Of a DNA stretch of 64,000 bases, positions 1 to 64,000 are shown piece by piece. The first letter of the stretch is position 1; every line of letters starts with the position of its first letter. Where the stretch lies: the IMG/VR virus record IMGVR_UViG_3300020180_000011, one strand, 5' to 3'. Under the pieces are notes generated by a model, which saw nothing but the letters and a program-made list of their open reading frames with translations, was not told the DNA's origin and searched no databases. A program made the translations under genes and the position numbers. The stretch comes from an uncultured virus (IMG/VR IMGVR_UViG_3300020180_000011). Taxonomy: Duplodnaviria; Heunggongvirae; Uroviricota; Caudoviricetes.

Positions 1-1
1 A

Positions 2-403
2 TTTGTAGATACTGAGGGTGTTATTGATACTACCGGATACGTCAGAGCTTTGTCTCGCAGGCAAACTGGCTTAGGTGCCCTAGCTGTAGGCGGGGTAGGT
101 GTAGGAGGAGGTCTTGCTTATAGAAAACTACAAAGCAACAAGAGCGAATTTGCTCAGCAACCAGAAAAGAAAAAAGGGCTAAGTAATGTGCAAAAAGTTG
201 GGCTGGGCTTAGGAGGTACTGCAGCTGCAGTTTCTACCGGAGCGTATATGCACAGACGAAACAGGCTTAAGTCTAGCGGCCCCGTAGATACCAATTGGGA
301 TAAGCTAGTTGATGAAAGTGCCGATTTGTTGAATAAAACAAAAAACATTCCTAAAACACGGGCAGCTAGAGTATTGAATAAAATAGATGACGTCTGGATG
401 TAA
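2..403 (+). CDS. Basic protein with two Gly-rich hydrophobic segments, AxF family (5' partial)
   Basis: Frame is open from the window edge (FVDTEGVIDTTGYVRALSRR...); GLGALAVGGVGVGGGLAY and GLGLGGTAAAVSTGAY separated by KSEFAQ. Confidence 0.75.
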   Translation, partial: FVDTEGVIDTTGYVRALSRRQTGLGALAVGGVGVGGGLAYRKLQSNKSEFAQQPEKKKGLSNVQKVGLGLGGTAAAVSTGAYMHRRNRLKSSGPVDTNWDKLVDESADLLNKTKNIPKTRAARVLNKIDDVWM

Positions 404-434
404 TCAAAACTAACGACAATTAAGCGTTTATCTG

Positions 435-492
435 TTGCTTAGACAATTTAATCTCGTTATATTAATTGCATAGATACAAATTCTATGCAATT
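435..492 (+). promoter_or_regulatory. Putative sigma70-like promoter with adjacent 11-bp perfect inverted repeat
   Basis: TTGCTT(435-440)-17 nt-TATATT(458-463), then AATTGCATAGA-N7-TCTATGCAATT (464-492), upstream of the head operon. Confidence 0.5.
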
Positions 493-515
493 TTATTAGT
501 GGGAAAGACTAATTT

Positions 516-896
516 ATGAAAAGTGGATATCGGCTTAAGGCGGCGACCGCTTATGCTAACTACTACTCTGATGTGCGCAACATGGCAGAGTTTGGTCGTA
601 TGCAAGGTGCTCGTGATGCCGTAGGTAACGCTGTCGGTGCTGTCACTCGTCCTTTGTTTGCTGGGGGTCGTCGTGCCTCTCGCGCCATTCAAAGCGGTGC
701 AAGACAAGTTGACGAAGCCATTATGGGCGGTGCTCAGGGTGCCATGAACAAAGCAGGTATGATGGGCCCTCAAACGGCTCGTCGTAAGCGTATGCTTGGT
801 TACGGGGGAGCTGCTGCTGCAGGCGCGGGTGTGGGTGCTGCAGGTTATGGTGGGTACAAACTAGCTACTCGTCCTGATGAAGAAGAGCAGTATTAA
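516..896 (+). CDS. Small basic Gly/Ala-rich putative head protein, AxF family
   Basis: YYSDVRNMAEFG near the N-terminus; C-terminal GYGGAAAAGAGVGAAGYGGY; directly upstream of scaffold. Confidence 0.75.
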   Translation: MKSGYRLKAATAYANYYSDVRNMAEFGRMQGARDAVGNAVGAVTRPLFAGGRRASRAIQSGARQVDEAIMGGAQGAMNKAGMMGPQTARRKRMLGYGGAAAAGAGVGAAGYGGYKLATRPDEEEQY

Positions 897-923
897 TCTG
901 ATTGATTAACTAGGACAAAAATT

Positions 924-1700
924 ATGGAAGAACTAAATCCACAAAATGCGTTCGGTGAACTGCTACTTGACGCTCTAGAAGCCCAATATGGCAGTTTGGA
1001 TGAAGGTATTGCTGCACTGATTCAATCAACTGGTCTTGAAGAAGATGAAGTGATTGCAATTGTGCAAGGTGAAGTGATTGTTGAAGATGAGACTTTGTTG
1101 TCTAGCATTTTGGAAGCATTTCCTGAAGCTGACGATGAGGACATGGAGCTTTTGATTTCTACGGCTACTGCTGTAGATGAAGAAGACCGCAATAGCTTGA
1201 TTCAAGCTATTGGCGATACAGAAGAAGATATGGAAGAAGGCGAAATGCCTGAAGAAATGCCAGAGGAAGCGTCTTACGGACGTAACCATCAAGGTGTAGC
1301 GCAGTTTTCTCAACAAGTTCAAAACTTGGAATATAAACTAGCTAACTTTGAGCGTACTGCTAATTTCTCACAAGCACTAAAAGAACTAGAAGTAGAAGCT
1401 TCTCGGTATGTGGATGCAGAATTGCTTCCTCCTTCCTACAAGGCTTTATTGATTGGTAACTTTACTGATGATGGTCAGCGAGTTGCTTGTTTTTCTACCG
1501 TCGCTAGCGAAAATGGTGTTGCTCCTGAAGTGATGCTGTTTGCTACTCGGTACGCGCTGGGTCTTCTAAAGGACGCTGCGGAGTTTGTGGAATTCCGCGA
1601 CTTTAGCGTATCTGATGAGGAATTTGCAATGGCTCAGTTTAGTGCAGGACATCAAGAGCAAGCTCAAGGTGACCTTTCTGCAATCTTTGGAGACTATTAA
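924..1700 (+). CDS. Putative capsid scaffolding protein
   Basis: Very acidic helical 258 aa, RBS AGGA, immediately before decoration and capsid genes; several AxF motifs. Confidence 0.6.
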   Translation: MEELNPQNAFGELLLDALEAQYGSLDEGIAALIQSTGLEEDEVIAIVQGEVIVEDETLLSSILEAFPEADDEDMELLISTATAVDEEDRNSLIQAIGDTEEDMEEGEMPEEMPEEASYGRNHQGVAQFSQQVQNLEYKLANFERTANFSQALKELEVEASRYVDAELLPPSYKALLIGNFTDDGQRVACFSTVASENGVAPEVMLFATRYALGLLKDAAEFVEFRDFSVSDEEFAMAQFSAGHQEQAQGDLSAIFGDY

Positions 1701-1708
1701 GGAGAAGT

Positions 1709-2605
1709 ATGACTTATTTACGAATCAAACGATTCAACGCAGGTAAGCCAATCCTTTTTGGTTTGAACGCAATGAAAGTGCCTTTCTCGGTAACGGCTAA
1801 GGCGGCTGACTTGCTCCCAGACTCAGAAGGACAAAAGGGTTTGCCAGAAGGAATGTTTATTGTAGGGACGGGAAGCGAAGTTCGTTTCTTGCCTCGTGCT
1901 CGTACGACTGCAGCTACTACTACTAGTGGTGGTACAGCTCGTAACGTGCCCCTGAAAGCACCATGCAACCAATTTAAGATTGGTGATGTGCTGTATGCTC
2001 AAGCTGGTTATGCGGAAGTAACATTTTCCGGTACGTTTGCAACGGGTAATACCTTTGTAGTTCGTGTTGGACAGACTTCTTATACTGGGACTGTCGGTGC
2101 TACGCAGACGGCTGCTGGCGCTATTGCTGCGTTTGTTACTGAACATGCTGCTGCTTTGCTAGTTGCAGGTACTACGGTATCTGCTAAAGGTAATGCATTG
2201 GTTGTGTTCTCTCAGCACTCTAACGCTATTGCTACCTTCAGCACTGCTCCTGCAGTTACGCTGTCTGTATCAACTACCGCTCCCGGTTTCTTAGGAGACA
2301 ATATTGCTCCTATTGGTACTATCTCAAGTATCTCTGCTCCTGCATCTAATGGTAATCGTACCGCTGTGTTGGATGCGGATGCTGCTTATGTAGTGCCTGT
2401 TGGTTGTGCAGTTGGTGTCTTGGTAGACAAGTATCTTGGTATTTATCCAGACCCACTGGATTTCACAGATACGCCTACTTTGCATGTGGCACCCATTCAA
2501 GGTGCAGATGGTGTTTACGAACAAAATCTGCCTTATATTGATGAATCCATCAAGAGGGCTTTGCCCTTGCTGAACATCAATGCTCATTTCTTTAAGTACG
2601 TGTAG
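1709..2605 (+). CDS. Putative head decoration protein
   Basis: Between scaffold and MCP, RBS AAGGAG, beta-rich Ala/Thr/Gly composition, C-terminal YEQNLP typical of decoration-like proteins. Confidence 0.55.
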   Translation: MTYLRIKRFNAGKPILFGLNAMKVPFSVTAKAADLLPDSEGQKGLPEGMFIVGTGSEVRFLPRARTTAATTTSGGTARNVPLKAPCNQFKIGDVLYAQAGYAEVTFSGTFATGNTFVVRVGQTSYTGTVGATQTAAGAIAAFVTEHAAALLVAGTTVSAKGNALVVFSQHSNAIATFSTAPAVTLSVSTTAPGFLGDNIAPIGTISSISAPASNGNRTAVLDADAAYVVPVGCAVGVLVDKYLGIYPDPLDFTDTPTLHVAPIQGADGVYEQNLPYIDESIKRALPLLNINAHFFKYV

Positions 2606-2613
2606 GAGATAAA

Positions 2614-3786
2614 ATGTCAAGTATCGAATCATGGCTGAAAGAACAACGTGTTGCACGTTCAGCCGACTGGCTAGCAGACCAAACGCTAACCAAACTCAAA
2701 GAACGTACTCGTCTGTTAGACCAGTACGTACCTATGAAAATGAAGGATGGCCGCGATTGGCTAGCCTACATTACGGAACAGATTGACCCAGTGGCATCAC
2801 TTGTTGCCCCTGGTGCAATTGTCCCATCGACCAAAAAAGGTCAATTTTCAAAAATCGACAGTAAGCTATTCAAGGCTGGTTTGCAGCATGAATGGACTGA
2901 AGATATCATGTGGCGGATGAAAGATGCTCAAGAATTTGCACGGGCAAAAGGCATCACCGTACAGAACATTCAAGTTGAGAGCGGCAAAGTACAAGTCGGT
3001 CAGGATAATTCCCTAGCCGAAACTATCTTTGGTACTCTAGCTAGCCTAGTGCGTGGACATATCAACCTGCTAGACTTTCTAGCTTGGCAAGTACTCCAGA
3101 CTGGCGCTATGGCATACAGTGACCCCCGCACTGGATTGGACATCAACCTAGATTGGAAGCCTGCTATCACGGCAAGCCATAATCACTTCCCTGCATTGTT
3201 CACTGACGTAACCCGTTATTGGACTGCACATGATACGGCTGATGGCCTGCAAGACTTGGTTGACATGCACTATGTCTACAAGTATGACAATGGTTGCTCT
3301 GCTGACTCTATCGCCATGAGCGAACAGTTGATGCATCAATTGCTTCGTCAAAAGAGCACCAAAGAAGCTGTAGTGTCTGCTATGACGGTTGGGTACAACA
3401 TCGTGGGTACTCCCAGCGTTGACCAACTTAATGAAGTGTTGACTCGACGGTTCTTGCCTCCTATTACTCTTGTTGACGACCATTTTGACATGGACAACAA
3501 CACGGGTATTGGTACTCCTACTCGTTTCCTTGACCCTACTCGCGTAGTGTTCTTGAAAAAAGGTATTGCGGAGCGTGTTCTAGGTGGAACGTTAGAAAAC
3601 AATGGCAAGGCAGGGATTTACCAGCGTACCTTTGAGAAATCCAAAGAGCCACCTCTTGATATCTCGACAACCGCTAGCCAAATGCTAATTGTTGCCCCTA
3701 GCATCTCTCGTTTGGGCATGAGCCGTAAAGTTACGACTCTTGTTATCCTAGAAGCTACTCAGAACCTAGCTGACTTTAGCCTGTAA
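2614..3786 (+). CDS. Major capsid protein (HK97 fold, lambda gpE-like)
   Basis: 390 aa, RBS AGGAG, motifs WQVLQTG, W...TADGLQDL and IAMS resemble the major capsid E family; followed by a terminator. Confidence 0.8.
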   Translation: MSSIESWLKEQRVARSADWLADQTLTKLKERTRLLDQYVPMKMKDGRDWLAYITEQIDPVASLVAPGAIVPSTKKGQFSKIDSKLFKAGLQHEWTEDIMWRMKDAQEFARAKGITVQNIQVESGKVQVGQDNSLAETIFGTLASLVRGHINLLDFLAWQVLQTGAMAYSDPRTGLDINLDWKPAITASHNHFPALFTDVTRYWTAHDTADGLQDLVDMHYVYKYDNGCSADSIAMSEQLMHQLLRQKSTKEAVVSAMTVGYNIVGTPSVDQLNEVLTRRFLPPITLVDDHFDMDNNTGIGTPTRFLDPTRVVFLKKGIAERVLGGTLENNGKAGIYQRTFEKSKEPPLDISTTASQMLIVAPSISRLGMSRKVTTLVILEATQNLADFSL

Positions 3787-3810
3787 AGGTTACTTGTTAC
3801 CCTAATAATT

Positions 3811-3842
3811 ATCCTCCACACTATACGTATGGAGGATTTTTT
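3811..3842 (+). terminator. Rho-independent terminator after MCP
   Basis: ATCCTCCA-N11-TGGAGGAT followed by a T run. Confidence 0.75.
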
Positions 3843-3849
3843 GTTGTAA

Positions 3850-3858
3850 TGATATAAT
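3850..3858 (+). promoter_or_regulatory. Extended -10 promoter candidate
   Basis: TGA-TATAAT just after the terminator, upstream of ORF 3892. Confidence 0.4.
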
Positions 3859-3891
3859 TATCTTATTGCTGACTTTATTTAAACTTACCCG

Positions 3892-4257
3892 ATGGATACT
3901 GCCGAAAATAAAGAACCTGGAAATATTAGAAAAGCGGTAGGTCTTGGGCTAGGACTAGGAGCGGTAGGAGTAGGTAGCTTAGCTTATATTAAAGGCAGAC
4001 AATCATCTAGAAAAGCAGCTGTAGATTTAATAATGGCTAGCTCTTCTTCTAAATCTGTGCCGTCTAAACTTGTTAAAGATTCAATGTTGTTAGACGGAGT
4101 TGGACAAATACAACGAGGAATAGGAGGAGCAACTGCGATACTAGGAGGCTACAGTGTGGCAAATAGCCTAAACAAAAAAGATAATAAAAACAATACTGAT
4201 TACAGTAGAAAAACTAATCGTTTGGTAAACTTTAGTCGCTATGTAGGATTGAATTAA
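3892..4257 (+). CDS. Basic protein with two Gly-rich hydrophobic segments, AxF family
   Basis: GLGLGLGAVGVGSLAY, GIGGATAILGGY, C-terminal TDYSRKTNRLVNFS. Confidence 0.8.
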   Translation: MDTAENKEPGNIRKAVGLGLGLGAVGVGSLAYIKGRQSSRKAAVDLIMASSSSKSVPSKLVKDSMLLDGVGQIQRGIGGATAILGGYSVANSLNKKDNKNNTDYSRKTNRLVNFSRYVGLN

Positions 4258-5487
4258 ATGAAGCTGTTACTGGCTAAACAAAAACCAGATATAGTGGATA
4301 GCATGTCTGCCCAGGAAAACACTAGTTTTCTTAACCCTAAAAATGATATTACAAAGTTAGGAAATCAAACTCAACTACTTACTATAGCAGGTGCAGGATT
4401 AGGGGGATTAGGCATATATAAGCAGGCAATGAAAAGTACTCAGGATGGCAAGATTAAGATGCCTCCTGACGCCATTAGACGAGCCACTAAACAAACTTTA
4501 GGAGTAACCGCATTGGGTGCTGCAGGCTTAGCGTTAAGTGCAGGATTTAGAGCCAAAGGTAGAGAGTTTTATAATATAGAGAATCCTGGCATAGACACCC
4601 GGCTATCCCCAATAGGCTACTATTCTACAAATTTGCGCTCGTTTGCTAACTTTAGAACCCAGGAACTTAAAGTAGATAATAAATTAGTAAATAAACTAGA
4701 GCTAACCCGCAAAGAAAAAGTGCTAGGAGTTGAGTCTCCCCAAGAGAGAGCAGCTCAAGGAGTAGCTATGGGAGGAGGGCTAGCTCTTGCGTATAAAATT
4801 AATGACAACAACTTAAAGCACAGTACTGCGGAAAGTTTATTGGAATTAAATCCTCGCTTGCAACAGAAGTTTGGAGACCAGTATGCTAATGTACTTAACT
4901 CTAAAAAGTATAAATTTGTTAGAGCACTAGAAAAGCATCCACTTACTGCAGCAATTCCGTTAGTAGCAGGAGTAGCTATAGCGGGAAATATTGGCAGGAA
5001 TGCCTTAAAAAATAGGGCACAAAAGAAGACTGATGAGTATCTAAATGCTTCTGGGGCTAATTTTAATCTAATTACGTCAGATGCTTATGCTTTAGGCAAT
5101 GTTACAGATGGGGAGAAACGATTACAAACTATGGGCTCAGTAGGATTAGGTGCAGGCGCAATTGGTGCGGTGCTATCCAGAAACGAGTATTACACTGATA
5201 AGATAGAAGCTGCGCCTGGTTATACCGCACAAAAACGTGCAGGAGCATCCGGTTTGCAGAACTTAGCAGAAAGAGATTTATCCATGCCTTTTAACTCCAA
5301 ATTGTTGCCCGGTAAAGTAGATAAGCTGTATAACCTAAAACGCAGGATAACTAAAAATGCTATGCCTTTAGCATCAGTAGCCGCTATTGGCACAGGCTTA
5401 GCTCTAAGTGGTAAAGCAGCTAACGATAGTTATCAAAGACACCTTCAAACTCAAGCACAGCTCTACGCTCAGGATAAACGGAAATAA
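4258..5487 (+). CDS. Three-module putative polyprotein, AxF family
   Basis: Three ~135-aa units, each with two Gly/Ala-rich hydrophobic segments, separated by ANF at residues 130-132 and 267-269. Confidence 0.8.
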   Translation: MKLLLAKQKPDIVDSMSAQENTSFLNPKNDITKLGNQTQLLTIAGAGLGGLGIYKQAMKSTQDGKIKMPPDAIRRATKQTLGVTALGAAGLALSAGFRAKGREFYNIENPGIDTRLSPIGYYSTNLRSFANFRTQELKVDNKLVNKLELTRKEKVLGVESPQERAAQGVAMGGGLALAYKINDNNLKHSTAESLLELNPRLQQKFGDQYANVLNSKKYKFVRALEKHPLTAAIPLVAGVAIAGNIGRNALKNRAQKKTDEYLNASGANFNLITSDAYALGNVTDGEKRLQTMGSVGLGAGAIGAVLSRNEYYTDKIEAAPGYTAQKRAGASGLQNLAERDLSMPFNSKLLPGKVDKLYNLKRRITKNAMPLASVAAIGTGLALSGKAANDSYQRHLQTQAQLYAQDKRK

Positions 5488-5982
5488 ATGAAGACATATA
5501 CTGTACTTATTGGTTACATATCTTTTAATGGTCAAACTATTCAACCCGGAGAATACACTGAGCTAGAGATTGATGTAGCAGAAGCCCGTAATAAAAGCCA
5601 GCTTGTAGAAACCGTAAATGTATTATCTAGTTTTTCTACCGAAGAAGTTGTCATTAAAGAAGTTAACCTGAAAACTGTGAGTGCTACTTCATTAGACACT
5701 GATACTATTAAAGATATTCATATTACACCTACTTTAGTTACACACAAAGTAAATAGTATTACTATCAATACAGCTACTCAAAAAGAATTAGAAGACTTAA
5801 AGTACGTAGCCGCTAAAACTGCTTCTCACGTAATTACTGAGCGAAACAAAAAGCAGTTTACTTCGTATGCTGATTTAAATCAGAGAGTACCTCTTAAATT
5901 CAAGAAGCAATGGGAAGATGTTGCAGTATTGGATTTTGAGTCTACAGTTAAAAAAGTACACTCTACGTTAAACTTTAGTTAA
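5488..5982 (+). CDS. Helix-hairpin-helix (ComEA-like) DNA-binding domain protein
   Basis: ITINTATQKELEDLKYVAAKTASHVITER...FTSYADL matches the ComEA/HHH_3 pattern. Confidence 0.7.
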   Translation: MKTYTVLIGYISFNGQTIQPGEYTELEIDVAEARNKSQLVETVNVLSSFSTEEVVIKEVNLKTVSATSLDTDTIKDIHITPTLVTHKVNSITINTATQKELEDLKYVAAKTASHVITERNKKQFTSYADLNQRVPLKFKKQWEDVAVLDFESTVKKVHSTLNFS

Positions 5983-6001
5983 TAAATACACATAATACAT
6001 C

Positions 6002-6424
6002 ATGAGTTTATTCCGTAGAGCTGGTTCTGGTATTGTTAATTTTGGTATTATTGATTCAGTTAAAGGTATCCCTCAATTTCTGGCAAATGATAAAGCTGAT
6101 ACAGAGTATTCTCTAGCTAAACTTAGGGCTATGCAAGCTAAAGGAGTTGAGCCTACTTTTGAAGATAGCTTTAGATTTTACCAAGAGGCTAAAAAGAAAA
6201 GAGAGAAGCTAGCTAAAAATAAGCAGGCTAGTTTTGGTGTTATTGAGGGCATCAAAGGGTTTGTAAAAACAAATCAAGATGATAACAAGGATATGAAAAC
6301 GGCTATAGCTAAGCTAAATCTAACCAAAGATAAATCTAAGGTAGATTACGTTACGTTAGCTAAAGAGTTTGAAAAAGCTAAAAAGAAAAGGATAGCAATG
6401 GAAGCCAAGAAAAGCAAGATGTAA
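6002..6424 (+). CDS. Lys-rich two-repeat protein, AxF family
   Basis: Internal duplication VNF-GIIDSVKG...AKL...AKKKR and ASF-GVIEGIKG...AKL...AKKKR. Confidence 0.8.
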   Translation: MSLFRRAGSGIVNFGIIDSVKGIPQFLANDKADTEYSLAKLRAMQAKGVEPTFEDSFRFYQEAKKKREKLAKNKQASFGVIEGIKGFVKTNQDDNKDMKTAIAKLNLTKDKSKVDYVTLAKEFEKAKKKRIAMEAKKSKM

Positions 6425-6427
6425 TCT

Positions 6428-6874
6428 ATGGAAAATCAATTATTTGACAAAGAATTACAAGACCAACCTTGGCGCAAATATTCTCCTGATGGCAAACGCA
6501 AACGTATGACAAACATTCCTTTTGGTGGAAAAATTAGTAAGCTGAAAGCTCAGGGCACCAAAGTTGTCCCAGTTGTTAGCAGTTTTTCATACATGGCAGA
6601 GTTTGCTTTAGTTCAGCCAACTAGGGTTAAAGGTAGTAAAAAACAAACTAATTATTTACCTTTTAATGATTACACTGCAGAGCAACGAGCTAATATGACT
6701 CCTGAAGAGCTACGTATTGCTGCAGAAAAACAGAAGAGACAGGACTCAGAGATTCGTCGTAAAGATGACAGCTCTAGACGCTCCGGCTATCGTACAATTC
6801 TTGATACAGTAGGAGAGGTTAGGGGCGGTAGCAGAGAGTTACGAGAATGGAACAGAGCACTTAAGTTTATTTAG
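6428..6874 (+). CDS. Basic protein, AxF family
   Basis: Arg/Lys-rich; central SSFSYMAEFA. Confidence 0.75.
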   Translation: MENQLFDKELQDQPWRKYSPDGKRKRMTNIPFGGKISKLKAQGTKVVPVVSSFSYMAEFALVQPTRVKGSKKQTNYLPFNDYTAEQRANMTPEELRIAAEKQKRQDSEIRRKDDSSRRSGYRTILDTVGEVRGGSRELREWNRALKFI

Positions 6875-6902
6875 ATACACCGGAAATACCTAAGAGTTAA
6901 TT

Positions 6903-7295
6903 ATGAATAACCAAGAAAACAGAGAACAGTCGGGCCCAGGATTTCTTAAGCCAGCAGCAGTAGCAGCAGGTTTAGCGGGTGTATACGTAGGAAACGAGGG
7001 ACGTAGACACGGCCAACGGCACACTGCCGGAGCTAAGTTAGCATCGGATTATTTAACTCAATACAAACCTAATCCTGCACTCGGAACCACCAAAGATATT
7101 AAAAATACGATAGCAGATTACACAACTAAAGGTAAAAAGTACAAGGGTCTGGGTCTGGCTGTAATGGCAGGCGGTGCAGCGTTAGCCGGATACGGAGTAC
7201 ACGGTATCTTGAACAGAAACAAACAACCGGACAATGCTAGTTATTCTGGATGTTCTTATAAGGTAGTTAATTTTAGCATTTTCAATGTTATCTAA
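6903..7295 (+). CDS. Basic protein with two Gly-rich hydrophobic segments, AxF family
   Basis: AAVAAGLAGVY, GLGLAVMAGGAALAGYG, C-terminal ASYSGCSYKVVNFS. Confidence 0.8.
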   Translation: MNNQENREQSGPGFLKPAAVAAGLAGVYVGNEGRRHGQRHTAGAKLASDYLTQYKPNPALGTTKDIKNTIADYTTKGKKYKGLGLAVMAGGAALAGYGVHGILNRNKQPDNASYSGCSYKVVNFSIFNVI

Positions 7296-7304
7296 CAGGC
7301 ATCA

Positions 7305-7979
7305 ATGACATTAATTTACGCAAAAATTGACAGCATCACTAAACGACTAGCAGGACGAATTACTGTTACTAGTGTGTATGGGACTGGTTTAACTGGTGTT
7401 ACCCAAACTGAGATAGGTCTAGACCTTATTGAGATTAGTGGTGCTGCTCAAGAAGAGTTTGTAGACATGTTTTTAGGTATGCTGTATGAGATGCCACTTA
7501 AGAGTGACCACGCATTTCTGCAGTCTATTGTAGAGAAGCTAATTGTTAGTGATGTAATCATGACTTACTTCCCTACATCTAGTGAGCTACCTGATAACAC
7601 AGATAACTTCTCATTGGTAATGCGTCAACAAGCACTGAATGATTTTCAATGCTTGTTTAATGGTTTAGGTATCTTTGTTCCTGGCGCTAACCAAGAGCTA
7701 TCTAATATTCAAAATGATGCTACTGCTGCACAGACTCAGAATAAAGCATTGATTCTTCGTAACGAGGTGCTGAAGCAGTTCATTGGATATGACTACAATG
7801 CAGATAGTGTATCTGACACTGATATTTTCAAGTTGAACACTAACCAATCTCCTAGCTTTTATACGATAGGTGACTGGGAAGCTATAGATGCTCAAGTCAG
7901 TGTGATTAATGGTATTAAGGTTAGACCTAGCCGTAGACCTCATGGAGGGGACTATTATGACATTAACTTTATTGACTGA
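7305..7979 (+). CDS. Putative head-tail adaptor/connector
   Basis: Position after the head genes; FVDMFLGMLYEMPL resembles the Mu gp36-like connector pattern. Confidence 0.5.
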   Translation: MTLIYAKIDSITKRLAGRITVTSVYGTGLTGVTQTEIGLDLIEISGAAQEEFVDMFLGMLYEMPLKSDHAFLQSIVEKLIVSDVIMTYFPTSSELPDNTDNFSLVMRQQALNDFQCLFNGLGIFVPGANQELSNIQNDATAAQTQNKALILRNEVLKQFIGYDYNADSVSDTDIFKLNTNQSPSFYTIGDWEAIDAQVSVINGIKVRPSRRPHGGDYYDINFID

Positions 7980-8137
7980 TGAGCATTAAAGAAGAGCTAT
8001 TTAACGAGATACTTAAGGCTATTAAAAAAGATATCCCTACTGAAATTAGCCGTAACACTGGAGTTAAGACTTTTATTGATAAGTCTACAGAAAACTTAGG
8101 CTTTAAGAAAATAACTAAGAATGGAATAGTTCCCTAG
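7979..8137 (+). CDS. Small hypothetical protein (52 aa)
   Basis: ATG overlaps the upstream TGA and the stop overlaps the next start; MSIKEELFNEILKAIKK...; not in the ORF track. Confidence 0.55.
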   Translation: MSIKEELFNEILKAIKKDIPTEISRNTGVKTFIDKSTENLGFKKITKNGIVP

Positions 8138-8628
8138 TGTATATACCGAACCCTAATTTCCTTGTAGATAATCCTACTGTAGATGAAGACACTGAGGATA
8201 TTGCTACCTACTTAAAGAATCAGATTAACAGCACATTTTACACAGCGCTTAACTATGATGTAGTCAAGACTCACAGGTCTTACTACGACATTGCTATACC
8301 CATTATTGACTTTCCATGTCTCAGAGTTTACAAGACCGCTAACACTGCTTATGCAGATTACTCTGTGTCTAACATTAGTCAATACACTATCAACTACATT
8401 ATTGCTTTTACCACCAAACAAGTAGTAGCAGACATTAGTGCATTTATTGGTAGAGATATTCTTAGGTTACTAGTCAATAGCTCATTAGAGTCTAACAGCA
8501 TCTTTCAGCTAGACACATCTTCGTTACCTACCCTAGAGTACGATACTTTCATAGCCCCTAACAATACAATATACAAATACACTAATATTAGTTTTAGTGC
8601 ATACACGGCACTAACAAATCAGATATGA
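8137..8628 (+). CDS. Putative neck/tail terminator-like protein, paralog 1
   Basis: Position in the neck region; DIAIPIIDFPCLRVYKT. Confidence 0.55.
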   Translation: MYIPNPNFLVDNPTVDEDTEDIATYLKNQINSTFYTALNYDVVKTHRSYYDIAIPIIDFPCLRVYKTANTAYADYSVSNISQYTINYIIAFTTKQVVADISAFIGRDILRLLVNSSLESNSIFQLDTSSLPTLEYDTFIAPNNTIYKYTNISFSAYTALTNQI

Positions 8629-9128
8629 GCATATATTTAGAAAAACCTATATATCCTGCAGGATTTAGATTCACTGATAATGAGTCTGACTATATTGCTA
8701 AGTACTTGCAAGATAAAGTTAACCAAGTTTTTTCTACCGTATATTCATTTCCGCTTATTAAGACATACAGAACATTTAACGATATAGCTATACCCCTAAT
8801 AGACTTTCCTTGTCTGAAAGTCTACAGAACTAATGAAAGACTATATGCGGATTACAGCTCTGTGCTCATTACTTCATTTGCTATATCTTACATAGTTGCT
8901 TTCAGCACCAAACAACTTGTACCTGCCATTAGTGAAGCAGTATCTACAGAGCTTGTACGCTTGTTAATAAACAGTTCTTCAGATGATAGTTTTAAGTATC
9001 AAGTAGATTTTACCAACGGGTATCCTTCTACTCAATTTGATAGTTTTATAAATCCCTCTAACACAGTATTTAATTATGCTACTCTTAATGTAAGCATATA
9101 CTCAGACTACAAATCTTTAGCACCTTAA
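8625..9128 (+). CDS. Putative neck/tail terminator-like protein, paralog 2
   Basis: Full-length similarity to the preceding gene; DIAIPLIDFPCLKVYRT. Confidence 0.55.
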   Translation: MSIYLEKPIYPAGFRFTDNESDYIAKYLQDKVNQVFSTVYSFPLIKTYRTFNDIAIPLIDFPCLKVYRTNERLYADYSSVLITSFAISYIVAFSTKQLVPAISEAVSTELVRLLINSSSDDSFKYQVDFTNGYPSTQFDSFINPSNTVFNYATLNVSIYSDYKSLAP

Positions 9129-9130
9129 CT

Positions 9131-9502
9131 ATGCCACTCTCTAATACCGCTCGTAACACAGCAGTTGTCGCACTAACTAACACGTTCACTACTCTACAGT
9201 TTGCTGCAGATGACACTTTTAGTCCCATTCTTGCTACTATTACTTTTGCTGGATTTGGTACTGCTACTGCAGGCGCTAGGTCTGCTAATGCCATTGCACC
9301 CTCAACAGTAGCGAACACAGGTAACATTGAAGCTTGGCGAGTACGAGATTCTGGTAACGTAACTCTGATTGACGAGACTGGAGCACTTGCTGTAACTGGT
9401 ACAGGTGGTGGCGGTATCGTTGTCCTAAACCAAGCTACTACCGCAGTAACTGCAGGGCAAACATTAACCATTGACACTTTCACTGTGACTGTGCCTGCTT
9501 AA
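9131..9502 (+). CDS. Small virion structural protein
   Basis: Thr/Ala-rich beta protein ending VTAGQTLTIDTFTVTVPA, a pattern common in phage tail proteins. Confidence 0.6.
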   Translation: MPLSNTARNTAVVALTNTFTTLQFAADDTFSPILATITFAGFGTATAGARSANAIAPSTVANTGNIEAWRVRDSGNVTLIDETGALAVTGTGGGGIVVLNQATTAVTAGQTLTIDTFTVTVPA

Positions 9503-9544
9503 TAAGTTAAAATCAATAACATAACCTCTAAGGATAAATAAATT

Positions 9545-10396
9545 ATGGTTGGTATCGCTTTTCAACGTCTTCAAACTATTGCTTCTACTTTCAACGCGGT
9601 AGTCTCTCCTGGTTTTACTGTTACCCAAGGAGCTAAATTCCACATTCCTCTAACCTTTGATGGTTTCTCTAGTGCTGTCACAGACCGAACTGTTACTGCA
9701 ACTACTGTAGCTACTGCTGCAAACGGCTCAGGCGTCACTACTATTACTGGGACTGCTGGTAAATTCGACCAGGTGCGCATTGGCGACATCATTGGCTCAC
9801 TTAGTACTGGTACTTTAACTGCTCGTACCGCAGTTACCGTAGCTTGTGCCACTTTCCAAGGGCTTAGCTATATTGTTTATCCTCATACTCTCGACAGCAC
9901 GACTCTTAATGTACAAGCTGGCGATACTGTTGCAGGTACAGGTATTGGCGCTTCTGCTGTAGTTGACCGTATTGACTATGCTACTCGTCGTATCTTTGTT
10001 ACTGTAGCTTCTACAGCTACTGGTGGAGCTATTACTATCACTTTTCAATCACCTGCTCGGGTAACTGCTGTTCGTACTAGTACCGCAGTAGCTAACCCTA
10101 ACCAGATTGACCTAGACACTACTGCTGCAACTAACGGAGTTGCTAGTACTCTAGTTATCTTAAACGGTGCTCGGGAAGCTGTGTTTGCTGTACTAGCTAT
10201 CACTCCTGTTGGCGACAGTACCGCAGGTCGTGTATCTATTAATTTAGGTGTATCCTTGCTACCTGGCTCTAACGTAGTCGGTTCTGCTGATGGTTTAAAT
10301 CCTATTACCCACAGCACTCTTGCTTTTACAGGTGCAGGCTCATTTAACTTGAGTGGTGATACATTCTTGACTGATGCTCGTGCTCTTCCTGTCTAA
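9545..10396 (+). CDS. Virion structural protein (possible major tail component)
   Basis: RBS AAGGA, Thr/Ala/Gly-rich beta composition, upstream of chaperones and TMP. Confidence 0.55.
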   Translation: MVGIAFQRLQTIASTFNAVVSPGFTVTQGAKFHIPLTFDGFSSAVTDRTVTATTVATAANGSGVTTITGTAGKFDQVRIGDIIGSLSTGTLTARTAVTVACATFQGLSYIVYPHTLDSTTLNVQAGDTVAGTGIGASAVVDRIDYATRRIFVTVASTATGGAITITFQSPARVTAVRTSTAVANPNQIDLDTTAATNGVASTLVILNGAREAVFAVLAITPVGDSTAGRVSINLGVSLLPGSNVVGSADGLNPITHSTLAFTGAGSFNLSGDTFLTDARALPV

Positions 10397-10791
10397 TGAC
10401 AATTAAAGTTTTTGACAAGACGTATAAGTCTTGCAGTAACTTATTTGTAGATACTTATATAGGAGAAGAGTTTTGCTTCCCTTCTCCTATATCTATCTTT
10501 GCTACTATTGAAAATGAGCCTAAGAACATTCAAAACAAACTAGAGGTAGTCTTTAGTAGTTATAACGAATCCATCCTTACGCTAGACTATACTTTCTCTT
10601 TATTCTTTTTTCTATTGAATTTTGAGTACAAGATAGAAACATTCCACTTTCCAGTATTGATGAAACAAGAATCCTCTCCCGAAACCTACGGCTACAAAGG
10701 TATTTATACTTTCAATAGCGCCGAACTATTAACCAACCAAGGAACAACGGAGATATATGACCAGTACCTTAAAGTCAAAGCCTCAGTATAA
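10396..10791 (+). CDS. Hypothetical tail-region protein
   Basis: TAATG coupling to the upstream gene. Confidence 0.55.
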   Translation: MTIKVFDKTYKSCSNLFVDTYIGEEFCFPSPISIFATIENEPKNIQNKLEVVFSSYNESILTLDYTFSLFFFLLNFEYKIETFHFPVLMKQESSPETYGYKGIYTFNSAELLTNQGTTEIYDQYLKVKASV

Positions 10792-11206
10792 GACCATTTC
10801 TGTAACCAAAGATAACGGCTCAGTTGTGCAAGTATGCCGCTGTAAGCTAGCTAATCTGGAAACTTTGATGGAGGTGCAAGAGCGTTTGTTAGTTGCGTAT
10901 GTGCAAGCCGATGGAGCTATGGCTAAGCTATTTACTAACCCAGAGTTGGTTGCAGACCTAGAGCTAGCTTGTAGCCTGCTACCTATCACAGGAAAAGAAG
11001 ATACCTCTTTAGACTACTCTGAGATTTGTGAGAACTGGGAACAGACAGTGCTGCTCCTGCTTAATGGTGGGCTAGACGTAGACACCCGAGAAATCGGTAC
11101 GGTACGTCCCTCCAAAGTGAGTCAGCTACATTTTTTGCCCTACATGGAAACGGTACGGAAGACCATCTTATCCATGAAGGAAGAGGCAGAAAAACTAGAA
11201 GGATAA
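10757..11206 (+). CDS. Tail assembly chaperone (G-like)
   Basis: RBS GGAG; two genes upstream of TMP; contains an in-phase slippery heptamer. Confidence 0.65.
   Translation: MTSTLKSKPQYKTISVTKDNGSVVQVCRCKLANLETLMEVQERLLVAYVQADGAMAKLFTNPELVADLELACSLLPITGKEDTSLDYSEICENWEQTVLLLLNGGLDVDTREIGTVRPSKVSQLHFLPYMETVRKTILSMKEEAEKLEG
11131..11137 (+). other. Candidate -1 programmed frameshift site T TTT TTG
   Basis: X XXY YYZ heptamer in the chaperone frame; the -1 frame is open from 11065 to 11514. Confidence 0.55.
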
Positions 11207-11256
11207 CTGAGTTACGGTATCCTAAAGTTGAAGAAGACGACTACCCTACATCTACT

Positions 11257-11514
11257 GTGTTACTTAGTTGTCTTCTAAATGCTTATCCTGAGAATGGTCT
11301 AGAGTTATTTAATACCTATGATTATTGGACATGCAAGGAACTAATTGACATAGCTAACAATAGCAGGATACCTCCTGAAATAAAAATACAGGAAGCTGAA
11401 AATGTTAAGTTTAATGCATACCTAGATAAGTACAGCAGAAGTAAGTTTGGTTGGTTATATCTAACACCCCTAAACTTATGGCAAATTAAGGCTACCAAGG
11501 ATACTAATTTCTAA
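11257..11514 (+). CDS. Tail assembly chaperone T-like segment (probably reached by frameshift)
   Basis: Weak GTG start; frame open upstream across the chaperone gene; abuts TMP. Confidence 0.55.
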   Translation: MLLSCLLNAYPENGLELFNTYDYWTCKELIDIANNSRIPPEIKIQEAENVKFNAYLDKYSRSKFGWLYLTPLNLWQIKATKDTNF

Positions 11515-14500
11515 ATGGCATCTCTAACTGAAAAACTAAGAAAAGATATTGAGGGCGACTTAGCCCGAATTGATAAAGCTTTTCTAGGTTTAGGAGGAGA
11601 TGTCAAAACTGCTGTCAGTAGCTTTACTGGTGCAAGTAAAAATGTTACAGGATTCTCTAAGTCTTTAACTGGTGCAGAAACTTCTCTGGCTAGGCTCAGC
11701 AAAGGATTTGGTGCAGCAGCTTTAGCTTCGGGAGGTTTAGTTGCTGGAGTATTTGCTATAAGCTCTGCTGCTACTACGTTAGGTGGCGCAGTTACTCTTG
11801 CTGTAAAAGGATTTGATTCTTTTAAAGAGTTTGCAGGAGTTACAAAAACCCTAACTTTTGCAGAAGCTATTACTGGTAGCACCAAGCTTGCAGATAACCT
11901 AGGTATTGTAGACCTTGCAGGTAATAAGTTAGCAGGAACTATTACTGCTGTAGGCAGCATACTTAGCAATGACGGTAACTTTCAAAAGTACAGTCAGCAG
12001 GGTATACAAGCTTTTGCAGGATTAGAAACTGCTGCTTTTAGATACAACACAGTAACCAACAAATCTGGTGAAACTAGTATATCTAGAATTGCTGAGACTA
12101 TTAAGCAAACAAGGGAGTTACAAAAAGCTACTAACTTTGCCACTGATTCAGTATCCCTGTTAAATGCTCAGTATGATATTGCATCTGGTGGCTTTAGTAG
12201 CCAAAAAGAAGTTACTCAAGTAGCTAAAGCCAGTACAAACTTATCTGAAGCAGGTTTTGCTGGCTCTGGAGAATCTAGTGGAGCGCTAGTAAAAGTTCTT
12301 AAGGCTGGGGGAGAAGATGCATCTCAAGCAGACAAGAGAGCTGCCCAGGTCTTTGAGACGGCTAAGATTGGTATTACGACTGTTAGTGAGCTTAGCAGCG
12401 AACTAGGGCCTTTAAGAGCCGCTGCCGAAGGTGCAGGTGCTAGTTTTGAGGATGTGTCTGCTGCATTAGCTATCTTAACTACTCAAGGTGTATCTACTTC
12501 AGAAGCAGGGACATTACTTACAGGTTTACTAGGAGACATTGCTGCTAACAGTGATAGTGCTAAAGAGGCGTTAGCTGGATTTAGTGATGAAGCAGGCAAG
12601 ACCGTACAACTGGGTACAGGTCAGCTTAAAGAGAAAGGCTTAGCAGGCATCTTAAAAGGATTAGAGTCTGCTACTAAGGGACAACTTCCTGCCTTACAGA
12701 AGATTTTTTCTAACGCTTCTTCTCAGCAAGCAGCACAGCTGTTAATTGGAGGAGGTACTGATAAGCTTGCATCTGCCTCAGCCCAGATTAGGGATGTAGA
12801 CTCTAGTGGCTTAGCCAAAGAAGCAGAGGGTAAAGGACAGACATTAGAAGGTGCTTTTGGTAAGGCTTTTAACAAGAGTCAAGCGGATGTAGAAGACTTT
12901 GGTTCGGGCTTAAAAAGTAATGTAATTGACAGATTAACTGACACCAATACTTTGCTGGGTGCTGTAACTGCAGGTAGTGCTGAGTTTATCGGTACTTTAG
13001 GCGGAAAGGTAGAAGGAGTTAGCGATAAATTTAAGGCTATAGGCGGCTTTATTGCTACAGCTTTTAGTATCATTGTCCCTACTATTTTCTTTAACGCCAT
13101 AGTTGGTTACTTCCCTAAAATCTTTGCTGCAGCTAAAAATGCTTTTCAACAGATTACTGGACTAACTCCTGAACTAGGAAATGTATTTCAAGGATTAAAA
13201 ATTGCAGGAGAGAAGGTATTCTTATCTATAGCAGATGCAGCTAAGAAAGGATTTGCTTTAGCTAAAGTCGAGGCACAGAAGTTCGTATTAGAAACAGAAG
13301 CACTACTTAGCAAAGAGCCTGAAGCAGTAGAGAAGTTTGCTAAGGAACAGGGTAGTCAAGTACAATTACCTGAAAGTAATAATTCACCTTTAGGAGATGT
13401 TCTTAACTCTGTAGATAACGATGGCGCTAAAACTCCCAAGCTAGAGCCTGTAACAATAGATGTTACTCCTGTTAAAAGTAGTCTGGCTGAAGCTGGTTCT
13501 GCTATTACTGCGTTTGAGCAGCAATCTTTAGCTACTACTGGTGCCACTTCTTTAGGTTTCCTTGATTTAGGTACAGCTACCCTAGAGACTAAAGGTAAAT
13601 TTTCTGGGTTTGGTAAAGCTGCTATAGGTGCCCTTAAAGGCATCGGCAGTACTATTGTCTCATCTATTGCTTCATTAGGCGCTTTTGCTGTTGCAGGTGC
13701 CGCCATAGCTGCAGCATTTGCTATTGGTGCTGGATGGGTAAGCACTATAGGACAACTATTGGATGAGCGCACCAATCCTCAGATTGCAGAGTTGTCTACT
13801 AGCCTTAAAGCTATTGAAGGCAACAAAGCGCTACAGAACTTAGCTGGGGATATTGAAGGCTCTTCTGCTAAACTGTCTGAATCTAATATATTGTTGGGCA
13901 CAATACAAGAAAGTATCTCCAGGCTAGGAGGTGCTTGGAATGTAGTTACAGGTAATGTTGCTTCTTATGAGCAGTTTGTAGGACGAGCAGAAGAGGCTCA
14001 AGAAATCTTACGTAAGAGCATTGAGCAGACAGGTAAGCTTGCCGCAGAAGGAAGATTTGAAGGTAGAACTAGTGAGTCTAAGACTGCTCAAGGTAAGTTA
14101 GACCGAGGACTAGAGCTAACCAGTAGCGACACTTCGGCACTAGAAAAAGAGAACCAAGAAAACATTCTTGAGATTACTACATCTATTTCTGAGAAGCAGA
14201 GACAGATTGAGGCATTTAAATCTAAAGGTAATGGTAATCCTCAAGAACTAGAGTCTTTAAATGAGCAGCTATCTGTTCTACAAAAAACAGGCGAAGCACA
14301 AAAAGAGGTACTTAAAAATAGGCTTCAGTCTGTAAAAGCTCAGCAGAGTGTTAAGGAGATATCTACTCTAAACACAGATGTACCTCTGACCATCCAGCTT
14401 GAACAGCAAACAATCAGACAAGTAGAAGGTGAGATTGACTTTCTTAAAGAGAAAATTACTAAAGTTTTTTCTGCTGAGAATATTGACCCTAGTGCTTTAA

Positions 14501-17500
14501 ATGATGTATTTCCTCAGCTTCAAAGTGCTGTAGGAGCTATTAATGTTCGGGTAAAAGTTGACCCTAAAGGTGCGTTAGACAGCTTAAAAACTTTACAGAA
14601 GATTCCTAACTTTGACAAACTAATCTTTGGTGACTTAAACTTTAGGAAAACATTCTCAGAGGCATTATCTGGTGTAACCGCTGCTGTAGTTGATGAGGCA
14701 ACTAAGATAGAGACTATTTTCTCTAGCTCTTTAGTTGCAGTAGCTGAGACTTTTAACAGCGTACCTGAGATAAAAATTGCTGCTAACGATTCTCAGCTTG
14801 CGTCAGTCAATGCACAAGTTGCTGCAATAACTGAGGAACTAAATAACCAAGCTACACCGTATGCTAGACAGATTGAATTGCTGGCTCAAATAGAGCAGCT
14901 AGAAGTCAAGCGTAATGCAGTAATAGCAGATAGCAATGTATCTAAAGAGATTGATATACGTAATCAAGTACTATCAGTTACTCAAAGTATTCTAACTGCA
15001 GAACAAGCTCGTATCGGACTACTTAGTCAAGAAGATAAGTTTGCTACTGGCCTAATTGCTAGTGCTCAAGCTAAGACTCAAGCTGCTGAAACAGAGCTAG
15101 CTGTCAGAAAAGAGCAGCTATCTATTGCCTCCAAAGAAGAGCAAATTAAGAAGCAGCAAGGAGTAACTCAGCTAGAGGATAGATTAGGTCGTCAGCAAGG
15201 TAAGTCCAATATCTCTAGTTCTGTAGATAGTCAATCAGCTGCTGTAGTATCTCCTGAGATTGCTGCTGCAACAGCTCAGATTGATTCTATTAAGACAACT
15301 TATGATGCTCAGACATCCCAGATTGAGAGTACCTACAATAGGCAGAAAGAGTTAATTGAAGAGACTTACGGTAAGCAGAAAGAATTACTAGATAAAGAAA
15401 AGACTGATACTACTAAGACATTTAGTAGTGAGACTCAGCAGTTCTCTACTAAAGAACAAAATGATATTGCGGCCTCTTTAAGCAGTGAGATTAAAAAACA
15501 GGGCATAATTGGTGCCGCTACTGCAGGCAGTGCTGTAGGAGCAGATATTACCCGAGCATTGTCGGTAGGAAGTAACGAAGACAAACGTACTGCATTGTTC
15601 AATGATGACGGCACTGTCAAAAGTGTAGAGGCACTCAATAAACTAACTAGTAGCTTAGAGACTGGCTTAGGTGCAGCAATCAATGGTGGAGGTGTTAACA
15701 CTAATACCCTAGCTGTACGAGACACTATTAACAAGAATAAAATTGATTCTTTTGAGGCACAAGGCTCAGACTTAAACAATATTGCCAACAAGCAGAAGGG
15801 GCTAGATTCTCAGAAGAGCTCAGACTTAGCTGCGCTGGATAGTGTAACTGCTAGTCAAAAAGCTGCTGCAGACCAGGCTTTAGCTGACCAACGTAAGACA
15901 GAGGCAGCTCTGGAAGCCGCTAAAAAAGACCTGGCACTGTCAAGTGCTCTATCCGAGGCAAGAATAGCTTTAGAGACCTTCTCAAGCGTTGTAGCTGTCT
16001 CTCAGGCTCGTATAGAAGAAGAGTTTGCTGCTAGAGAAAAGTCTATTCAACAAAATAGCTTGCTAGCAGACAGTTTTACTAAAATTAGTAGTTCTTCAAG
16101 CTTTGAAGGTTCGGGAGTAGGCGCTGACTTAGCTGGTATTGCTTTAGAGCTATCCAATCCTTTAGCTACTGTAATTAAAGATGCAGAAAAAGCATTTGCT
16201 CAACTTGATAGCAAGATTCAGCTACAAGAACAGAGTCTAAGCAATGCTAAGGAAACATTATCTAAGGCAGAAAAAGCTGGAGCATCTGTTGAACAACTAT
16301 CTCCACTTAGAGACAGAGTTAAGAAAGAAGAAGAATCATTAAACACTTCTAGACAAGAGGTGCCATTTGATAAAGCTTTTATTCTGATTAAAACTGCTGC
16401 TGATAAAACTGCTGCTGCACTTCAGGTAGCAGAAGGCAAGTTAGTTCAGGAGTTTGCTTCTCGTGACAAACTAATCAAACAGAATGATGAGTTAGCTAGT
16501 TCTTTTAGTAACTTATCTTCTACTGCAGGGACTTTGTTTTCTAGCAGTGCTCTGGGTGCTTCTTTATCTGCCTTATCTACAGAGGCCAGTAATCCACTAA
16601 ATACCTCTGCTACTAATACTCAGAAACAATTAGCTCAAGTAGATATTAGAACTGAATCTTTACGTACCTTAGCTAGAGAAACTGGAGATGCTGTAAAACA
16701 GGGAGTAGCTCAAGGTTTACCTCAAGCTGCGCTAGACAAGCTTGTGGAGAGCAGGGATAGTGCGAATAGTCAGCTAACTAAAGCTGAGGCTGAGTCTGCT
16801 ACGGACAAGGAGAGTATTACTCAGAGGGGCATCATTGACGGCTTGAATGCCTCATTGCAAGTCTTTTCTAGCAAAGTTCAAGAAGTCTCTGCTGCGATGG
16901 CTAAGCAGTCTGAGATATTTAAGCAGACTATTGATACTCAGCTACAGATTCAACAAGATGCTGCGCAGAACAACAGCTCTATTCGCTCTGCTGATACAGG
17001 TTTTCTATCGTTGTTTGGCTCTAACAATCCTTTTGCCGACATGTTAGGAGACAGGCAACAAGCGTCTTCTTTGCAAGAGCAGGGAAGTGTTAAACAGAGT
17101 GAAGCTATTGCTACTGCTCAGCAAGAATTTATTGATTTGACGGTACTAGACCAGCAGTTATCTTTAGAGCAACAAGGATATGAGAACTCTCTAACTCAGA
17201 CACAATTACTGAGTGATATTCTTACGACTAACCAAGGTGGAGAAGCACAGTTCTCTGGTGAAGGTAGTTCTACTAGTGATTTCTTAGCTAGACTTCCTCA
17301 AATATTTGAAGCTAATGCTCAGTTAACTGCTGCTCGTCGTGACCAGACTCAAGAAAGACTAGCTGCAGTACAACCTAGACTAGATAACAGATTGCAGGGA
17401 ATTCAATTAGAGACATCTGGAAGCTTGCTGAGCAACGCCGCAGGTTCAGGAGACCCTAGACTTGTTGCAGATGCTTTACAGCAATTCCAAGCTGTTAGAC

Positions 17501-17820
17501 CGCAGGCTCAGTTTCAACAGGTCAATGACCCTAGTAGTCGTAACCTTAGCCAAGAGTTTGCTGCTATCTCCAATAACCTTACACAAACTAGAACTTCTTT
17601 AACTCAATCCAGTAATCAGAGTCGTAATGCTCAGAGTGGCTCTTCTACGGCTCAACAACCTGCTCCTATAGTATTTAATACCCAGATACCCATTAACATT
17701 ACTTCGTCTGCTGGCGGGGCTCCTAGAAGTGACTCTCAAGCAGCAATACAAAACTCTGTAAATAGCGCTTTACAGAGTGGGTTAAGTCAGATTGCTGGAA
17801 GAGTAAACAGGGCTAAATAA
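11515..17820 (+). CDS. Tail tape measure protein
   Basis: 2101 aa, Ala/Ser/Gln-rich helical; TP901-type core (YDIASGG, GITTVSEL, GASFEDVSAALAILTTQGVSTSEAGT); hydrophobic segments. Confidence 0.9.
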   Translation: MASLTEKLRKDIEGDLARIDKAFLGLGGDVKTAVSSFTGASKNVTGFSKSLTGAETSLARLSKGFGAAALASGGLVAGVFAISSAATTLGGAVTLAVKGFDSFKEFAGVTKTLTFAEAITGSTKLADNLGIVDLAGNKLAGTITAVGSILSNDGNFQKYSQQGIQAFAGLETAAFRYNTVTNKSGETSISRIAETIKQTRELQKATNFATDSVSLLNAQYDIASGGFSSQKEVTQVAKASTNLSEAGFAGSGESSGALVKVLKAGGEDASQADKRAAQVFETAKIGITTVSELSSELGPLRAAAEGAGASFEDVSAALAILTTQGVSTSEAGTLLTGLLGDIAANSDSAKEALAGFSDEAGKTVQLGTGQLKEKGLAGILKGLESATKGQLPALQKIFSNASSQQAAQLLIGGGTDKLASASAQIRDVDSSGLAKEAEGKGQTLEGAFGKAFNKSQADVEDFGSGLKSNVIDRLTDTNTLLGAVTAGSAEFIGTLGGKVEGVSDKFKAIGGFIATAFSIIVPTIFFNAIVGYFPKIFAAAKNAFQQITGLTPELGNVFQGLKIAGEKVFLSIADAAKKGFALAKVEAQKFVLETEALLSKEPEAVEKFAKEQGSQVQLPESNNSPLGDVLNSVDNDGAKTPKLEPVTIDVTPVKSSLAEAGSAITAFEQQSLATTGATSLGFLDLGTATLETKGKFSGFGKAAIGALKGIGSTIVSSIASLGAFAVAGAAIAAAFAIGAGWVSTIGQLLDERTNPQIAELSTSLKAIEGNKALQNLAGDIEGSSAKLSESNILLGTIQESISRLGGAWNVVTGNVASYEQFVGRAEEAQEILRKSIEQTGKLAAEGRFEGRTSESKTAQGKLDRGLELTSSDTSALEKENQENILEITTSISEKQRQIEAFKSKGNGNPQELESLNEQLSVLQKTGEAQKEVLKNRLQSVKAQQSVKEISTLNTDVPLTIQLEQQTIRQVEGEIDFLKEKITKVFSAENIDPSALNDVFPQLQSAVGAINVRVKVDPKGALDSLKTLQKIPNFDKLIFGDLNFRKTFSEALSGVTAAVVDEATKIETIFSSSLVAVAETFNSVPEIKIAANDSQLASVNAQVAAITEELNNQATPYARQIELLAQIEQLEVKRNAVIADSNVSKEIDIRNQVLSVTQSILTAEQARIGLLSQEDKFATGLIASAQAKTQAAETELAVRKEQLSIASKEEQIKKQQGVTQLEDRLGRQQGKSNISSSVDSQSAAVVSPEIAAATAQIDSIKTTYDAQTSQIESTYNRQKELIEETYGKQKELLDKEKTDTTKTFSSETQQFSTKEQNDIAASLSSEIKKQGIIGAATAGSAVGADITRALSVGSNEDKRTALFNDDGTVKSVEALNKLTSSLETGLGAAINGGGVNTNTLAVRDTINKNKIDSFEAQGSDLNNIANKQKGLDSQKSSDLAALDSVTASQKAAADQALADQRKTEAALEAAKKDLALSSALSEARIALETFSSVVAVSQARIEEEFAAREKSIQQNSLLADSFTKISSSSSFEGSGVGADLAGIALELSNPLATVIKDAEKAFAQLDSKIQLQEQSLSNAKETLSKAEKAGASVEQLSPLRDRVKKEEESLNTSRQEVPFDKAFILIKTAADKTAAALQVAEGKLVQEFASRDKLIKQNDELASSFSNLSSTAGTLFSSSALGASLSALSTEASNPLNTSATNTQKQLAQVDIRTESLRTLARETGDAVKQGVAQGLPQAALDKLVESRDSANSQLTKAEAESATDKESITQRGIIDGLNASLQVFSSKVQEVSAAMAKQSEIFKQTIDTQLQIQQDAAQNNSSIRSADTGFLSLFGSNNPFADMLGDRQQASSLQEQGSVKQSEAIATAQQEFIDLTVLDQQLSLEQQGYENSLTQTQLLSDILTTNQGGEAQFSGEGSSTSDFLARLPQIFEANAQLTAARRDQTQERLAAVQPRLDNRLQGIQLETSGSLLSNAAGSGDPRLVADALQQFQAVRPQAQFQQVNDPSSRNLSQEFAAISNNLTQTRTSLTQSSNQSRNAQSGSSTAQQPAPIVFNTQIPINITSSAGGAPRSDSQAAIQNSVNSALQSGLSQIAGRVNRAK

Positions 17821-17972
17821 TTATTGAGATAGCGACTATTGAGCCAATTGCCTGTACAGTTCTGCATATGTATCTAGGGACATACTCAAACATTTAGAAA
17901 AAGATGGCTTTAATTCTCCGTATGCTAGCATAAGTGTAGCATATAGTAATTTACTGTTGAAGGAAAACAAGA

Positions 17973-18374
17973 ATGTCTCTGTCTATTAAATTTCAAAAAG
18001 TGTTTGGAGTGCCTGTAGCCCCCGATGCCATTAGTGGAGGCACGGTTTCCATTGCATCCTACCCCGCCATCACTGGTGACTTTATCACTAACGTAAACGT
18101 CAACCTCAAAACATATACGTTTGACCTACGTGGTATTAACACTGCACTTGCTGACTCGATTATCCTTATTTGTGATACTAATGCAGAATCACTAGCTAAA
18201 GGTGAGATTGACCTATCTAATCCTACAGGTACTGGTTCTTTCTTGTATCGCGGTATTACTTGCCTGCCTATCTCCTATCAGGATGGCGGTACTATCAACG
18301 TTGCTAACACGACCAACAACTTTAACAGCTTCCAGGTAACTGCGCTAACTGACGTAATCACCGCATCTGTCTAA
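17973..18374 (+). CDS. Tail-associated structural protein
   Basis: RBS AAGGA, follows TMP, beta-rich. Confidence 0.55.
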   Translation: MSLSIKFQKVFGVPVAPDAISGGTVSIASYPAITGDFITNVNVNLKTYTFDLRGINTALADSIILICDTNAESLAKGEIDLSNPTGTGSFLYRGITCLPISYQDGGTINVANTTNNFNSFQVTALTDVITASV

Positions 18375-18392
18375 GTTATACTTGTAGCTATT

Positions 18393-18755
18393 ATGTCTAT
18401 AAGTTTTGGCTACGAATTATTTCAAGGATATCCCGTTGGTGACGATGGGGTATCTTTTGGTTCGGTTGGCGTCAACAATGTTAGTCCTCAATTAGAGATA
18501 CAGGGTCTTATTGTTAGTGCAGGATTAACGGTATCTACAGTCACGCTAACTATTAAGGGATTGCCAGTGGGTAGTGAGCCTTTTCCTTCTGTAACGGCAG
18601 AAGACTTTGGAACATACACATTTACGTTTAGAGACACTCAATACACTTTGTCTAGTACTAGTAGAGGCCCTAAAGTGCGTGTTGGTACAGCTTGGATATA
18701 CCTTAACTGGAGTTGTACAGGTATTGATGCATCTGCTATTAAATTGAGTATTTAA
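18393..18755 (+). CDS. Tail-associated protein, possibly a distant paralog of the preceding gene
   Basis: Similar N-terminus (MSISFGYELFQGYPV vs MSLSIKFQKVFGVPV) and size. Confidence 0.5.
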   Translation: MSISFGYELFQGYPVGDDGVSFGSVGVNNVSPQLEIQGLIVSAGLTVSTVTLTIKGLPVGSEPFPSVTAEDFGTYTFTFRDTQYTLSSTSRGPKVRVGTAWIYLNWSCTGIDASAIKLSI

Positions 18756-18756
18756 G

Positions 18757-19542
18757 ATGTGGAAAGCAAAAACTACGACAGAAAAACAAGCTCCTGCATA
18801 TACTAGCTCACCCTTAGACAAATACGACTACCTATCTACTGGTGCTACTAAAGAGTTACTTAGTACGTCTTTGCTATCTGATAGATTTTTATATAAGTTT
18901 AACTTTGTAGAGAACAGCTTATTTCAGAACAATATTTACGGTAGTATATCTCTTAGTTACAGGCCCTTGAGCATCAGTGACGACTCTAATGTAGTATATC
19001 CCTCTAAGCTACTTGCGCAGGCTACAGGAGCTGCTACAGCCTTATCACAGAATCTATACTATCTATTTAACACCCTCAGTACTATAGATGTCTTAGACAC
19101 TGAGCACAAGAATCTTGATTTGACATATGAAATAGTTATATCCAATATTCAAAGCTATGAAGATATTAGTTTTCTTACTCAGATAGGTGGCATTGAGCGG
19201 ATTGAACTTCTAAATACGGCTCTTAACTACACAAGCATCATTGACTTATCTTTACTGGCTAGTCATAGTTATAACTTCAATAGCTCATTGACTATACGGA
19301 TTAAACAGCCTTTGTACAAGATAGATGGTACAGCATGTACAATTGCTAACTATCTGGTTAAGCCCAATAAATACCTCATAAAAGCAGTAGCTAACAGCCT
19401 ATCTAACAGACAAGTAGATTTTATTGAGTTAAGTCATTATGGAGTATTTCCTAGACTTAATTCTTTTACTGACATAGACGCTCAGTTGCCTTGCTTTTTC
19501 TCTAACTCCTCCTATGTGTATTTCATCGTGAGGTCATTTTGA
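18757..19542 (+). CDS. Hypothetical tail-region protein
   Basis: Tightly packed ORF in the tail operon. Confidence 0.6.
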   Translation: MWKAKTTTEKQAPAYTSSPLDKYDYLSTGATKELLSTSLLSDRFLYKFNFVENSLFQNNIYGSISLSYRPLSISDDSNVVYPSKLLAQATGAATALSQNLYYLFNTLSTIDVLDTEHKNLDLTYEIVISNIQSYEDISFLTQIGGIERIELLNTALNYTSIIDLSLLASHSYNFNSSLTIRIKQPLYKIDGTACTIANYLVKPNKYLIKAVANSLSNRQVDFIELSHYGVFPRLNSFTDIDAQLPCFFSNSSYVYFIVRSF

Positions 19543-22193
19543 TTAAGATTAATACCACTAAATTAGATTTGCAGGGTATTGACCTAGCTAATGGTGTAGT
19601 CAAACTAGATGTTTCATTGAACGATTACCCTAGGTTAAACATAGTCAGATACGGTAAAGACTTATCTCCTGACTCGTTAGGTAAGGTAGTTGTATTTGAA
19701 GGATTAAGATTTTATTGTGAAAGCTCCTATATCAAAAGACTACCATCTGCTGCTGACCTAAATCCTCTATTTGCCGATGAGATTACGAGCACATTTGTAC
19801 ACGTAAGCAAAAGAGTATTTGAGAAGCCTATTCGTAAGAGACGTAAAGGTAAATCAAACAGCTACAAGATTACTACTAGTTATTCTTTTTACAACTTAGA
19901 CAGTTACTTTAATGAGGCTAACAGTGAAGGTAGTTCCTTTGGTGCAAATGTAGAAGGATTATCTGCTGGATTTGTGCGTATTGGTAAGGAAGAAGATACA
20001 GAAGATAACGAATCTGTAACTTCACTCAAAGCTTTGTATGAGCCCAGGCTAAAGATAGCTAAAAAAGTATGGTCATTTAATCAAGGAAGACTTAGTTTTA
20101 AGAGTCTAGCTCAGCAATCTTGTGGTATTCAACCTCATCATCTTGTAGGCGATATTACTACAGGTATTAGCGCTATTCCTACCTATCAAAGAACTGAGAT
20201 TACATGGGAAGAAGAGCCTCTTGCAGCTAAGACCTCCAAAAGTACTCAAGTAGTTAAACTGGATGACGAGAAGTACTATACCTATGAGGGAGACTGGAAT
20301 CCTCATATGCGTCCTCCTACTAACTTAACTCCTAGAGACCTATCAGCTAACTCTGATATGGGAGGAACTACTAAGCAATTTAAGATTACTAACTACAAGT
20401 TTGGTCAACCTGATACTGAAGTTGAAGGAGTGTTTGGGTTTGCTCATGCTGCATTAGAGTTAGTAGCTGACCCTGCTAGACCTAATGATTTGACAGACTT
20501 CTTTTTGAATTCCATTAAAGGAGATGCATCTACTTCAGGTAATGCTATCCATGAGATTGCTCAGGCTATTGTATCAGAAACACTAGGTTACCCTTCTATT
20601 AATTTAGCTAACTCTATGGAGTGGCGATTAATTAGCGTCAAGTTTAAGAAGTACAAATATCAGACTGTTCCTATTTCTTTTCCTACTCCTTATGTGAGAA
20701 ACGAGAAGGGATTGTTGGTGCCTGTTACTGTGCCCTCTGAGTATGATAGTTTTCTAACCAATCTACAAATTGAGGTACTTACTGGAGAAGAGGCTGAAGG
20801 ATGGGAACTACGTAGGTTTGCTACAGAGGATGCAAAAGAGTGGACTAAAGGTTCTATAGCTGCATGGAATCGTTTAAACACCGCTAAGACTATTGGCTCA
20901 GCTATCCAAGGTGCAGACGCAAATATAACTAATTGGTTAGTGCTGACAGAGAAATTGAATTTAGAGCAGTATTTATGGCGACGCATTCCTATTATTGAAA
21001 AAGTCAATTACTATATAGGTGCTTACGCAGACTTTTATAAAGATGCAGAGAAAGTTCAATGGGATGTTCAATACATACCTAGAAACCAAGTGTCTCAGTT
21101 TCAAGGAAGTGATGATACTACAGAAATACCTGTACTATTCCCTAGCGTAGATTGGGTTCCAGAGCTAATGTTGCTGTCTAGGATTAGGTTTACTTCTAGT
21201 ATTGCTACTATGGGCAATCCTAAATTCAATCCTTTTGCACCTAATCTGTATGATACTAACCCTACTACTATTACAAGTGGTAGTGAGGAGTATGAGCATA
21301 TTAGTTACTCTATTTTGCCCTCGCAATCAACTAAACCTGATATCAATAAACTCAATGCTAAAAGAGTAGACATAAATCAATTAGTATCTATTGCTAACGC
21401 TCAGCAAGATTTAGCAGGCACTAGATTTAAGGTTCATGACTACATGCAGGTTAACGATTACGGTTTACCTGGTTCTAACCCATTTATAGGTAACATCGAG
21501 GTTGTAGGCTCTTACAGTGCAGATGGCTCTACTCCCCTAGATAAATTTATTAGTTATGTAACTATTAAGTCCTCTCAAGGTGAGGGAATTAAGAACAACA
21601 AAACTGCATCTAGTTTTTCTACTGCTGAAGGTAGACCTCCTTCCGCTACCATCCGCAAACCTAATTACAAGCAGGTTATTGATGATAGGGCATCTAAACC
21701 TCCTTATGAAGATAGTAAGACTTATGTATCCTCTAACATTACTAACCCTGGCAATGACTACATTACTTCGTACTCAGCATCAGGCGCTAGAAGTTTTCCA
21801 GAAGCAGTGAGAGCTGCAGAGTTTGAATTAGACCTATCTCAAATTAACTCTAGTAGTAGCTCTACTTTAGTGACTTTTACTAGAAAAGTAGATTTAGGTG
21901 CTATCTGCGGTAGTACCATTGATATAGGAGTTCCTGGTCTTGTGAACGTAGTTAAAGGTGCTTCCTATGAAGTACAAGTAGCAAATAACCAAGCATTTGT
22001 ACAGCCTTTGAGTGTGCAGATAGGTAGTTACATACCTACACGTTGCTCTGGTACTTCTATTCGAGTAAATAGTAACAAGTATACTGATGATAGACCTGTA
22101 CAGGGTTCGGGTGAACTAGACCTGAACATAGATGTAGGTAATTTTGGTACTCAAGGTATGACATTCCCTAAAGAATACAGTAGGTGGGCTTAA
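19539..22193 (+). CDS. Large tail tip/hub-like protein
   Basis: 884 aa, overlaps the upstream stop, RBS GAGG; lies between TMP and the fibre genes. Confidence 0.55.
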   Translation: MIKINTTKLDLQGIDLANGVVKLDVSLNDYPRLNIVRYGKDLSPDSLGKVVVFEGLRFYCESSYIKRLPSAADLNPLFADEITSTFVHVSKRVFEKPIRKRRKGKSNSYKITTSYSFYNLDSYFNEANSEGSSFGANVEGLSAGFVRIGKEEDTEDNESVTSLKALYEPRLKIAKKVWSFNQGRLSFKSLAQQSCGIQPHHLVGDITTGISAIPTYQRTEITWEEEPLAAKTSKSTQVVKLDDEKYYTYEGDWNPHMRPPTNLTPRDLSANSDMGGTTKQFKITNYKFGQPDTEVEGVFGFAHAALELVADPARPNDLTDFFLNSIKGDASTSGNAIHEIAQAIVSETLGYPSINLANSMEWRLISVKFKKYKYQTVPISFPTPYVRNEKGLLVPVTVPSEYDSFLTNLQIEVLTGEEAEGWELRRFATEDAKEWTKGSIAAWNRLNTAKTIGSAIQGADANITNWLVLTEKLNLEQYLWRRIPIIEKVNYYIGAYADFYKDAEKVQWDVQYIPRNQVSQFQGSDDTTEIPVLFPSVDWVPELMLLSRIRFTSSIATMGNPKFNPFAPNLYDTNPTTITSGSEEYEHISYSILPSQSTKPDINKLNAKRVDINQLVSIANAQQDLAGTRFKVHDYMQVNDYGLPGSNPFIGNIEVVGSYSADGSTPLDKFISYVTIKSSQGEGIKNNKTASSFSTAEGRPPSATIRKPNYKQVIDDRASKPPYEDSKTYVSSNITNPGNDYITSYSASGARSFPEAVRAAEFELDLSQINSSSSSTLVTFTRKVDLGAICGSTIDIGVPGLVNVVKGASYEVQVANNQAFVQPLSVQIGSYIPTRCSGTSIRVNSNKYTDDRPVQGSGELDLNIDVGNFGTQGMTFPKEYSRWA

Positions 22194-22372
22194 TGGATAA
22201 TTTTTTAGTTACTTCAGAAACGTTAGCAGCTTTTAAGACTGCGTTTGATAGCATTACTCCCTCTGTAACTCTGTCAGGTAATCTAATTACTGTTAAAAAT
22301 ACTAGCAGCTCTTCTCCTGTTAGAATTACTAGAACTACTACGCAATTACGTGGATTCGGATACTCAAGGTAG
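22193..22372 (+). CDS. Small hypothetical protein
   Basis: TAATG coupling; MDNFLVTSETLAAFK... Confidence 0.5.
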   Translation: MDNFLVTSETLAAFKTAFDSITPSVTLSGNLITVKNTSSSSPVRITRTTTQLRGFGYSR

Positions 22373-22378
22373 AAAAAA

Positions 22379-24004
22379 ATGAGAACTCAATACGCTAGCG
22401 GTAGAGCTACTTTACCTGCTCCTGCAATATCTGCATCTACTGGAGGCTCTATAGCTGGTGGAGGTAATACCTACTATTTCTACATACAAGCACGTAACCG
22501 AGTAGGATACAACCTTACTTCTCCAGCTACAGCTTTGGTCATAGCTAACAGCGGTAGCATTACTATCAATGCGTCTAGCTTTGCTGCTTTTGCATGGGAA
22601 GATTGGAGACACTTTGTAGTGTTGGTATCAACTACTGCTAGCTATAGCAATGCCAGAGTTATCTATAAACAAGAGCTATATCAAACTAATCAATATACAC
22701 AAATAGCTTTAGCTAACGTAGTTATTAACGCTAACTTCGTCATTAATGATACTGGCGTATATGCATCATCTAACTTATTGCCTGCCGCCAATGTTCCTAA
22801 CGGGTACAGGGCAACTATTACGGATAGGTCTAAGGTATTTGAATATGTGATAGGTAGTACGTCTGTAACAGATGATGTAAATGTGCTATCTAGCTCTATT
22901 GGAGGTAACAAGTGGGTCTATGTATCTAGCAACTCTTTAAGAGAACAAACAGCTAGTGCAGACAAAGAGATTCTAGAAGTTACTCCAGAAGAACTACTAG
23001 AGGGACAATTAGATAGTTACGCATCTAACCCGGTAGCTTTAAAATTCTGGATTGAAAACAATGGTGCTACTAACCTAACGTCAGGAGAGCTGCTACTTAA
23101 CGAGTACAGTAGTGATAAGAGTTTAAAGCTCAATTTCCTAGTTACTATCCTGGGGTATGTCAACCTATCTAACTATTCGTTAGTAACTAACAATGTAGAC
23201 AACTTAAATATCAGCCAGTCTTATGTTGATACTAAGATTCCTCTGTCTACTCCATTACCGCCTAACCATGCGTATGTATTTAGCTTAGTACCTGACCTAG
23301 GTACTTCTAGAGCGCTGTTTAGCGGTACTTCAGTTACTTTATATCCTCTGCTATCCCCTTTCACTACGTTTGAAGGTAGTGAGTACTGGGCCGCACCTGT
23401 AGATAGCATTAGTGCATTAAAGTCTTTGCAAACTACCCAGTTCTTTAACGGCCAAGCTAGGTTTAGTTTTTCTAACTCTCGTATTTATGTATTTGATATT
23501 ACTAGCAGTGCAACAGACAATGGCGCAGATGTACTCATACCTAATGCTTGGTCAGGTAATGGTAGATGGCTAGCACAAGAGGCTGTAATCAACGATGGCA
23601 GTATCGAACCATCCAATCTAAGTAATGCTACTTTAGCTCTCATTAGTGGGGCTATTAAGACTACTACAGTGACTATCTCTGCACCAGGAGAGTTTGCCCT
23701 AAACTTAGACAGTTCTGCATTTGACTATTACATCGTTCAATGTCCTGTTACTGATGCCTTTAATACTGGCACTGTAATTAATGTAACTAGGACTATGCCC
23801 GTAGATAGTACGTATGCAGTGGTGCTAGAGCTAAGACAGCTAACTAGCTTAATAACTTTCCATAATACTTTTGCTACTCCTGGTGGTACATCTATAGTGC
23901 TAACAGGTAACACTAAAACAGACTTAGTTCTAGTGACTTTTACTCGTAGTACGTCTAGTACAATTAAAAAGAGAGTATCAGTCCTGCAAAGAGATATTGG
24001 CTAA
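22379..24004 (+). CDS. Tail fibre/spike-associated protein
   Basis: N-terminal APAISASTGGS...YYFYIQARN; two copies of a TD(D/N)..V(L)...G.WV/WL motif seen in tailspike head domains. Confidence 0.55.
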   Translation: MRTQYASGRATLPAPAISASTGGSIAGGGNTYYFYIQARNRVGYNLTSPATALVIANSGSITINASSFAAFAWEDWRHFVVLVSTTASYSNARVIYKQELYQTNQYTQIALANVVINANFVINDTGVYASSNLLPAANVPNGYRATITDRSKVFEYVIGSTSVTDDVNVLSSSIGGNKWVYVSSNSLREQTASADKEILEVTPEELLEGQLDSYASNPVALKFWIENNGATNLTSGELLLNEYSSDKSLKLNFLVTILGYVNLSNYSLVTNNVDNLNISQSYVDTKIPLSTPLPPNHAYVFSLVPDLGTSRALFSGTSVTLYPLLSPFTTFEGSEYWAAPVDSISALKSLQTTQFFNGQARFSFSNSRIYVFDITSSATDNGADVLIPNAWSGNGRWLAQEAVINDGSIEPSNLSNATLALISGAIKTTTVTISAPGEFALNLDSSAFDYYIVQCPVTDAFNTGTVINVTRTMPVDSTYAVVLELRQLTSLITFHNTFATPGGTSIVLTGNTKTDLVLVTFTRSTSSTIKKRVSVLQRDIG

Positions 24005-24006
24005 AC

Positions 24007-27000
24007 ATGCAATTTAATAATCTTGTAAAGTATCTAACTTCTGCGGCAGAGGATGTAAACTTTGATGCGTATTGGAATCAAGTAATACTATTCCAGAAGT
24101 TTAGCACTGACTTAAGCAGTAACGAAGTACTCAAAGGATTACCCTTTCATTCTGATTACAGTAAGTACCAACGACACACCTCCAAACTGGATTCTAATAT
24201 AGAGGGTGTGCAGCTTAGTTATCAGTCGTCTAGAGCTATACCTAACCAATCTTCTGTAACAGACTACTTGGTGTTTCCTAATAAGGCAGTTAGGAATAGC
24301 AGGATATCTGAAATTAACAGTCCTGTGCTAGCGTTGTTTTTTAGTGAGCATACTCCTACGTATCTTTCAGTAAACACAGGTACTACACAAGACTTTCAGT
24401 TAGGTACTGCTAATTTTACTATTGATATATCTTTTTATGTAGAAGAAATTACACCTACGGTACTAGGTGGTAGTATTCAAAATATTTTCTCAGTGGGAAA
24501 TCCGTTAAGTACAGTAGTAATCAATGATGTACTTACTACCTCTTTTAACGGCCCTCTAACCAGATATTATGGCTTGTTTGTAGAAGGAGCTAATCTATTT
24601 TTTGTTTGTAACGGAACTAAGTATCAGCTAAATACTGCAGCTCTAGCTATAAATACTTGGTACACCTTAGCTATTCAAAGAGCAGATAATACTCTGCAAT
24701 CTTTTATAGACGGTACTTTTGTACGTGAGCATATATTTAACCAGAATTTAATTTACAGTACAGTGTCTAGTGCTCAATTCACTAGTGGACTGGGTACTTT
24801 AAATGACACATTTTTAAGAAGGCTAAATATCGGAGCAACTCCTACAGTTAGCTCAGGTCAAATTACTGGATATACTCGCAACTTAGTAGATAACTGTTTT
24901 TCAGGAGGCATATCTAACCTTAGAATAACTACTGCCGCTAGATATTTATCAGACAGGTACACTGTTAGTCTTCCTCTGTACAACGCATTAAGAGAGAATG
25001 CCTTAGATAGTGATTTTACCAATGTCTTAGTTAACTACCCGTTAACTTATGATTTCTTTGACTACGGCCCTAATAGTAAGCACTTCGCTAACAAAGAGTT
25101 TTTATACAATACTCCAATAAACGTAAGCACTGGAGGGTATGTACTAGATGGTACAGGTACTCAAGCCAGTGAAACCATACCTATTAACCTTAGTGGTACT
25201 GAGTGGACATTAGAGTTCTATCTGACTCCTTATGTGAATAACCTACCTGAAAAAGCATCTCAGGGTAAGATATATAGTACAATTGGTGAATTTCTTGCTC
25301 AATACAATTCCTTTAATAGTTATCAATTACCCTTGCTAGCGCTATCTAATAACTTACTAAAGATAACGACAGCTACTGGCGGTTCTATACTTGAGATTAA
25401 TTCTCACCTACACTCGTTACGGGCAGGAAATTTTGTCAATTCAGGGTCTCATTATCTTAGTTGCAGGTTCTCTGCTGATGGTACTAATTGGCTGTCTTTT
25501 GCTTCTGAGTCTGGTATTGACTTAGCCAATTCTGCTGCTATTGCCTATCAACCCACAGTTTTACCTACCAATCAAATTAGTTTCTTACATTCTCCCGGCT
25601 CTAGTGCTAGCTATATACCAGAAGAATTTGATAGATATGTTGGCTTTAATGCTCCTTATGAAGAGCCTCCCCTACACATCGCTATACAAAGATTCAATAG
25701 CTTCTTATATATATTTGTTAATGGGGATTTGTATAAGACTATTCCTTTTAATGTCTCTCTTAACAGTACTGGCGCTATTAAGTTGCTGCTAAACAGCAAT
25801 CATGAAAGCCTGGTTGGTACATTGAACAATACTCCGGTACAACTGCAGCTAGGAATTAAAGGTCTAAAGCTGACCAATAAAGCTAGATACACAACAAGCA
25901 TACTTAACGATGTACATAACTTACACTCTTTACAGCCTCTAAGAGTGGCAGTAAACAAAATTACTCCTCCTAGAGCAAGAGTTGTAGACATCGTTAGAAA
26001 AAACATCAGTGAGATAGTTTCTTCAGATGAGGTTGAATGGTATGTTTTTCTGTCTGTTCCTGTAGATGCTTTAACACTAGCTAAATTTAACCTTACTCAG
26101 ATAGAGGGCATATCTGGGGCATCTCTGATGACTATCACTAAGACTTCTGAGTATGAGTACACTATTAGAGCAAATACTGGTTCAGGTAACGGTAAACTAT
26201 CCCTGAACTTTATAGATAACAATACTGTTACTTACAAAAATACGTTATCTCCTATAGGGACTTATATAGGTGAGCTTAGTTTTGAAGGTCAGACATACAT
26301 CATCAATAAGAGCGCTCCTGAGCCTATCTTGACCTCTGGAGCTAGCCCTTATATCAATGGAGCATTCAGAGTAGAGATTAGGTTTAACAGCGCTCTAGCA
26401 CAGTTTAGACCGCAGTATCTAGGTGTGACTAACGGATTCATTAGTAACATCAAAGTTCTAAATGAGATTTTAAAGATTTATGATTTCTTAGTCACTCCTA
26501 TAAAAGAAGACCCAGTAGTCATACAAGCTTTACCTGGCGCAGGAGTTACTGATAATGGGCTATTGTCTTTGGCAAGCACCCCATTAGTTCGTATCTATAG
26601 TAAATCTTTTCCCATACTTCAACTACCTTTAAATATTCCTAGTTTCACCAATGATGTATCTCCTACACGCTTAGTCTTAAGTCAAACAGTACCTAACTCT
26701 CTAGTTCATAGCACAAGTATTGCTCCTACTGGTGCAGGCTCATCTATAGATGTCAATCCTTTACTAGAGCAGAGTGGGTTACAGTATACAAACTTTGATG
26801 CTATAGACACTAATTTTGCTACCTATAGCGCTACAGATTGGACTATAGAGTGGTTTTATAGAGGAGATACTAGGGGTAACAAGACTGCTCACTTGTTTAC
26901 TCTACAAAATCAAGGCTCAGGTTTTTCGGTAGTCATGATTAATGGTAAGCTGCGTATCCAACGTAGTATGGACTCTAACCAGAACTTATTCCCTTCTATT

Positions 27001-29049
27001 GACATCAATGAAGTAGCTACGGTAACTTACACTACCTGGGCTGATGTAGCTTTCACCAATCTACAAAAGTACCCTCACTTCGCTATCACCAAGAAAGCTG
27101 GGGTGTATAGGTTCTATAGAAACGGTACTAGAGTAGCTATCCTAGAAAGCCTAATCAATATAAATATCACTCAAGGTAACTTATTTGTAGGCTATTATCC
27201 TAACCGAGTAAACGATGCTCCGTATTACATGAGCTCGGTTAGGTTTACTTATGGCAAAGCTCTATACACTTCTGCAAACGTACCTGTACCCTTTGTTCCT
27301 TTCCCTGTCTTGCCTGATATTACTCAAGAGATTAGTTTACTGAACTATATATCTGCGTTTAGCAATAATGCAGTCAGCAATGTAGCTAAGACTAATGACA
27401 AAGTAATTATTTATTTTAGTAGTATTGTTCCTTTAGCCAATACTCCTTTAGTGACTATTAATGGTATTACTGCAGACGTACTATCTGAACCATTCAACTC
27501 TTACAAAGCTTCTGTTACTGTTACTGATGCTTATTTAGACGGTGAGGTTACTTTCTCTATTTTGATAGATACCCAACCAGGTATACCTTCTACCACATTT
27601 AATACAACTACTAATAATACTTCTGTAGTTATTGATAACTCACCTATCACTGCTAACTTTAGTACAGATAACCCAAATGATAGTAGACCGCTAGTTGAAG
27701 TATCAGTTACTTTTAGTGAAGTTCCTTTTTCTCTAACTAAAAATAGCTTTACGTTAACTAATTGCGTATTGTCTAATTTTGTGTTGGATGACAGGAACAA
27801 GTTTTGTACGTTTAGCCTAAGTGCTTTGACTACTGGAACTATGAGTGCTGTTCTACTGGTAGGAAGCTTTACTGATGAAGCAGGCAACCTAAGTGTCGCA
27901 TCCTCTATCTTTACTAGAACTGTTACTGTTTCAGCGGTAGTAGTAGATAGTAATTTTTCTAATGTAATCTGTTTACTTCAACCAACCACTAATGTAATAC
28001 AAGATTTATCATATAGCAACTCCATAGTAAATGTCAACAATGTTAGCGTAGTTTCTAATACTAGTCCTGCAAGTATAAATACCTCTATGTACTTTAATGG
28101 GATAGACAGCAGCTTAGATATCAATCTAGGTCAAACTCTGCCTATCAATGTGCCTTATACCATAGAGATGTTCATGTATGCAGCTACAGGTACATTATTT
28201 AAGTTGAACTCTCCTGTAGCTCAACCAGCTAGCTTTGTGACCAACAGTTCTTTCAGGGCTACTTGGAATGACGTGGTAGAAGCTAACAAGTATGTAGTAG
28301 ATGTAGCAACTAATCCTTTCTTTAATAATTATGTTACTGGATATAAGCATAGAGAAGTAACTGACAATGAGGTAACTTTAGGTAGCACTAGTTTTTCTAT
28401 AGATTCTCCAAATGCTTTGAGCCCTAAATATATCTCAGACAGAGGAGCAGTTCTCAATTGGCAGAAATCAGGAACAGATGCAGAAAACAGTAATCCTATA
28501 GTAGGGTACAGGTATGAGCTATCTACTAATCAGTTGTTTACCAACAAACTAACTGCCTATGATAATGCCTTTACTCCCAATACTTATGCAGAAGTAGGTA
28601 ATCTATCATCATTAGAGTATGTAGCATTGCCCGTAACCAATGTAGGTGCAGGAGATGAGGAGGTTATCGCCTTCAATAACAACCAAGGAGTATTACTTAC
28701 AGGACTATTTAGTAATCAGTCTTATCCTAAGCTTTGGTATGTACTAGAGGAATCATCTATTCGTTTGTATCCTAAAGATGGATATAGTATTCCTGCTGTA
28801 GCTGAGGATATTGAACTATTCAGATGGAATCATATCGCTATAGTAAATACTGGTAAATATACTTATTTGTATGTAGATGGAAATCAAGAAGACCGAGTGT
28901 TAACTAAGGCTTTCGGTGCAGTTAATGAGATAGGCTACAGTATTAGTGGATTTAAGGGATACATTACAGGATTACGTATCACTAAGGGTTATCCTAGATA
29001 TACTACTGAAACCTATACAGTACCTACTCTACCGTTCTTTGCAGGTTAG
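24007..29049 (+). CDS. Large tail protein with several LamG/concanavalin-like, Ig-like and FN3-like domains
   Basis: Repeated FTIDISFY/WTLEFY/WTIEWFY, WNHIAIV...YVDG, FKGYITGLRITKG..RY; Big-like VSVTFSE...DEAGN; FN3-like SSFRATWNDV. Confidence 0.75.
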   Translation: MQFNNLVKYLTSAAEDVNFDAYWNQVILFQKFSTDLSSNEVLKGLPFHSDYSKYQRHTSKLDSNIEGVQLSYQSSRAIPNQSSVTDYLVFPNKAVRNSRISEINSPVLALFFSEHTPTYLSVNTGTTQDFQLGTANFTIDISFYVEEITPTVLGGSIQNIFSVGNPLSTVVINDVLTTSFNGPLTRYYGLFVEGANLFFVCNGTKYQLNTAALAINTWYTLAIQRADNTLQSFIDGTFVREHIFNQNLIYSTVSSAQFTSGLGTLNDTFLRRLNIGATPTVSSGQITGYTRNLVDNCFSGGISNLRITTAARYLSDRYTVSLPLYNALRENALDSDFTNVLVNYPLTYDFFDYGPNSKHFANKEFLYNTPINVSTGGYVLDGTGTQASETIPINLSGTEWTLEFYLTPYVNNLPEKASQGKIYSTIGEFLAQYNSFNSYQLPLLALSNNLLKITTATGGSILEINSHLHSLRAGNFVNSGSHYLSCRFSADGTNWLSFASESGIDLANSAAIAYQPTVLPTNQISFLHSPGSSASYIPEEFDRYVGFNAPYEEPPLHIAIQRFNSFLYIFVNGDLYKTIPFNVSLNSTGAIKLLLNSNHESLVGTLNNTPVQLQLGIKGLKLTNKARYTTSILNDVHNLHSLQPLRVAVNKITPPRARVVDIVRKNISEIVSSDEVEWYVFLSVPVDALTLAKFNLTQIEGISGASLMTITKTSEYEYTIRANTGSGNGKLSLNFIDNNTVTYKNTLSPIGTYIGELSFEGQTYIINKSAPEPILTSGASPYINGAFRVEIRFNSALAQFRPQYLGVTNGFISNIKVLNEILKIYDFLVTPIKEDPVVIQALPGAGVTDNGLLSLASTPLVRIYSKSFPILQLPLNIPSFTNDVSPTRLVLSQTVPNSLVHSTSIAPTGAGSSIDVNPLLEQSGLQYTNFDAIDTNFATYSATDWTIEWFYRGDTRGNKTAHLFTLQNQGSGFSVVMINGKLRIQRSMDSNQNLFPSIDINEVATVTYTTWADVAFTNLQKYPHFAITKKAGVYRFYRNGTRVAILESLININITQGNLFVGYYPNRVNDAPYYMSSVRFTYGKALYTSANVPVPFVPFPVLPDITQEISLLNYISAFSNNAVSNVAKTNDKVIIYFSSIVPLANTPLVTINGITADVLSEPFNSYKASVTVTDAYLDGEVTFSILIDTQPGIPSTTFNTTTNNTSVVIDNSPITANFSTDNPNDSRPLVEVSVTFSEVPFSLTKNSFTLTNCVLSNFVLDDRNKFCTFSLSALTTGTMSAVLLVGSFTDEAGNLSVASSIFTRTVTVSAVVVDSNFSNVICLLQPTTNVIQDLSYSNSIVNVNNVSVVSNTSPASINTSMYFNGIDSSLDINLGQTLPINVPYTIEMFMYAATGTLFKLNSPVAQPASFVTNSSFRATWNDVVEANKYVVDVATNPFFNNYVTGYKHREVTDNEVTLGSTSFSIDSPNALSPKYISDRGAVLNWQKSGTDAENSNPIVGYRYELSTNQLFTNKLTAYDNAFTPNTYAEVGNLSSLEYVALPVTNVGAGDEEVIAFNNNQGVLLTGLFSNQSYPKLWYVLEESSIRLYPKDGYSIPAVAEDIELFRWNHIAIVNTGKYTYLYVDGNQEDRVLTKAFGAVNEIGYSISGFKGYITGLRITKGYPRYTTETYTVPTLPFFAG

Positions 29050-29052
29050 ATA

Positions 29053-31050
29053 ATGTTTGAAGACTTATTCAACGAAAGACCATTTGTAGAACGTAATGGT
29101 CAAGGTCAGATATTTCTTATTGATGGAGGCACTGGTGCTAGAACTCTAGTCAATCCTCAAGTACTAAGAGAGGAAAATACTTCTAGTTCTACAAATCCTC
29201 AGACCTCTGAAGGTAAGCAGCTATTTAAGCTAGTAACTGTACGAAAACTCGGTAGAAAAACATTACTAGAAGTACAGAATTTATTCAATCAAAGCAGAGC
29301 AAATATTGAACGAGCTGCATTACTAGCAGGTGTAGCTATACCTTATCCGCAATCTCCTCCTCAGTCTATAGATGAGGTAGCGCAATTCTATGCTGTCTAT
29401 GTTGATGAGGATTTAGATAGTAACAGTGCTCCTGTGTATGTCTACAGCTCTACTAGCGGCAGAGTTAAGGTATTTATCAATGCTCTAGGAGTTGCTGCTA
29501 AGGACTACACAGTAGACATTGCTCACTATGAGGACAATCAAGTATCTCCTGATGGTAGTTTGTACTCTAGGTGGAGATTATTGCATTACAATGCCAGAGA
29601 TAACGTTGCGTATGCACTAGTTAGTGATGACCTGCCTAAGTGCTTCAGAGAGAATTATGGTATTGAGAGCATTCAATACTTAGGAGGAGGTTCTTGGACA
29701 GGTATAGCTGTAACTGAAGAAGACAAAATACAGATACTAGGATACGTTCCCAAGAATGCTCCACAGGGCACCTACAAGCTCACTCACAGGCGCTCCACTA
29801 GAGGAGTAGTGTACCACTCTACAACACCTAGCTATTGCTTCTCATGGAACAGAGGGCAACTACAGATAAACTATAGAACTAGGTCTGCTAAACAAACATA
29901 TGATACTGGTTTTCTACTGCAGAATTCTGTATTTAGAATGTTAAAAGAAAGTAATTATGAGCTAGAGATTCCTTACAGGGTAGGTGTACCTGCAGCATCT
30001 GTTACTCCTTTGTCTTTTACAGAATTTAGCAACAGTCAGTCTAGTTATGTAGGCAGTACAAATGCTTTAGTTAACTCTCCTTTCCAGTCTCCTGACTTTG
30101 GTACAGATAGACTTAGGTACGCATTAGAGTCCTATACTCAGAACTCAAATGTAACTAGAGTAGTAACAAATGATTGGTCTATACAAGGTGCCCTACAGAG
30201 CGTTCAACAAAGTAACACTTTTCCTTTGGTGCAATCTAGTTCCGCATTTGCTCAAGTGTTGTTTAAGGTCAAGGTAGCAACCGCTAAAGGAGATATAAAT
30301 CATCCTTTTCAAATAAAAGCTACTGCAGGAAGCAGAGGCATTAGTCACTTTTATTACTATAAGCTATGGTGGGCTTACGGTAGAGTTATTGATGTGTATG
30401 CTTTTGGTGATGATAACATCTATAGAAGAAATAGGATATCTGGTGATTTGTTTCCTATTGGTAAGTTTGGTGTACCTAGTATAAGCACAGTACACAGAAA
30501 TGCCATCGAAACACCGTGGGATGCAGAAGAGCCTGCAGCACTGTTTACTCCTAGTGAGGGCTTGCTGAACTTCATGCTTATCTACAATAGTCCTCCTCTA
30601 GCAGGGCATCAAGGAGGCTATTATTACCACTTAAACCCACTAGGAGGAGATGTTTACAGCTTGGCTATAGCTAACGGTATCGACCCTATCACTAGCAGTA
30701 TAGGCACGTTTGGACTATCTGGCTCATTTGTAGATGGAGGAGATGCTAGTACTCGACTAAGAAATGCTCAGTCTGCTTATGCTCAGATTATTGGGGATAT
30801 ATCAGGAGCTAATGTGGTGCCTTCTCTTTATATCGGAAACATATCTATTGCTAGAAATGACACCAATTCTTTAATAATGAGTAGTCCTACAGCAGAGCAA
30901 AAGTCTTTTATAGAACAATATATCTCTATATTCCCTAATGGCTTTGAGACTAATGGAGTTAGCAACTCATTTGATAACTCCAATAGAGGAGTGAAACTAA
31001 TATTTGGAGGGCCTACTGGTACAGAGGTAGTTGAATCATTTCCCCATTAG
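29053..31050 (+). CDS. Hypothetical virion-associated protein
   Basis: 665-aa ORF continuing the tail operon. Confidence 0.55.
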   Translation: MFEDLFNERPFVERNGQGQIFLIDGGTGARTLVNPQVLREENTSSSTNPQTSEGKQLFKLVTVRKLGRKTLLEVQNLFNQSRANIERAALLAGVAIPYPQSPPQSIDEVAQFYAVYVDEDLDSNSAPVYVYSSTSGRVKVFINALGVAAKDYTVDIAHYEDNQVSPDGSLYSRWRLLHYNARDNVAYALVSDDLPKCFRENYGIESIQYLGGGSWTGIAVTEEDKIQILGYVPKNAPQGTYKLTHRRSTRGVVYHSTTPSYCFSWNRGQLQINYRTRSAKQTYDTGFLLQNSVFRMLKESNYELEIPYRVGVPAASVTPLSFTEFSNSQSSYVGSTNALVNSPFQSPDFGTDRLRYALESYTQNSNVTRVVTNDWSIQGALQSVQQSNTFPLVQSSSAFAQVLFKVKVATAKGDINHPFQIKATAGSRGISHFYYYKLWWAYGRVIDVYAFGDDNIYRRNRISGDLFPIGKFGVPSISTVHRNAIETPWDAEEPAALFTPSEGLLNFMLIYNSPPLAGHQGGYYYHLNPLGGDVYSLAIANGIDPITSSIGTFGLSGSFVDGGDASTRLRNAQSAYAQIIGDISGANVVPSLYIGNISIARNDTNSLIMSSPTAEQKSFIEQYISIFPNGFETNGVSNSFDNSNRGVKLIFGGPTGTEVVESFPH

Positions 31051-31281
31051 CAGTTTGATGGCTTCTGAGCAAGTATCACACAGATACATTTGCTTTCCTG
31101 TGACAGATTCAAATAGCTGCCGTTTAACCTCATTTAATTTAGTATCTACAACCTGCTTAAAGATTACCGTATCTTCATATACCTCATATGGAGTACTAAT
31201 TTGTAGCAGGTAATTACTGTCTGTGGACATTTGTATATGCTTACTGCATTTGGGGTTATGGCAAAAGATAAAGTCATTCAT
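31036..31281 (-). CDS. Small Cys-rich putative Zn-binding protein
   Basis: CHNPKCSKH...YLCDTC; start placed at the ATGAATGA overlap with the upstream gene. Confidence 0.6.
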   Translation of the reverse strand: MNDFIFCHNPKCSKHIQMSTDSNYLLQISTPYEVYEDTVIFKQVVDTKLNEVKRQLFESVTGKQMYLCDTCSEAIKLLMGK

Positions 31282-32050
31282 ACCAGGCACTTAAGTTCCA
31301 ACTAACGAGGTCTTCATCATTCTCTTTGGGAGTAAATCGTCTAGATGCATCTGCAAAGCTGTCAAAATATGCAGTCTGGCCATCTGCAGTATACACATAA
31401 AAGTCAGCATGGAATATGTTTGTACTGGCATCTAGATTCAACCAGTCAGGGTCAGATACAGAAGGATATTTGTTATTGGGATTGATACATCGGTATATCT
31501 TGTCCTGATAATCAAGTATAATCCCTTTGGGGAAGGGTGTCGAGGATGCAATAGTAGATACATCTCCTTCCTTTTTTTCTATCTTGACTGCATGACAACC
31601 TTTTATAATCTCGGCACTACTTAATATGCGAAGTATAAAGCCTGCGTGGTTAGCCGCAGTATCTCCATATGTTTGAATAGATGACCAACCAGGATTAAGC
31701 TTGGGTTGAAGCCAGATAGAAAAAGATACTTCCCTGGTCTCAAGATTGGTGTTGACAATAGGATGACTATATCCAACTGACCCTATAGTCCTAGATGCAT
31801 AATTGTCTTTTAACAAGAACAGCTCTAAATCTCCACTGACCTCTACCTCATCTCCTAGGCTATTGATAAGTACACTGGAAGGCTTGTCTGACTCTGTTAC
31901 AGCGTATAGAGGCCAGTAAACGTCATATGTACCGTTGAGTACGTCATAGAGCTGGTAATCGTCATCTGCGTAGATGCTGCTAGCAAATTTTGTAGTATGA
32001 TAACGGGGAGACGCATAAGTGTAGCCTGAAACGATGTTAAGCTTAGTCAT
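31274..32050 (-). CDS. Hypothetical protein
   Basis: 258-aa ORF divergent from portal; short YQDKIYRC...PDW segment resembles a small carbohydrate-binding module. Confidence 0.6.
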   Translation of the reverse strand: MTKLNIVSGYTYASPRYHTTKFASSIYADDDYQLYDVLNGTYDVYWPLYAVTESDKPSSVLINSLGDEVEVSGDLELFLLKDNYASRTIGSVGYSHPIVNTNLETREVSFSIWLQPKLNPGWSSIQTYGDTAANHAGFILRILSSAEIIKGCHAVKIEKKEGDVSTIASSTPFPKGIILDYQDKIYRCINPNNKYPSVSDPDWLNLDASTNIFHADFYVYTADGQTAYFDSFADASRRFTPKENDEDLVSWNLSAWYE

Positions 32051-32084
32051 TAACTATAATTAAAGTATATCTAGATATTAAAAC

Positions 32085-33569
32085 ATGCCAGAATTAATCT
32101 TGCCAAATAGCAGTGCAACTAGTAAGTCTTTACTGTTTGAAGATGTCCCGAATGTTTCAAACATTTATGCAGAAGGACAATACTCAGCAGAGTTAGCGGT
32201 ACTATCCACTACTACTGTATCAGATATTGCTTATCCTTCAGATGCTGAGCGACCTCCCATCAAAGCTCTCACTGATATGGTCGAAAGAGACCCTATGGTT
32301 GCTAAGTGCGTGTCTTTGTGTGCGCTAAGAGCAGTGCAAAACTTTGGTAACTATACCCACCCTAAAAAAGAGATTGAAAGCTTCATCAATAGCAACCTAA
32401 ATACCTTACAGAAGAGTCTTAAACGAACATTGTTTAAGATGGCATCTTGTGTAAAACTGTATGGTTTTGCTATTGCAGAATTTACTACTACCTCTAAACA
32501 GAAAGGCTTTCTAGGTCAATGGCGTTTACTTAACATCAATATTCTTCATCCTGAGCGCATTGTAAAGTTCTCAGGTAAGTTAGGACATATTGAATTTATT
32601 GAATATGACAATGGTAATGGTAAAACTGTAAAGATTCCATACAAGAAATGTATTCACATTATCAACAACAGTGGTACATCTTTTGATGCTGTTGAGATTT
32701 GGGGAGTAGGTGATGGTATTTCAGCATTAAACTACTACAACCTAAAGAAGGTAGTTTTAACTCAGATGGCGTTAGCAGCTAAGAACAACTCTACAGGAAT
32801 TGTTCATGCTAAAGTACCTAACGCAGGTAGAACTATCTTAGTTGATAGTAAGATGAAGCCTATCAAAGATAGCTCAGGTAAACCAGTTGAAGTAACTAAG
32901 CAGATTGCCCTTAACTACCAACTACAAGACCTGTACAAGAAAGACTACATCGTGACTGATGTGGATGTAATGCTTGAGCAGTTAAAGATTACTAATGACC
33001 CTCAGTTCTGGGAATATATTCTTAGCTACATTGATAAGAGTATTCAGATGAGTTTCGGTGTTCCTACAGGCATCTTTGATTCAGGTCAAGGTAATTTTTC
33101 TAACATTGGTCTATCTCAGAACTATAAGAGTGTATTTGATAGCAATATTTATGCGCTAGTAAACTCCATCAAAGAAGAGTTCATCAACAAGATTGTAAAA
33201 CGATTACTTTACTTTAACTTCCCGTCTGAGTGGTTTAGAAACAATCTTGGTGAGTTTGTATTTGATGCAGATGATGATGAGTCTACTAAGTCTCAGAGAT
33301 TAACTACTATTACTTCGTTAGTAGCATCAGGTATTCTAGATGCTAATGATATTGAGATTGCTCACCTGATTCGTAAGAATCTAGGATTGCCTGCTTTAGA
33401 CGAAGAAGAGAAAGCAGAGAAAGAAGCTGAGTCTATCCAAGCCAAAGTACAGAAAGAGGTAGAAAAACAGCTAGCCTTACTACAGACTCAAATGCAGCTA
33501 CAGCAATTACAAAATCCTCCACCACCTGAAGACCCCGAAGCTTCTGCTTATCCTCCTGAGGGCGCTTAG
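32085..33569 (+). CDS. Portal protein (Mu gp29/DUF935-like)
   Basis: 494 aa; MVERDPMV, YGFAIAE, YIDKSIQMSFGVP, LLYFNF, IRKNLGLP; TATAAT at 32055. Confidence 0.75.
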   Translation: MPELILPNSSATSKSLLFEDVPNVSNIYAEGQYSAELAVLSTTTVSDIAYPSDAERPPIKALTDMVERDPMVAKCVSLCALRAVQNFGNYTHPKKEIESFINSNLNTLQKSLKRTLFKMASCVKLYGFAIAEFTTTSKQKGFLGQWRLLNINILHPERIVKFSGKLGHIEFIEYDNGNGKTVKIPYKKCIHIINNSGTSFDAVEIWGVGDGISALNYYNLKKVVLTQMALAAKNNSTGIVHAKVPNAGRTILVDSKMKPIKDSSGKPVEVTKQIALNYQLQDLYKKDYIVTDVDVMLEQLKITNDPQFWEYILSYIDKSIQMSFGVPTGIFDSGQGNFSNIGLSQNYKSVFDSNIYALVNSIKEEFINKIVKRLLYFNFPSEWFRNNLGEFVFDADDDESTKSQRLTTITSLVASGILDANDIEIAHLIRKNLGLPALDEEEKAEKEAESIQAKVQKEVEKQLALLQTQMQLQQLQNPPPPEDPEASAYPPEGA

Positions 33570-33571
33570 AG

Positions 33572-34222
33572 ATGCCTAAGACTAGATTCTTACCTCCAAT
33601 GAGTCCTCAGGCTAAAAGAATTCTGATTGAGCTTAATAAGTCTAAAAAAGCTTTTGCTAAGAATTTACCTGCTTTAGGGAATGCTGAAAATTTACCTATT
33701 GCACACGATTACAGTCATGTATTACCTAGGATAGTTAATAAGTACACTACAGGTAAGAGAATGCAAGACTTGTCTGCTTCTACCTATTCTGAAAATAGTG
33801 TAGTTAGATTATTAGAAGACCAAGTATATAGTAGAGACAGCTTTACACGCAGACTAGGTAACTCCTCTTCCAAACCCCAAAAATATACTTATTCACCTAA
33901 AGGGCAAACAAGTATAGGTATGAACTCTAAGAATAAGCCTTTTGGTACTAAGAGACTAGAAGCTAATGCTCAGTACCAACGAACTATGTTGGATAACATT
34001 AACAGCCATAAAGACTTAAATACAGCTGTTAATGCTACTCAAGATATTATTCTTACAGCTAAAAGACGACAGTACCCAGATAGTCCTAAAGACTTAGGTT
34101 CTATTATGGATGAAGTAAGCATGTCTAGTAGCCGTAAGTATGTTAACTTTGGATGCGTTACGCTTGGGGCGTTACACAACCTAGTTTATGTGGAGAGCAG
34201 GACAAAGGGTACTCTGAAGTAG
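33572..34222 (+). CDS. Basic protein, AxF family
   Basis: Lys/Arg-rich; VSMSSSRKYVNFG near the C-terminus; follows portal. Confidence 0.7.
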   Translation: MPKTRFLPPMSPQAKRILIELNKSKKAFAKNLPALGNAENLPIAHDYSHVLPRIVNKYTTGKRMQDLSASTYSENSVVRLLEDQVYSRDSFTRRLGNSSSKPQKYTYSPKGQTSIGMNSKNKPFGTKRLEANAQYQRTMLDNINSHKDLNTAVNATQDIILTAKRRQYPDSPKDLGSIMDEVSMSSSRKYVNFGCVTLGALHNLVYVESRTKGTLK

Positions 34223-34369
34223 GCTCAGGCTGAGAAGCAAATGCAATAGATGTAACTAGAGTAAGACCTACTAATGCTACGTAACCAATATACCGATAAC
34301 AGACAGCGCGAAAAGTTGAATTAAACAAGTTGTTCCTTCAATTGAACTATTAGATAAATCATACCATCA

Positions 34370-34744
34370 ATGTTAGACAAAATCAAGAAAATAGTTGTAG
34401 ACAAAGCAACAAATATCGCCGAAGCTGCAAAAACAGGTAGATTTTACAGGCGATGGGCTATCACCAAAGGTGGTGATAAGCTAGGTAAAAATAATGAGAA
34501 CATTAACCGAGCCCTGCTAGACCTACAGGATTTAGCTAAAAATGGGGAAAAGAAGTCTACTAGGAGACAGTTTTTATCAGACGCTTTAAGTAGGGCAGTA
34601 GAAAGAAACAAGCCGCCTCTCTTAAACAATATTAGCCATACTCCTATGGAGCAACTAACTGACGTACTAGATATAAAACCTAAGCTACCTAAGAAGCCCG
34701 TAGATACAGACTTTGCCTATATGTCTAAAATTTCAAGATTCTAA
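34370..34744 (+). CDS. Basic protein, AxF-like C-terminus
   Basis: Lys/Arg-rich; ends TDFAYMSKISRF. Confidence 0.65.
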   Translation: MLDKIKKIVVDKATNIAEAAKTGRFYRRWAITKGGDKLGKNNENINRALLDLQDLAKNGEKKSTRRQFLSDALSRAVERNKPPLLNNISHTPMEQLTDVLDIKPKLPKKPVDTDFAYMSKISRF

Positions 34745-35007
34745 AGTTCTCGGTCTGGTACGACAAAAGGACTAGTACCGTCAGGTAACATCCATCCTCT
34801 GGAGTTATCTGGCTCAGTTAGAGAGTTAGCACATTGCTTGCCTAACGCTAGTTGAGTAGTTTTTCTATCGGGTGTTAAGTATTGGCATACTCTAGCTGCT
34901 ACTTCTCCTGCAGTCGTTTGAGTATGCTTGTGTGACCAGTAAAATATCTTTTCTCCTGTATTTTTTAGCTCGTAACGTACTTTACAGATTTGGCATTCGT
35001 ATAACAT
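34741..35007 (-). CDS. Cys-containing protein resembling a conserved cyanobacterial hypothetical family
   Basis: CQIC...ARVCQY...CAN pattern, recalled from small cyanobacterial proteins. Confidence 0.55.
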   Translation of the reverse strand: MLYECQICKVRYELKNTGEKIFYWSHKHTQTTAGEVAARVCQYLTPDRKTTQLALGKQCANSLTEPDNSRGWMLPDGTSPFVVPDREL

Positions 35008-35009
35008 GT

Positions 35010-37523
35010 TTACGTCCTTGTTTTAAATCCTAGAGAACCGTACAATCGTAGCTCGTCCATAGTTAACCAGTGGTTACCTCCTTGGTTAACCGCTGTCTGC
35101 AGTATTCTAAAGTACCTGTGGTACGTAGAGGCGGCTACATCCCAGCTGGTGAATGCTGGGCCATTAACAGCAGTTTCGTTGGTTCGAGTATCCAAGGCTA
35201 CCCAGTTAGTGCTGTCATTACTTCCCTGCAATATCCAGCTTCTCATATTGTACTGATTAAACTCCACTTCTCCCTTGATAGAATATCTGTTAACTTCTAG
35301 CTGATATCTATCCCCTAAGTCAAATACAATCCAACTATTAGGAACATCGTTAGTAAAGAATTGGAATCCGCTAGAGTTTCTGGCTATTAGTTGAGTTAGT
35401 GGTCTGATTACATTGTTGATACTACTAGCACTTAAAGTAACCCCATACTCAGGACTAGGGTTTTTAAATACTGTAGTAGTGAGATTACCCGTGCCTACAT
35501 GATAGAAAACATCATTATTGTCTCCGTTAGACACGAAAGTTTTATTTGTGTACGTGTAGCTAGTGCCTAACGCCTCTAAATCTGCCTTGCAGGTGTTAAT
35601 TATATTTCTCAAAGTAGTATACTCTGCGGATGTAAAACTACTTCCAATAAATACCGTGTCTATAGAACCCCCATAAAATAGTGAAGTAGAAGCACCTAAA
35701 TTCAATGCGCCGACATATATACTTCTAGTAGCGGTATTTACTGCCACACTTGATAAATCGGTCCTTACGGCACTAGCATTGCCTGAGTACACTTGAACGT
35801 CTGTAGATGTGCTTCTGTTTGATATAGCGTAACCAGTGGAAGGAGCTACTGCGACATTTCCTGCCCCACCATTTATATTAGACTCGTAATTAGTTCTGTC
35901 CACAATATAAGAAATACTGTCATTAGCAAAATCTATTCCTATTGTTCCCATAATACAAGTCTCATTAGACGTTGTATCTTGCTTTGTGACATTCGCTCCC
36001 ATAGATGAACTATTTCTTTGATAGGATGTACCAGAGCCGTTAGGTATAAATCCAGTATCAATAAATCCGCCACCATTAAAATGAACTTGGCTAGTAGGCC
36101 AATGCGGAGTAGAGTTTACAGAAGGGCTAACTACTCTAGTAATTAAGCATCTTCTCATGTCACTGAAGTTCTTACCTATAAAGTATAGGTACAGTCTGTC
36201 TAGCTTGCTGTACAAACCCGCAGTGTTTAGCGCATTGTACATGGCACTTACAACAAGTTGCTCAGACGAAGAATAGGTGCCACTCAATGCGTTCAAGAAT
36301 AGAGTTGCATCGGAGTTAAGGCTACTCTCTACTAGTACGTTGGAACTTATTGTAGTCTGACCTAGGGTGTAGTTAGCAGTCACAGCTATAGGGCTTTGTA
36401 CAGTCAAGTTAGCACTAACAGTAGTAGCAGACAAAGTAATATCTACTGTAACGGCTACAGGGCTTAGTATGAGTACACTTGCAGCAGTAGTTATCGAACC
36501 TAGCTCTATGTTGCTAACTATTCCTGTGGATACTGTAGCAACGGAGCTATAAGTGATTACTGATGTGCTTACGTCAGATGTAAAGGTTACAGGAGTTTGT
36601 ACACTTGCTGCAGAGCTAGCAGTAATGCTAGCAGTAACTATATCAGCACTAAATACGTTGCCTACTATAGCAGTACTTGTAGATGTAATACTTCCTGTAA
36701 TAATATTTACTGCAGGAAGAATAGGTATAGAAACTACAGACTGCAAAGTAAATACTCCTGTAGAAATATTTACAGGTGCAATAATATTTACAACGGCAGG
36801 AGCAAAAGCACTGCCTAACTTAGCAGACGGTAGAAAAACACTAGAGGATACACCTACTCTGTACTTACTTTTTTCTAACGTTGTTTGAAAGTCAAAATCT
36901 TGTAACTCTATTAGAGCAGGAGTATAGTTAGCTGGTTGAGTAAGTGCTTCTTGCAACCAAAAAGACTTAAGAATTAGGCTGCTATTGGAGATGTTTACTG
37001 CATTAACAGACTTGTTGAAGCTGAACTCTAGATTAAATAGTTTGGGTAGTACAAAGTTAGTTGCAGCAATGTTTATACCGTTTAGATAAATAACTGAGCT
37101 ACTTTCTGTAGCATACAAAGCCACGAAGTTATCTACAGCTGCAGTATAGTTACCTATTGTTAGGCTTAAGATGTTAACGCCACTTAGATAGGTGAGTTTT
37201 AAGTTTGATGCAGCGGAATCATACCAAATATAGTAGCAAAGAGCTTTATTAGTATCCCAGTTAGCGGCTATGACTGTATTGGTCAACGCAGCTAGCCTAA
37301 AACCTACTTCTAGGTGATAGTTATTGGGGATTGATACATTCGGGTCAACTAATAACGATAGACCTGTAGAGGGTATCTGCCACCCGTTGTTGGCTAATGT
37401 ATAGTTAGTTGTGTTTGCCTTAGTGATAATGCTATTACTAGCAAACTCTATCTGCCTTAAAGCAAGTTTGTAAGGATTGTCTAAATATGCAAAATACTCA
37501 TTCTTACTGCGAGTTTTGTACAT
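35010..37523 (-). CDS. Virion fibre-like protein with LamG-like and C-terminal F5/8 type C (discoidin) domains
   Basis: SWIVFDLG...RSWILQGSNDSTNWVALD...RYFRILQT; central Thr/Ser/Val repeats; LYSKLDRLY lectin-like block. Confidence 0.65.
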   Translation of the reverse strand: MYKTRSKNEYFAYLDNPYKLALRQIEFASNSIITKANTTNYTLANNGWQIPSTGLSLLVDPNVSIPNNYHLEVGFRLAALTNTVIAANWDTNKALCYYIWYDSAASNLKLTYLSGVNILSLTIGNYTAAVDNFVALYATESSSVIYLNGINIAATNFVLPKLFNLEFSFNKSVNAVNISNSSLILKSFWLQEALTQPANYTPALIELQDFDFQTTLEKSKYRVGVSSSVFLPSAKLGSAFAPAVVNIIAPVNISTGVFTLQSVVSIPILPAVNIITGSITSTSTAIVGNVFSADIVTASITASSAASVQTPVTFTSDVSTSVITYSSVATVSTGIVSNIELGSITTAASVLILSPVAVTVDITLSATTVSANLTVQSPIAVTANYTLGQTTISSNVLVESSLNSDATLFLNALSGTYSSSEQLVVSAMYNALNTAGLYSKLDRLYLYFIGKNFSDMRRCLITRVVSPSVNSTPHWPTSQVHFNGGGFIDTGFIPNGSGTSYQRNSSSMGANVTKQDTTSNETCIMGTIGIDFANDSISYIVDRTNYESNINGGAGNVAVAPSTGYAISNRSTSTDVQVYSGNASAVRTDLSSVAVNTATRSIYVGALNLGASTSLFYGGSIDTVFIGSSFTSAEYTTLRNIINTCKADLEALGTSYTYTNKTFVSNGDNNDVFYHVGTGNLTTTVFKNPSPEYGVTLSASSINNVIRPLTQLIARNSSGFQFFTNDVPNSWIVFDLGDRYQLEVNRYSIKGEVEFNQYNMRSWILQGSNDSTNWVALDTRTNETAVNGPAFTSWDVAASTYHRYFRILQTAVNQGGNHWLTMDELRLYGSLGFKTRT

Positions 37524-37525
37524 GC

Positions 37526-37882
37526 CTAGATATATACAATTCTGTTTACTTGTCCTATAATAGCAACTCTGTTAGCCGCACTTGCAAATGCACTAATAAC
37601 TACACTTCCTGTAAATCTCTGTCCCTTTAGCAAAGGTATCATACCTCTTTGTGCAGGAACGGGTACTACCAGCAATTGATGAGCTGCTGAGCCTCCTATC
37701 ATCAATGTCATGAATGTGTCAGTAGTAGTATAGTTATACGCATCTAGCCACAGTTCATCTGTGTTTGTAGCGTGTGCAGTGTGTATAACATTAGCAGAGC
37801 CTGTAGCTACTCCAGTAATATTTACGGATAGGTAATTAGTGCTCCCACTTAGAATAACTGTTTGGTATGTAGGTTTAGACAT
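37526..37882 (-). CDS. Small virion structural protein
   Basis: ILSGSTN...IHTA...DELWL.AYN...AFAS.AN.V.I.G.VNRI, a pattern recalled from phage structural proteins. Confidence 0.6.
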   Translation of the reverse strand: MSKPTYQTVILSGSTNYLSVNITGVATGSANVIHTAHATNTDELWLDAYNYTTTDTFMTLMIGGSAAHQLLVVPVPAQRGMIPLLKGQRFTGSVVISAFASAANRVAIIGQVNRIVYI

Positions 37883-37902
37883 GTATAGATTATACTAGAT
37901 TA

Positions 37903-38346
37903 ATGAAGACACTCGGAATTGATACAGGCAGCGCTAATATCGGTTATGCACTTTATGATAGTGAGCTGAACTGTGTCACTCACTACAGTCATTATAGTCT
38001 GAATAAATCATTGCCCTCTTTGTTTAAAAATTTCTTGGCTATGCTCATAGAGTTACAGCCTGATAAATGTTTCATCGAAAAGCCATACTTCATGCATATG
38101 ACTAGTGCAACTACGCTAGTTTGGCAAGTAATTGGAGTACAGCATCTGTGTATGGATATTCAAAACATAGACCATGATGTACTATCCCCTAAGACTGTTA
38201 AAAAACAATTTACAGGTAGTGGTAACGCTAGTAAACAGGATGTCATAGATACTGTAAAGTTTAAGTTTAATATTGAATTAACTAACAACCATATAGCTGA
38301 TGCTATTGCAGTAGCTTACGTAGGAACATATCACAATCATGCTTAA
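37903..38346 (+). CDS. ruvC: Holliday junction resolvase RuvC-like
   Basis: LGIDTG, FIEKP, PKTVKKQFTGSGNASKQDV, HIADAIAVA. Confidence 0.9.
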   Translation: MKTLGIDTGSANIGYALYDSELNCVTHYSHYSLNKSLPSLFKNFLAMLIELQPDKCFIEKPYFMHMTSATTLVWQVIGVQHLCMDIQNIDHDVLSPKTVKKQFTGSGNASKQDVIDTVKFKFNIELTNNHIADAIAVAYVGTYHNHA

Positions 38347-41065
38347 ACCTTCTACTACATACTATTATCGAGTAAAAGCAGTATCGGCTAGTGGGGAGAG
38401 TGATTATAGTAATACCGTAGCAGTAACCACCAATAGCAGTAATGACTTAGCTGTCTCTAAACAAAATGTTACTGTACCTGTTCTACATAAGATTGAGTCT
38501 TATAGTAACTACGTACTTATCTACTTACTAAAAGCACCAGATAATCAGTATGTAGAAGAGTATAAAGTATCGGTGAGTGGAGTTAATGATTTTTCTACTT
38601 TCGTCTATAATAGCCTTACCTATCTAACCAAAACCAATGTTTCTTTGTACTATGCAGATTCAGATTATTTCCACGTAATAAAGGTAGGTAATCTAGCTGT
38701 AAATACTAATTACTTTTATAGGATTAGCGCAGTTAACTCTCAGAGCATCTCCAGCAACTTAAGCTTCAGTAATGCTACTTCTACCACGTTAGCCAAACCA
38801 CAAGTGCTAGGGGCTACTGTAGTCACAGCTAGCGGCGCTAGTGTTCAATGGGCTAGAGTAGATAACGCCACCAGTTACGAACTAACTGTGTCTGCCAATG
38901 CAAATTTTACCTCCAATATTGTCAACGCTATTGATACAGGAAATGTAGTTTTTAGGGCAATTACAGGGTTAGCTGCGAACACTAGATACTTCGTAAGACT
39001 AAGGGCTAGTCTAGGCGGTAGCTTTAGTCCGTATAGTGATACTATCAGCTTCAATAGTTTAGTATCAGGCACCTACTCTCCGTTAGCAATAAACATTGAC
39101 AATATCTCTATCCTCAATGTCAACAATAGAGATACAACGGGATTTACATTTAATTGGTCTGCAGGAAAACACTCAACAGCCTACAGGGTAGACGTATCTA
39201 CTAGTGTAAGTTTTGCTTCGTTTGTAGTCGAGAACTTTATTACCAAAGCGACCTCATATACTGCTGTAGGACTAACTGAAAACACTACATACTATTTCAG
39301 AGTAAGAGCTAACAACGCCTACATGAGTACGCCTTACGCAAGCTCCCTAATTAACACTCTGAGCATCAATGCCCTATTGAATCCGCCTATTGCTATCAAC
39401 AGTGGACAAATCTTTAGTACCTCTTTCCTAGCTCAGTGGGTAAAAAGAGCATATGCATCTAGGTACAAATTAGATATTAGTACTGCACCTAACTTTAGTG
39501 TCATCAGCAGTAGCTACAATGTTGCAGATATTGACTCATTTGTATTTGATAATTTAATTGCAGGTACTTCTTACTATTGGAGGGTCTTTGCTTTAAATAC
39601 TGCAAACAGCTCTACTGCATCAAACTCAATAAATATAACAACCACTGCTGTTTTGCCCATAATTGGTGGTTTAGCTGATTCTTACATTGATGGTAAAGTG
39701 CTGTTAAGTTGGACTGGTAACGTTGCATATACTAAGTATTATCTAACTATCTATAAGGACTCATACTCTACCAGCTATCTAGGTGATGGCTTCTTTAACC
39801 AACTAGACGTAGGTAATCTATCTAATTTTACACTAGATGTATTTTTAGAAGAGAATAGTACTTACAATTACATAGTTACCGGGCAAACCCTAAACGGCGA
39901 TAGAAAAACAAGTGCCATAGGTAGCTTTTATGTACCTTCTGCTGCACCTACTATCCAAGTTAGCAACGACGGTAGGTATCTCCAATGGTCAGGTAACTTA
40001 AATACTATTGATGTAGCTACAGATAGGCAGTTTAAGTTCATGCTGCACGGCTATCAAGCTAGAACTATTGCTACTGGATTTGATATCTCTAATTTATTTA
40101 CTTACTCTGGACTGTATGTAAGAGGTTATCAAACAATTTCTTCAGTTAAAGGTCGCTACAGTAACATTCTTAGTACATTTACAGGAGATAACTTAAACTT
40201 CCTTCTACCTAATGTAACTAAAGATACTGCAACTATTAAATGGCTTCCTACAAGCACCTCTAACTACCGTATACAGCTCTTTAGAAGTATTGCTAGTGTT
40301 TGGACGTTAGAGACTGGTTATGCCTTTCCTAGGTCACTAGGAGCTACCCCTGAGGTAACTCTGACGGGCTTACTACCTAACTCTCTATATCAAGTAACTG
40401 TACAAGATTTATCTGCTACCAATAGATACTCCCTAATGAGCTTACCTTTGACTTTTGCAACTAAGATAGCAGATAGCGCAGAAGAAATAACAGATGATGC
40501 AGCTTTGACTGCGCCTACAGTAACTATTACTGGTGTGGAATTTGATAGGGCTAGAATTAATCTACCTCTAACTTATACTGCCTATATTATTGAAGTGTCA
40601 GATAGGTCAGACTTTATCTATACTAGGACGTACCTAGAAGAATCTAGTTCGTTTTTCTACCTAGGTGCCCCTGATACTCAATACCATGCCAGAGTATATG
40701 GATTGAATACTATTAGAGACCGTAAATCTTTAGTTAGTAGTGTTTCGTTTACTTTACCTGAGCTATCTACTAGCGTCACTAATATCACTATAGCTCCGTT
40801 GCTCAGTAGCTTGACTGAGATTAACAACCAAGAAGCATCTGTCCAATGGACTAATCCTGCTGGTAGTGAGGACGTAGTAATTGAAATTAGCCAGTCTAAT
40901 CAATTCACCTATCTAGAGAAGAGCATCACTATAAATAAAATTGCTAGCAACAAGGCCGTTATGAGTGGCTTCTATGCTAGCAATATTTACTATATTCGGA
41001 TGTATGCTTTTAACCCTCAGGCTATAAGTCCTTACTCCAATGTGCTTCTACTTGACTTAAGTTAA
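38339..41065 (+). CDS. Multi-fibronectin type III repeat protein
   Basis: Repeated L.PSTTYYYRVKAV, LAANTRYFVRLRA, LTENTTYYFRVRA, LIAGTSYYWRVFA, YRVDVST..SF. Confidence 0.85.
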   Translation: MLKPSTTYYYRVKAVSASGESDYSNTVAVTTNSSNDLAVSKQNVTVPVLHKIESYSNYVLIYLLKAPDNQYVEEYKVSVSGVNDFSTFVYNSLTYLTKTNVSLYYADSDYFHVIKVGNLAVNTNYFYRISAVNSQSISSNLSFSNATSTTLAKPQVLGATVVTASGASVQWARVDNATSYELTVSANANFTSNIVNAIDTGNVVFRAITGLAANTRYFVRLRASLGGSFSPYSDTISFNSLVSGTYSPLAINIDNISILNVNNRDTTGFTFNWSAGKHSTAYRVDVSTSVSFASFVVENFITKATSYTAVGLTENTTYYFRVRANNAYMSTPYASSLINTLSINALLNPPIAINSGQIFSTSFLAQWVKRAYASRYKLDISTAPNFSVISSSYNVADIDSFVFDNLIAGTSYYWRVFALNTANSSTASNSINITTTAVLPIIGGLADSYIDGKVLLSWTGNVAYTKYYLTIYKDSYSTSYLGDGFFNQLDVGNLSNFTLDVFLEENSTYNYIVTGQTLNGDRKTSAIGSFYVPSAAPTIQVSNDGRYLQWSGNLNTIDVATDRQFKFMLHGYQARTIATGFDISNLFTYSGLYVRGYQTISSVKGRYSNILSTFTGDNLNFLLPNVTKDTATIKWLPTSTSNYRIQLFRSIASVWTLETGYAFPRSLGATPEVTLTGLLPNSLYQVTVQDLSATNRYSLMSLPLTFATKIADSAEEITDDAALTAPTVTITGVEFDRARINLPLTYTAYIIEVSDRSDFIYTRTYLEESSSFFYLGAPDTQYHARVYGLNTIRDRKSLVSSVSFTLPELSTSVTNITIAPLLSSLTEINNQEASVQWTNPAGSEDVVIEISQSNQFTYLEKSITINKIASNKAVMSGFYASNIYYIRMYAFNPQAISPYSNVLLLDLS

Positions 41066-41088
41066 CAAGAGTGGTCGTTAAGCCAACT

Positions 41089-41280
41089 TTAATCTACCTT
41101 ACTAAAGCTGTCGCTGCGAGGAAAACTTAACCAGCTAAAGAACACTTTTGTTTGCATTCTAGTACAATGCTCATTAATTAACTCCGCCCTCATAAGAAAT
41201 AACCAATCATCAAAAGTACATGCAATCAGCCTGAAACCGTTAAGAAATATTGACCACCTGGTAATTTTTAAGTTAGCCAT
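41089..41280 (-). CDS. Small hypothetical protein
   Basis: 63-aa ORF at the end of the - strand block. Confidence 0.4.
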   Translation of the reverse strand: MANLKITRWSIFLNGFRLIACTFDDWLFLMRAELINEHCTRMQTKVFFSWLSFPRSDSFSKVD

Positions 41281-41399
41281 TTGTCAGAGTTCCCCAAGCA
41301 TCTATAAAACTTAAACCTGTACCAGTGACTAAAAGTAGGGTCGTATGGCATACTTACAAGATTGTACCAGTCTACGTAACTCTTAAAACATTCAATCAT
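41268..41399 (-). CDS. Small aromatic-rich hypothetical protein (43 aa)
   Basis: MIECFKSYVDWYNLV...; overlaps both neighbours; not in the ORF track. Confidence 0.35.
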   Translation of the reverse strand: MIECFKSYVDWYNLVSMPYDPTFSHWYRFKFYRCLGNSDKWLT

Positions 41400-41529
41400 G
41401 TGTGTTTGCCGTGAATGCAGGAATACCTATACCATTATCTCCATCGCAAGAAGCAAAAACATTACCAAAAAGAAAGATAACCAATACTAAGAGTAGTACA
41501 GGTTTATTGGTTTGTATGGATGTTTGCAT
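41392..41529 (-). CDS. Small protein with signal/TM segment (45 aa)
   Basis: MQTSIQTNKPVLLLVLVIFFFGNVFASCDG...; starts 3 nt after the pilin stop. Confidence 0.45.
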   Translation of the reverse strand: MQTSIQTNKPVLLLVLVIFLFGNVFASCDGDNGIGIPAFTANTHD

Positions 41530-41531
41530 AA

Positions 41532-42044
41532 TTAGTTAGGAGGGCACACTGTAGCTGTTGTCATTTGAACAATCAGAGCATCAACTGCTGCAGCTCCCCT
41601 CTGTGTAGAGAAATTATTATCGCACTGTAGACTAAAAGTTGAGGTGTTGCTCAGCGCTACCTTCCCCACAGAACCAGCTATAGATTCAGCTAAAGGAGTA
41701 GCAGTTACCATAATACCCGTATCAACGGGGCCTAAAGGCGAAGTGGCGTAGATAAAAGAAGTGCTGGCACCAAAGTTAGTGCCTACGTCTAAATTTTCTA
41801 ACTCCGTAGTAAAAGTCATATTTTCCAAATAGTATATTTGCTGGCCTTTAAGCAAACTTGACACATACACCTTTGCCTCAGATTGCCTAGCTCGTGCTGC
41901 CTGATTAATGAAAGAGGGCAATGCAATCGCGGACAAAATACCGATGATAATAATGACTACCAGCAATTCAATTAAGGTAAAGCCGTAGTTAGTGTTCTTG
42001 CTGAATTTAGCGGAACGTAGATACATTTGCAGGATAGCAGTCAT
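41532..42044 (-). CDS. pilA: Type IV pilin, cyanobacterial PilA-like
   Basis: G|FTLIELLVVIIIIGILSAIALPSF prepilin motif, ARQSEAK...QQIYYLEN, C-terminal Cys pair. Confidence 0.92.
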   Translation of the reverse strand: MTAILQMYLRSAKFSKNTNYGFTLIELLVVIIIIGILSAIALPSFINQAARARQSEAKVYVSSLLKGQQIYYLENMTFTTELENLDVGTNFGASTSFIYATSPLGPVDTGIMVTATPLAESIAGSVGKVALSNTSTFSLQCDNNFSTQRGAAAVDALIVQMTTATVCPPN

Positions 42045-42466
42045 AGTTTAAAATCTCCTAAGTTAGGGGCCGTTTCTTTAACTTTAGCAGTTGGGATAGA
42101 TTCTGGAGCAACTGGTGGAATCTGTTCAAGGATTTCTTCTAGTGATTCTTGTTGAATACTGTCCAGCTTCTCAAGACTCTCAATAAACTTAACTAATTCC
42201 TTTTTTCTACTGGCGATAGTTTTCTCTCGTGTCTTCAGTTCCGCAATAATATCTAAGTAATTAGTTAGATATTCTAGCTCTGCTAGTGCAGTCTGATAGG
42301 TAGTGTTCTCTAGATTGCTTGCTTCTGGTTGAACAATAGTAACCTGTTCCATAGGGTTAGCAGGGTATTCTGTAGCAGGTAACGTTTGTACAGTATCTCT
42401 TCGTACGCCTTTCGTATGTAACAGCCCTGGCGTAGCATTGTTCGCTGGTCGGGTAAATTTGCTCAT
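42041..42466 (-). CDS. Hypothetical coiled-coil protein
   Basis: ATGA overlaps on both sides. Confidence 0.65.
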   Translation of the reverse strand: MSKFTRPANNATPGLLHTKGVRRDTVQTLPATEYPANPMEQVTIVQPEASNLENTTYQTALAELEYLTNYLDIIAELKTREKTIASRKKELVKFIESLEKLDSIQQESLEEILEQIPPVAPESIPTAKVKETAPNLGDFKL

Positions 42467-43077
42467 GCTCTATAAATCTGCGCCTCTTCTAATTTTTTAA
42501 CTTTGTATGCATCCCATAACTCTACATCGTAGTAGTTATCGGGGTCTTGAGAATTGTCTACTAAACTACTATCTCCGTCTTCTGCCAACCATCCCCATTC
42601 TTCTTTAGCTTCTTCTAAGATGTTACCGTCTTCATCATAGAAAGAGAAGTCTAGGAAAGAGTGCTTCTTATTAAAATCAAAACTTAGAAATATATCATCT
42701 AAGTTCTCTTCTTTTAAGAAAATAACTGAGTCCACCAGTATGACGGAATGACAATCAATGTTAAACTCTTTGACAAACTTCTCGAATGTCTTAGTTTGCA
42801 GTACCTCTTTAGCTTTTAGATAGGTAACGTAAGAGTTAGTTACATACAGAAGGATGTTCTTACCATACCAAGTCAAGCAAAAGTTAATAAACATAACTTC
42901 TAGCCAAGTATCTCGGTCTTCAATATCCCATCCTAAATCAACTAACTCTTCTACTACTGAGGGCATATGTTTGTAACACCATGCCCTCATCTCTGTGAGA
43001 TTAATGTGACTCAGCTTAACTTTAGAGTAGTCTAGCTGCTGAATCAGTTTCTTGAATTTTGTCTCTACTTTCTGCAT
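42463..43077 (-). CDS. Hypothetical acidic protein
   Basis: 204-aa ORF in the packed - strand block. Confidence 0.65.
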   Translation of the reverse strand: MQKVETKFKKLIQQLDYSKVKLSHINLTEMRAWCYKHMPSVVEELVDLGWDIEDRDTWLEVMFINFCLTWYGKNILLYVTNSYVTYLKAKEVLQTKTFEKFVKEFNIDCHSVILVDSVIFLKEENLDDIFLSFDFNKKHSFLDFSFYDEDGNILEEAKEEWGWLAEDGDSSLVDNSQDPDNYYDVELWDAYKVKKLEEAQIYRA

Positions 43078-43089
43078 TTTTAGTATTGT

Positions 43090-43431
43090 TCAAAGTTGTT
43101 CTCCGCTACTTGTTTCATTGTTGTCGTTGAAGTACTCTTCGTCTAACTTCTGTACGCTAAGACTAGCTAGTGCCTTGTTAATCTCTGCGTACGTTCCTGC
43201 ATGCAGTTCTGCTGTTGTCTCTATATGAGAGTAGAATGGGTCAGTTGTAACTACCTCTAAATCAGACGTAACCTCTAATAGTTTTCCTGCAATCTCTACT
43301 AGTCGATTGACTAATTCAGTACTTAAAGGCTTATCTAGCTTTACATCGGCGAATAAGATAAGTGCCTCTGCCGCATCTCCTAGAACTTGAATTTGTGCAG
43401 TAACGTCATCTAGCTTTTGTTTATCAATCAT
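43090..43431 (-). CDS. Hypothetical protein
   Basis: 113-aa ORF, packed. Confidence 0.6.
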   Translation of the reverse strand: MIDKQKLDDVTAQIQVLGDAAEALILFADVKLDKPLSTELVNRLVEIAGKLLEVTSDLEVVTTDPFYSHIETTAELHAGTYAEINKALASLSVQKLDEEYFNDNNETSSGEQL

Positions 43432-43432
43432 T

Positions 43433-43618
43433 TTAGTAGCCTAGCTCCACTAGTTCATCTCTTGAGAATTCAACAATCTGTGTCTCAGTATTTGCATACT
43501 CAAGGAATTTTCGTTGAACTTCTTGCACTGACTCTAGGTTAAAGTCATGTCCGCTAATTAAGAGAAAAGGCTTAGTCTGAACTAAATAGTAAACTTTATC
43601 GAATTTAGATGATGTCAT
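43433..43618 (-). CDS. Small hypothetical protein
   Basis: First gene after the TTGACA promoter. Confidence 0.55.
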   Translation of the reverse strand: MTSSKFDKVYYLVQTKPFLLISGHDFNLESVQEVQRKFLEYANTETQIVEFSRDELVELGY

Positions 43619-43637
43619 TTGTTACATATAAAGTATT

Positions 43638-43687
43638 AAGCCCCTAGCAATATATCAATATTACCAGAGGCTTATCGTATCTGTCAA
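43638..43687 (-). promoter_or_regulatory. Sigma70-like promoter overlapping a 16-bp hairpin
   Basis: TTGACA(43687-43682)-18 nt ending TGG-TAATAT(43663-43658); hairpin 43638-43673 fully paired on the - strand with three G-U pairs. Confidence 0.7.
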
Positions 43688-43697
43688 TAGATTTGGT

Positions 43698-44453
43698 CTA
43701 GAATCCCCATTTCCGAGCAGTGGAGATATCTAAGTGCATGATAAACGGAAGATGGCGATAAATTCCTACTCCACCTTTCCATGACTTAAAATACTGCTCG
43801 TACATTTCCTTACCTGTTAGCTGCCTGCCTTTTTTACGAATCTTGATGTCTACAGCACCCCCGCTCAAGTGACGGCTTCTAGATGCCCCACCAGCACGCC
43901 TGTTGAATGGCTCAGGTCTAAACCAGCTAGTAATCTCAAATGGTTCGTCTACAGCGTTTCTATAAGGCTGTAGTCGTTTGGCTAGAGCTTTGATAGTTTC
44001 AACTTGCTCTTTGTTAGGTACACGAGTACCACAGTGAGTAGCTTCATCCCAAGTAAAGTTACCTCCTTCAATAATAGAGTCACTTAAGTAGTATTTAGTG
44101 TTACCTACTCTTACAAAAGCACCCTTATTTAGATTCTTTACTTTGACTGTATCCGTAGGTAATGTGCGGTTTACATCTGGCTCAGTATTAGCTGGACGAT
44201 TGAATGTTTCTACTGCGTTACCGTCTTCGTCAGTTACTTCTACATGAGGAGCAAAACAATACCAGGTAATCTTATTTGCAAAACCAGGAGGAGTTACCTT
44301 AATCTTTAGATGATTAATATCTACTAACCACTCTACAGATTCGACAGAAAACTCTAGCCCTTCCCTTACAAAAACATTGTTATCGGTATCATCGGGCACA
44401 GCTTGTCCTGTACCCTGCTTGAAGAACGTGTTGTCTGTAATTGATAGTTTCAT
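43698..44453 (-). CDS. Peptidase M15-family endolysin/cell-wall hydrolase
   Basis: SWFRP..NRRAGGASRSRHLSGGAVD...FIMHLD Zn motif; N-terminal TFFKQ...HLKI...WY.F.PHV domain like that of cyanobacterial cell-wall enzymes. Confidence 0.8.
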   Translation of the reverse strand: MKLSITDNTFFKQGTGQAVPDDTDNNVFVREGLEFSVESVEWLVDINHLKIKVTPPGFANKITWYCFAPHVEVTDEDGNAVETFNRPANTEPDVNRTLPTDTVKVKNLNKGAFVRVGNTKYYLSDSIIEGGNFTWDEATHCGTRVPNKEQVETIKALAKRLQPYRNAVDEPFEITSWFRPEPFNRRAGGASRSRHLSGGAVDIKIRKKGRQLTGKEMYEQYFKSWKGGVGIYRHLPFIMHLDISTARKWGF

Positions 44454-44462
44454 ACTTATATT

Positions 44463-44684
44463 TTAACTTACAGACTGCCAATAAGAGTTGACATACTCAT
44501 TTGCCCACTCTCTAGTCATTTTGTTGAGTATGCGTTGACGTGACTCCTCGGTTAGCTCATCCCGCTCCTCATCGGTAAATCCCAGATGTTCCACATCCAT
44601 AGTGCCGTGTTGGTCACATAAAACGCAGGTGCCCATCTGTAAATGCAAATTGTACTTATACTTGCCGTCAGTGCCGCTGTCCAT
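44463..44684 (-). CDS. Small hypothetical protein
   Basis: Packed ORF. Confidence 0.55.
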   Translation of the reverse strand: MDSGTDGKYKYNLHLQMGTCVLCDQHGTMDVEHLGFTDEERDELTEESRQRILNKMTREWANEYVNSYWQSVS

Positions 44685-44688
44685 AGTT

Positions 44689-44940
44689 TTAACCTAATGA
44701 AGATAACGTACCATCTACACAAATAGTCGTACTGATAGGTGGCTCTTGATTGTACAAGCAATATTCCGACTTACAGTAGTCATAGCCCAACATATACACA
44801 TTGGCAATAATATTGTGGATATGCTCTTTGTCTACAACAGACTCCGCTTTACAAATGCTTTCACAATACTTAAGCAAACATCTCTCCATTTCTTCTTGAC
44901 GTACAGCAATTGAAGTACGGATAGGTGGTTCTACACTCAT
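44689..44940 (-). CDS. Small hypothetical protein
   Basis: Packed ORF. Confidence 0.55.
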   Translation of the reverse strand: MSVEPPIRTSIAVRQEEMERCLLKYCESICKAESVVDKEHIHNIIANVYMLGYDYCKSEYCLYNQEPPISTTICVDGTLSSLG

Positions 44941-44942
44941 GA

Positions 44943-45176
44943 TTATCCCCTAGTAATTTTTAACTGACCTGGCTCTGTGTATGCACCAAAACCGCCAACT
45001 TTTGCAACACTGGTAGGAGTATTTTCAGGAAGCACTACTTCGCTATGTTTTCTACCTAGGTCATATGAGTCTAGCAACGCCATATACAGAATAGTTTCTA
45101 GGTCGTTATCGTCAGTTGACTCAGATGTGATATTGTCGAAGAGTCTCTGAGAAATTTGTTCTACAGTTTCATTCAT
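44943..45176 (-). CDS. Small hypothetical protein (paralog of the next gene)
   Basis: TVEQISQRLFD...SYDLG. Confidence 0.6.
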   Translation of the reverse strand: MNETVEQISQRLFDNITSESTDDNDLETILYMALLDSYDLGRKHSEVVLPENTPTSVAKVGGFGAYTEPGQLKITRG

Positions 45177-45345
45177 GGGTAGTAACCTCGTCCATAGCTT
45201 GTAGTTGTCCTTGGTCGAATCCTAGTTGATGAGCCTCTTCCAGACAGTCCATCATAGCTGAAATGTAATTCTCAGTTTCTAAGTACCCGCTAGTCAAGCA
45301 ATCGAATAAAGACTCTGCAATCTGCTCTAATGTTCTAGGGCCCAT
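45169..45345 (-). CDS. Small hypothetical protein (58 aa)
   Basis: MGPRTLEQIAESLFD...AHQLG; not in the ORF track; ATGAATGA overlap. Confidence 0.6.
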   Translation of the reverse strand: MGPRTLEQIAESLFDCLTSGYLETENYISAMMDCLEEAHQLGFDQGQLQAMDEVTTHE

Positions 45346-45350
45346 TTTTG

Positions 45351-46073
45351 TTAAGAATAATACGGTAGTGTTTGGCTGCTCTTCTCAAAAAAGCTATGCA
45401 CAGTATAGTTCTGAGACATAGCTGCCAGTTCTGGTGCAACTCCTTTGTACATCAATGAATCTGAACTACGCATAAACAACTCTTTGTCTACGTTAGGTAC
45501 AGCAAATGTCTCAATTAGCCATGCTGCAGTCTGCTTACGAAGATTGTCTAAAGACTTAGATGGTTTGTATCCAAACTGTTGAGCAGCATGTCTATGACTC
45601 ATAGCATGAATAGATTCATCAGCAGAGATATCTAAGGAAGTGGTACGTAAAGAAAGAGTACCATATGTTCGGTAGATAGGCAAGATAACAAAGAAGATTG
45701 CATTCTCAAGAACTGCTGCTTTAGTGATAGGAAAATCTGGATGAGCATTCCATGCTTGACAGATGCCTTCAGCGTCCACATGCAATTTATAATCTTTGTA
45801 GACTTTGCAGCAATTGGTCAACGCAGTTAAATGCTTATCTTCATCTTCAGCATTACGCAATAGACATTCTTTACCATCTTCACCTAGCTTATGTGCGTCA
45901 GACTTAGACAGACCTTGACCGATAAAATCTTGTACACTAATTTCTAGATTGGTTAGACTCAAACAACGAGAAATGGTGTCCTCAGCTCCTTGCGTTGCCT
46001 GTTCCTGGGCACTAGGGAAAATTGGACTCCAGACTTTTCGGCGAGAAGAAACCCGCTCATACAGTGTTGGCAT
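45351..46073 (-). CDS. nrdB: Class I ribonucleotide reductase beta subunit (short, cyanophage type)
   Basis: Ferritin-like ligands NLEIS, DEDKH, LENAIFF, ISADESIH; C-terminal PYYS. Confidence 0.8.
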   Translation of the reverse strand: MPTLYERVSSRRKVWSPIFPSAQEQATQGAEDTISRCLSLTNLEISVQDFIGQGLSKSDAHKLGEDGKECLLRNAEDEDKHLTALTNCCKVYKDYKLHVDAEGICQAWNAHPDFPITKAAVLENAIFFVILPIYRTYGTLSLRTTSLDISADESIHAMSHRHAAQQFGYKPSKSLDNLRKQTAAWLIETFAVPNVDKELFMRSSDSLMYKGVAPELAAMSQNYTVHSFFEKSSQTLPYYS

Positions 46074-46157
46074 TTAAGTGATGGTGTGGTGGTTAAATAA
46101 TCAAGTATTCTCAGTATAGTCTCACAAGCAGGTGTTTGCAAGACTATTTTCATGGTT

Positions 46158-46778
46158 CTACAACTGTGGTAAATGCTTAAGAATCAAGGAGTATGCCTCT
46201 GTCTTAAATCTCCCGATATCATAATCATTTCTGAGGATAATATCTGCTCCCTCATACAGTGCTTTTAGATGTGACTCGCTCTCATGGTTTTCTGTCGGCT
46301 TACCGAAGTCTGTTTTGTCAATATACACCTTAACTGGGTAGTAGTATTCAGGTATGTTATCAAACGCACATTGCTCGTTAAGAAATCGTACATCCGAGAT
46401 TACTGCGTAGTTTGAGCTAGGGCGCATACATGTTAGCGCCACATCCAGTAGTAAAGTATCTACCCAAACATTAGAGTACATACCATTACGCATGGCGTCT
46501 GTTCCAAACTTCTGCATTAGCTGTCGAGTAGTAAACCTGATATCCGGGTTAGTAGGAGAGACAAAGACAATGTTATTTTCCTTAACTTTCCTGTCCTCAA
46601 ATATATCCAAAACTCTGTGGCTTAAATCTTCTTTGTACAAACCTAAAAACAACGCTACATAATCCCGTAACTTGTTAGCAAACTTAAAGTGCTTACAATT
46701 TAGCTTGTCCTCTAAATGCTTAGCTAATGTATCCTTACCTGAACCAATGGGGCCACTAATCAAAATAACTGCAGTCAT
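46158..46778 (-). CDS. Deoxynucleoside monophosphate kinase
   Basis: ISGPIGSGKDT P-loop, FANKLR, RQLMQKFGTD, ISDVRFLNE, HESE. Confidence 0.88.
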   Translation of the reverse strand: MTAVILISGPIGSGKDTLAKHLEDKLNCKHFKFANKLRDYVALFLGLYKEDLSHRVLDIFEDRKVKENNIVFVSPTNPDIRFTTRQLMQKFGTDAMRNGMYSNVWVDTLLLDVALTCMRPSSNYAVISDVRFLNEQCAFDNIPEYYYPVKVYIDKTDFGKPTENHESESHLKALYEGADIILRNDYDIGRFKTEAYSLILKHLPQL

Positions 46779-46797
46779 AAATCTCCGGTAGAAAAAG

Positions 46798-46968
46798 TTA
46801 GTTAAAAATATCCATCCAAGCAAGGAATTGTTCTTCCCAATCTTCAGCAGTCAAGCCTTCACTACTATAACTACCCGGCATTTCTTTCTCGGACTCCACC
46901 CAAAAAGCGTAAAACTTGTCAACATCGGAATGTGCTTGATTGATGTAATCTTTTAGCGAGACAAACAT
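46798..46968 (-). CDS. Small hypothetical protein
   Basis: RBS AGGA before MFVSLKDY; DWEEQFLAW. Confidence 0.55.
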   Translation of the reverse strand: MFVSLKDYINQAHSDVDKFYAFWVESEKEMPGSYSSEGLTAEDWEEQFLAWMDIFN

Positions 46969-47046
46969 GAGGTATTTCCTAGGTAAAAAGTAAGGGCAAC
47001 CTGTGTAGATTACCCTATGTGTGCGTGTATCCACAGAACTAGTTAG

Positions 47047-47295
47047 TTAACTAGCTTGCTCTCCCGAAAAGAGACGTACACCTTCTTTGATGTCTGTGTA
47101 ATCTCTGAAACTATGCCGAAGTTTAATGTTTTCCTCAGTACCCCTATCCTTGTGAATAGCTAGCTGGTGTGCAGCAACTGCATCAGCTACGGCACACATA
47201 CTAGCGTAATATTGAGATTCCCAATCATCCTGATACGCACTAGCAAACCCTTTAGTAGGTAACATCGTCTTCTTAGCGTTTTTAGCTTTGTTCAT
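47047..47295 (-). CDS. Hypothetical protein
   Basis: 82-aa ORF directly after RNR alpha. Confidence 0.55.
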   Translation of the reverse strand: MNKAKNAKKTMLPTKGFASAYQDDWESQYYASMCAVADAVAAHQLAIHKDRGTEENIKLRHSFRDYTDIKEGVRLFSGEQAS

Positions 47296-47300
47296 GTTTT

Positions 47301-50009
47301 TTATTCAGCACAACTAGTACAAGTAATCTCGCAAGCCCCAGTAGGGACATCTTCCTCCGGAAAAAAGAAATCTCCATCCAGTAAGTCGCCATCTAAATCT
47401 TGGGCGATACTGGTCTTATCAGCATACCCTTGTTCAGTCATCATCCGGTAGTAGGTAGTGACCAGAGGACTAGCCAACCAGTCCTTAAGCCAAACCATGT
47501 CTACTTCACATTGATTCCAAATATTAGCAGAGATGCTATGAGCAAGCCCTGTAGCTTCCATAAATGTCTGCCAAACCTTCAGCAAGCGATAGTAGACATC
47601 CCAACCTACTTCTTCAGCCGTTTCAACATTAAGCGGGTAAAAATACTCGACTGCTCCGAAAGTGTCACTATCTCGGATTGTAGCTTTTGTAACTGGATGA
47701 CAGATAGGTGGGCTAATCTCAGGCGCAGTAGTAAATCCATTAACGTCCTTATATTTGAAACTGCACGTTGCTGTAGGGGCAACACAGAATGCTCTATCCA
47801 TATTGTACGAACGAGCTACTTCTGCAGCGTCTTTGAACCCCTGCAATAGATTAGATACAATGATTGCTGCCTTGGTGGAACTCTTTCCGTCAGCTTCCTT
47901 AGTATGAGTAAAATGCAGCCCATAATCTAGTAAGTCAATCTCTGCATCATTTGCCTTAGCAATTACTTTTTCTGACTCTTCTACAAATTGCTTGTAAGTA
48001 ACACCTTGATTGGCTAAGAAGTTAGCTAAACCCAGCACTCCTAGCCCTACCTGCCTATCTTGGTCAGGAGTTAGATACATATTACCTTTACCTGCCCCAG
48101 TGATGGCATGAAGCTCACAGAGCGCTGTCATAGCAGATGACATTTCTTCAGGAATCTCTTCAGGAGAGAGAGCACCTAGATTATTGTGCATTAGCAGACA
48201 ACTACCTCGGTGTGGAAGCAGAATTTCTAGGCAGTTAGATACGATAATGCCGTTAGCATCAAATTTGTGTACATCAGAGATAGATGCATCAAAAGTTTCT
48301 TGCTTGCCATCATATTCTACAGATTCCACTGTACATGTAAAGTTAGGAGCGTACGCCTTCTCTTTGCAGTAACCCTGCAATAGACTCAGCAACTTAGATT
48401 GCTTAGCAGGATGATTAAATCCCACTAGCTCAGAAAATATAGTCATATTGTATCTCCCTGAAATAATCAACCTGTAAGTCTGGTTGCAGTTATATTCTTT
48501 ACTTCCTCCTTTACCATCAGGCAATGTGTAATAACCTGACGGTTGCCCTTTCGATAGGCTAGATTTAATGCCAAGACGTAGTAGCATTCTCTGAACGGCG
48601 TAGATATTACTTACCTCTACTGAGCTAAGAGAGATACTTTTGCCATTATATCTGTCATCACTTCTCTGAACAGTGGCATCAGCATCGTAGTATCCTCGAA
48701 GAAATCCTCTATAGAAATCCTTGCTAGATTTTTCTACTGCTGGCGTAATTTTTTTGTTGCCTTTAGTAATGTCGTAACCTGCGGCTAATTCCCCTAATTT
48801 AGAGCTATTAATTAAACAGAAGTCATCGGTAACGTATTTAGTAGGCAAGCCGTAGTTTCTATTATTGGAGCCAATAACCTCACCTAAAGCATGGATACTC
48901 TTTACAGCGTAAGCCGATTCAACCTCTTTAAACTCGCCCCAAAACTTTAGCTGTGCGCTAGTGTCGGAATAAAAAGTACCATCGCCGCACAAAGACCCAA
49001 GCATCCACCCCTCTTCAAAAGAGCCATTCCCTGTCCAATTTAGATTAGAGACTTTACTAAGTACTACTTTGTCAGAGGAAGTTAGTCTGCCCAGCTCTTT
49101 TAGTCCTTCAGTAGTCTGTACTAGATGATTAGCGGTTGCTCGTAATTTGTACCCTTCTTTGGTGGTTAGCTCATAAATATCATTGATTCCTGTACTAAAG
49201 AAACCAATGTATCCGCTAGGTTCTACTACCTCTAACTCCTCATGCACTACAGGAGGGGATACAGACACGTAGCTAGCGTCATTTACATGAGCATGGAAAG
49301 TAGTACCTAACAAGTCACTGACCTGTCTAGCACCCTCTGAGGTCATAATCCAAGTATCATTGGTTACGCAGACCTGAGAATATAGACGGTTGCCTGCGGC
49401 GTCCCAATTCTTTTTAGCTAGCCAGATTGTGCCATCGCGTACTTTGTCCAAGATTGCGGGTAGATTGGGGTTCTTTAGAATAGTAGATTCTTCTACATAC
49501 AAAGCTTTCTTAATGTAAGCAAATTCAGCTCCTTGTGCCCCTAGAAATAACAGCAAGTCAGGATGGTCTGCATCTAGATACACCACACATGCGCCACCTT
49601 TGTATAGACCTCCTCTACGTAGAATTTTATTGAAGTCAGAGTAGATTTCCATAAAACTAACTGGCCCTGACGCCTTTAACCCCATCTTATTTAATGAGTC
49701 TGCAGGACGCAGTTTGGATAGGTCAATAGCTACACCAGCCCCATAGCGCAGATTCTTGGACAAGTATAGCCAGCTCTCCTCGATGCTGTCTGTACCCTCC
49801 ATGCTGTCCTCTACAGAGAACACAGTACATGATACTGGTAGACGACCAGTAGGTTCATCTAGCCAGCTCTGCACTCGTCCTGTAACTGCGTGTGATTTAT
49901 GTGCATAGATTAGAGAGAGAACTTTCTTTTTAACTCTAGAAGATGGTCGGTACTTATAGATTAGCGAGAAGACTTTCTTTTTGATGTATTGAATGATTCG
50001 GTTAGTCAT
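47301..50009 (-). CDS. nrdA: Class I ribonucleotide reductase alpha subunit, intein-containing
   Basis: PVSCTV, LSKLRP, ASGPVSF, CLEILLPHRGSCLL, APTATCS, TTYY Tyr pair, C-terminal CxxC. Confidence 0.92.
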   Translation of the reverse strand: MTNRIIQYIKKKVFSLIYKYRPSSRVKKKVLSLIYAHKSHAVTGRVQSWLDEPTGRLPVSCTVFSVEDSMEGTDSIEESWLYLSKNLRYGAGVAIDLSKLRPADSLNKMGLKASGPVSFMEIYSDFNKILRRGGLYKGGACVVYLDADHPDLLLFLGAQGAEFAYIKKALYVEESTILKNPNLPAILDKVRDGTIWLAKKNWDAAGNRLYSQVCVTNDTWIMTSEGARQVSDLLGTTFHAHVNDASYVSVSPPVVHEELEVVEPSGYIGFFSTGINDIYELTTKEGYKLRATANHLVQTTEGLKELGRLTSSDKVVLSKVSNLNWTGNGSFEEGWMLGSLCGDGTFYSDTSAQLKFWGEFKEVESAYAVKSIHALGEVIGSNNRNYGLPTKYVTDDFCLINSSKLGELAAGYDITKGNKKITPAVEKSSKDFYRGFLRGYYDADATVQRSDDRYNGKSISLSSVEVSNIYAVQRMLLRLGIKSSLSKGQPSGYYTLPDGKGGSKEYNCNQTYRLIISGRYNMTIFSELVGFNHPAKQSKLLSLLQGYCKEKAYAPNFTCTVESVEYDGKQETFDASISDVHKFDANGIIVSNCLEILLPHRGSCLLMHNNLGALSPEEIPEEMSSAMTALCELHAITGAGKGNMYLTPDQDRQVGLGVLGLANFLANQGVTYKQFVEESEKVIAKANDAEIDLLDYGLHFTHTKEADGKSSTKAAIIVSNLLQGFKDAAEVARSYNMDRAFCVAPTATCSFKYKDVNGFTTAPEISPPICHPVTKATIRDSDTFGAVEYFYPLNVETAEEVGWDVYYRLLKVWQTFMEATGLAHSISANIWNQCEVDMVWLKDWLASPLVTTYYRMMTEQGYADKTSIAQDLDGDLLDGDFFFPEEDVPTGACEITCTSCAE
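48234..49370 (-). mobile_element. Intein (379 aa) with LAGLIDADG homing endonuclease
   Basis: Starts CVTNDT; block B LRATANH; WMLGSLCGDG and FLRGYYDADA; ends FDANGIIVSN followed by Cys +1. Confidence 0.92.
49905..49982 (-). repeat. 27-bp imperfect direct repeat (51-bp period) at the 5' end of RNR alpha
   Basis: Encodes KKKVFSLIY and KKKVLSLIY. Confidence 0.7.
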
Positions 50010-50202
50010 GAATTCTTGTTAGTCCTACGAAGAAAGATTTAGATAGAATGTTTTCTACCTTGTGTACTGCATCTGGGTTAGCTGCTACATGCTCAGCTAA
50101 CTCTACTTCTAAAATTCTATTCGGTTTAATAACCACAAAAAGAGGTAACCCAGTCTTAGTTAGCACCTCTCTGTATGTATAGTGTAGCTTGACTTGGGAC
50201 AT
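50002..50202 (-). CDS. Small hypothetical protein
   Basis: Overlaps the nrdA start. Confidence 0.55.
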   Translation of the reverse strand: MSQVKLHYTYREVLTKTGLPLFVVIKPNRILEVELAEHVAANPDAVHKVENILSKSFFVGLTRIHD

Positions 50203-50263
50203 GTGTCTAGGTCTTTTAAGGTTATAATTTAGTCGTAAAGCATACTAACACATTCCACTATTT

Positions 50264-50557
50264 ATGGCTAGGCTTTTTGCTAAAGGAAATAGAATCCAAG
50301 ATTTAATCAGAGTAGGAGAAGCGGCTTCTGTTCCTGTAGGTATTGGAGGTCTACTCATTGCGGATAAATCCACACGACAACAGACTAAAAACCTCGACAA
50401 ACAAGAAAAGCTAGCTGATAAATTGAATGCAAATCCTAGACTAAGAGATGCATTTGCTACTGCTGCTGACCCCAAACTAAAAGAAGCCTTAAAAACCCCT
50501 CGTGAGGAAATTCTACCTCCTACTCTACCTCCTAATTCCTTACGGCAACGACGCTAG
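50264..50557 (+). CDS. Basic protein with a Gly-rich hydrophobic segment, inverted within the replication block
   Basis: VPVGIGGLLIA followed by a basic tail; own TATAAT at 50223-50228. Confidence 0.6.
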   Translation: MARLFAKGNRIQDLIRVGEAASVPVGIGGLLIADKSTRQQTKNLDKQEKLADKLNANPRLRDAFATAADPKLKEALKTPREEILPPTLPPNSLRQRR

Positions 50558-50718
50558 TAATACAACCAGTATTTATGATTACCCAATACCTCTAGCTCTG
50601 CGCCTTGCTTGTTTAGCTTGCGCATTTTTCTAGTAAGTATTTTCATACCTAGCTTATCTACACAGTCAGGGTAATCTATGAAGGTAGGTCTCTTAATCCA
50701 GTTGCGCTTATTAGCCAT
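50554..50718 (-). CDS. Small basic hypothetical protein (54 aa)
   Basis: MANKRNWIKRPTF...; convergent stop overlap with the 50264 gene; not in the ORF track. Confidence 0.45.
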   Translation of the reverse strand: MANKRNWIKRPTFIDYPDCVDKLGMKILTRKMRKLNKQGAELEVLGNHKYWLYY

Positions 50719-50758
50719 AATTTGTAGCTGCTTTATTCTGGTGATACTTTAAATCATA

Positions 50759-52621
50759 TTACTTATCCGCTAAGTTTGTTTGAATCTTGACTTCTGCTTC
50801 GATAGGGCAAAGCTTGAGCACATATTTAGCTGCACCAATCATATGCCTCTCTAGCAGCTCAGAAGCTAGGGCTGACAAATGCTCTACAACCTCTAGTACA
50901 ATCTCATCGTGAATGGTGAACACAGGCATGATATCCCAACTTTGGGTAGGAGAATATCCTAAGTCGTATAACTCCTCATAGATAAGACACATAGCTAACT
51001 TGGTGATATCAGCAGATGTGCCCTGAATACCATGATTGGACAATCCCGTAGTTCCTTGATACTCATCCCAGTACCTAGGTCGGTTAAAGGGAGGTAGAGT
51101 ATAGGCTACAGGATTCTGTTTGATAGCAGGAGTAGCAAACGTAGCATGGTACAGCAGCAGACCTGGGTAAGCTGTTACATAGTTGTCATAGTGAGCATAT
51201 GCCTCTTCTTTGGTCATAGAAACGTTATAGCTTTGCTTGCTATAATTCTTTAGTTTAGCCGCCTTCATCCCATAGTTAGTACCGAGTCTGATAGGCTTAG
51301 CAATTTGACGTAAAGGTTTGTATTGCGGTAGTAATTTACCGTTCTCAAACATATCGTCATAGTTATAGCCCATCAGTAAAGCACCCGTGTTTACATAGGG
51401 GTCTTTTTTGTTTAGAAACTCGTCAAGCATGGAGCTATCGCCAGTCATCAGGTAGATAACTTCTGCCATAACTCTTAGTTCGATTTGGCTATAGTCTGCT
51501 GCTACATACACGTAGCCTGGTTTTGGCTGAAATGCCTCCTTAATAGTTGCTTCATTGTCGGAACTAGGTCTCGGAATATTTTGCAGATTTGGGCAAGAGC
51601 TTGAAAATCTACCAGTTCTAATCATCTGACTGTAGCTGGTATGAATCCTGCCTGTTACAGGATTAACCATCTTAGGCAGACTATAGATATATCCGCTTAG
51701 TAACTTAGATGCTTTCTTGAAAGTCATCAAAGCGTCTAGTACTGGATAGTCATCTAAGTCTAGTAACTTAAATACGTTAGAGCCAGTAGATTGAATTAAT
51801 GTGTCTGGTTCGTCAGGGTCAGGAATTCCTAAGTCTTGAAGAACTTTAAGCATCTGGACAGGACTATTTAAGTTTAGTCCTGTGTCAATAATCTCTCCCT
51901 GTAGATTGTACTTAACATATCTATCCTTTACATGACCTAAGAACTCTTCCTTAGCCTTCTCCTGTTTCTTCTCAAATACAGGAGCCATAGCTTCTAGTTG
52001 CTCAATATTGCAATATGCGCCATTAAACTCCATAGCTGCTGTAGCAAACAAGCACCTGTGCTCCAGCTTAAACACGTTCTGAAGCTTGTTAGACTCAATA
52101 GCACTCATCAGTACTGGATACAGCTTCCTAACAATTACAGCGTCCACAGCTGCATACTTTAGCTGGCTTTCAGACAACTCCTGCACTGACCAATCTGACT
52201 TTTGTTCTTCCTTAGCTACTATGATGTCTAAATATCTAGCAGCAATATCATCTAAGCCAAAGTTTACAGCAAACCCAGACTCTAGAATCTTTGCAGATAG
52301 CATAGTGTCCATGACATTAACGAACTCTGGGTCAATGCCATTAGCCCACAGGAATTGAATGTCAAACTTTAGGTTCTGGCCTACTAAAGTTATGTCAGCT
52401 CTAGTCTGCAATAAAGCATTTACATCTCTAAATACATTAGGGATAGTAAAACAATCTAGGATATACGTAGTCTGCTCTATGCAAAACTGCATAAGCCGTA
52501 ACTTGTCTGACCTAGCAGATAATCCAGTAGTCTCAGAATCATAGCCAAAGATAGTATCTGTAGCAGATGAATAAGCGGCCTTTAACTCGTCAATCGACTC
52601 TGTTAAATACCTGATTTTCAT
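50759..52621 (-). CDS. polA: Family A DNA polymerase with 3'-5' exonuclease
   Basis: DSETTGL, NLKFD, YAAVD, TGRFSSSCPNLQNIP, ADYSQIELR, RQIAKPIRLGTNYG, IHDEIV. Confidence 0.95.
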   Translation of the reverse strand: MKIRYLTESIDELKAAYSSATDTIFGYDSETTGLSARSDKLRLMQFCIEQTTYILDCFTIPNVFRDVNALLQTRADITLVGQNLKFDIQFLWANGIDPEFVNVMDTMLSAKILESGFAVNFGLDDIAARYLDIIVAKEEQKSDWSVQELSESQLKYAAVDAVIVRKLYPVLMSAIESNKLQNVFKLEHRCLFATAAMEFNGAYCNIEQLEAMAPVFEKKQEKAKEEFLGHVKDRYVKYNLQGEIIDTGLNLNSPVQMLKVLQDLGIPDPDEPDTLIQSTGSNVFKLLDLDDYPVLDALMTFKKASKLLSGYIYSLPKMVNPVTGRIHTSYSQMIRTGRFSSSCPNLQNIPRPSSDNEATIKEAFQPKPGYVYVAADYSQIELRVMAEVIYLMTGDSSMLDEFLNKKDPYVNTGALLMGYNYDDMFENGKLLPQYKPLRQIAKPIRLGTNYGMKAAKLKNYSKQSYNVSMTKEEAYAHYDNYVTAYPGLLLYHATFATPAIKQNPVAYTLPPFNRPRYWDEYQGTTGLSNHGIQGTSADITKLAMCLIYEELYDLGYSPTQSWDIMPVFTIHDEIVLEVVEHLSALASELLERHMIGAAKYVLKLCPIEAEVKIQTNLADK

Positions 52622-52677
52622 AGTCTTTGATGAATACCATAAGGGTTAGCGCGTCTAGACATTTTTCTATCGTTGCT

Positions 52678-52875
52678 TTAGATACTGTCTGTTTCTTCAC
52701 TTAACAACTCCTGATACCTTTGTTTAATTTGACTTTCATCAAGAGCATAGTACCCATACATAACCATACTAGATACCGCTTCCGATAATAAAGAATCAAG
52801 AACCCTCTCGTGCTTAGTCATAGTTAACCTTAGCTCTGCCCTACGATTTGCCATAACACTAGCTATGTAGGACAT
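52678..52875 (-). CDS. Small hypothetical protein
   Basis: Packed ORF. Confidence 0.5.
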   Translation of the reverse strand: MSYIASVMANRRAELRLTMTKHERVLDSLLSEAVSSMVMYGYYALDESQIKQRYQELLSEETDSI

Positions 52876-52876
52876 G

Positions 52877-54601
52877 TTAACCCCTAATAATACTTAGTTG
52901 GCGGTCGTCTGGGTCATACTCATCATCTTCTTCTTCTGCATCATCGTCGTCAATGAAAAAGTCTGTGCCCATAATATCTTCAAGAGCTACAACTACTGGT
53001 TCTTCTTCAATTAGCTCTACTAGATATTCTCCTAACTCTGTCTCTAGTACAGGAGTGTCTACACCTTCAATAATGTACTTAGTAGTGTACAAGCTAGCTT
53101 TGTTAGCAGGCTTGACCACAGTGTGCATACCTCCTTTGTATAGGACGATATCTCCTTCTACGTAAAGGTATCGTTTAGCTAGTGTATCTGCGAGGTCTTT
53201 CTCTGGGCCTAGTAGGTAGGCAATAGCTTTATTGATTCGCTCCTTATCCCAACCCATAAATAAGTCTTGCAATTCCTTCTTAGTACAGCAACGAATAACC
53301 ATATTGGCATCTAGTACCGAGGGGTCAAACGTATCTCTAATAGACGAGGAATTAACTAGCCACTCATTACCTTCAGGGAAAAAATACTTAAATCCTCCTC
53401 GGTATTTAGAACCAATTAGCTGACTACTATTCAAAAACTCTAAGCATTTTCTGAATTCCCCGTCTCCTAGAGATACTCCGATACCTGTGGCTATTTCTGC
53501 AATAGTAAACTTTTTGTCTGTAGACATATTCTGATACAAGAACCTCAGAATTTTACCTGTAGAAGGATGCCCAATAGGACTATCTTCCCAAATTTTCTCT
53601 AGTCCCCACATACCAGTGTCACTTGGCTTAATACGATAAGTGATTGTAATGGGCGTACCGTCCCTAGGAAGAGTCTTCAGAGTAATCAGTGGCCCATCTT
53701 CCGTTTCCTCTCGTCTAAGGCCAATAAGACCGCTTGTAGCAGAGCTGAGAGATGTATGACCAGACATACTATCCACCAATGAGTAATCGCTACCTCCTTT
53801 GGCGCCAGCTTTGTTCATATGGTGAACAAGTACACCACAAGTATTTGTGGTATTAAATACCTGCTGCAACCTGTACACAAGCTTGCCAAACTCCCCACTG
53901 TTCTCGCTATGAGGACTATTAATGCTGCTCATGCGCAACGAATCAATGATAACCAAAGAAGGCTCATACTCTTTGATTTTCTTGATTAGCCATCCTATGT
54001 CGTATAGTAGGTCAAACTTACGCTCAATCAGTACCTGGTCGCCAAAGTTCACAGTAAGGCTAGTGTCGTCATCTAGCATGTCCCCGAAACCCGATAGGAA
54101 TAGCCGTTCAGCAATAGTTCCTGGTGGCTCTTCTAGCTGAATGTATAATACTTTTCCTTTCTGCGTTGGCCTACCAAGAAACTTACCACTAATGGCTACA
54201 GAGTACATCAGAAAATAGATGAGCAAAGACTTACCTACTTTAGGAAGACCTGCAATTATATACAAACCGCAAGTCCTGAGCAAATTAGGAACTAGCCAGT
54301 TAGAGGTGTCATCATAATGCTGCATTGCCTGCTTAAGAGTAAAGCTTGTCACCATATCAGATACAGGAGCTTGAATATCTCCTATATGCTGGTTAATTTG
54401 GGTCTTATCAAAGCCTAGTAAGGGACTCCACTTCTCTATGAGCTTATTCATAAAGAAGTTCTTTTGGATAGTGCTAGTCTTTTTGTCGCTAATTACCTTG
54501 ATGTACCCTCTTAAATCCTCATCGTAGTAGTTGAATAGCTCTTTGTTCTGCTCTGCATCAAAATTAATCGGAAATAACTCGTTGGGCGATAGTCTAGTCA
54601 A
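52877..54601 (-). CDS. RepA-like (AAA_25/SF4) replicative helicase
   Basis: WLVPNLL, GLPKVGKS Walker A, VLYIQLEE, IIDSL, HHMNK; downstream of primase. Confidence 0.8.
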   Translation of the reverse strand: MTRLSPNELFPINFDAEQNKELFNYYDEDLRGYIKVISDKKTSTIQKNFFMNKLIEKWSPLLGFDKTQINQHIGDIQAPVSDMVTSFTLKQAMQHYDDTSNWLVPNLLRTCGLYIIAGLPKVGKSLLIYFLMYSVAISGKFLGRPTQKGKVLYIQLEEPPGTIAERLFLSGFGDMLDDDTSLTVNFGDQVLIERKFDLLYDIGWLIKKIKEYEPSLVIIDSLRMSSINSPHSENSGEFGKLVYRLQQVFNTTNTCGVLVHHMNKAGAKGGSDYSLVDSMSGHTSLSSATSGLIGLRREETEDGPLITLKTLPRDGTPITITYRIKPSDTGMWGLEKIWEDSPIGHPSTGKILRFLYQNMSTDKKFTIAEIATGIGVSLGDGEFRKCLEFLNSSQLIGSKYRGGFKYFFPEGNEWLVNSSSIRDTFDPSVLDANMVIRCCTKKELQDLFMGWDKERINKAIAYLLGPEKDLADTLAKRYLYVEGDIVLYKGGMHTVVKPANKASLYTTKYIIEGVDTPVLETELGEYLVELIEEEPVVVALEDIMGTDFFIDDDDAEEEDDEYDPDDRQLSIIRG

Positions 54602-55499
54602 AGTTCAGAACCTTAGTGTAATTCTTGCTATTAATTAAATTATAGTCGTATGCATCAGCAATATCAAAACCAGATTTAGCAGAATATTGCGAGGTAGAAA
54701 AAAGGTCAGATGTGTTGATATACTTAGCCCCTACGCCACGTAACCATAAAGATTTGATTACCTTACTAGCTTTTGCTACACCGGGAACATCATTGTCAGC
54801 TAGGTACATAACATTTCTTAAACCTTGAGTGTGCATCATGTAAAATAACTTATCCAAGTAAGAATCTTGCCAGAATTTAACATGTACAGTTATACATGCT
54901 ATACCTAGTTTGTGTAACGTATCTGCACATTTCTCTCCCTCAACCATAAACAGATTGGGTTGAAGATACTTACTCTGGTAGATAGGTAGACTAGTTAATT
55001 TACTGGGAACATCTTGAACCTCTAGTCCTTGCTCATCGTAGTACGCAGTAAACAGGAACTTCTCATCCTGCCTATCTACTCTCTTTACTTGAAAGTCCTC
55101 ATAAGCATAAACCGTAAGTTTTTCTACCGTAGACGTTTGGATGACTACAGGTGGAACATACTCACAAGTAGTTGTGTAGTCTGCAATGTTTGTAGTGGAC
55201 AAATGCACAGGTCTAACTATCTGGGCTAGCGATGAGGTAGACCTAAACACTTGAGACTTACTAAAGGGCGTCTTTTGCTGAAATGGGGTGCGTTTGTACT
55301 TGTATAGCTTTTCTCGTATCTTATTTACACCGTTAATGCTGTGACATTCTTCGGTGTAACAAGCATACGCTCCTCTCTTAGGCTCACTATTGGATATTTT
55401 TAATTTACCTGAGCATATAGGACAAGCAGCTAGTATCCATGAGCCATTTTCTTTCACATCCTCTAACTCGTCTAAATGGTCAAGAATGTTAAAAGACAT
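54594..55499 (-). CDS. DNA primase (Zn finger + TOPRIM)
   Basis: CPIC...CYTEEC; VEGEKCAD; LADNDVPG; GFDIAD. Confidence 0.85.
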   Translation of the reverse strand: MSFNILDHLDELEDVKENGSWILAACPICSGKLKISNSEPKRGAYACYTEECHSINGVNKIREKLYKYKRTPFQQKTPFSKSQVFRSTSSLAQIVRPVHLSTTNIADYTTTCEYVPPVVIQTSTVEKLTVYAYEDFQVKRVDRQDEKFLFTAYYDEQGLEVQDVPSKLTSLPIYQSKYLQPNLFMVEGEKCADTLHKLGIACITVHVKFWQDSYLDKLFYMMHTQGLRNVMYLADNDVPGVAKASKVIKSLWLRGVGAKYINTSDLFSTSQYSAKSGFDIADAYDYNLINSKNYTKVLNFD

Positions 55500-55505
55500 A
55501 AGTAT

Positions 55506-55805
55506 CTACCAGGCTAAGTCAATAACATAATACCCTGAAGGAAATACTCCATCATTAATTAGTTGCTGGATAAATAGATAAGGGCAGTATGCATAGTAGC
55601 CCTGCTCTATTGCAGAAAATATAGTTTGATTATCCCACTCATCTAACTCTTCCGCACAGATAAACCCTAACCACTCTGTCCTATCTTCATAATTAGGCTC
55701 TATTTTAAAAAGAACGCCAGGACTCCAATGATTAGAGATTTGTTCCTCCATATCTAAGTTGGTCAGAAAATACACGTCACAATTAATCTTTTTAGGGTCG
55801 TACAT
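55506..55805 (-). CDS. Hypothetical protein
   Basis: Packed ORF ending GYYVIDLAW. Confidence 0.6.
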   Translation of the reverse strand: MYDPKKINCDVYFLTNLDMEEQISNHWSPGVLFKIEPNYEDRTEWLGFICAEELDEWDNQTIFSAIEQGYYAYCPYLFIQQLINDGVFPSGYYVIDLAW

Positions 55806-55806
55806 C

Positions 55807-56634
55807 TTAATCCTCTACTTGGTGATTAATGGGCAGTAACAGGTGAGGCATATTTGAACTAACTTCCATTGAGTCTTCATCATAGGACAAACTAGCTTCA
55901 GACACAAGCTCTTTCCAAGTCTTGTTTATTGGTCTAATACGATAATAATCATGGAGCATGTCATTGAAGATGTTCCAGTAGAATTCAATATGCTGCCTAT
56001 CTAGATAAAGTAGCTTACAAGTGGTTTTAGTGACCACTACGACCATTGAACCATCTACTTGATAGTCTGATAGGCTACTTACTGCATGGGCGTATGCTGC
56101 CCCTTGTAGACAGTATTTGAAGATGTAATCAACTCTATCCAATCGTACAGGCTTTCGCTTAGTCTTGAGGTCAGCAATCACTACTAATTCCTTCAGTGGC
56201 TCATAAGGAAAACTGTTGTACCTAAATGCGCCTGCCTCTACAGTTAATAATTGGTCTAGTCTTCCTGCAAATCTAATTACAGGGTTACTAGGGTCTTCGT
56301 ATAGAAAAGCTTCCTCAACTAAGAGTGCTGAACATTTACCGTAGAAGTTATTGATTGCATTAGTTGCATAGGGAGTTAAATCTTCCCCAATATTACCTGA
56401 TTCTAGATACTCCTCAATCTGCGTATGGGAAAGCTTACCTACAGCAATACTATCTTGTGTAATCTTGTTAGCTGCCTCTAAGCCTTCTTTTTTCTGCCAT
56501 GCTCTTAGATTTGTCTGGTCTTCAAAGTAGCTGAGCAGTGTAGTTGTACTAATGTATGGCAGACCATCATCTGAGTAGTAGAATCGTCTGCCGTCATGCT
56601 GTGTATCTTCTTTGACAATTGGTTTACCCAGCAT
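55807..56634 (-). CDS. PD-(D/E)XK exonuclease
   Basis: GRRFY, YISTTTLL, FAGRLD, ADLKT, YCLQGAAYA. Confidence 0.85.
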   Translation of the reverse strand: MLGKPIVKEDTQHDGRRFYYSDDGLPYISTTTLLSYFEDQTNLRAWQKKEGLEAANKITQDSIAVGKLSHTQIEEYLESGNIGEDLTPYATNAINNFYGKCSALLVEEAFLYEDPSNPVIRFAGRLDQLLTVEAGAFRYNSFPYEPLKELVVIADLKTKRKPVRLDRVDYIFKYCLQGAAYAHAVSSLSDYQVDGSMVVVVTKTTCKLLYLDRQHIEFYWNIFNDMLHDYYRIRPINKTWKELVSEASLSYDEDSMEVSSNMPHLLLPINHQVED

Positions 56635-57151
56635 CAGCCTTCTCCCATTTACGCCACATGTTATGTATAATCATCTTTGGTTGTTTCTTTGACGCGTACA
56701 TTAAGCAGTTATATGTACCTCCCTTAGCTACGCCATCAAATAAGGCTAGTAGAATATCTGAGTTATCTACCAAGTATTTGTTCCTAGTGTCTAACGCTTT
56801 GCTTACTTCCCACTTCTTATCTAAATTCACCTCATCTGTAACTACTACGTACTCTGCAGATAAATCCAACAACTGCCTATACAATCGTCTATACGAATAA
56901 GTCCAAGTAGAGTCAAAATCATTAAATGGTATGACAGCAACTACAGGAATCTTTAGTTGTAGTGCCGCCATACCTAATGCATAATCGTAACCCATAGCCA
57001 TACCCGTAAGCACCCTGTCTACAGAGAACTTATAAGATAGAAGAGATAACTCTGTAGTTACTGCGTCAATTAAGAGAGGTAGTCTAGTACTTTCAAAATT
57101 AGCCCAACCACCTAATTTAGCTGGCCGATGTCCTGTACCCGTTAAAATCAT
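56624..57151 (-). CDS. YspA/DUF1273-like SLOG-fold protein
   Basis: TGHRP, GMAMGYD, RNKYLVDNSD...FDG...GGTYN. Confidence 0.85.
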   Translation of the reverse strand: MILTGTGHRPAKLGGWANFESTRLPLLIDAVTTELSLLSYKFSVDRVLTGMAMGYDYALGMAALQLKIPVVAVIPFNDFDSTWTYSYRRLYRQLLDLSAEYVVVTDEVNLDKKWEVSKALDTRNKYLVDNSDILLALFDGVAKGGTYNCLMYASKKQPKMIIHNMWRKWEKADAG

Positions 57152-57551
57152 ACTCGAATAACGTTAGCTCTAATTGCTGTACTTTGGTTTCGTATTCATT
57201 GAGCAGAGCGTATAGCAATTCTTGGTCTTCTAATTGCTTTTCAGCCTGAGCCAATCTGCCGTATAGGTCACTTGCAGTTCCGCACAGCTCGTTTATAGTT
57301 CCGCTTAAGGTGTAAGACTCCTCTCTGTGGCAACGTAAGAAACTTTTACAAGTATCTAGTTTCTCTTCTAATTTCTCTACGTACAAATCGTTGTCTGCTA
57401 AAGCGTCCTTTGATTTCTTTAGCTCAGTAAGTAAGTCATTAATTTCTTCAGACAGCTCTTCTTTGTCGTACTCTCTAGATTGCTTTTCCCAGCTTAAATC
57501 CATCTCTAGACCTCTAATCTTTTCTTCTAAGTAGCCTGTATTATCTGACAT
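57117..57551 (-). CDS. Coiled-coil protein
   Basis: Heptad-rich acidic sequence; RBS AAGGAG. Confidence 0.65.
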   Translation of the reverse strand: MSDNTGYLEEKIRGLEMDLSWEKQSREYDKEELSEEINDLLTELKKSKDALADNDLYVEKLEEKLDTCKSFLRCHREESYTLSGTINELCGTASDLYGRLAQAEKQLEDQELLYALLNEYETKVQQLELTLFEYDFNGYRTSAS

Positions 57552-57570
57552 GAGGTGCTCCTTACTTAAT

Positions 57571-57939
57571 TTATTTGTTGGCTAGTAAATCAAATAGAAT
57601 GTCTACCTGCTTCTGTAGCCTGTCATAAAAAGCTACTTGGTGCTGGTAAGTAATTTGAAGTTGCTCAAAAGAAAACTTGTACCTGTCTAAATCTTCTTGA
57701 CAGCTCCGCAACAATCCCTGGGTACTCCACACGTCCGCCTTAAACTCAGCCTCTTTCATAAAATTAAAATCTACTTTATTTTCTAGCTCCTCAATAATGC
57801 CTGCTGTGGTGTTTGAAGTATACGTATGAGATTTAATTTCTAAGTCTAGCTTGTTACGTAGGTCTTTATTGATATCAGTCTGTCGCGCCAGTGCTTTTTC
57901 TAGCTGATATACGTACATTTGAATATTAGGGTCAGGCAT
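57571..57939 (-). CDS. Coiled-coil protein (paralog of the next gene)
   Basis: AGIIEELENKV...GLLRSC...LFDLLA. Confidence 0.65.
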   Translation of the reverse strand: MPDPNIQMYVYQLEKALARQTDINKDLRNKLDLEIKSHTYTSNTTAGIIEELENKVDFNFMKEAEFKADVWSTQGLLRSCQEDLDRYKFSFEQLQITYQHQVAFYDRLQKQVDILFDLLANK

Positions 57940-57969
57940 ACATATGGGAAGCTCCTAAGTGGTTTAGTA

Positions 57970-58530
57970 CTACTTAATTTGACTAGCCATTAAATCAAAC
58001 ACGGTATAGAATCTTTTCTCTAGTTCAGCGTACTTAATAACTAGATTTTCCTTCTCAGTTTTCACTCGCTCAAAACAAGTCTTGTAGCTAGTTAACTCCT
58101 GTTTACAGACATTCAATAGTCCCTCAGCACTTAATACTTTGTTTTCTAGCTCATCAATAATTTCTGCTTGAGTGTTTACTGAGTATTGCTGCGCGTAGTA
58201 GTCCCCCTCTTCTTTGCTGTCTGCGATAGCAGATAGTCTGGTGATAATGTTTTCTGATTTACGTAGCTTATGCTCTAGCTTCTCAATATTATCGTCTAGT
58301 GTTTTTTGAGTATCAAGTAGACCTCTATTACACACCCGCGCCTCCTCTAACTCAAAATCAAGCTCATTGTTAGTAGTATTTAGTGACCTTACATCTGCCT
58401 CTAATTCTTCAATGCAAATATCTTTGTCGTCTAACTCGTGTCTCAGACTGTGTACGGTATCGTTAAGCACTGACACTTGCGATTCTAAATCTTCGATATA
58501 ACTTGCAGTCTCAAAATTAGATGTAGACAT
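57970..58530 (-). CDS. Coiled-coil protein
   Basis: AEIIDELENKV...GLLNVC...VFDLMA; GGAG before MSTSNF. Confidence 0.65.
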   Translation of the reverse strand: MSTSNFETASYIEDLESQVSVLNDTVHSLRHELDDKDICIEELEADVRSLNTTNNELDFELEEARVCNRGLLDTQKTLDDNIEKLEHKLRKSENIITRLSAIADSKEEGDYYAQQYSVNTQAEIIDELENKVLSAEGLLNVCKQELTSYKTCFERVKTEKENLVIKYAELEKRFYTVFDLMASQIK

Positions 58531-58756
58531 AAGGACTCTCCACAATAGCTCTCATTTTGTCAGACAATGGCGGGTACATAGGCAAGACGCCTAAAGAATA
58601 AATGGCCTTATAGCAAGTGTTAATCACTAAAGATTGCTCAGCTAGCTGTTTCGTCAGTTCGTCAATCTGGTCTTGCAAAGCATCTACTCGTCTGGTAGTT
58701 GACCACTCTAAATCATCTAAACCCTCTTCCATCCAATCAAAATCTTGTTGTTCCAC
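58517..58756 (-). CDS. Small hypothetical protein
   Basis: RBS GAGGA before GTG. Confidence 0.55.
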   Translation of the reverse strand: MEQQDFDWMEEGLDDLEWSTTRRVDALQDQIDELTKQLAEQSLVINTCYKAIYSLGVLPMYPPLSDKMRAIVESPYVYI

Positions 58757-58766
58757 AATATTCCTC

Positions 58767-58940
58767 TTAAAGTCTGAACTTCTTATCCGGACTAGAATTA
58801 ATTCTATGTCCTTCCGGTGTCTGAGTTTTGCGCAAATCTAACTGCTTCCGTAGGTAGTCTTCGTGTTCCTGTTTGATATTCCTAGAATACTTAGACTTCT
58901 TACCAAACAGACCCTTTAGAAAAGATAGTAGTTTGTTCAT
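58767..58940 (-). CDS. Small basic protein with amphipathic N-terminus (57 aa)
   Basis: MNKLLSFLKGLFGKK...; RBS AGGA; not in the ORF track. Confidence 0.55.
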   Translation of the reverse strand: MNKLLSFLKGLFGKKSKYSRNIKQEHEDYLRKQLDLRKTQTPEGHRINSSPDKKFRL

Positions 58941-58953
58941 GATTGTGTCCTAC

Positions 58954-58983
58954 AAATAAAGGCAGAGTTTTTATGCTCTGCCC
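58954..58983 (-). terminator. Terminator-like hairpin after ssb
   Basis: GGCAGAG-N8-CTCTGCC-TTTATTT on the - strand. Confidence 0.65.
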
Positions 58984-59015
58984 TAAAACTCACTCAGTAA
59001 CTTACTCACCCAACT

Positions 59016-59462
59016 TTAAAACAGGACTTCATCATCCTCTAGCGCATTCCAGTCAGGAATAGCAGGAGCAGCAGATGCCTTACGAGAAGATGCTGCAGGT
59101 GTCTTTGTAGCCTTAGCTGCGCTTGCATTCTCTTCGTACACCATGTCTTCTTCAATGTTGAAAGAATGTACTTGATGCAGAGTCAAGTTAGCTGTAAGGC
59201 CCTTCTTGCCCTCGTATACGTTAACATCCCCTAGCTGTCCTGCAAAAGAAACACGATTACCTACCTCTAGCTTAGGCTCTAGATATTCTGCGGTCTTGTC
59301 CCATACTAGAATGCTAAACAACAGAGATGGCGCATACTCGTCACCATCACGCTTTTTCTGTCCTGAGCGAACATTGACCGTAACTTCTAGGACTGCTTTC
59401 TCAGTTTTGAAGCTAGGCTTACGGATTGCAATCACTTTACCTGTAGCTGCGTATACTTGCAT
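59016..59462 (-). CDS. ssb: Single-stranded DNA-binding protein
   Basis: OB fold VWDKTAEYL...VGNRVSFAGQL; acidic tail EDDEVLF. Confidence 0.85.
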   Translation of the reverse strand: MQVYAATGKVIAIRKPSFKTEKAVLEVTVNVRSGQKKRDGDEYAPSLLFSILVWDKTAEYLEPKLEVGNRVSFAGQLGDVNVYEGKKGLTANLTLHQVHSFNIEEDMVYEENASAAKATKTPAASSRKASAAPAIPDWNALEDDEVLF

Positions 59463-59509
59463 AGATTCCTTGTTAATTTGGGTGTGAAACTTTTGAACGT
59501 AACTCTGTC

Positions 59510-60649
59510 TTACTCTGCACGAGGTCTACGACGCTTAGGTGTAGGTGCCTCTTCAGTAATACTCTCTTCGATATCCTCAATCTTTAAGGGCTGTCCTGCG
59601 CTTTCCTCTTCTGGAATGTACGCTACCGCATCTACTACATACTCAGGAACTAATACTTCTTCTACTTCATGAGAGCCTGGTGGGTAGTCTTGTGGTTGTA
59701 TTGTAAGAGAGGATAGCAGTTCCTTAACATCTAAAGATGGCTTATCGGCTAAAGCATCTTTTACTCCCTTACCTAGACTGGTTAGCTCCTCCTCAGTAAT
59801 CAGGGACTCATTGAAGTTAGGATAGGTAGATACTGCCTGCTTTTCTTTATCGCTCAATGGATATACCTTACCAGTTCCCTCATACTTAGTCAAGAGCTCC
59901 TTGATTTTAGTCACCAACTTAAACTTACGAGATACTGCAGCAACCACAGGAGCTACAGGCTCTTCTACTACAGGGTCAGTTAAGTCATCTCCTGTCCATA
60001 GCTTAAGACCAATGCCTGTAACTAGAGCAATTACTTTAGTCATAGCTCGGTAAAAAGCTTTGTTGATGGTAGCAGTGTTAAGAACTACCAATGCTTCAGG
60101 GTCTGTAGCAGTATTGAAAGTTTTAACCTCCTGTTTGTTTGTGGTGTAATTCTTAGACATAACTACCTCACCAGGCATCACAGGCCCCATAGACGTAGTT
60201 AGCACTGCAAAGTAGAAGATACTCGATACCCGCACTCCATCGTGAATATAAGGCTTGATGTAGAATCCTCGTCCATCTGCCTCTTCCCATACGTACGAGC
60301 CGTTGACAGGGTTTACCATGCACTCTACGTTAAGTTCTGGAAACAGTGTCTTAAAGATACGGAAAGCATGGGTGTAGCTCAGGTATTTAACTTGAGTCTT
60401 ACCGCCTGGGCGACTATCTACTAGCTGTTCAATAGGATAGTTGTATCCCTGGTCAAATCGTTCTGGTGAAATAACTAAAGGAAGCGCTAACTTAGGTACG
60501 TTAGAAAACATAGTAGGTTGAGTATCCATAGCTAATCCTGTAATGTAGTTTGGGTCAGATAGGTGGCTTGTGGTCATAAAATCTGAGTCACTTGTCGGGT
60601 AGTCTGGCATAAATTTAGAGAAGATATCAGGGTCAACTTTTACTGCCAT
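59510..60649 (-). CDS. Sak-like (DUF1071/Rad52-like) single-strand annealing protein
   Basis: KYLSYTHA, INKAFYRAMTKVIA..GIGLKLW; adjacent to ssb. Confidence 0.75.
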   Translation of the reverse strand: MAVKVDPDIFSKFMPDYPTSDSDFMTTSHLSDPNYITGLAMDTQPTMFSNVPKLALPLVISPERFDQGYNYPIEQLVDSRPGGKTQVKYLSYTHAFRIFKTLFPELNVECMVNPVNGSYVWEEADGRGFYIKPYIHDGVRVSSIFYFAVLTTSMGPVMPGEVVMSKNYTTNKQEVKTFNTATDPEALVVLNTATINKAFYRAMTKVIALVTGIGLKLWTGDDLTDPVVEEPVAPVVAAVSRKFKLVTKIKELLTKYEGTGKVYPLSDKEKQAVSTYPNFNESLITEEELTSLGKGVKDALADKPSLDVKELLSSLTIQPQDYPPGSHEVEEVLVPEYVVDAVAYIPEEESAGQPLKIEDIEESITEEAPTPKRRRPRAE

Positions 60650-60825
60650 TAGTCTGCGTTCCAGGCGTCTTCGTACTTGATGATTGTCCTACAAAGGGCA
60701 ATTAACTTATCTTTAGCTTCCGCCTCATATTGACTTAAATCGTCCATGTCATCTTCGTTCATAGCGTCAAAGCAATCTCTCAAGTCTCTAAGAGTATTCT
60801 CAAACCTGCAGTAACTCATGTTCAT
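60649..60825 (-). CDS. Conserved small phage protein (MSYCRFENT type, 58 aa)
   Basis: MNMSYCRFENTLRDLRDC; TAATG coupling to the Sak-like gene; not in the ORF track. Confidence 0.7.
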   Translation of the reverse strand: MNMSYCRFENTLRDLRDCFDAMNEDDMDDLSQYEAEAKDKLIALCRTIIKYEDAWNAD

Positions 60826-60848
60826 ACTTAAAACTGAGTATAGAGCTG

Positions 60849-60891
60849 AAAAAGCCTAGAGCATCGGTTGTCCGGTGTTTATGCTCTAGGC
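60849..60891 (-). terminator. Terminator-like hairpin shortly after the promoter
   Basis: GCCTAGAGCAT-N16-ATGCTCTAGGC-TTTTT on the - strand. Confidence 0.65.
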
Positions 60892-60907
60892 AAGATGAAA
60901 CAAGAAT

Positions 60908-60954
60908 CCTCTAACACTGATATTACTATACCACTGTTATAGGTTAACTGTCAA
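60908..60954 (-). promoter_or_regulatory. Sigma70-like promoter overlapping a 16-bp imperfect inverted repeat
   Basis: TTGACA(60954-60949)-18 nt ending TGG-TATAGT(60930-60925); inverted repeat 60908-60943. Confidence 0.7.
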
Positions 60955-60955
60955 A

Positions 60956-61312
60956 CTAAAAAGGAGGGATGTCATCCGGTTTAATTAGTGCATTCTCAAA
61001 CACATACCGGATATCTGGGTCTTCTGAAAGGTCGTAAGAGCCTTGAACTTTGTACATGAAAGATAAAGGGTCTGCAATCAGTACTCTATCTACCGTGTAA
61101 AGCACAGAAGAATATACGGGGTAAGGATTATTAGTGCCTGTACCCTCCACAGATTCCAGAACTCGTACCTCCTCACCAACTTTAAACAAAGGAGAAAAGT
61201 CTGCCTCTTGTTTGATAAAGTACAAGACATACTTAAAAGTCAAGTGATTACTAAGACCGTAGCCACTTTTTACTACTTTGGATACAAAACTTGTTGAATC
61301 AGTGTCGGACAT
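60956..61312 (-). CDS. Small SH3/KOW-like protein
   Basis: PLFKVGEEVRV. Confidence 0.6.
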   Translation of the reverse strand: MSDTDSTSFVSKVVKSGYGLSNHLTFKYVLYFIKQEADFSPLFKVGEEVRVLESVEGTGTNNPYPVYSSVLYTVDRVLIADPLSFMYKVQGSYDLSEDPDIRYVFENALIKPDDIPPF

Positions 61313-61349
61313 TAGGGTATTTACCTAGGATAATTTGTACGCAAGAACA

Positions 61350-61547
61350 TCAATCTTCATCAATACCAAAATATTGATTACCATAATACTCAATGTCCTC
61401 CTTGGAAAACGTAGCGTAATGACTCATGACCTCTACAAACTTAACTTGTAGCTCTTCTCGGGTCAGCTTGTGCTCAGTCATAATCTCGATAGTAGTAATG
61501 ATGCCTTCCACTTTACCTGTTCGATAAAAACTTAGTTCTCTAGACAT
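61350..61547 (-). CDS. Small hypothetical protein
   Basis: RBS AGGAG. Confidence 0.55.
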   Translation of the reverse strand: MSRELSFYRTGKVEGIITTIEIMTEHKLTREELQVKFVEVMSHYATFSKEDIEYYGNQYFGIDED

Positions 61548-61734
61548 TGTTAGTCTCCTGTGGTTTTGTTAAACTAGTTCCGTTTGCTCTTACTATAGCG
61601 GTCAACCAATCCTCAAAAGAGGTGCAAATGACCAGTGGGGGTAGTTGGGACTTTTGCCATCCTTGGTACATGACAAGTGCAATAGCTGCCATGTCTCCAG
61701 AACCTATCGTGATTTCCTGTAAAGTTTCGTCCAT
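61540..61734 (-). CDS. Small hypothetical protein
   Basis: Packed ORF. Confidence 0.5.
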   Translation of the reverse strand: MDETLQEITIGSGDMAAIALVMYQGWQKSQLPPLVICTSFEDWLTAIVRANGTSLTKPQETNNV

Positions 61735-61736
61735 GA

Positions 61737-61991
61737 TTATCCGTTTAGACCTCTATACAGCGCTAACGTATCTTCGGTGTAATAATCTAGCCAACCAGTA
61801 GCCAAACCTTTTACTTCATAAATAAACTTACATTCCTTAGACGTAAGTAGTATATCTGTTATCTCTACTTTTACGTCATAGCCGGGCTCTGTGTACTTAT
61901 TGCGTAAATCAAAGGCATCTCCAATACTAAACTTAGGTGCAATCTGATATTGTTCTAGAAAGTCTAGTACTTCACTGAATGTTAGATTCAT
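61737..61991 (-). CDS. Small SH3/KOW-like protein
   Basis: PKFSIGD; N-terminus similar to the 60956 gene. Confidence 0.6.
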   Translation of the reverse strand: MNLTFSEVLDFLEQYQIAPKFSIGDAFDLRNKYTEPGYDVKVEITDILLTSKECKFIYEVKGLATGWLDYYTEDTLALYRGLNG

Positions 61992-61996
61992 GATAG

Positions 61997-62413
61997 TTAA
62001 TCTTTAGGGGTACTATAGCTAATGAACACTGTCTCATCGTGACCGACACCGCATAATCTACCTGTACCCTCATTTACCCTTAGGTCGTAGCAAACTATAT
62101 CAGACCTAGTATACAAATCTGAGCGCAAGTAGCTACTTATTACTGTAAATTCTATATCTGCAAAATAGGGCGAACCCTTTACTTTAGTACCGAGTAAATG
62201 AGAGACATGTATACCAGACTTACTAGCTAGCTCATCTGGCACTAAAGTTGCTGCTATAGAGATATCAATGCTCTTTTGTTTGGTGTCTGTCTTTTGTATA
62301 CTAGTATCGTACTCAGAAATTAGATAGTAGTCTTTACTTATTTGTACTACTTTGTAAGTCTTAGAGTTTGCTAGCCAGGTAACTATCTCACCTAGCGAGA
62401 ATTGTTTGTACAT
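61997..62413 (-). CDS. Small SH3/KOW-like protein
   Basis: QFSLGEIVTW. Confidence 0.55.
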   Translation of the reverse strand: MYKQFSLGEIVTWLANSKTYKVVQISKDYYLISEYDTSIQKTDTKQKSIDISIAATLVPDELASKSGIHVSHLLGTKVKGSPYFADIEFTVISSYLRSDLYTRSDIVCYDLRVNEGTGRLCGVGHDETVFISYSTPKD

Positions 62414-62504
62414 GATAGAACCTAGACGAGTGTTGCTTCGCAGTTAATTTATCTATGTATCACTAGCGCTCCGTTTCAGACTGTGCTAGATGCCTGCTTA
62501 TGGC

Positions 62505-62533
62505 AGTTTAAGGCGAATCCGGTGTCTTGTCAA
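62505..62533 (-). promoter_or_regulatory. Sigma70-like promoter
   Basis: TTGACA(62533-62528)-17 nt-TAAACT(62510-62505). Confidence 0.6.
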
Positions 62534-62729
62534 GTGCCGTGTTATACCGTTTGTAAAATAATCCTAAAGATACGTCATTTTCATATCGAATAGAAAGCTC
62601 ATCTAAGGGACTAAGCTCGGTAGAAAACAGTTTGTACAATGCATGACCATCCATATCGGTGTAGACATTGATTATTTTGTAGACTACACCAAAAATCTGA
62701 AACTCTTGACCTATCTTAAAAGCAGGCAT
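62508..62729 (-). CDS. Small SH3/KOW-like protein
   Basis: MPAFKIGQEF; RBS GGAGG. Confidence 0.6.
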   Translation of the reverse strand: MPAFKIGQEFQIFGVVYKIINVYTDMDGHALYKLFSTELSPLDELSIRYENDVSLGLFYKRYNTALDKTPDSP

Positions 62730-62731
62730 AT

Positions 62732-62911
62732 CTAATCCTCCAAATACTCTACTGAACCTACGGTATTGCCGTTATAATCTTTTAACTTAGTAGGCTTATA
62801 TCCCTGTCCAATGTCTTTAGCAAGACAACGTAAAATCCTAGCTACCTCACTATCTAAGTCATCTTCATAAAAAGCTTCATTGTTGGTGTTAATACTTACA
62901 TCTATCCGCAT
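62732..62911 (-). CDS. Conserved small phage protein (59 aa)
   Basis: INTNNEAF...EVARIL...KDYNGNTVG; not in the ORF track. Confidence 0.65.
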   Translation of the reverse strand: MRIDVSINTNNEAFYEDDLDSEVARILRCLAKDIGQGYKPTKLKDYNGNTVGSVEYLED

Positions 62912-62925
62912 GTTTTCTACCGTGG

Positions 62926-63171
62926 TTACTCCTGTATTGGTGAACGCATGTTTCTATACTGCTGCATCTCTTTAGCCCATTTAACACCTAAAGCGTACGG
63001 TACAAAACTAATAGGTTTATCGTCATAGTTTGTAGGGACACATCGAAACTTAGCCATTCCACCAAGCTCTAGCTCATCATGGGAACTGATAATATTCTGA
63101 ATATTTCTTTTATGCCTAATTTGTCTATACCCGTGTATCCACTTCAAGTTTTTTCTAGTAGAGCGAGACAT
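62926..63171 (-). CDS. Small basic protein
   Basis: MSRSTRK...PTNYDD; RBS AGGA. Confidence 0.6.
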   Translation of the reverse strand: MSRSTRKNLKWIHGYRQIRHKRNIQNIISSHDELELGGMAKFRCVPTNYDDKPISFVPYALGVKWAKEMQQYRNMRSPIQE

Positions 63172-63266
63172 GGCTTCCTGTGAATTACTTAGTTAACTTA
63201 AGCTTAACTAACGCCAACGGGCTCTATGTTAATATGTAGATAGAATTTTTAACTATAAACTTAGAG

Positions 63267-64000
63267 ATGACTGCATTAGCTAAACTCAATGATTATCTAG
63301 CTTTAATTGATACTCAGATAGTAGCAACTGAGGATATCTCTAAGTTAGAGTACTTAGTGGCGCATAGGGCCAATGTCCAGAGCGCTATCGCTGCACCTAC
63401 TCCTGTAACTATTGCTGGAGGAGTAAGTATTGACCTGTCTGTAGTATCAGAGGAAATTCAGCAAGCTACTAACCTACAAAATGTAGGAACTAATTTAGGT
63501 AATATATCCACTAACACTACAGGACTTATTGATGCAGTCACTTCTGCCAAAGGAGCAGGAGTAACAAACGCTACTACACTGCGTACCGTACTAGCTGATA
63601 ACACTTTTTTGTATACTCTGCTAGGTGAGCTAGCTGATGCTGCAAGTGTCACTGGAAGTCATAACGCTAAACTACGATTTATTGGTGAGCGACTAGCTGC
63701 TATCCTTGCTACTCCGTTACCTGTAGCCTCTGTAAGCGATAGTAATCTACTAAATGCGCTATCTGGCATCAATACTCAAACCCAGGCTGTAAAGACTGCG
63801 GTAGATGCCACTGTAAGACCCATTCCTTTAACGTACCGAGCACTGGGAACTGCGGTTACTGCGACTATCAAATCAGGAAGTACTCAACTACATGCTCTGT
63901 CAGCTACTAACCTAGCTACAGCAACTAGATACTTGATGCTATTTAATTCAACTGGAAGTACTAGTACTCCTGTAATGTCGTATCCTGTGTTTGGTAATAA
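63267..64000 (+). CDS. Probable virion structural protein (3' partial)
   Basis: Open from ATG 63267 to the window end (MTALAKLNDYL...IKSGSTQLHALSATNLATATRYLMLFN); divergent from the early block. Confidence 0.7.
   Translation, partial: MTALAKLNDYLALIDTQIVATEDISKLEYLVAHRANVQSAIAAPTPVTIAGGVSIDLSVVSEEIQQATNLQNVGTNLGNISTNTTGLIDAVTSAKGAGVTNATTLRTVLADNTFLYTLLGELADAASVTGSHNAKLRFIGERLAAILATPLPVASVSDSNLLNALSGINTQTQAVKTAVDATVRPIPLTYRALGTAVTATIKSGSTQLHALSATNLATATRYLMLFNSTGSTSTPVMSYPVFGN

Follow-up and report, generated by a model that had tools for sequence, protein, structure and literature searches.

A Phenylalanine-Ending Tag on the Scaffold and on a Changing Set of Basic Cyanophage Proteins Is Most Likely a Head Protease Cut Site

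Results

Genes at the Locus

The window is a stretch of 64,000 nucleotides from an uncultured virus. It comes from a cyanophage of the Pam2/PA-SR01 type. The capsid protein is 54% identical to its counterparts in both phages. Pam2 is a siphovirus whose head measures about 100 nm. A metagenome scan gives a single contig close to the window, and this contig ends short of the protease gene. In Table 1 we list the genes considered here; a promoter scan stayed at chance level.

Table 1. Genes of the head region and one further basic gene in the 64-kb window
Feature	Coordinates	Strand	Remarks
Basic cargo protein of two modules, truncated 5' by the window edge	2..403	+	pI 10.0
Basic cargo protein, 26-residue leader and one Gly/Ala-rich segment	516..896	+	pI 10.2
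Probable scaffold, acidic, helical	924..1700	+	pI 4.1; label from position and composition
Conserved protein preceding the capsid gene, probable decoration protein	1709..2605	+	inferred from position
Major capsid protein	2614..3786	+	phrog_29, E 3e-17
Basic cargo protein, two Gly-rich segments, C-terminal doublet tag	3892..4257	+	pI 10.2; V-N-F at 4225-4233
409-aa cargo polyprotein	4258..5487	+	no Pfam or PHROG family
Conserved helix-hairpin-helix protein	5488..5982	+	weak HHH_3 match, E 9e-5
Basic protein, two repeated modules	6002..6424	+	pI 9.9
Basic protein with doublet S-S-F-S...A-E-F (6578-6604)	6428..6874	+	weakly conserved; matches in L002-L004
Basic cargo protein, two Gly-rich segments, C-terminal doublet tag	6903..7295	+	pI 9.8; V-N-F at 7266-7274
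Further basic protein behind the portal gene	33572..34222	+	pI 10.0, net charge +17

The cargo proteins have no useful match in Pfam, PHROG or Atlas. The initial annotation spoke of about ten small basic proteins carrying a common motif; we count seven (pI 9.8-10.2), one of which is 409 amino acids long. Most of the tags in the window are C-terminal or internal. In the protein at 2..403, S-E-F (143-151) lies between two Gly-rich hydrophobic segments, and in the close relative L055 these modules are encoded by two separate ORFs, the second of which starts with an S-E-F leader of its own. The leader of the 516..896 protein ends in A-E-F (585-593), and the sole blastp match of this protein in L001-L020 spans residues 1-43, i.e., the leader. 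By eye, this protein resembles modules that are fused to distant proteases. Two A-N-F sites (4645 and 5056) divide the polyprotein into pieces of 132, 137 and 140 amino acids, each with a pI of 9.8-9.9 and one or two Gly-rich hydrophobic segments, and the 6002..6424 protein has a site at the start of each module (V-N-F at 6035, A-S-F at 6227). The protein at 33572..34222, outside the coordinates covered by the initial annotation, is likely a member of the tagged set, a weaker one since it has a single V-N-F-G (residues 191-194).

The scaffold carries A-x-F at 1299, 1341, 1359, 1485 and 1632, together with a weaker pair at 1578 and 1587. The capsid protein has A-D-F at 3769-3777, two residues before its end. 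The probable decoration protein (43-51% identity in relatives) stands outside the tagged set; its Pam2 counterpart gp19 is present in virions according to the published virion table. The helix-hairpin-helix protein (32-36% identity in relatives) ends in L-N-F-S, a non-canonical site.

The Motif Is Enriched in the Head Region and in Frame

All 15 of the motif strings quoted in the initial annotation (15/15) translate as claimed and at the positions given. The 11 ORFs of 2-7295 (2317 amino acids) contain 16 copies of the motif named there, [AV]-x-F-[SGA], against a per-protein shuffle mean of 3.56, and 0 of 1000 shuffles attain 16; this comparison is circular, the motif having been derived from the same proteins, and the held-out tests are those in Pam2, in other genomes, in scaffold homologues and in a distant clade. 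The other two blocks compared are close to expectation: the tail block has 20 occurrences (19.85 by shuffle) and the early block 7 (6.43). The excess is confined to the reading frame, with 16 occurrences in frame versus 0-3 in each of the five other frames, and the codons that encode the sites vary. The motif is therefore a protein signal, and an origin as a DNA repeat is ruled out. It is short, and elsewhere it occurs about once per 500-1000 residues.

The proposed motif is thus present and enriched, but its exact form needs revision. KSEFA begins with Ser, and ANFE, ANFR and ANFN violate the [SGA] position, so that the core is better written [AV(S)]-[NEQDS]-F. The motif had also been described as one half of a doublet with an upstream aromatic-Ser element; this is only a tendency. 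Looking 3-12 residues upstream, one finds [YF][SG] at 8 of 17 sites in the window, where the background is 0.15; the held-out basic ORFs have it at 22 of 59 sites (background 0.10) and the protease tails at 47 of 121 (background 0.20). Tyr as a generally enriched P1 residue in the window is ruled out: x-x-Y-[SGA] alone occurs 21 times versus 20.6 by shuffle. The capsid-protein site is real as a string and doubtful as a cut site, because only two residues remain after Phe and it is not apparent at the capsid-protein ends of the distant clade. Among relatives, the residue following it varies (S, N, E, T, L, Q). A 47-kDa band of PA-SR01 has been assigned to the capsid protein by size alone. Some sites (that of the capsid protein, A-C-F, V-E-F) may be structural.

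Tagged Proteins in Virions and in Held-Out Genomes

For Pam2 we fixed the motif from the window beforehand and took the virion proteins from the published Table S2, which lists proteins and no peptides. A terminal tag is found in 12 of 27 virion proteins versus 9 of 159 others (p-value 1e-6). When only forward-strand genes outside gp10-22 are considered, the counts are 9 of 20 versus 3 of 38 (p-value 0.002). The expectation that tagged proteins reside in virions is thereby borne out for the Pam2 counterparts. One of them, gp22, is encoded at the position of the 6428..6874 gene, carries A-S-F and A-E-F and is in virions by the same table. The tagged proteins gp10, gp16 and gp37 were not detected there, and neither were gp18, the counterpart of the probable scaffold, and the protease gp14.

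In five other genomes, 29 of 55 late basic ORFs have a terminal tag versus 31 of 299 early ORFs. For the distant clade, where the locus search was seeded with a ten-sequence subset because the full alignment is too diverged to serve as a seed, the numbers are 32 of 92 basic ORFs versus 25 of 165 others. The [AV]-x-F-[SGA] form gives a modest excess in the protease-to-capsid ORFs of five held-out genomes (20 versus 10.4 expected, not significant in 3 of 5), and the remainder of these genomes is likewise above expectation (198 versus 165). Each of the two clades sampled shows A-x-F as its enriched motif.

Of 61 N-terminal tags, 40 have A, G or S directly after Phe, and Ala is the commonest (24/61); in proteases and scaffolds the choice is broad (E, Q, K, N, F). 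The Glu-ending substrate motif expected of T4-, phiKZ- or SPN3US-type processing, [ASG]-x-E, comes after an N-terminal tag in only 2 of 25 cases. Across the Phe of 29 distant-clade leaders, charge shifts from -0.4 to +4.5.

Scaffold and Protease in Relatives

In the 30 scaffold homologues, counted as related sequences and not as independent events, there are 4.5 sites each versus 0.95 after shuffling, and 135 of 136 sites lie within the C-terminal 58%. A..F is the top enriched residue pair in scaffold C-halves (z 17), as it is in protease tails. The sites sit in predicted helices. The scaffold model has no clear structural or fold match. One A-x-Y of the scaffold is also conserved (Ala in 23/30, Tyr in 27/30).

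The protease of the window's own phage falls outside the 64 kb, and all protease data come from relatives. These encode, a few kb upstream and in agreement with the initial annotation, a head-maturation protease (phrog_976, E 1.3e-7) that belongs to the head gene cluster and itself bears the motif. Searches by sequence for a solved relative found none, and a Peptidase_S77 search gave no match anywhere, its positive controls being silent as well. The structural model aligns with the varicella-zoster virus (VZV) protease (VIA-align: Z 10.9, rmsd 2.5, 112 aligned) and with T4 gp21 (Z 9.3, rmsd 3.2, 117 aligned); in Foldseek, herpes proteases fill the top ranks, but no match reaches E <= 0.001. 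His113 and Ser177 are invariant in 67 sequences. By the predicted structure of its catalytic domain, this protease, with its Ser/His residues, matches the assemblin/T4-gp21 fold rather than the chymotrypsin fold; a second protease of another kind is conceivable. The earlier term "chymotrypsin-like" hence fits the proposed aromatic P1 preference only.

A-x-F flanks the catalytic domain of the protease. Outside that domain, F follows A-[NED] 5.7 times as often as expected in 183 homologues, again related sequences, and in 49 of the 183 a basic tail (a cargo module) is fused behind A-x-F. An acid-to-base switch lies no more than 5 residues from the site in 27 of 66 long tails versus 7% for random positions. 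In 40 distant proteases (26% mean column identity), chosen mostly for long tails, the Ala and Phe of the junction site are invariant, as are the catalytic residues. The motif is thus retained while its flanks diverge in scaffold homologues, distant proteases and distant-clade ORFs. Complex prediction with the G001 protease domain and its cognate 32-residue tagged N-terminus scored 0.06 against a mark of 0.32 and is evidence in neither direction.

Cargo Genes Turn Over between Strains

Whole cargo genes are missing from close strains. Contigs from other runs lack the 3892..4257 gene, joining 3874 to 4254; others join 3926 to 4206 and retain its tag. One contig lacks this gene together with 4258..5487 (3871 joined to 5485), and one omits the 6903..7295 gene exactly (6871 joined to 7293). 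Within the 6002..6424 gene, one contig joins 6047 to 6240, i.e., site to site. These are the features by which T4 internal proteins are recognized: basic, sequence-diverse, dispensable genes with only a short tag in common.

Discussion

The Phe-ending tag on the scaffold and on a changing set of basic proteins is, judging from sequence, most likely a head protease cut site. Specifically, we think it reasonably probable that the phage has an internal-protein system like that of T4, with an assemblin-fold (clan SH) prohead protease of its own that cuts after Phe, not Glu, at [AV]-[NEQDS]-F. By inference from T4, the scaffold, the protease and the tagged basic proteins, whose Pam2 counterparts have a published presence in virions, would co-assemble in the prohead core. 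The positions of the sites suggest that the protease would free its own catalytic domain, reduce the scaffold's C-terminal half to short fragments, trim leaders and tails off cargo proteins and divide polyproteins (4258-5487, for example) into basic modules, each about 135 amino acids long. Scaffold and protease pieces would then exit and the basic modules remain with the DNA, which is consistent with the Pam2 mass spectrometry. The tag and the upstream aromatic-Ser element probably double as a loading signal, and some modules, by analogy, are probably ejected and act in the host like T4 internal proteins.

The main alternative reading makes the motif a capsid-targeting hook, one that would attach to the scaffold core or to the shell and stay uncut at Phe, any proteolysis being elsewhere or limited. 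The capsid-targeting sequence of T4 is MKTYQEFIAE (PMC8442874), in which residues 4 and 7 serve targeting and residues 8 and 10 processing (PMC9026906). Tags of the Pam2 clade (M-Q-H-F-A-N-F) likewise have aromatics at both of these targeting positions, 4 and 7, and 18 of 61 N-terminal tags have their Phe at position 7. SPN3US gp53/gp54 start with M-A-N-F yet are cut at Glu (PMC5694885). The helical setting of the scaffold sites also favors a hook, as do three C-termini that stop at the Phe of the tag with nothing left to remove, one of them that of the Pam2 virion protein gp46. The distant clade, however, loses the 4/7 register (Phe at positions 4-29, P4 aromatic in 1/29) and keeps A-x-F and the charge boundary. 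Moreover, the search turned up no second candidate site for a protease whose catalytic residues are invariant, and sites at domain junctions, with 4-5 per scaffold, would suit cutting better. We regard an uncut hook as possible but rather unlikely.

Cleavage after Phe might also be the work of another enzyme, Prp-like or some other host protease. In Staphylococcus aureus phage 80alpha, the capsid and scaffold proteins share an N-terminal motif that host Prp cuts between F and A (PMC5744158), and Ala is the residue most frequently found after Phe in the tags here. Yet Prp (PF04327) is present in 0 of 5 related phage records, with the control search positive in 3 of 14 genomes, and the phage has a protease of its own that bears sites. 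Prp is mainly a Firmicutes-type enzyme. We regard a foreign enzyme as very improbable. Scarcely credible, finally, is a motif without common function, arising by chance, composition, DNA repeat or ordinary structural pattern. The shortness and background frequency of the motif speak for it, as do those sites that may be structural; the restriction to one frame with varied codons, the prediction of virion presence in Pam2 and the contrasts between late basic and early ORFs and between basic and other ORFs of the distant clade speak against it, and the chance or compositional reading is already largely refuted.

Returning to cleavage after Phe, one may speculate further, with considerable doubt, that across a wide cyanophage clade an assemblin specific for Phe works with a portable tag, about 7 residues long, to load fast-changing basic glycine-zipper modules (single, as polyproteins or protease-fused). 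Released and then ejected, these would enter host membranes and serve there as a conduit for DNA or as takeover or counter-defence effectors. If so, the tag could readily be used to deliver proteins into cyanobacteria. The tag also offers a rule to spot virion proteins among "hypothetical" cyanophage genes, with about 12 flagged in Pam2, dispersed over the genome. Two cultured phages exist (Pam2, PA-SR01).

Comparison with Known Systems

One close parallel is with T4. Its gp21 shares the protease fold, a many-site scaffold and a protease with sites at its own ends (here seen as motifs only), and its internal proteins IPI-III are basic, variable cargo, absent from some strains, with only a short tag in common (PMC9026906, PMC3012670). 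T4 cuts after Glu at L/I-X-E, whereas the fixed residue here is Phe. Unlike in T4, tags here are N-terminal, C-terminal and internal, some cargo is made as polyproteins or as a fusion to the protease, the capsid protein has no apparent long propeptide, and Pam2 is a siphovirus. The T4 internal-protein strategy would thus extend to siphoviruses, with polyprotein and protease-fused cargo in addition.

As with the giant-phage proteases phiKZ gp175 and SPN3US gp245, which go together with ejection proteins, the motif has three residues, with Ala at P3, an aliphatic P4 and a small P1'; repeated propeptide sites and C-terminal self-cleavage, established there, have their counterparts here in sequence motifs (PMC10052503, PMC5694885). 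The tag matches the shape of the SPN3US logo, in which P4 is Val, A-X-E follows and P1' is Ser (PMC10052503). In phiKZ and SPN3US the cut comes after Glu and most propeptides are long, whereas the leaders here span 7-30 residues and the cargo proteins are basic and rich in Gly. The 80alpha/Prp system has in common with the present proposal a Phe cut (F|A in 80alpha) at a motif common to head proteins (PMC5744158); it differs in using a host enzyme and one N-terminal cut per protein with no cargo set, and no Prp turned up in the five relatives searched.

The best structural matches of the protease are the herpesvirus assemblins (VZV, HCMV, HSV), and the order of the assemblin protease-scaffold precursor, a protease domain followed by a site and a helical acidic domain, recurs here. 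Assemblins cut after Ala, and they are not known to load variable cargo in such a manner. Among the prohead proteases considered here, those with mapped multi-substrate motifs (T4, phiKZ, 201phi2-1, SPN3US) invariably cut after Glu. A member that cuts after Phe, if true, would show how far the specificity of the assemblin/gp21 fold can shift.

The Phe-ending tag in the window

All 15 strings quoted in the initial annotation are present in the window, and the motif [AV]-x-F-[SGA] is enriched near the capsid gene: 16 sites occur in the 2317 residues of 11 head-region ORFs against 3.56 by shuffle, a number that 0 of 1000 shuffles reach. The excess is confined to the coding frame, with codons varying between sites; counts in the tail and early blocks match expectation. 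The Phe-ending core is real, but [AV(S)]-[NEQDS]-F describes it better, the residue after Phe being loose. The aromatic-Ser element described as its usual upstream partner accompanies 8 of 17 sites (background 0.15) and is seen again in the held-out sets. Basic tagged proteins (the putative cargo) do exist, but they number seven, not about ten. The annotation's observation is confirmed; its interpretation, a cargo system processed by a chymotrypsin-like head protease, is partly supported.

The capsid protein is 54% identical to its counterparts in PA-SR01 and Pam2, two Pseudanabaena phages; searches of the phage collection with the capsid protein or protease gave no other close relative in culture. 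Pam2, a siphovirus, has a head that measures about 100 nm (PMC9382816). Among the features tabulated below, the pilin may possibly act in superinfection exclusion or change of host pili. The two adjoining genes look like tandem paralogues and seem to be single-copy in relatives. The loose ends suggest that in related strains an IS, intron or repeat element has inserted into the capsid gene, and the hairpins may be terminators separating cargo cassettes.

Positions of features in the window
Feature	Position	Strand	Observation
Left edge			falls within head cluster
Cargo gene	2-403		modules split over two genes in close relative, the second with its own leader
Hairpin	464-492		before 516-896
Cargo gene	516-896		
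Probable scaffold gene	924-1700		
Capsid gene	2614-3786		phrog_29 match
Loose ends	near 3284 and 3627		common GC-rich sequence in other sequencing runs X2 and X4
Hairpin and T-run	3813-3843		after capsid gene
Gaps in other-run contigs	3871-5485, 3874-4254, 6871-7293		whole genes omitted (single contigs, depth 3-10)
Cargo gene	4258-5487		split by two sites into 132-, 137- and 140-residue pieces, each pI 9.8-9.9
Junction in other-run contig	6047-6240		site joined to site (single contig, depth 3-10)
Adjoining genes	8137-8628, 8625-9128	+	common IDFPCL[RK]VY stretch
Portal gene	32085-33569	+	among tail genes, ~28 kb from capsid gene; same in Pam2 (gp50)
Basic ORFs	33572-34222, 34370-34744		after portal gene
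Type IV pilin gene	41532-42044	-	Pilin_GH E 6e-13, N_methyl, phrog_3433
Lone basic late-strand ORF	50264-50557	+	within early block; hydrophobic Gly-containing segment; TATAAT upstream; no canonical tag; positioned like dispersed Pam2 cargo genes

Tagged proteins in Pam2 virions and other genomes

Because the enrichment test within the window is circular, we tested the motif on held-out genomes. With the motif set from the window beforehand, the Pam2 scan covered 186 of its 191 proteins (the other five, none a virion protein, are not entirely within the retrieved loci), and virion status was taken from Table S2 of PMC9382816. Sites number 15 in the head cluster (2.2 expected), 16 in virion proteins outside it (4.4 expected) and 20 in non-virion proteins outside it (16.1 expected). 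As predicted for cargo, tagged proteins are in virions: a terminal tag, within 20 residues of a protein end, is carried by 12 of 27 virion proteins versus 9 of 159 others (p 1e-6), and by 9 of 20 versus 3 of 38 among forward-strand genes outside gp10-22 (p 0.002). Virion proteins with the tag are basic and hypothetical, their genes dispersed over the genome, and many begin M-Q-H-F-[AV]-[ND]-F.

Five IMG/VR records have a terminal tag on 29 of 55 late-strand basic ORFs versus 31 of 299 early ORFs. A more distant clade, whose capsid proteins are 26-39% identical, has it on 32 of 92 basic ORFs versus 25 of 165 others in the 12 loci examined out of 35. The result for [AV]-x-F-[SGA] in ORFs between protease and capsid gene of the same five records is weaker (20 sites versus 10.4; non-significant in three of the five); the rest of these records holds 198 versus 165 expected.

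Protease, probable scaffold and capsid protein

The head protease expected upstream is found in relatives: a few kb ahead of their capsid gene they encode a 340-370 amino acid protein that matches phrog_976 (head maturation protease). The PA-SR01 copy is annotated as Mu-like prophage I protein. His113 and Ser177 are kept in all 67 aligned sequences, and the structure model aligns best with VZV protease (Z 10.9), T4 gp21 (Z 9.3) and HCMV protease (Z 8.4). Its specificity may be chymotrypsin-like, as first proposed, but the predicted fold is that of assemblin.

The catalytic domain could be located in 183 of 218 homologues. Outside it, A-[NED] followed by Phe is 5.7 times over expectation; behind the domain, 82 of the 183 have a site by a loose definition (a raw count with no control), and in 49 A-x-F leads into a fused basic tail. 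Among 66 long tails, 27 switch charge within five residues of a site, versus 7% at random. These figures count sequences that are related to one another. Judged by eye, the basic tails resemble the product of 516-896; some genomes encode a module of this kind as a gene of its own directly behind the protease.

The tagged acidic protein is labelled a scaffold by inference. Thirty of its 86 homologues, taken at less than 75% identity, have 4.5 sites each against 0.95 shuffled, with 135 of 136 sites in the C-terminal 58%. The motif is kept while its flanks diverge: at four aligned sites Ala is found in 25-30 and Phe in 26-30 of the 30 sequences, and most neighboring positions vary. The capsid protein is a candidate substrate that we do not count as established, since only two residues remain after its site, the next residue is variable and the site is not apparent in the distant clade. 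In the PA-SR01 isolate paper, gel bands were assigned by size (PMC10286775).

Cut site or hook

We favor, with some reservation, a phage assemblin-fold protease that would recognize an aliphatic or hydroxyl residue, Ala, x and Phe, and cut after Phe, thereby freeing itself, fragmenting the scaffold and maturing the cargo. A Glu-type second site lies behind only 2 of 25 tags, and in distant-clade leaders the charge flips across Phe. The putative scaffold sites fall in predicted helices, which is somewhat against easy cleavage. The main rival, which we judge rather unlikely, is that the tag is a hook left uncut at Phe. In the T4 signal, residues 4 and 7 serve targeting and the cut is at 10 (PMC8442874, PMC9026906), and Pam2-clade tags are in the same register, which is however lost in the distant clade; SPN3US gp53 and gp54 begin M-A-N-F and are cut at Glu (PMC5694885), and three tagged C-termini stop at Phe. 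Recognition as a hook and cleavage after Phe can both hold. Cutting after Phe by a host enzyme has a precedent in 80alpha (PMC5744158), but five relatives encode no Prp, and we consider it very improbable.

Proposed cargo proteins

The basic proteins of the window are modular, each module containing one or two hydrophobic segments rich in Gly/Ala. For five of the seven, blastp in 20 related loci (L001-L020) gave no match. Most likely the modules bind and neutralize DNA via their basic stretches; by analogy, their ejection is plausible, and it is boldest to suppose that they insert in membranes via Gly-rich helices.

Some 70 bases ahead of Pam2 gp189 (L020, record 140801) lies DNA for an additional M-Q-H-F-A-D-Y tag, a hint that the tag may spread as a small cassette. 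An annotated DEAD/DEAH helicase in the PA-SR01 head cluster (L002:16258-18054, minus strand) carries M-E-H-F-A-N-F behind a basic N-terminal extension, and may be an enzyme that serves as tagged cargo. Two contigs, L094 (156 kb, filed as Scytonema) and L095 (130 kb, filed as Allocoleopsis), share this head cluster, including tagged basic genes, which points to either prophages in filamentous cyanobacteria or phages of these hosts that were co-assembled.

Comparison with known systems

A literature search, with most subscription papers outside its reach, found no Phe-cutting prohead protease and no report of this tag. In its working the system would be like T4 gp21 with its scaffold and internal proteins. 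The cargo of the window resembles the internal proteins of T-even phages, which are described as diverse, with the targeting sequence alone conserved (PMC3012670): the genes are diverse and only the short tag is kept. The Glu of the T4 gp21 system is absent, with Phe instead, and the A-x-F logo likewise has the shape of the SPN3US logo (PMC10052503) with Phe replacing Glu.
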